Made by a program: the position numbers and the translations under genes
In this document: in pieces, positions 1 to 20,000 of the stretch
How the letters are laid out: each line of letters starts with the position of its first letter
Numbering within the stretch: the stretch's first letter is position 1
IMG/VR virus record: IMGVR_UViG_3300032316_001438
Source: an uncultured virus (IMG/VR IMGVR_UViG_3300032316_001438)
Lineage: Duplodnaviria; Heunggongvirae; Uroviricota; Caudoviricetes
DNA length: 20,000 nt
Strand: one strand, 5' to 3'
Notes under the pieces: model-generated
Told to the model about the DNA's origin: nothing
The model's input: only the letters and a program-made list of their open reading frames with translations
Databases searched by the model: none

Positions 1-122
1 AAACGCAGTTTTGTTTTGACATGGTAGCTGGATTAAGAATTGATATTTTCTCTTATCAACACTTAACATCAGCCTTGAGTCAGCAACCGACCGTCCAGGC
101 TACCAAAGAAAAAAGTATGAAA

Positions 123-542
123 TCAGAGTGTATCCAAAAACGAGGGTCCTGCGACTGGCATATTTACCAGGGTCGCATCTTTTTCATTGCCTCGCTTACT
201 GGCAGGGGTGGAGGTTGCTAGTGATCTTCTGTAAATCTCCTGCATGTCGTCATCAGTGAGCTCTTCGAGTTTGGTATTAGATCCTTCAAGCTGGTCAACA
301 AAGAGTTCGATTGCTTTTTCCAGTGCTCGTCTTTTTGAGTAGAAGGAGTCTTTCCTTTTTCTCACCGTCTTTACGATTCGCTCAAGCAAGATGTAATGGT
401 GTAGTGATAGGTTGTAACTTTTCGTATGATACACTTTCTTAAGATCCTTGCCTTCCAGGTTTTCAGTGATCTTGGCCTTTAGTGACTGCGCGACCTTGCC
501 GGTGTTGATCCGAGGGAGGGAGGCCTTATAGTTATTTCCCAT
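123..542 (-). CDS. Small putative ribbon-helix-helix DNA-binding protein, possibly a centromere-binding/partition adaptor
   Basis: 139-aa ORF. Segment TKSYNLSL-HHYILLERIVKTVRKRK-DSFYSKRRALEKAIELFVDQL fits a strand-helix-helix pattern. It lies next to the origin, with short repeats upstream. Function is inferred. Confidence 0.5.
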   Translation of the reverse strand: MGNNYKASLPRINTGKVAQSLKAKITENLEGKDLKKVYHTKSYNLSLHHYILLERIVKTVRKRKDSFYSKRRALEKAIELFVDQLEGSNTKLEELTDDDMQEIYRRSLATSTPASKRGNEKDATLVNMPVAGPSFLDTL

Positions 543-574
543 ATTATGAGGTATTTAATAATGACTGTAAATAT

Positions 575-822
575 AGTAAAAAGTAATAAAAAAAAAATCA
601 TTAAAGTCTGTTAAGTGCGCTTTAGAGCCAAAAATGGCTTTAAAATCAAATAGTAATGTTTCATTACTTTCATTGTTTCGCGCCTAAGTAACAAAAGTAA
701 TAAGAGTAATAAAGGCAAGAAAAGCGAGTCAGGCAGTGAGTCGTCGATATGTTGTAACTGTAGATAGTTACAGGCATGTCGGTATCAGGCCACATTCTGT
801 AACACGTAGTGTTACAGGTAAT
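575..822. repeat. GTAAY-core repeat array (candidate centromere/operator)
   Basis: AGTAAT at 582 and 652; palindrome AGTAATG-TTT-CATTACT at 652-668; 9-bp-period AGTAAY copies at 687, 696 and 705; palindromes TGTAACT-N6-AGTTACA (753-772) and CTGTAACAC-GTA-GTGTTACAG (797-817). Confidence 0.55.
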
Positions 823-840
823 ATTTTGAAAGTAGGGAGA

Positions 841-887
841 AGGCTACATGCCGTCCTAATTCATCCCATACGGATGGAATTGGACGC
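841..887. promoter_or_regulatory. 29-bp element shared with 12011-12039, containing an inverted pair of the origin-2 repeat
   Basis: 841-869 aggctacatgccgtcctaattcatcccat matches 12011-12039 at 26/29. 851-868 on the minus strand reads TGGGAT-GAATT-AGGACGG. A degenerate plus-strand copy ACGGAT-GGAAT-TGGACGC lies at 870-887. Confidence 0.7.
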
Positions 888-921
888 CTCAAAGGCACCA
901 ATGGCCCCTTTTCAAAAGGAT

Positions 922-1030
922 ATTTGAAAAAAAAGACATTAGGACATAACGTCTTTATTAACACTATAATACTAATACATAATAGGGTCGGGATTGCACT
1001 AATAACATACAGATAATCAATTATTTATGG
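922..1030. other. AT-rich tract next to the iterons (putative DNA-unwinding element of origin 1)
   Basis: Visibly A/T-rich non-coding stretch immediately left of the iteron cluster, as expected for an iteron origin. Confidence 0.55.
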
Positions 1031-1039
1031 GAAAACGGT

Positions 1040-1266
1040 GTGGAGGGTTTTGCGAGGTAAAATGGCCTATACGTGGAGGGTTTTGCGCTGTTTCTGTGGT
1101 GTGCTTTGCGGGGCAATCACCAATAAGTGGAGGGTTTTGCGTGAAGCCGTCTTGGTACAGCCAACAAGGGATAGGAATAGAACTGTGGAGGGTTTTGCGC
1201 TATGCCTAAACAAGTCAAATCCGTTCTGATTTCAGGGTTTTATACTGAACTGTGGAGGGAATTGCG
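1040..1266 (+). repeat. Iteron cluster of origin 1: six direct repeats of GTGGAGGGTTTTGCG
   Basis: Exact copies at 1040, 1073, 1127 and 1185. Variants at 1096 (gtggtgtgctttgcg) and 1252 (gtggagggaattgcg). The cluster ends about 110 bp upstream of the rep gene. Confidence 0.88.
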
Positions 1267-1375
1267 GTGAATAAAAAGCCCAATGCAAACATCTCAAAAT
1301 AGGAAAATTGAAAGAAAACAGCAAAGTTTGTCCCAGACGTCCTAAAAACAATACAAACGAAAAGCAAAGTCCACA

Positions 1376-2695
1376 ATGAATGAGGTCAACTTGGGCGAAA
1401 AGCACCCAGTCTTATATGACATGGCGCAGCCTAATTTTTTGGTCAGCCTATTCACCGGTACAGCAAAGAAGGGTACCCAACAAAGGCAGAAAACACCATT
1501 AACTGTTTCAGAGCACAAACTGCTAACCTGTGCCATACACGCGCACTATGCCAGCGTGAGTGAGAACACAACGGGATACTTTGACATACCCTACAGCCGA
1601 ATATTTTCCGAGGCCTCCCTAAGCTCCAGTAACAAGAAAGTGATGGTGGAAAGGATTGCAGAGAGTCTCCACAGTAAGGTCTTGATCATGGACAAGAACG
1701 CCGCCCAGTTATTGTATCAGGATACAAAGCTACAGGGAGCGACCTTCAACATATTCTACGAGGTAAGATACTACTCTTCCTATTTCAGGGTATCACTACA
1801 TCCCAAGTACACAGAGGCCCTTGGCATGCTTCGCACACTTGGATTTACTAAAGGTGACTTTGCCACGCTAATGACATTCAACCATCAGTGGTCTTTTCCT
1901 TTTTACTGGCGAGCTCGCCAATGGCAGCAGCGAAGTAAGACCATACAAGTTCCTTTGGACGAGCTTCGATCGGTGATGTACCTGGACGGAGCTTACAAAG
2001 AATGGAGAGACCTCGACAGGCAGGTACTCAAAGTTTTACAGGAGAAAGAATTCTCCTCCACATGGACCTCGTTTTCTTACAAACCGATTAAAGAAAACCG
2101 GAAAGTAGTTGCCGTGGAACTGACTTTTGATAAAGGGCCGGGTGACGAAAGAGATTTGCCTATCGGGATGGGATACAAGTGGGAGGGAACCATGGACGGA
2201 TACGGGATGATGAAAAACTGTATCCGCAAAATCAGGCACTTTGTTAAGTGCGGTGAGACTCACACAATGGGCTTTGCATGGGATGACGAATACGTGCGCT
2301 TAAGCATGGAGGGGTTTCGCCGCGAGCTGGTAAGAAAGCAATCAAAATCAGGTGCCGCGAAGGTTAATAAGCCAGGGGCATATCTATACATCGGTCTAAT
2401 GAAAGGCTACTGGATATCCTTTGTGAGCGAAGAGAGAGCTCGTAAACAGACAGAATTATTCCAGCAAGGGCCGGTACATATTCCCGCGCAAGGCCAGAGC
2501 GATAGTGACATTGCCATGGACACCGATGTTAAAAATGAGCCTAAGGCCGTAGAGGATCCTCAGCAGGTCATCGATAGCTGGATGAGTCTGTACAAAGATA
2601 TTGTGAAGGAGAACGAAAAGTTGTACCCGACTTTTGAAAAGTTCATGGTTGCCATGGGCCATAAGTTTATTAGTGGTGTGTGGGAGAAAATATAA
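1376..2695 (+). CDS. Plasmid replication initiator protein, Rep_3/RepB-type winged-helix
   Basis: 439 aa with Rep_3-like segments: LTVSEHKLLTCAI, FTKGDFATLMTFNHQWSFPFY, IQVPLDELRSVM and YKEWRDLDRQVLK...FSYKPIKENRKVVAVELTF. Iterons lie upstream. Confidence 0.88.
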   Translation: MNEVNLGEKHPVLYDMAQPNFLVSLFTGTAKKGTQQRQKTPLTVSEHKLLTCAIHAHYASVSENTTGYFDIPYSRIFSEASLSSSNKKVMVERIAESLHSKVLIMDKNAAQLLYQDTKLQGATFNIFYEVRYYSSYFRVSLHPKYTEALGMLRTLGFTKGDFATLMTFNHQWSFPFYWRARQWQQRSKTIQVPLDELRSVMYLDGAYKEWRDLDRQVLKVLQEKEFSSTWTSFSYKPIKENRKVVAVELTFDKGPGDERDLPIGMGYKWEGTMDGYGMMKNCIRKIRHFVKCGETHTMGFAWDDEYVRLSMEGFRRELVRKQSKSGAAKVNKPGAYLYIGLMKGYWISFVSEERARKQTELFQQGPVHIPAQGQSDSDIAMDTDVKNEPKAVEDPQQVIDSWMSLYKDIVKENEKLYPTFEKFMVAMGHKFISGVWEKI

Positions 2696-2699
2696 TCTC

Positions 2700-2732
2700 T
2701 AAACGGTAACCTATAAACGGTAACCTATAAAC
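2700..2732 (+). repeat. 14-bp tandem repeat TAAACGGTAACCTA x2.4 between rep and dnaB
   Basis: Sequence reads taaacggtaaccta taaacggtaaccta taaac. Confidence 0.9.
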
Positions 2733-2742
2733 AGAAAGCTCA

Positions 2743-4191
2743 ATGACATCATTACAGGTTCGAAGTAAGGGTAATCAGAAAGCTGCCCACAAGCGAGAGC
2801 TGGTCGTCATACAAGACATCCCTTCAGGGTTTGGCAAGCTGCCTCCTCAGGCAATCGATCTGGAACAGGCTGTAGTTGGAGCGCTGCTTCTTGAGCGTGA
2901 TGCGCTTACAACTGTAATCTCGTTTTTGAAAGCAGAGCATTTTTATGATTCCAGACATAGCGCGATATATAGCGCTGTGGTGACTTTGTTTCAAAACACT
3001 TCTCCGGTAGACATGCGAACAGTAGTTCATCAGCTTCGAGTCAACGGAACATTGGAGTTTAGCGGAGGTGCCTACTATGTAGCGGAGTTAACAAGCAAAG
3101 TAAGCTCAGCGGCCAATATTGAATACCACGCCCGCATTATCGTGGAGATGGCCATGAAGAGAAACCTTATCACACTCTCATCTCAGCTTACCCAAGACGC
3201 TTACGAGGATAGCGTTGATGTTTTCGAACTATTGGACAAAGTAGAGCAACGGGTATTTGAGATTTGTCAAGCCAACACCAGGGAGGAGACAAAAGCCATG
3301 GCAACGCTGATGAATACCGCTGTGGGATCGATACTATCCAAGATGAAAAACAAAAGCGCCTCCTCCGGGGTGCCCTCAGGGATATTGTCTTTGGATAGAG
3401 TAACCGATGGGTGGCAGGCTTCGGATCTAATTATCATTGCAGCCAGACCGGGTATGGGTAAGAGTGGTCTGGCGGCTACTATTATTAGAAATGCAGCGGT
3501 TGAATTTAATTTGCCGGTAGCTCTTTTTTCTCTTGAAATGTCAAGCCAGCAGGTCGTCAACCGACTAATCAGCATGGAGTCTGAATTAGACGGAGACATA
3601 ATTAAAAAAGGAAACCTGGCCGATTATCAATGGCAGCAGTTAGTGTCTAAGACGAGCCGGTTATCAAACGCCCCGATTTTCATTGATGACACGCCCGCTC
3701 TATCCATCTTGGAGCTAAGAGCAAAATCTAGGAGGCTGAAGGCACAGAATGGCGTGCAGCTAATTATCGTTGACTACTTACAGTTGATGAAGGGCGATAT
3801 GAATGGAAATCGTGAGCAGGAAATCGCCTCCATATCGCGTGCGTTAAAAACCATCGCTAAAGAACTCAGTGTGCCAGTTATAGCGCTATCTCAATTAAGT
3901 AGAGGAGTAGAGACAAGAGGAGGAGACAAGCGTCCGCAGCTTTCGGATCTACGCGAGTCAGGTAGCATTGAACAGGATGCTGACATGGTAATTTTCTTGT
4001 ACCGTCCGGATTACTACAAAATAGATGTAGATGAACAAGGCCTGCCTACGGCAGGGACAGCCGAATTAATTATTGCCAAGCACCGGAACGGAAGTCTGGA
4101 AAATGTCAAGACAAAGTTCATCGGAAAATTCACCAAGTTCGTTGATCTGGAAAAGGACTACAACAAAAGCGACAACTACGATCGCTTTTGA
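2743..4191 (+). CDS. dnaB: Replicative DNA helicase DnaB
   Basis: N-terminal GKLPPQAIDLEQAVVGALL; Walker A AARPGMGKS; FSLEMS; IIVDYLQLM; LSQLSR; DLRESGSIEQDAD; IAKHRNG. Full length, no intein visible. Confidence 0.98.
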   Translation: MTSLQVRSKGNQKAAHKRELVVIQDIPSGFGKLPPQAIDLEQAVVGALLLERDALTTVISFLKAEHFYDSRHSAIYSAVVTLFQNTSPVDMRTVVHQLRVNGTLEFSGGAYYVAELTSKVSSAANIEYHARIIVEMAMKRNLITLSSQLTQDAYEDSVDVFELLDKVEQRVFEICQANTREETKAMATLMNTAVGSILSKMKNKSASSGVPSGILSLDRVTDGWQASDLIIIAARPGMGKSGLAATIIRNAAVEFNLPVALFSLEMSSQQVVNRLISMESELDGDIIKKGNLADYQWQQLVSKTSRLSNAPIFIDDTPALSILELRAKSRRLKAQNGVQLIIVDYLQLMKGDMNGNREQEIASISRALKTIAKELSVPVIALSQLSRGVETRGGDKRPQLSDLRESGSIEQDADMVIFLYRPDYYKIDVDEQGLPTAGTAELIIAKHRNGSLENVKTKFIGKFTKFVDLEKDYNKSDNYDRF

Positions 4192-4213
4192 CTTTTTGCC
4201 TACAACATAAAAA

Positions 4214-5191
4214 ATGGAAAATAAACACCGTATTCATGTATTGAACATCTTTCTAATGTTCATATCGATGGTTATGGCTTTTATAGTACCCTTTGAATTG
4301 TTTTTACTGTCCTACGCGGTATTGGGCCCCTTGCACTATTTAACGGAAATTAATTGGTTGAATAATAACAACTTTTATCTAAAGCGGAAAAGGGATGTAT
4401 GGATACTTATCGTGCTGGCGATTTTGATTTCAGCTCCAGCCATAGCGAGCCTGGTCAGCTTGTTCTTCCAGCCAGAAAATCAAAGTTTATTTGTATACAT
4501 ATTAAAACTCATAAAAGGTCAGTTTGGCACTATTCTGTTTGTGATTCTGGTAATTGCGATAGCCTTTGTCTATAGGCCTAGCTTTGTTAGAGTTCTGGTA
4601 CTCGTATTCACAGCAGGAGTACTAATGTATTTTTTTAGAGATACAAAAATGTACTATATCCTTTTCACAATTCTTCTTCCAACAATAATTCATGTATACT
4701 TATTCACTCTACTATTCGTGGCTTATGGCGCGATTAAGACCAGGAGTATGTTAGTTAAAATAGAGGTAATAGCCTTAGCTATAGTTCCACTACTAATTGC
4801 TTTGATACCGGTCAGCACAAATACCTACATACTGAGCGTTGAGACACTGACCATATTAAAGGAGAGTAAATTGGGAGATATAAACAATAGCGTTGGTCAA
4901 ATACTAGGCGAAGCAAATAAAGATATGAATGAGTTTATACTTTCAGGTACTGGAATTAGAATCCAAATATTTATTGCCTTTGCCTATACTTACCATTATT
5001 TGAATTGGTTTTCGAAAGTTAAGCTGATCGGATGGCTTAACGATACGTCGTTAAAAAATCAAGTTTCATTAGTCATAATATGGACATTCTCGCTAACCCT
5101 GTACTATTACGACTATCGGCTCGGACTGACTGCCCTTACTTTTTTGAGTATGCTACATGTCATTTTAGAATTCCCACTGAACATAGTCTAG
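4214..5191 (+). CDS. Multi-pass integral membrane protein of unknown function with His-containing motifs
   Basis: 325 aa with many hydrophobic segments. Motifs LGPLHYLTEI, TIIHVY, AYTYHYLNWFSK and LHVILEFPLN. Visibly more AT-rich than rep/dnaB. Confidence 0.85.
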   Translation: MENKHRIHVLNIFLMFISMVMAFIVPFELFLLSYAVLGPLHYLTEINWLNNNNFYLKRKRDVWILIVLAILISAPAIASLVSLFFQPENQSLFVYILKLIKGQFGTILFVILVIAIAFVYRPSFVRVLVLVFTAGVLMYFFRDTKMYYILFTILLPTIIHVYLFTLLFVAYGAIKTRSMLVKIEVIALAIVPLLIALIPVSTNTYILSVETLTILKESKLGDINNSVGQILGEANKDMNEFILSGTGIRIQIFIAFAYTYHYLNWFSKVKLIGWLNDTSLKNQVSLVIIWTFSLTLYYYDYRLGLTALTFLSMLHVILEFPLNIV

Positions 5192-5553
5192 ATACGAGGA
5201 GTGATCGGATTTGTTTCCAATAAGCTTAGGCTACAATCAAGATAAAATCAACTCCCTATCACAATAGCCAATTTCTCGGTTGCAGGCCAATCAACCAGAA
5301 TAGACTCAATTGGATTAAGCTATTTTCAAAGGAGAGTTAATCGAATCTAAAAGCGTAGATATCAGCTAAAAATAGTACTAGCGGCCCTTATAATTTTTAG
5401 CGCTTGATTGCTTGATGCAACCTTGGTCAAAGTGAATGAAATCAGTTGACTAACAGCACTGAACAAAAGAAGAGATTGAACACGATCATCATGTTTTAAT
5501 CAAAAACCAATGTGTAGAAAATCCGGATCACATTGATAGCGGAGTTATTATAG

Positions 5554-5586
5554 AAAAAAAAATCCGCCTACTTATCTAGGCGGATT
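5554..5586 (-). terminator. Rho-independent terminator-like hairpin, minus-strand orientation
   Basis: Perfect 10-bp stem AATCCGCCTA (5561-5570) / TAGGCGGATT (5577-5586) with a 6-nt loop. The A-run on the left gives a U-tail on the minus strand. Confidence 0.65.
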
Positions 5587-5733
5587 AGTACCCTGTCGAT
5601 GATCTAGATCGGCAGGGTGGGCCAGTTTTTTACTTCGTTAACGTCCAAAAACCATCAAACCCAAGGATACAAGATTAATGAGTTGTTTTTTATTATCCAA
5701 AAACGGAGAGTCTACTGGTCATCTGCCATGAAA

Positions 5734-6110
5734 CTCAAAAATTGGATGATTGAAAAAAAAAGGTAATATTTGTCACAGACGTCCAAAAAAAAACAAAAGC
5801 AAAGTCCACAATGCATAAGGTCAACTTGGGCAAAAAGCACCCGGTCGTAACTGACGTGGAGCAGCCTGATATTATAGTAAGCTTATTCACCGATATAGTA
5901 AATAAGCGTACCCAACAAGGGAAGAAAACGCCATTAACTCTCTGGCAGCATAAGCCGCTCAACGGCTACATACACGCGCAAGTTGCGAGCGTGAGTGAGA
6001 TTACAACGGGAAGTTCAGACATCCGATCAGCTGAATATTTATCAACCCATCTCAGGGGTTCGGTAACAAAAAGTAAGCGTTGAGATGTTTACAGATAACC
6101 TGATCAAAAG
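5734..6110 (+). pseudogene. Degenerate copy of the rep leader and 5' end
   Basis: Aligns with about 1293-1680. The ORF at 5811 shares 42 of its first 71 aa with Rep (hand count, no gaps). A frameshift follows near 6020, then a stop at 6083. The iterons are not included in the copy. Confidence 0.9.
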
Positions 6111-6248
6111 GGAAAGGTGTCAGTTAAGTCGCATACTGGCCAGAACTCGGCCAAGGCACTTTCCATGATTTGTCGCCGCCCTACATAGTCATTCATTATG
6201 GAGGCTATTAATAATTAGTTTTCAACTAAACACTACACAAATCAAATT

Positions 6249-6992
6249 ATGTATCTAAAACAAAAATCGTATCTAAGATTAAAGAGGATACTACTGATGT
6301 CTACCTTTTTGGTGATGGCGTTGGTGAGCTCTGTGAATGCCCAATTTTTAATTGGTGCGCAGACGGGCGTAAACCTAAATCAGTTTACCATGCCCGGTAC
6401 AACGATAGGAATTAATGCGGGCGCTTTCGGATCATACAAGTTCCTGCCTTTCCTCAGTGCACGCATTGAAATCATGTACTCTCAGGAAGGTGGCGGAAGG
6501 CAGAACTATAGTTTCCCATTGGCCGGTGGTTCTATGCTTCCCGATCTCAGGACGAGTATTCTCGCACTTAACTACATTAATCCATACGTGTACATACACA
6601 ACCTGCATGTACCTCTGATGGTGGAGTTAACGCTGCCTGAATTTGACCAGGCATCCGTCGCGCCTAAGCTACTACTTGGCGGAAGCTATAGCTATATGAT
6701 CAGCGCCAACGAGATGCACACCAAGCAGTACACATTTACTGACGGCACATTTGCCAACGTCCCTTATTTGACTGAGGTAGTAACGGCCGACTATGTGGCC
6801 AGCCAAATAAGTATTTTGGCGGGCTTGGGTCTGGATTTTAAAGGAGAAAAAAGAAATTTCTCTTTTGACATTCGCTACCGGCAAGGGCTTACCCAGTTAA
6901 ATAACATCAAAGAGTCTTTCTCTTTCAAAGATGGAAGGCTGTTCTCCTCAACTTTAAGTTTTAATTTCTCCATGTCTATTTTCAAATTTTAA
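6249..6992 (+). CDS. Outer-membrane beta-barrel protein (porin family/OMP_b-brl_2-like)
   Basis: Signal peptide ending VNA-Q; alternating beta-strands; EIMYSQEGG, LHVPLMVEL and FDIRYRQGL motifs; C-terminal Phe. The start could instead be at 6297. Confidence 0.85.
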   Translation: MYLKQKSYLRLKRILLMSTFLVMALVSSVNAQFLIGAQTGVNLNQFTMPGTTIGINAGAFGSYKFLPFLSARIEIMYSQEGGGRQNYSFPLAGGSMLPDLRTSILALNYINPYVYIHNLHVPLMVELTLPEFDQASVAPKLLLGGSYSYMISANEMHTKQYTFTDGTFANVPYLTEVVTADYVASQISILAGLGLDFKGEKRNFSFDIRYRQGLTQLNNIKESFSFKDGRLFSSTLSFNFSMSIFKF

Positions 6993-7005
6993 ACTCAAAC
7001 AAACT

Positions 7006-9297
7006 ATGAAACAATTTAGTAAATATTTTGCGCTGCTGGCCATTGTCGCCTTTGTGGTAATTGCCTGCCAGGACAACTTTAGTGAAGCCGATTTTGTAGC
7101 TAGTCAGCTAAAAAACCGAAACAAGCAAGATAGCATAGCTATCGCCAAACAAATTGAGGGTCTCAATGCTGCAGGGCAATTGCTATCTTACACCCTGCAA
7201 GTGCTGGATGATAAATTGCCTGTGTCCGGTGTGGCGGTGGTTATGTCTAACCCACCTCCAGGTTCCACCACTTCTACATTGACAGCCACTACGGATGCGA
7301 ATGGTTTTGCTACATTTAAAAATGTACAAATTGGTGCCAATACATTTATCGTCAGCAAGACAGGATACTATTCAGCTACGTTTATTGTTGACTTTGGGAC
7401 TCCTACGAATGCCGTCCACTATCAAGTAGTTAACAACAATGGTATACAAACGATATTACCTATCAAAAAAACAGCTTCTAATCAAGTGCCTATTTTTGCA
7501 TCGGCGGCAGGTGGCGCTACTGCTATTATCAGAGGGAATGTGACCATCGAATCTGATCTAACAAACACCACCGCTGAAATACCTCAAAACATCACCATCA
7601 AGGCCAATCTGACAGGTATTGGTGGTGGTTTTGGAGGTAACGCTGGCTCTACTGCGGAAGGCGGTTCAAGCCCATCCTCAATTAGGGGTTATTTCTTTAA
7701 CACCAATGCGATTGGAACGGCAACAGTAGATAACCTGACTGGTGCATACAGCATGGTGGTACCTGCCGGTGCAGATGGTAGAACGCTAACCTTGATCATA
7801 CCCACGGTGAGCCTTAACCAAAAGATAGGCTTCAACAGATTGAATGGACAACCAGTAGCAACCCAGATAGGCACTATACCAGCAGTCTTTGGCCCAGTTT
7901 CTTTAGCCGGGAATTATGATAACATCCCACAGGTGCTGGGGGCAATCGCAACATTCCCAGCACCGCCAGCGCCGGGCAGTGGATTTAAGTTTGCCTACAC
8001 CGCAGTTCCAAGGGGATTACCAACAACTCTTCCAACTAATCAAGGTCTTCAATTTACATCAGGCAATATCACAGCTCAGCTAACCAACAAAGGATCTGGA
8101 TATAGTGCGTCACCGACAGTTACAATAACTGGAGGAGGGGCCAGTACTCAAGCAACTGCAAATACAACGCTTCAAGGAATTGCTACAGGTATTACCATTA
8201 CAGCCGCAGGAACTGGTTACTCAGGTACAGTGAGTTATCAATTACAGCAGTCTACCGATGGTGGGGCTACGTTTAATAACGTCTCTTCGGTGGCGTTTAC
8301 CAGAGACGCTGGAAATACACCGGCTCCACTTTCAGCCCCAACTTTACCCACCACGGGAGCTGGTTTTGTAGCGAGCAACGCATTTGGGACTCTTGCAGGT
8401 GTGACTAACTTCCGATGGTTAATTACCAATACATCTCCTTTCGGAGCAAATCCTGCGGGCAGTGGTGCAACAGCTTCTGCTACTGTTTCCGCAACTGTAG
8501 ATCGCGTTCAAATACTTACCCCAGGAACCGGATACACCTCAGCTCCAACTATCACAATCTCTGCGCCTACTAGCGGCACAACGGCTACGTTTGTGATTCA
8601 AGAGTTTCAAACGCAATGGAATATTGCCCTAGACAACTCAGCGAATACGTCACCCTACAGAGTAATGCCTGCCGGAATAAATATGGTATTCAGCTACCTT
8701 ACTTCAGGAACACAAGCAATAAATGCTGTTGTTGATCAATTCGGAAATGGGACTTCAGCTGTATTTGGTACGCTAACTGTTTCAGGTGGTAATATCGTAT
8801 TTCAAGACCCGTCTAGAACTTATCAGACAAGTGGATTCTCTCAAAATCCGCCAAGCACAGTTGTAATACCATCTGTATCAACACAAGCATCTGCATCAGT
8901 ATCGGTAAACAGTATTTTAGGAAATGCAGCTTTTGGTCAAGTTACTGCGCTTACAAATGTTAATTCTGGCGCAGGATATGACGTGCCTGTCACAGTAACT
9001 ATTTCTGCACCCGCAGGCCTGTCAGGCACAGGTGCGAGGATAGACCTATCCACTTTTATGAATTTTGACAACAATACTAAGGAGTACAAATGGAATGGAA
9101 CGCCGGGAACAATTACAAACCCTGGCAGTGGTTATCAACCATTTTTGAATATGTACTACGTTAACAACTTCAACGGAAACCCGCAAATTAATGCAGTACA
9201 ATTTACTGGAACTACCAGCTACACTGTACGAACAGGTGATGTAGTATCTGCAGATATTGTTTACGGCACAGGTAGAAAAGCACAAAACGTAAACTAA
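7006..9297 (+). CDS. Large Thr/Gly/Ala/Ser-rich surface lipoprotein with GxGY-PTVTI repeats
   Basis: Lipoprotein signal MKQFSKYFALLAIVAFVVIA-C; prealbumin/carboxypeptidase-regulatory-like segment (PVSGVAV...TTDANGFATF...VSKTGY); repeats GSGYSASPTVTITG, GTGYTSAPTITISAP and GAGYDVPVTVTISAP. Starts 13 bp after the OMP gene. Confidence 0.85.
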   Translation: MKQFSKYFALLAIVAFVVIACQDNFSEADFVASQLKNRNKQDSIAIAKQIEGLNAAGQLLSYTLQVLDDKLPVSGVAVVMSNPPPGSTTSTLTATTDANGFATFKNVQIGANTFIVSKTGYYSATFIVDFGTPTNAVHYQVVNNNGIQTILPIKKTASNQVPIFASAAGGATAIIRGNVTIESDLTNTTAEIPQNITIKANLTGIGGGFGGNAGSTAEGGSSPSSIRGYFFNTNAIGTATVDNLTGAYSMVVPAGADGRTLTLIIPTVSLNQKIGFNRLNGQPVATQIGTIPAVFGPVSLAGNYDNIPQVLGAIATFPAPPAPGSGFKFAYTAVPRGLPTTLPTNQGLQFTSGNITAQLTNKGSGYSASPTVTITGGGASTQATANTTLQGIATGITITAAGTGYSGTVSYQLQQSTDGGATFNNVSSVAFTRDAGNTPAPLSAPTLPTTGAGFVASNAFGTLAGVTNFRWLITNTSPFGANPAGSGATASATVSATVDRVQILTPGTGYTSAPTITISAPTSGTTATFVIQEFQTQWNIALDNSANTSPYRVMPAGINMVFSYLTSGTQAINAVVDQFGNGTSAVFGTLTVSGGNIVFQDPSRTYQTSGFSQNPPSTVVIPSVSTQASASVSVNSILGNAAFGQVTALTNVNSGAGYDVPVTVTISAPAGLSGTGARIDLSTFMNFDNNTKEYKWNGTPGTITNPGSGYQPFLNMYYVNNFNGNPQINAVQFTGTTSYTVRTGDVVSADIVYGTGRKAQNVN

Positions 9298-9320
9298 GTA
9301 GTAGTATTTTAACAGCATCT

Positions 9321-9360
9321 AATAAAGAGGCCGTCTCAAATGAGACGGCCTTTTTTTATT
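9321..9360 (+). terminator. Rho-independent terminator, probably bidirectional
   Basis: Inverted repeat AGGCCGTCTCA / TGAGACGGCCT followed by a T-run and preceded by an A-rich run, between convergent genes. Confidence 0.9.
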
Positions 9361-9422
9361 TTGCAGTGTTTGAGGATCGATCGCTAATTTATATTTAACG
9401 CAAGGAGCGACAGAAATAAGAA

Positions 9423-10148
9423 TTAGTTTAAGTTTGGATCGCCAATGGCATCAGCCGGCTGGCAGCTGAACGTAATTTCTTCGCCAGTTACTAATTCTAT
9501 AACAACTGTCTTTGTTCCGATCGCCGCCTCCCCAAAAACCATAACAATATTAGTATCTGCAAAATACATCTTGTTAAAAATATTTATGATTATGGATTCC
9601 TGGAGTGTGCCCAGATACTCATCTGTACTTTTCCGGCATTTAACGCGCACCAGACTTTCTTTGGAAAAAAAGATTTGGTCAACATTAACCGTTGCTGGAC
9701 TGAAACTCGCCCCGGAGAAAACAATCATCTCTGGTGAGCTAGCTTCGACAATTTTGTCACCAGCGACAAAAGAAATACCCAAGCACACCTGGTAGATGGT
9801 TTCCTCATCATCTTCGTCCCGGTCATCAGATAGGTTGAGTTGATCCATCATAATCGCTACCCCTTCATTTTCAATCTCCATCGGCCTTACATCAAGGTCA
9901 AGGGGATCGATAAACTGGTCAGCAATAGGATCCTCTATTTCCAACTTTCCTTTCATAATCAGCTCCGATATCAAGTAAGCCAGATTATCATTGGATAAGC
10001 TCTCTATTTTAGAAACAAGAGCCAGCATATTGATCGAATCGGGAGTGGGCTTTACAATTGCAACCTTTTGATTTCCTTTGGCCTTAGGCGCTTTTTTTGA
10101 TGATTTAGTTGTTGTTTTTTTGATGGTTGTTTTCGCAGGCTTTTTCAT
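9423..10148 (-). CDS. Hypothetical protein with a Lys-rich N-terminal tail and acidic middle
   Basis: 241-aa ORF beginning MKKPAKTTIKKTTTKSSKKAPKAKG. Last gene of a tightly spaced leftward operon. Confidence 0.8.
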   Translation of the reverse strand: MKKPAKTTIKKTTTKSSKKAPKAKGNQKVAIVKPTPDSINMLALVSKIESLSNDNLAYLISELIMKGKLEIEDPIADQFIDPLDLDVRPMEIENEGVAIMMDQLNLSDDRDEDDEETIYQVCLGISFVAGDKIVEASSPEMIVFSGASFSPATVNVDQIFFSKESLVRVKCRKSTDEYLGTLQESIIINIFNKMYFADTNIVMVFGEAAIGTKTVVIELVTGEEITFSCQPADAIGDPNLN

Positions 10149-10164
10149 ATAAAATGGGTTGGTT

Positions 10165-10401
10165 TTATGCTAAAACAGAAATTCTCTTACTCATAGGTCT
10201 TGAATCAGGAGTAAAATTCAATAGCACCTCAGCGCTTGACCTATCTATAACCTCACACTGTGACCACGATGGAAATTTACGATCAAGGAATTTAGAAAAA
10301 GAAAACAAATTGTCAACATGCTCATACCATACGTGGTGGTCAAGCCCACTTGGCCGCTTGCCGATTAATACCTTGCAGCGATATTTTATGTAGACCCCCA
10401 T
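10165..10401 (-). CDS. Small hypothetical protein
   Basis: 78-aa ORF with 7-bp and 16-bp gaps to its co-oriented neighbours. Confidence 0.65.
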   Translation of the reverse strand: MGVYIKYRCKVLIGKRPSGLDHHVWYEHVDNLFSFSKFLDRKFPSWSQCEVIDRSSAEVLLNFTPDSRPMSKRISVLA

Positions 10402-10408
10402 CTAATAT

Positions 10409-11584
10409 CTAAGCAAGTGAGGTGGAGAACTGCTCGGGACGAATAACTTCTGAAAGCGTTGGGATGATCTCCTTATACTGCTTCCACCGGTTGACTTCAT
10501 AGTAAGTAGTATTTCCATACACCATCAGGTAGGTGTCCTCTAGTGCTTTCATCTTAGGCTCCAGATCGATATCAAGGTTCAGTAGCCAGTAGTGAAGTAG
10601 CTTGTGAAACTCAAGAGAGCTGACCATGACCTTAATCTTGCTGGCCTGTGATTTACGGAAACGTGATTTGAGATTAAGTAGGAGAACCTTCTTGAACCGG
10701 TCCTTGTTGTCGGCCTCCAACTGCAAGAGCTCCTCATCACTGTACTCGATAGTCACAATGGGTTGGAAGTCGTGAAACACGGCGTCAATGTAAGGGCGGC
10801 TATCAGGACCTCGCTTCAACGCCTGTGCGGCGAAATCATTGATGGTACCAAGTTTCGTTTTTAGCTCCCTCATATTCTCCGCTTGCGACTTCTGCTTTGT
10901 GTTCGCCAGCCTAAACAGCGAATCGATGGAGGGGTACATCACAATCTTCTTTGTTTGCTGAGAAGAGTGAGAGGTCATGTCTCGCAAGTTCATCAATGAC
11001 AAATACAGTATGCGGCAGGCTGGCGGCAGTAGCATTAATAAATCAAGGTCGAAGCGTGAAAAATAACGAGACAGACTAGTGACAAAGGAGTCTGAATAGC
11101 GAAGCTCATAATATATTTTCCTGGAAGCGCCCTTGTAGTATTTAGTCACCTCCTCAAATACCTGAACCTTTCGAAGCCCGGATCCCTTATCTCCATTTCT
11201 GTCAGCATCTGTTACATCAATGCGTGACTGTTGCAAAAGAATATACAAGGCATTGTCTAAAGCGGAATCCCATAACGGTCGTCCGGCAGCAACCCGGGAT
11301 TCATCGTACTGCTTCCAATTTGACGGCGGTATATTCATCAACTCGCGCCTGTGTTCAACATTGACTTTATTGATTAGCGTTTTGTGTGAAAAACCAATTT
11401 TTGAAGCAACCAGATGTGGATCCCAGATACGGGTACCAAACAAAGTCTCTGCGCAGAAATTGTACTGAAGATCATAGGCTACAAAAATGAGGACGTGCAA
11501 AACAAGCATCTCATCTTTCTCATAGGTATCCCTGAGCCAGCCCAGGTTGTTTAGAATATGTCTGTCGAAACGGACTAACTTCAT
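10409..11584 (-). CDS. Hypothetical protein, probable divergent winged-helix replication initiator (Rep2)
   Basis: 391 aa. YYELRYSDSFVTSLSRYFSRFDLDLLMLL...ILYLSL...PSIDSLFRLA...ELKTKLGTI resembles the WH1-WH2 junction of RepA/Rep_3 proteins. A phased repeat array lies upstream. The CDS itself is solid; the function is inferred. Confidence 0.55.
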   Translation of the reverse strand: MKLVRFDRHILNNLGWLRDTYEKDEMLVLHVLIFVAYDLQYNFCAETLFGTRIWDPHLVASKIGFSHKTLINKVNVEHRRELMNIPPSNWKQYDESRVAAGRPLWDSALDNALYILLQQSRIDVTDADRNGDKGSGLRKVQVFEEVTKYYKGASRKIYYELRYSDSFVTSLSRYFSRFDLDLLMLLPPACRILYLSLMNLRDMTSHSSQQTKKIVMYPSIDSLFRLANTKQKSQAENMRELKTKLGTINDFAAQALKRGPDSRPYIDAVFHDFQPIVTIEYSDEELLQLEADNKDRFKKVLLLNLKSRFRKSQASKIKVMVSSLEFHKLLHYWLLNLDIDLEPKMKALEDTYLMVYGNTTYYEVNRWKQYKEIIPTLSEVIRPEQFSTSLA

Positions 11585-11964
11585 GCGGCGCTGTTAAGGG
11601 TTTCCAGGATAGACTTTACCGAACCCTTACCTTTCTCATTGAGCGAGGTGTACATGAGCGCAATTTTGTAGGCATCTGTGTTATCAAGCGCTGCCGTGTT
11701 TGCTATATCGCTTTTTCCTAAAAGATAATCTGCTGAACATTTAAACACATCGCAAAGTACGGCCAGCGTTGCCACGGTAGGTAGTGAGCGTCCTCGTTCA
11801 ATGTCGATGTAGTGACCTCGATCAAGGCCTGTCACCTCGCTCACTGCGGATTGAGTAAGCTTTAAGGAAGATCGCAGAGAAGCCACTCGCTGTGACAGAA
11901 CGGACTTGATGATATCACTTTTCTTTGTCTTCGATGCTGACTTTTTGGTAGAACTATTGGCCAT
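11581..11964 (-). CDS. XRE-family helix-turn-helix transcriptional regulator
   Basis: LRSSLKLTQSAVSEVTGLDRGHYIDIERGRSLPTVATLAVLCDVFKCSADYLLG. ATGA overlap with the downstream gene. Confidence 0.93.
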   Translation of the reverse strand: MANSSTKKSASKTKKSDIIKSVLSQRVASLRSSLKLTQSAVSEVTGLDRGHYIDIERGRSLPTVATLAVLCDVFKCSADYLLGKSDIANTAALDNTDAYKIALMYTSLNEKGKGSVKSILETLNSAA

Positions 11965-11981
11965 TTTTTCTATTGCATTTC

Positions 11982-11989
11982 CAAAAGTA
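11982..11989 (-). promoter_or_regulatory. Bacteroidota -7 promoter element (TACTTTTG) for the xre-rep2 operon
   Basis: Matches TAnnTTTG, 17 bp upstream of the ATG at 11964. No clear -33 TTTG. Confidence 0.5.
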
Positions 11990-12010
11990 GCAAAAAGACA
12001 AGTGGGTTAT

Positions 12011-12039
12011 AGGCTACATACCATCCTAAATCATCCCAT
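12011..12039 (-). promoter_or_regulatory. Inverted origin-2 repeat within the shared 29-bp element (putative operator)
   Basis: 12021-12038 on the minus strand reads TGGGAT-GATTT-AGGATGG. 26/29 identical to 841-869. Lies where the -33 region of the leftward promoter would be. Confidence 0.65.
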
Positions 12040-12121
12040 TGCTGAAAAAAAGCAAAACAGAATTTTCTTTGGATGGCTCGCGCCATGAGACCGCGGAGGT
12101 CAGAACAAACAGAATATTATT

Positions 12122-12498
12122 CGGACTTTTTCCCACCATTATTTTGTATTAGTATTTACATATAAGAATGGGACATTTTAGGACGGCTACTGAAAGAAAA
12201 AGCTAAAAAAACAGGTTTTACTAATTGTTTTATGGGAGGTTGGGGGATGGGCTATCCGGCGAATCGATCAATTGGGTGGATTGTAAATGAGATATCAACA
12301 ATGGTTGGGATAAAACAGGACAATGGCTACTTGTGGTTGGGATGGTCTAGGACGAGCTAGGAAAGATGTATAGGTTCATCGCGATCGGAGCCGGTTTGTT
12401 ATGGGATAAAAAAGGACGGTCACCGGACAAAGTAGGACGGCCAGTGGGGTATTTCGGGATGGTGGAAAAGGATATACTTGCCCTCGGGAAAAAGTCCG
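12122..12498. repeat. Perfect 13-bp inverted repeats flanking the repeat array
   Basis: CGGACTTTTTCCC at 12122-12134 and GGGAAAAAGTCCG at 12486-12498. Confidence 0.8.
12169..12462 (+). repeat. Helically phased bipartite direct repeats TGGGAY-N5-AGGAYGG (candidate iterons of origin 2)
   Basis: Copies start at 12169, 12233 (degenerate), 12306, 12338, 12402, 12423 and 12445 (degenerate). Spacings are 64, 73, 32, 64, 21 and 22 bp. An AT-rich tract lies at about 12137-12168. Confidence 0.75.
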
Positions 12499-12576
12499 CA
12501 AGTATTAGCGGAACATCAAAGGGTTGAGTCGAATTGAAAATCGTTCAGTTCGGCTCTTCCTTTTTATATTTGCAGC

Positions 12577-12909
12577 ATGCTAACAGATCAAACCATAAAA
12601 GAAAAGTTGGTATCACTCAGAACCTCTCGCAAGTGGTCTCAGGGCGACCTTGCGAAAGTATCCGGATTAAACCGCGTGATGATTAACAGATGGGAGCAAG
12701 GGCACCTGGTTCCAAGTCAAGCGAGCTTAAAGAAGTTAGCCGGCTCTTTTGGTCAGGAGGGAATGAGCCTTCTAAACAATTTTACAGGACAAACAGACAA
12801 AGAATATCAACAGGAACTACTATCGATATTTCCTAGCCTTACCAAGTCGCAACAATTTCTTATTGTAAGCATGGCAAAGGAACTTGTGGCTGTAAACAAG
12901 AAGGGGTAG
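12577..12909 (+). CDS. XRE-family helix-turn-helix transcriptional regulator
   Basis: LRTSRKWSQGDLAKVSGLNRVMINRWEQGHLVPSQASLKKLA. Divergent from the other XRE gene. Confidence 0.93.
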   Translation: MLTDQTIKEKLVSLRTSRKWSQGDLAKVSGLNRVMINRWEQGHLVPSQASLKKLAGSFGQEGMSLLNNFTGQTDKEYQQELLSIFPSLTKSQQFLIVSMAKELVAVNKKG

Positions 12910-12910
12910 T

Positions 12911-13357
12911 TTAGTATGTCACTTCCGATAAAATTAACTGAACTAGTTTCATATTAACCGTCGCTTTTATCATCAAAGGATGTGAGATTCCATCAACGAT
13001 AATTGAATTCCACCTTAAAGAAGCAAGCCTTAATGCATCAGAGAGAATTTGTTGGTCAGAACACTTACTGATATTGCTGTAGAAAAGGATTTGACAATTA
13101 GGCGATTCTAATTTATCGTAGCATGTTGTTAGTACTAATAAAGCATCTCCATCAAATGCTTTTAAAACCATTCGGCTGGTAGACCCGATAAACCTTGAGC
13201 TATTTGCAGGAAAAAGAGTTCGATACGATTTGAGAATACAAGTCTTCGTGAGTTTATTGATGATAGGGTCATCGTCAAGAGTTTCAATAAGGAAGGAGCC
13301 AATTACACCAAGAAATATGTTTCTGCCGTTTTTTTTATTTCGAAGGAAGGATTGCAT
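12911..13357 (-). CDS. Hypothetical protein
   Basis: Open frame. Start chosen at ATG 13357, just after the upstream stop at 13360, rather than 13390. Confidence 0.6.
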   Translation of the reverse strand: MQSFLRNKKNGRNIFLGVIGSFLIETLDDDPIINKLTKTCILKSYRTLFPANSSRFIGSTSRMVLKAFDGDALLVLTTCYDKLESPNCQILFYSNISKCSDQQILSDALRLASLRWNSIIVDGISHPLMIKATVNMKLVQLILSEVTY

Positions 13358-13359
13358 AT

Positions 13360-13761
13360 TTAAGCAGCAAGCATTTTCAAATCCCTCCATCGGCCTATCT
13401 CGACCAAGGCCGGGATCTTCTTCACACCTGCAGCCCTGGCGGCGATTAATCTTCTACGGTTAGTACTCATAAACTTATTGTGCACTTGCTGGAATACAAC
13501 CGATATCGGCATAGGTAGAATTCCCTCACGGAACCACTCGATATATTTCTGCGTGGTAGGTAGTGCTAGTACGGACTCCTCGCTGAGATTCTTTTCGGTA
13601 TAATCAATAGAGAACGGATCAATGAAACGGACCACATAAACATAAGAGAAGTTCACATCGTTCAACCGGTCAACCACTAGCTGACCTTCCGATAAAGTAT
13701 TTGGTGTCGGGGAGTCCGTTTTGTTGTTATCGCTCAGTATGGATTTCAAATCAATAAGCAT
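13360..13761 (-). CDS. Stand-alone ParB/Srx N-terminal-like domain protein
   Basis: GILPMPISVV...FMSTNRRRLIAARAAGVKKIPALV resembles the ParB box-II region. Start chosen at 13761, after the upstream stop at 13764. Confidence 0.65.
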   Translation of the reverse strand: MLIDLKSILSDNNKTDSPTPNTLSEGQLVVDRLNDVNFSYVYVVRFIDPFSIDYTEKNLSEESVLALPTTQKYIEWFREGILPMPISVVFQQVHNKFMSTNRRRLIAARAAGVKKIPALVEIGRWRDLKMLAA

Positions 13762-13763
13762 AG

Positions 13764-13988
13764 TTAGTCTTTCGCCCCTCCACAGATAAGGCACTCACAC
13801 TCCATAGCGGTACGAAGCGTGGGCGTATCCGCTTCACATCCTTTGCAGGGCGAGTAGGTTAACCCGAGCTCGTTGCCGTAGTCGTAAACAGACGAGATGC
13901 TTACAACATACTTTTGTGCGGCCACTCTGCGGATGGTGTTAGCCGCAGAGCTAGTTAGGATTTTACCAGATTCTTTTCTCTTTGCCAT
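13764..13988 (-). CDS. Small hypothetical protein with a putative zinc ribbon
   Basis: 74 aa; CKGC...CECLIC near the C-terminus. Confidence 0.65.
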   Translation of the reverse strand: MAKRKESGKILTSSAANTIRRVAAQKYVVSISSVYDYGNELGLTYSPCKGCEADTPTLRTAMECECLICGGAKD

Positions 13989-14100
13989 ATATAATGATTA
14001 CGTGTAAAAATAGTGACTAGTTAACACCCGACTGCCCCCTTTATACCGATCTATATTTGTCAAAAGGAGATTATTAAATTCAGGGATCAAATTAGTTGGA

Positions 14101-14316
14101 CTAGGATTGTAAAAAGGATTTGTCTTTTATGAATTTCAAGTGATGAGCCTGTTGTTCGGTTAAACCAATAAATTCGGAGCTATTGAAATTAATTTCATCT
14201 GGATAAAATTCAAACAAGAACTTCTCTTCACCATTAGCTAGTGTGACATACACTTCTGGCATCGGGTCAGAAAATAATTTTGGTAGAGCTGTAATGCGGG
14301 CTGCTGAAATTATCAT
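14101..14316 (-). CDS. Small hypothetical protein
   Basis: 71 aa. DPMPEVYV...LFEFYPDEINF...FIGLT resembles small uncharacterised mobile-element proteins (from recollection, not a search). Operonic spacing. Confidence 0.8.
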   Translation of the reverse strand: MIISAARITALPKLFSDPMPEVYVTLANGEEKFLFEFYPDEINFNSSEFIGLTEQQAHHLKFIKDKSFLQS

Positions 14317-14325
14317 GTAGGTAGA

Positions 14326-14880
14326 TTATAAAGGTTGAAGTTCTGCGAACACCTGTTTGAGCTCAATCGAGATATCTCCTTTGTCTAGTTGAAGGTTTGA
14401 GTGCTGCAGTTCAATGCTAAACTCCCTGGAGAGTTTTAGTCGGTTAGCTTTCTTAATTACTTCCTTTTCACTCAAGGCGACAATGCTAGTGTACACCGAT
14501 CCATTTACCATGACGTTATATACATTTTTGCCGTTGTCAGACAACGGCATATATATTCCTCTCCAGTATTTGTATTCTTCAGCGGATATAGCTTTCAAAA
14601 CATCCTCTGGTTTCTCTTCACAGCCATGCGCTCGAATCAGCTCAGAGATTTTAGCCATCCACTTAAGCTTGAAGCTTTCGCGTGGATCACATTCGACAGA
14701 CAGCTTCATGCCGTACCATCCATATTGACTATCACCCTGCCAGGTTAAAGTGCCTATCACCTCAAGACCGCTTGAGGAAACACTATGAAATTTGTCCCCC
14801 AAAACTTGAATGTGCAAATGCTTATAGTAGTCCTTGGTATTGTCAGCTCTCTGAATTCGGACTTTTGTTTTCCGGGACAT
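14326..14880 (-). CDS. Hypothetical protein
   Basis: 184-aa ORF, 9 bp from the next co-oriented gene. Confidence 0.8.
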   Translation of the reverse strand: MSRKTKVRIQRADNTKDYYKHLHIQVLGDKFHSVSSSGLEVIGTLTWQGDSQYGWYGMKLSVECDPRESFKLKWMAKISELIRAHGCEEKPEDVLKAISAEEYKYWRGIYMPLSDNGKNVYNVMVNGSVYTSIVALSEKEVIKKANRLKLSREFSIELQHSNLQLDKGDISIELKQVFAELQPL

Positions 14881-14953
14881 AACTAGTGGGGATAAATTAC
14901 AATAAAGAATAAGAACAGAAGGAGCGTTGAAACAACAACCGACCGCCCGGCGC

Positions 14954-15709
14954 TTAGTCGCTCTCGGTAAACATGGCTACTTTTTCAGAGATAAGAAGAT
15001 AGTAGTGTCCGTTGAGACAACCCTTATATTCCTCGCTGAACCAAGCGGCATTATCTGCTGCCTGATAACTAACAGAATAGTCATACTTCCCGAAACCGCG
15101 GGCGCTATAATCCCGTTTAGCTTTTATTGCCAAAGCCAAATTGATAGAGGAGAAATAGAAAAGCTTTGAGACATCCAAAATATTGGGTCGGTTATCTTCA
15201 AACCAAGGGATATCAAGATCGTGCCGAACGTCAAAGTATGAATGGGAAAGATAATCCTTCTCGGTTGATTGTTCCCACTTGTTCCTAAGTGTCACGATGA
15301 GCTGCTCAGTTTTGTCTTCGGTGAACTGTTTCCAAAGATCCGGCCAAAGGTCCCTGTGCGCGTGCTTGAGAAAGAAATTGCGCTTGTACTGGTAGTACTT
15401 CACAGCCTTTTTGAGTTTCTCTTCAAAGGTCAACTCGGATGTAGGTTTAGCAGATATGCAGACAATAGACACCACATCAGCAACCGGAAAAAAATGTCCT
15501 TTCGTAGATGAGCGAGGTTTGAATTCACAGACCCATCCGGTTTTATCTCCTACAAACAACCTGGTATCGATAGTTCTCCCATCTTTATAGCTGACTCGGA
15601 ATTTGTACCTTCCTTGTTCAGCGCATTCTTTAACGGTTTGAGTCAAGGTCTGAGTTAATGATGGATTAACAGACCCCGTGATGATAGCTTCTTTTATCAT
15701 GGTGATCAA
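14954..15709 (-). CDS. Hypothetical protein
   Basis: 251-aa ORF overlapping the upstream stop by 4 bp. Distinctive C-terminus AWFSEEYKGCLNGHYYLL. Confidence 0.8.
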   Translation of the reverse strand: MITMIKEAIITGSVNPSLTQTLTQTVKECAEQGRYKFRVSYKDGRTIDTRLFVGDKTGWVCEFKPRSSTKGHFFPVADVVSIVCISAKPTSELTFEEKLKKAVKYYQYKRNFFLKHAHRDLWPDLWKQFTEDKTEQLIVTLRNKWEQSTEKDYLSHSYFDVRHDLDIPWFEDNRPNILDVSKLFYFSSINLALAIKAKRDYSARGFGKYDYSVSYQAADNAAWFSEEYKGCLNGHYYLLISEKVAMFTESD

Positions 15710-16011
15710 TATTTTTCGTGGGGGAAAGAATCTACAGCGCTAGAAATTTCTTTGAGCGTCTGCTTGGCCGCATCAGTAAGCAAACCCTCCTCATTCATAC
15801 CGGTAAGGTCAGCCTGCGCACAGCGAGCGGCGGTAAGGAGTTTTTTGAATCCTTCTAAAGGGATAACGACAGACCTTTTTGAATTAGAGTAGACTTCAGG
15901 AATCATACTCTCAGCCAACTTCAAAGACGATCCAGAGAAAGAGTGTGTAGTTTCACTGTTTTTTGATGGCTTGTACAAGATCACAACGGGGATGTGAGTA
16001 GTTTCGGACAT
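15706..16011 (-). CDS. Hypothetical protein
   Basis: 101-aa ORF, first gene of the leftward cluster, with an AT-rich leader. Confidence 0.7.
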   Translation of the reverse strand: MSETTHIPVVILYKPSKNSETTHSFSGSSLKLAESMIPEVYSNSKRSVVIPLEGFKKLLTAARCAQADLTGMNEEGLLTDAAKQTLKEISSAVDSFPHEKY

Positions 16012-16418
16012 AGAATTGATTATTTACAATAGATTGATTTCCAAAAGTTACTGAGCCATTTCTCCACCTCTTTTTTAGAGCCAATTATTACAGGGCATGG
16101 CTGACCCAGGTAAGGCACAGCAACCATCTTTGGGAACCCAACGCAAAACCTACTAGGAGTGTCGATTTTTAACATAGTAACCTGATAGTTGAACAAGAGT
16201 ATAGAGCCAACTCACCGACCGTCCGAGTGGACTAGGTGGCCTGGGGATAGTAGGATGGGTAGGTAAATTCCGCGAGGCTAACCATGATAGGGATATGAAC
16301 GCAGTGATAAACATCCTCACTGTCGGCTCGGGATATAAAGCCTTAACGAAACGAGTTCTCCTGCCTGAAGGCGGAAGGGTATGGAAAAGTAGGTTGTACT
16401 TATTATTTTTGAGTAGAA

Positions 16419-17714
16419 ATGATAAAAGAGATACTTTTTTTGATTGCGATGCTCACCATTTCTTTGAGTGGGACAGGGCAGGATGTTGATCAATCTAAGG
16501 TTGACTCATTGGAGAGTTTGATAAAGCTTAAAAGTGGCACTGAAAAATATGATGCCATTTTAGCGCTTATGCGTGTCAAACTGAAATATGATCCTATAGC
16601 CACTTTAGAGTTATCTCATCTGGCGGAAAGAGTTGCATTAAAGATTGGAGATAGCCTTAGAATAGTAAAAGCATGGTTCGCAAGAGGATATGTATATAAA
16701 AATTTAGACTCCTTAAGCCAGTCCATCCGAGTTCTTGAGCAGGGCTTATCAATCGCTAAAAGAAATCATTACAATGAAGAACTGTCAAAGATATTAAACT
16801 CATTAGCGATTGTGCATACAAAAACTGGAAATATCGATAAGGCGCTAGAGATTCACTTTCAATCCATTGGCCTGAACGAACAAGTAGGGAACAAAGAAGA
16901 TTTGGGTATTACCTATAATAATATTGGCGTTTGTTATTTTAAACTAAAAGATTTTGAAAACGCATTGAAATATTATAAAAAATCAATTGAGGTGAAAAAG
17001 GAAATTGCAGATGAATTTGATTTGGGCAGATTACTAGTCAATACGGCACTGTGCTACACTCAGCTAAAGCGCTTTAAAGAAGCAGAAGATAAAATTAATG
17101 AAGCTATAACTAGCTGTAAAAGCGATTGCTCTCTACTAATAATGGAAGCTGAATTAGCCTTAGGGATTGCAGCCTATGGTCAAAAACGAAAAAAAGAAGC
17201 TATTTATCATTTTGAATCATCGCTGGCAATGGCAAGAAAGATGAATGATAAAGACTATCAAGTTGAAAATTTATGGAATTTAGCCTTGGCGTTTTCAGAT
17301 GAGAAAAATACTGATGACGCGTTGCGTTTGGTCAGAGAAGCAGAAAGGATAGCAACAGAGATCAATTTAACAAACTCATTAATTTTGATTTATAAGTTGT
17401 CTTCTAGAATTTATAAATCCAAAAATGATTTACAAAAAGCCTTTTTATACCTATCAAAGTACACTAAAATAAACGACAGTATTTACAGTATCAATTTTAT
17501 AAAAAACATATCCCGAGTTGAAGCCAATTTTGCTCAAGGCGATAAGCTCAAAGAAATCGAAGAAAAAACAAAATTGGCGCAATCACTTCAACGGGTGATC
17601 GATTCGCAAAAAAAGATGATCATGCTTATAGTACTGATAGAATTACTTTCCATTGGTGGGTTAATATATCTGTTTATACAAAACAGAAGACTTACCAGTA
17701 AGATGGTAAGTTAG
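16419..17714 (+). CDS. Tetratricopeptide-repeat protein with signal peptide and C-terminal membrane anchor; no kinase domain
   Basis: Signal peptide ending SGTG-Q; TPRs such as TYNNIGVCYFKLKDFENALKYYKKSIE; DSIYS pre-TM motif; TM MIMLIVLIELLSIGGLIYLFI followed by only 11 residues. Confidence 0.9.
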   Translation: MIKEILFLIAMLTISLSGTGQDVDQSKVDSLESLIKLKSGTEKYDAILALMRVKLKYDPIATLELSHLAERVALKIGDSLRIVKAWFARGYVYKNLDSLSQSIRVLEQGLSIAKRNHYNEELSKILNSLAIVHTKTGNIDKALEIHFQSIGLNEQVGNKEDLGITYNNIGVCYFKLKDFENALKYYKKSIEVKKEIADEFDLGRLLVNTALCYTQLKRFKEAEDKINEAITSCKSDCSLLIMEAELALGIAAYGQKRKKEAIYHFESSLAMARKMNDKDYQVENLWNLALAFSDEKNTDDALRLVREAERIATEINLTNSLILIYKLSSRIYKSKNDLQKAFLYLSKYTKINDSIYSINFIKNISRVEANFAQGDKLKEIEEKTKLAQSLQRVIDSQKKMIMLIVLIELLSIGGLIYLFIQNRRLTSKMVS

Positions 17715-17808
17715 TAGAACCACCCATCTACGTAGTTCACCATAAAGAGGCACTGGAGAAAATACCATTAGTAATTCGATATTTTGTTCAAAGAGATCGT
17801 AAACTGAT

Positions 17809-19797
17809 TTAACTCAAGGTCTTAGGTATCGTAACCTGGAAGATGGTTGGTGATGCTGCTTTATGAACTTCTATTCGAACACCAATTCGCTCGGCAGCCA
17901 GCTTGGCGTGAAACAGTCCTAACCCATTGCCACCGTTTTCGTTAGCGATATAAAATACATCGAATACGAGGTCTTTTAAGGACTCATTTATTCCAAGTCC
18001 GTTATCTTCTATCCTAACAACTATTTCATTTGAAGAACTTAGTATGGAAGTCACAGAGATATAAGGAGCGGAACATTTAGCGTTAAAATAGCGATACGAA
18101 TTATTTATTAGCTGATTGAAAATAAGCTGTAAACAGCTACGGTCACCTATGACTTGGTTTGCTTTTTCTTCGAAAGTAGATGACCATTTAATGGTAGGGA
18201 ATGCACCAAGATGCTTGTTTTCGTTTCTAGCTTTAATAATGATCTGACTAAGTGTTATATCTGTCGGCTCAAGAGGCGCGTTGAGGAGAGTATTAATGGT
18301 GATTAACTGTGTTAAGGTATCGTTCAGCTTTTTAGCCGTGATGGTAATCTTGTCAATGATATCTGTAGTTACCGGATTGGTGACATCAATTTTAGCGATG
18401 TTGGTCAGCCCAAGTAGGGTGGCGAGTGGACCCCGTATGTTATGCGATAGACGGTAAATGAAAGTATCCAAGTCCCTTCTGCTTACAGTCAATTGTTCGT
18501 TGCTTTTTACGAGCTCTTCGGTTCTTTTAGCAACAGTAGTTTCTAATAGCTGAGAGTAGTTATTTTTGATTTTGTACCGTGCGTACACGAAATAAAGAAC
18601 CAGGCCAGTTAATACTAATACAGCAGCTAAAAGATACAAGATGGTAGTTCTATTGCTGATCTCAGAATCCTTTTTGGAAATCACAATGTCTGCGATATCT
18701 TTCTGCTCCTGGATGCTAACCTCCTTGAGGGTTGACACTAGTTCTTCGCGGAAGATACTGTCTTTGAGTGTTTCATAAATCTTTCTTTTTTCGATACTCT
18801 TTTCATAGCGATTAGTTTTCTCATAAATGTCAGCCCAAAGGCCGGCATTGTTTTTTCGTCGCTCCAGCGATTGAGATTGAACAGCGTACTCTTCACTCTC
18901 ATCCAGATAGGAAAGTGCTTTATCATAGTCAGAAGAAACATCCGCAATTTTGGCGAGGTAAAAAGTGATTGTAGATAGCGGCAGAAGTGCACGGATATTT
19001 TTTGCCTGGTCGAAACTTACAAAGAGTTTTGATTCTGATTGAACAAGTTCTCCTTTATTGAAAAGGACTATGCCTAGGTTATAGTTGATGTCTAGCTTCA
19101 TTTTGTCACTGCAGATATCCGGATATTGCGCGCAGATTTTCTCGGCGTCATTGAATAGTGTCACGGTTTGATCTATATTCCCCTTACGACTATAACATAA
19201 ACCTAAATTGATAGTTGAAGCGACCAAAAATTCCTTGCCATCAGGCAACTCAACAAGTTCTATAATGCTTCGCTCCAGATAGGGGATGGCCTCGTTAATT
19301 GCATCAAGCTTGTAGTAGGTGTAGCCAATGTTGCAAAGGCCGATACCTAGGTCAATGGCGCTATTTTGTTTCTTTGCCGAGCCTATCGTTATAAGAAAAT
19401 AATGAAGTGCCGAATCAAGGTTAGATAGTTCCTGATAGGTGACCCCAATCACATTACTAAGGTGGGTTACCCATTCTTCGTTCTGTTGCTCTTTCGCCAG
19501 GGCTAATCCTTTCTTTAGGAAATGAATGGAACTAGACCGATCGTTTTTCTGACCATATATCCAGCCAAGCGCATTATGAAATTTGATGTTTAATAGCGAG
19601 CTCTGGTTAGTAGACTTGATCCCTTTTTGCACTACAAATAGTGCGGAATCAAGATTTACAGTTCTTAAAGCCTTGTATTTTTCATAGTAGAGACTATCTG
19701 ATATCCTCTGACTATAGATGTTGCTTCCCGGTGCTAGCGCAAGGCAAAGAACCGTTAGCCAGCGGAATACTAGAAATATAGCTATTTTTGTACTCAT
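17809..19797 (-). CDS. TPR-containing membrane sensor histidine kinase (TPR-TM-HisKA-HATPase_c)
   Basis: TPR repeats; TM ILYLLAAVLVLTGLVLYFVY; H-box FIYRLSHNIRGPL; N-box IFNQLINNS; G1 EDNGLGI; G2 GNGLGL. First ATG is at 19797 (the ORF track extends to 19815). Confidence 0.93.
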   Translation of the reverse strand: MSTKIAIFLVFRWLTVLCLALAPGSNIYSQRISDSLYYEKYKALRTVNLDSALFVVQKGIKSTNQSSLLNIKFHNALGWIYGQKNDRSSSIHFLKKGLALAKEQQNEEWVTHLSNVIGVTYQELSNLDSALHYFLITIGSAKKQNSAIDLGIGLCNIGYTYYKLDAINEAIPYLERSIIELVELPDGKEFLVASTINLGLCYSRKGNIDQTVTLFNDAEKICAQYPDICSDKMKLDINYNLGIVLFNKGELVQSESKLFVSFDQAKNIRALLPLSTITFYLAKIADVSSDYDKALSYLDESEEYAVQSQSLERRKNNAGLWADIYEKTNRYEKSIEKRKIYETLKDSIFREELVSTLKEVSIQEQKDIADIVISKKDSEISNRTTILYLLAAVLVLTGLVLYFVYARYKIKNNYSQLLETTVAKRTEELVKSNEQLTVSRRDLDTFIYRLSHNIRGPLATLLGLTNIAKIDVTNPVTTDIIDKITITAKKLNDTLTQLITINTLLNAPLEPTDITLSQIIIKARNENKHLGAFPTIKWSSTFEEKANQVIGDRSCLQLIFNQLINNSYRYFNAKCSAPYISVTSILSSSNEIVVRIEDNGLGINESLKDLVFDVFYIANENGGNGLGLFHAKLAAERIGVRIEVHKAASPTIFQVTIPKTLS

Positions 19798-19820
19798 TAT
19801 TAACCAAAAAACCAACTATT

Positions 19821-19949
19821 ATGAAAAGAAAAATTTTAGTACCCGTACTGGCTATCCTTCTGACAGCAGTTTTATTAACATCCTGCACCAAAGAGGAGGT
19901 GAAGCCTAAAGCGGAGGGTGGCGTTGCTGCTGTGAGAGACAAAATATAA
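19821..19949 (+). CDS. 42-aa small lipoprotein/lipopeptide precursor (not in the ORF track)
   Basis: MKRKILVPVLAILLTAVLLTS-CTKEEVKPKAEGGVAAVRDKI*: basic n-region, hydrophobic h-region, lipobox LTSC, AT-rich leader with A at -3. Confidence 0.85.
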   Translation: MKRKILVPVLAILLTAVLLTSCTKEEVKPKAEGGVAAVRDKI

Positions 19950-19990
19950 CCAAATTAATTAATTACAAACAAATCTAAACAACAAAAATT

Positions 19991-20000
19991 ATGAAAAGAA
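19991..20000 (+). CDS. Start of a probable second tandem ORF (MKR...), truncated by the window edge
   Basis: attATGAAAAGAA at 19988-20000 is identical to 19818-19830 and has a similar A/C-rich leader. Confidence 0.55.

Follow-up and report, generated by a model that had tools for sequence, protein, structure and literature searches.

In the RRNPP systems of the Firmicutes (Rap-Phr, NprR-NprX, PlcR-PapR, PrgX and Rgg) the gene for a small secreted peptide adjoins the gene for a TPR receptor with an HTH or phosphatase effector, and the peptides diversify between lineages. TPR sensor kinases are very numerous in Bacteroidota and include Porphyromonas gingivalis FimS, which has a periplasmic TPR region and a kinase; to our knowledge no signal has been described for the TPR sensor kinases of this phylum, we know of no partner peptide for FimS, and no peptide signalling has been described in Bacteroidota. 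In the Proteobacteria, outer-membrane lipoproteins are co-sensors of inner-membrane kinases (NlpE-CpxA, QseG-QseE and RcsF-IgaA) and report to the periplasmic domain of the sensor; QseG is encoded with its kinase, and NlpE and RcsF monitor the trafficking of lipoproteins or the outer membrane. Membrane-anchored peptides of <70 amino acids that act on the periplasmic side of a kinase are also known (MgrB-PhoQ and SafA-PhoQ). An earlier note on the DNA analysed here proposed that tiny lipoprotein genes lying head-to-head with a TPR histidine kinase encode its ligand, an arrangement of which the note knew no example in Bacteroidota, and a full-text literature search likewise found no description of a peptide-TPR-kinase module in that phylum.

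Our analysis of the window (the whole stretch of 20,000 nucleotides, IMG/VR record IMGVR_UViG_3300032316_001438) places the following features in its right-hand part:

16419..17714, + strand: 431-aa TPR sensor, a paralogue without a kinase domain (signal peptide, TPR array, transmembrane segment 401-419, 12-aa cytoplasmic tail)
17809..19797, - strand: sensor histidine kinase, 662 aa (from Pfam, hydropathy, an AF2 model and orthologues)
19783..19790, + strand: TATTTTTG, match to the -7 promoter motif, 31 nt ahead of the peptide ATG, within the opening codons of the kinase
19821..19949, + strand: small lipoprotein gene 1, 42 aa, product MKRKILVPVLAILLTAVLLTSCTKEEVKPKAEGGVAAVRDKI (ATG 19821, stop 19947-19949; signal peptide 19821-19883; Cys codon 19884-19886; mature part CTKEEVKPKAEGGVAAVRDKI 19884-19946)
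19970..19977, - strand (kinase strand): TAGATTTG, match to TAnnTTTG, between peptide genes 1 and 2
19991..20000, + strand: start of small lipoprotein gene 2 (ATGAAAAGAA...), only 10 nt of which are inside the window

The gene 1 product has the sequence hallmarks of a lipoprotein: a charged n-region (MKRK), a hydrophobic stretch (residues 5-23, Kyte-Doolittle 2.42) and the lipobox L-T-S-C, whose Cys22 is position +1 of a 21-aa mature part. It is a predicted lipoprotein and signal peptidase II substrate, and from this we infer its lipidation and location. The 42-aa reading frame with its lipobox is as the earlier note had described it; so are the second ATG at 19991, 170 nt past the first and with an identical 13 nt around it (ATTATGAAAAGAA at 19818-19830, repeated at 19988-20000), and the divergence of both frames from the kinase, whose ATG lies 23 nt from that of gene 1, head-to-head. 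Gene 2 is probably a paralogue of gene 1, and another 42-aa paralogue of the window peptide (P0004, MKRR...) is its candidate product; P0004, the window peptide (P0007) and the window kinase (P0011) are each recorded on a 182,251-bp contig. Ten 42-aa homologues of the window peptide have a mature part that is constant save for one V/L and the terminal I/L, and the 42-aa size is kept in 11/11 sequences of this clade with the same two variations, while the kinases of the clade are only 82-83% identical.

In the wider family the mature part begins C-[T/S/A]-[E/D/K]-[E/D]-x-[V/I]-x-P, with an acidic patch that resembles a lipoprotein export signal, and continues in a Gly-rich tail that varies by lineage; 19-33 residues are left after predicted cleavage, and there are 1-4 tandem genes per module. 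Every one of the 121 rows of our alignment (A4) has the Cys, although the 102 locus rows among them were chosen by a motif that requires it. Position +3 is E/D in 101/105 and +4 in 98/105 sequences (positions partly imposed by the search motif), and +6 is V/I in 103/105 and +8 is P in 102/105 though the motif demanded neither. Tandem copies differ by 119 synonymous versus 7 non-synonymous changes in the mature part (515 codons) and by 84 versus 81 in the signal peptide (404 codons), these counts being from equal-length pairs with at least 85% mature identity (19/30 pairs and 3 from locus L140), a filter that biases the non-synonymous counts downward. In the tandem copies of one locus (L013), 14/23 mature codons differ with zero amino-acid change. 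On this codon evidence the peptide genes are real and translated, and it is the mature peptide that selection acts upon and keeps. A chance ORF without a product might be suspected from the shortness of the frame, its omission from the ORF track and its lack of family annotation, but this idea is at odds with the codon pattern, with the 42-aa length in all 11 close homologues and with a position kept in 72/77 kinase loci and found nowhere else in them; as far as sequence can tell, the locus scan and the codon pattern reject it.

Comparison with curated families (Pfam, and NCBIfam with its PG1828, LptM, entericidin and 'LsoB small effector' models) gave 0 Pfam families and a best NCBIfam score of 21.2 bits against a cut-off of 60 for the window peptide; none of 18 further family members reached a Pfam or NCBIfam cut-off, and all of their matches cover the signal peptide. 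The size and tandem layout recall entericidins, and the nearest named protein-atlas clusters are entericidin and colicin lysis protein, with scores (0.76-0.77) that are at chance level. Membrane-active mini-lipoproteins of the entericidin A/B or colicin-lysis kind, expressed under control of the kinase, are nevertheless very unlikely, both on the family scores and because the tails are hydrophilic (23% Gly, median net charge -3, few hydrophobic residues) rather than amphipathic helices. Still less probable, and disfavoured by us, is a RiPP precursor (for a ribosomally synthesized and then modified peptide) that carries a double-glycine leader. GG does occur in 79/105 tails and there are weak sub-threshold matches to a RiPP precursor model (15-16 bits, cut-off 40), but these span the signal peptide only, the N-terminus is a lipoprotein signal peptide and not a GG leader, and both the window and the conserved neighbourhoods lack genes for a modifying enzyme or a C39 peptidase transporter; neither the window peptide nor these neighbourhoods have the makings of such a RiPP or bacteriocin precursor.

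The pairing recurs. A search with an alignment of kinase homologues retrieved 77 loci, whose kinases are 24-40% identical to the window's, and in a scan of their 908,361 bases for small lipoprotein ORFs (30-65 aa) in which an acidic motif follows the Cys, 72 of the loci yielded 111 such ORFs; metG follows the kinase in 61/77, and since most of the 77 are one orthologous chromosomal site the number of independent associations is far smaller, about six distinct contexts. All 111 ORFs are divergent and upstream of a TPR-kinase-like ORF (109 within 1.5 kb), and outside these divergent-upstream zones, which make up 18.5% of the sequence, there are none in the 908,361 bases. Four of the five loci that have no peptide ORF have <340 bp of upstream sequence. 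The earlier note had staked its proposal on the presence of small lipoprotein genes beside homologous kinases, and on this it fared well: they are there in 72/77 loci, always divergent upstream. Searching with the peptide leads to the same pairing, as 401 genomes sampled evenly across the phylum gave bona fide small-ORF matches in 6, each beside a divergent TPR kinase, and loci retrieved around hits within the family have the kinase alongside in 20/20 cases (13 new, 7 duplicating earlier loci). A metagenome contig (L145) encodes two tandem peptides that share 15/21 residues with the window's and lie 59 bp head-to-head with a TPR sensor; this sensor is only 21% identical to that of the window kinase despite the shared peptide residues, and 30% identical to the window's kinase-less TPR protein.

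The peptides also have other partners. At one locus (L113) genes for similar peptides share a strand with, and come before, a TPR kinase of the HisKA_2 class that is followed by a LytTR response regulator, and in the genome recorded as Fulvivirga marina such peptides precede kinase-less TPR lipoproteins (about 444-505 aa) in 4/6 fetched loci, the remaining two having apparent fragments of such genes. Since the partners include both of these, the TPR domain is the common one. This bears on the possibility that the peptide genes are simply an output of the kinase pathway, controlled through the shared divergent promoter region, with a surface job of their own (coat, adhesion, vesicle cargo or protection) and no contact with the TPR domain. 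Divergent regulator-target pairs are common, and amplification to 2-4 tandem genes for identical mature peptides suggests selection for dosage, but peptides of the same kind are also found beside kinase-less TPR lipoproteins and beside a different class of TPR kinase, and a kinase-less TPR protein cannot by itself regulate transcription; what stays constant among the partners is therefore the TPR domain, not an output through transcription. With the peptide-wrapping type of sensor fold also against it, we consider an output-only role rather unlikely.

The window kinase has the parts of a two-component sensor histidine kinase (His box, HATPase_c and a membrane sensor): a signal peptide or first transmembrane segment (5-23), about eight TPR repeats (~25-330), a long helix, a second transmembrane segment (386-404), the H-box and HATPase_c. 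TPR_1/2/8/12 and HATPase_c are above the Pfam cut-offs (HATPase_c 47 bits, cut-off 26.4), HisKA scores 21 bits, under its cut-off of 26.9, and H452 in the H-box SHNIRGP is invariant in a 31-sequence alignment. The two hydrophobic segments are the only ones, and as the second is followed by R/K, the positive-inside rule predicts that the intervening TPR array faces the periplasm. There is no Response_reg domain in the scanned window ORFs or at the conserved metG site, so the kinase would be an orphan. The AF2 model of the sensor (residues 25-384; pLDDT 92.5, pTM 0.84) has 16 helices that form a solenoid, and its best PDB matches are TPR domains of LGN/Pins solved with bound peptides (TM 0.74-0.76, rmsd ~3.2 A), followed by the Rap/NprR pheromone receptors (TM ~0.58). 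On the model, then, the sensor is an eight-repeat TPR superhelix of the peptide-binding type, a type to which LGN/Pins and Rap/NprR all belong, and the peptide-binding fold that the earlier note had expected is supported. The likeness to the eukaryotic LGN/Pins, which bind NuMA, Inscuteable and Frmpd peptides in an 8-TPR superhelix, extends over ~330 columns at only 14-15% identity, and is an analogy of fold with no evidence of common ancestry. In the TPR region the best NCBIfam match of both window proteins is FimS (kinase 48 bits, kinase-less protein 86.8 bits), far under the 600-bit cut-off, so the window kinase is not a FimS orthologue.

The kinase-less TPR gene is convergent with the kinase gene, and its product shares 31% identity with the kinase sensor across 157 aa. 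It has homologues of 433-443 aa (91%, 51% and 49% identity), two of them on contigs of 11,192 and 144,516 bp, and contigs of equal size hold the peptides; among full-length kinases, those closest to it (724-732 aa) have 53-58% identity. The span given in the earlier note starts at 16419 and includes this separate gene, which is absent from the description there.

Taken as a whole, the module appears to be a conserved extracytoplasmic system of a Cytophagales lineage of Bacteroidota, this being our best reading. We put at about one in two the probability that it is a lipopeptide and TPR-sensor module in which the mature peptide and the periplasmic TPR domain are cognate partners, the peptide being bound by the domain. 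Cleavage by signal peptidase II would leave a lipid-anchored peptide of 19-33 residues, and the partner would be an inner-membrane sensor with a periplasmic eight-repeat TPR superhelix, usually fused to a histidine kinase; in the window the module would have three parts, namely the peptide genes (two or more), the kinase of 662 aa and its kinase-less TPR paralogue as a further receptor. The peptide would sit extended in the concave channel of the superhelix, occupancy of the channel would set kinase activity in one direction or the other, and the kinase would pass the signal to a response regulator encoded elsewhere. With ~20 residues, strong selection and conservation, and a gene beside that of the sensor, the peptide is a concrete candidate ligand, and makes the question of what TPR kinases sense directly testable. 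MgrB and SafA differ from it in being transmembrane-anchored, non-lipidated and not encoded beside the kinase, whose sensor has no TPR; NlpE, QseG and RcsF are folded proteins of 130-240 aa that are not homologous to the peptides and belong with kinases lacking a TPR sensor, whereas the proposed partner in the window has only ~21 aa and carries the export-signal motif of Bacteroidota.

That signal had been recognized in the earlier note. The passages of Lauber et al. (2016, PMC5080379) used here give the lipoprotein export signal (LES) as K-(D/E)2 at +3 to +5, with the optimum C-X-K-(D/E)2-X, to which C-T-K-E-E-V of the window is an exact fit; C-T-E-E-E of the wider family resembles the SDDDD and SDDFE signals in the same passages. 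The carriers described there are large enzymes and SusD-like proteins (PMC5080379), whereas in the window peptide the signal and ~13 further residues are nearly the entire mature protein. If the LES acts as it does in Capnocytophaga in those passages (PMC5080379), the peptide would be on the cell surface and apart from the periplasmic TPR domain, and a motif that predicts surface display is also what an output-only role would lead one to expect. The tension between surface export and a periplasmic receptor is not addressed in the earlier note. Within the lipopeptide and TPR-sensor reading the peptide may act in cis or in trans. Acting in cis, the kinase would monitor the surface-bound peptide in transit, as a sentinel of the envelope or of lipoprotein export; acting in trans, the peptide would be a signal shed between cells. 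We lean slightly towards cis, which, if true, would make the module the Bacteroidota counterpart of monitoring of the NlpE/RcsF type, directed at the phylum-specific export route of surface lipoproteins.

The covariation of peptide and receptor, which the earlier note had proposed as a check, does not single out the sensor. Over 83 pairs the peptide-tail distance correlates with sensor distance at r = 0.588 and with catalytic-domain distance at r = 0.590, and both partial correlations are ~0.32; such equal correlations are what co-inheritance alone would yield, and they sit as well with the output-only role.

A diffusible quorum-sensing pheromone, one form of the idea in the earlier note, would have the released lipopeptide, or its tail after GG, re-enter the periplasm of neighbouring cells and activate the kinase in a density-dependent way. 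Tails do differ between lineages and between modules in one genome (...TTDGSTETQKV and ...DPCQWGCK in L008), many paralogous peptide-plus-TPR cassettes can be present in one genome, the sensor is structurally like Rap/NprR, and 17/105 tails have at least two Cys. On the other side, the neighbours at the main site are housekeeping genes (metG, bioB, sppA, pth and others) with no conserved processing protease or exporter beside the module, a released acidic peptide of 2-3 kDa must still cross the outer membrane, and most genomes carry the main module only once, as a core locus (4/5 searched genomes gave 1-2 bona fide small-ORF matches). The position of the GG also varies from tail to tail, and with no conserved C39-type exporter or modifying enzyme nearby the suggested release of VAAVRDKI from the window peptide finds no support. 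We regard the pheromone version as doubtful.

The module has the TPR receptor beside a small secreted propeptide that marks RRNPP systems, but the RRNPP receptors are described, in the literature passages used here, as cytoplasmic with re-imported peptides, and the window receptor is a predicted periplasmic, kinase-fused TPR domain, without an HTH and in a different phylum, whose peptide is a lipoprotein of a type with a conserved mature part and a variable signal peptide. The module thus falls outside RRNPP, and the claim is limited to 'works like'; the RRNPP_detector survey, according to the parts of its text used here, was limited to Firmicutes (PMC10075063). A more far-reaching version of the lipopeptide and TPR-sensor reading, which we offer tentatively and think improbable in full, is that this is the first peptide signalling of Bacteroidota, an encoded lipopeptide read by a periplasmic TPR kinase as an extracytoplasmic counterpart of RRNPP, in which lineage-specific tails would be private channels, kinase-less TPR proteins would be decoys or receptors at the surface, and copies on plasmids (such as the window's) would spread the signal-receptor pair horizontally. 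Whatever its function, the family illustrates how an ORF of <50 aa that gene callers overlook may be better conserved than anything else at its locus.

Finally, TAnnTTTG is the -7 promoter motif of Bacteroidota, and it has the two matches listed above beside peptide gene 1. Among related loci it is not general, being found before 9/111 peptide genes against a background of 2.6%. If TAGATTTG is the kinase promoter, the 5' leader of the kinase transcript would run antisense through peptide gene 1.

Both small genes claimed in the earlier note, a 42-aa ORF with a lipobox and a second ORF with an identical 13-nt start, are present at the right end of the window. They are divergent from the gene for a TPR sensor kinase, beyond which is a second TPR gene that lies inside the span assigned to the module in that note, yet was not described there.

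Features of the window referred to in the text
19821-19949 (+): small lipoprotein ORF 1 (peptide gene 1), 42 aa, signal part MKRKILVPVLAILLTAVLLTSC followed by mature part TKEEVKPKAEGGVAAVRDKI
19991 to the window end (+): peptide gene 2, truncated by the window end; the 13 nt around the gene 1 ATG are repeated at 19988-20000
17809-19797 (-): sensor kinase, 662 aa; Pfam TPR families and HATPase_c above cut-off, HisKA just under it
16419-17714 (+): kinase-less TPR protein, 431 aa; signal peptide, TPR array, one transmembrane segment and a 12-residue tail
1376-4191 (+): adjacent genes for a Rep3_C initiator-like protein and a DnaB helicase, from domain matches

The window peptide has a charged n-region, a single hydrophobic segment (residues 5-23) and the lipobox L-T-S-C, and its cleavage would leave a mature part of 21 residues. 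Its ATG is 23 nt from the kinase start on the opposite strand. The kinase is hydrophobic in just two segments, 5-23 and 386-404, the second of which is followed by basic residues, so its TPR array should face the periplasm. The 431-aa protein is, to judge by its domains, in effect a sensor without a kinase, possibly serving as decoy or co-receptor; it has relatives of 433-443 aa (91%, 51% and 49% identity), and its nearest full-length relatives are TPR kinases of 724-732 aa that are 53-58% identical to it. TAnnTTTG motifs are found at 19970-19977 (-) and 19783-19790 (+); the first would make the leader of the kinase transcript run antisense to peptide gene 1, and the second would put the peptide promoter within the first kinase codons, so the two genes may interfere with one another's transcription. 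This Bacteroidota -7 promoter motif was rejected as general support for expression, since it precedes peptide gene 1 but only 9 of 111 related genes.

Ten further proteins of 42 aa match the window peptide. In an alignment of all 11 the signal peptide is variable and the mature part is invariant except for one V/L and the terminal I/L position, while the kinases that accompany these close relatives are just 82-83% identical. When genes are tied together through the contig size given in protein tables, a 182,251-bp contig is recorded for the window peptide (P0007), a paralogue (P0004) and the window kinase (P0011) alike; a 144,516-bp contig for two peptides, a kinase with 83% identity and a relative of the kinase-less TPR protein (49%); an 11,192-bp contig for one peptide and another such relative (91%); and contigs of 3,091 and 2,745 bp for three and two different peptide paralogues, respectively. 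These records indicate a probable conserved cluster of tandem peptide genes, kinase and kinase-less sensor. A degenerate DNA pattern for EEVKPKAEGGV, which does match the window, found no match in the genome, metagenome and viral collections; the number of paralogues beyond 20000 is therefore that of the protein-database contig records only.

Outside the 82% clade, identity to the window kinase drops to about 27% even for the nearest kinases. A search with an alignment of 31 kinases gave 614 matched stretches, 489 of which encode a relative, and the best 80 of these correspond to 77 distinct loci from Cytophagales records (for example Cyclobacteriaceae, Fulvivirga, Ohtaekwangia and Chryseolinea). 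With a strict lipobox pattern, 73 of 114 kinase-like ORFs had small lipoprotein ORFs placed divergently upstream, and most of the misses possess the gene, with lipoboxes such as I-N-A-C that fall outside the pattern. With a permissive pattern there are 111 small lipoprotein ORFs in 72 of the 77 loci; every one lies upstream of a TPR-kinase-like ORF and diverges from it, 109 of them within 1.5 kb, and there are none elsewhere in the 908,361 bases of these loci, of which the upstream zones make up 18.5%. Homologous kinases without adjoining small lipoprotein genes were the finding that the earlier note named as counting against its proposal, and the genes are there in all but five loci. Four of these five have less than 340 bp of upstream sequence, and the fifth (L017) has 960 bp without such a gene. 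Beside the best-scoring kinase there is no peptide copy in five loci, one in 55, two in 15, and three and four in one locus each; the median gap between start codons is 213 bp, an approximate value in which the kinase start is taken as the first ATG.

Since metG follows the kinase in 61 of the 77 loci, and bioB, sppA, pth, the L25 gene and prs recur nearby, most of these loci represent a single orthologous site on the chromosome; the binomial probability of the arrangement, though very small, overstates the evidence for that reason. The independent contexts number about six: the metG site; further (second and third) modules at those loci, whose peptides are of the ...DPCQWGCK type; the plasmid-like cluster of the window; metagenome contig L145; locus L113; and cassettes in a genome recorded as Fulvivirga marina.

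The association also holds when the peptides are the starting point. A profile of 121 peptides, searched against 401 genomes sampled evenly across the phylum, gave matches at E <= 1e-5 in 21, most of which fall on the signal peptide of a long lipoprotein. Genuine small ORFs occur in six of the 401, with a divergent TPR kinase adjoining in all six, and a further 59-aa case beside a weak TPR match is ambiguous. Matches at E <= 1e-9 were found in at least 8 of 301 genomes of the order and at least 32 of 201 of the family, both lower bounds because scoring covered only some of the first-look candidates. The kinase is alongside in 20 of 20 fetched family loci (13 new, seven the same as earlier loci). 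In metagenome contig L145 the tandem peptides CTKEEVKPKADGLGSGMRDKI and CTEEEVKPKADGLGSGMRDKI are 59 bp head-to-head with a TPR sensor; they also link the K-E-E type of the window to the commoner E-E-E type. The kinase-less protein of the window is 30% identical to this sensor across its whole length (E 5e-64), whereas the window kinase is only 21% identical to it.

Among 105 distinct peptides the signal peptide has 18-20 residues and the mature part 11-33 (median 24). The Cys is followed by T, S or A and then two or three acidic residues, a feature partly imposed by the search pattern; V or I at +6 (103 of 105) and P at +8 (102 of 105) were not so imposed. The tails are 23% glycine, with GG in 79 peptides, two or more Cys in 17 and a median net charge of -3. 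The latter part of a subtype, ...DPCQ[W/F]G(GP)GC(K), has two Cys 3-6 residues apart, which suggests a disulfide loop; it is found at L002, L005, L007-L011, L016, L033, L035, L045, L073 and L075, where it goes with a second kinase module that is arranged in tandem with the first. Several peptide arrays end with an ORF of another kind, about 50 aa long, that has a signal peptide without a lipobox Cys (...SGFTLQDKDQF, ...GVTLEDNKF), at L145 1808-1960 (+), L032 5099-5254 (-), L039 4970-5128 (-) and L069 4985-5143 (-). No Pfam or NCBIfam family reached its cut-off for the window peptide or 18 other members. An NCBIfam 'LsoB small effector' match of the window peptide (21 bits against a cut-off of 60) was rejected as signal-peptide resemblance; among the 18 others this model recurred only in P0050, a close relative of the window clade (16.7 bits), and in none of 14 locus peptides. 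In a protein atlas comparison no score exceeded 0.82, which is under the tool's lead level.

Codons were compared between equal-length tandem copies whose mature parts are 85% or more identical; 19 of the 30 tandem pairs qualify, and three pairs from L140 were added. The mature part has 119 synonymous and 7 non-synonymous differences in 515 codons, the latter count being pushed down by the identity filter, and the signal peptide has 84 and 81, respectively, in 404 codons. At L013 and L018, 14 and 13 of the 23 mature codons differ without an amino-acid change. This amount of silent change between tandem copies is incompatible with gene conversion and with a non-coding element; the reading frame is translated, and the mature peptide is the part retained.

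The TPR domain is, on the gene neighbourhoods, the probable constant partner of the peptides. At L113 the peptide gene is followed on its own strand by a TPR kinase from a different class (HisKA_2) and by a LytTR response regulator. The genome of the Fulvivirga marina record has many lipoproteins of about 50 aa that begin C-Q-E-E-E-[I/V]-x-P; in four of six fetched loci an intact lipoprotein of about 444-505 aa is next on the same strand, and in the other two the genes beside the peptides resemble fragments of such TPR lipoproteins. Three of the four (450-505 aa) have only TPR families in Pfam, and the fourth (444 aa) had only a weak match to a kinase profile. The cassettes recur in variable regions of this genome (G005; L108-L112 and L114), where the genes for the 50-aa C-Q-E-E-E lipoprotein and the TPR lipoprotein are accompanied by an XRE-type HTH gene and by two conserved ORFs, one of about 94 aa and one of about 104 aa; some TPR genes appear to be split.

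An AlphaFold2 model of window kinase residues 25-384 (47-row alignment; pLDDT 92.5, pTM 0.84) predicts a TPR solenoid of 16 helices followed by a long helix toward the membrane. The closest structures in the PDB are those of LGN/Pins TPR domains in complex with partner peptides (TM 0.74-0.76), followed by consensus TPR designs and then the Rap and NprR pheromone receptors (TM about 0.58). The model thus fits a peptide-binding sensor, although TPR folds are generic.

That peptide and TPR sensor are functionally linked is very likely (probability about 0.9). The earlier note went further and proposed that the lipopeptide, or its tail VAAVRDKI after GG, is the cognate ligand of the kinase; a direct partnership of peptide and TPR domain is in our view the best explanation, at roughly even odds. 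The arrangement is also that of a regulator with its target, which counts against binding. Covariation did not discriminate between sensor and catalytic domains: in Mantel and partial Mantel comparisons of 83 pairs, tail distance correlated with sensor distance at 0.588 and with catalytic-domain distance at 0.590, an equality that argues against binding. So does the finding that the window and L145 peptides, alike at 15 of 21 residues, lie beside sensors that are only 21% identical. The claim that a Bacteroidota surface-export motif follows the lipidated Cys was borne out, as C-T-K-E-E-V fits the optimal Capnocytophaga lipoprotein export signal C-X-K-(D/E)2-X, and the E-E-E form of the family is similar to the signals known from Bacteroides and Flavobacterium, SDDDD and SDDFE (PMC5080379). 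Such a signal should carry the peptide to the surface, away from a periplasmic TPR array, and this too counts against binding.

If the partnership is direct, the kinase may sense its own lipopeptide while this is still periplasmic, and would thereby report surface-lipoprotein export or the state of the envelope. We lean slightly toward this role in cis, mainly because the principal module is a core locus, in single copy and with housekeeping genes as its neighbours. By analogy it would resemble the roles of NlpE-CpxA or RcsF. Lineage-specific tails, multi-copy cassettes and surface-type TPR lipoproteins make a role in trans, between cells, plausible as well. In a full-text literature search at the level of listings and abstracts, with few subscription journals, we found no description of small lipoprotein genes paired with Bacteroidota TPR kinases, and the RRNPP_detector survey, by its own account, covered Firmicutes only (PMC10075063). 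Peptide/TPR-receptor pairs are known, as are lipoprotein/kinase pairs; the combination of both is not.

As for the rest of the window, the Rep3_C and DnaB domains suggest that it lies on a plasmid or other replicon-like element, and neither its DNA nor its proteins found a match in the plasmid database. The non-coding stretch 16200-16400, just upstream of the 431-aa TPR gene, is seemingly richer in G+C than its surroundings; Rfam searches of the whole window and of 15900-16450 gave nothing at gathering score and two weak matches at chance level. At 6249-9297 (+) a gene for an OMP_b-brl_2 outer-membrane barrel (247 aa) adjoins that of a 763-aa protein with a CarboxypepD_reg-like domain.
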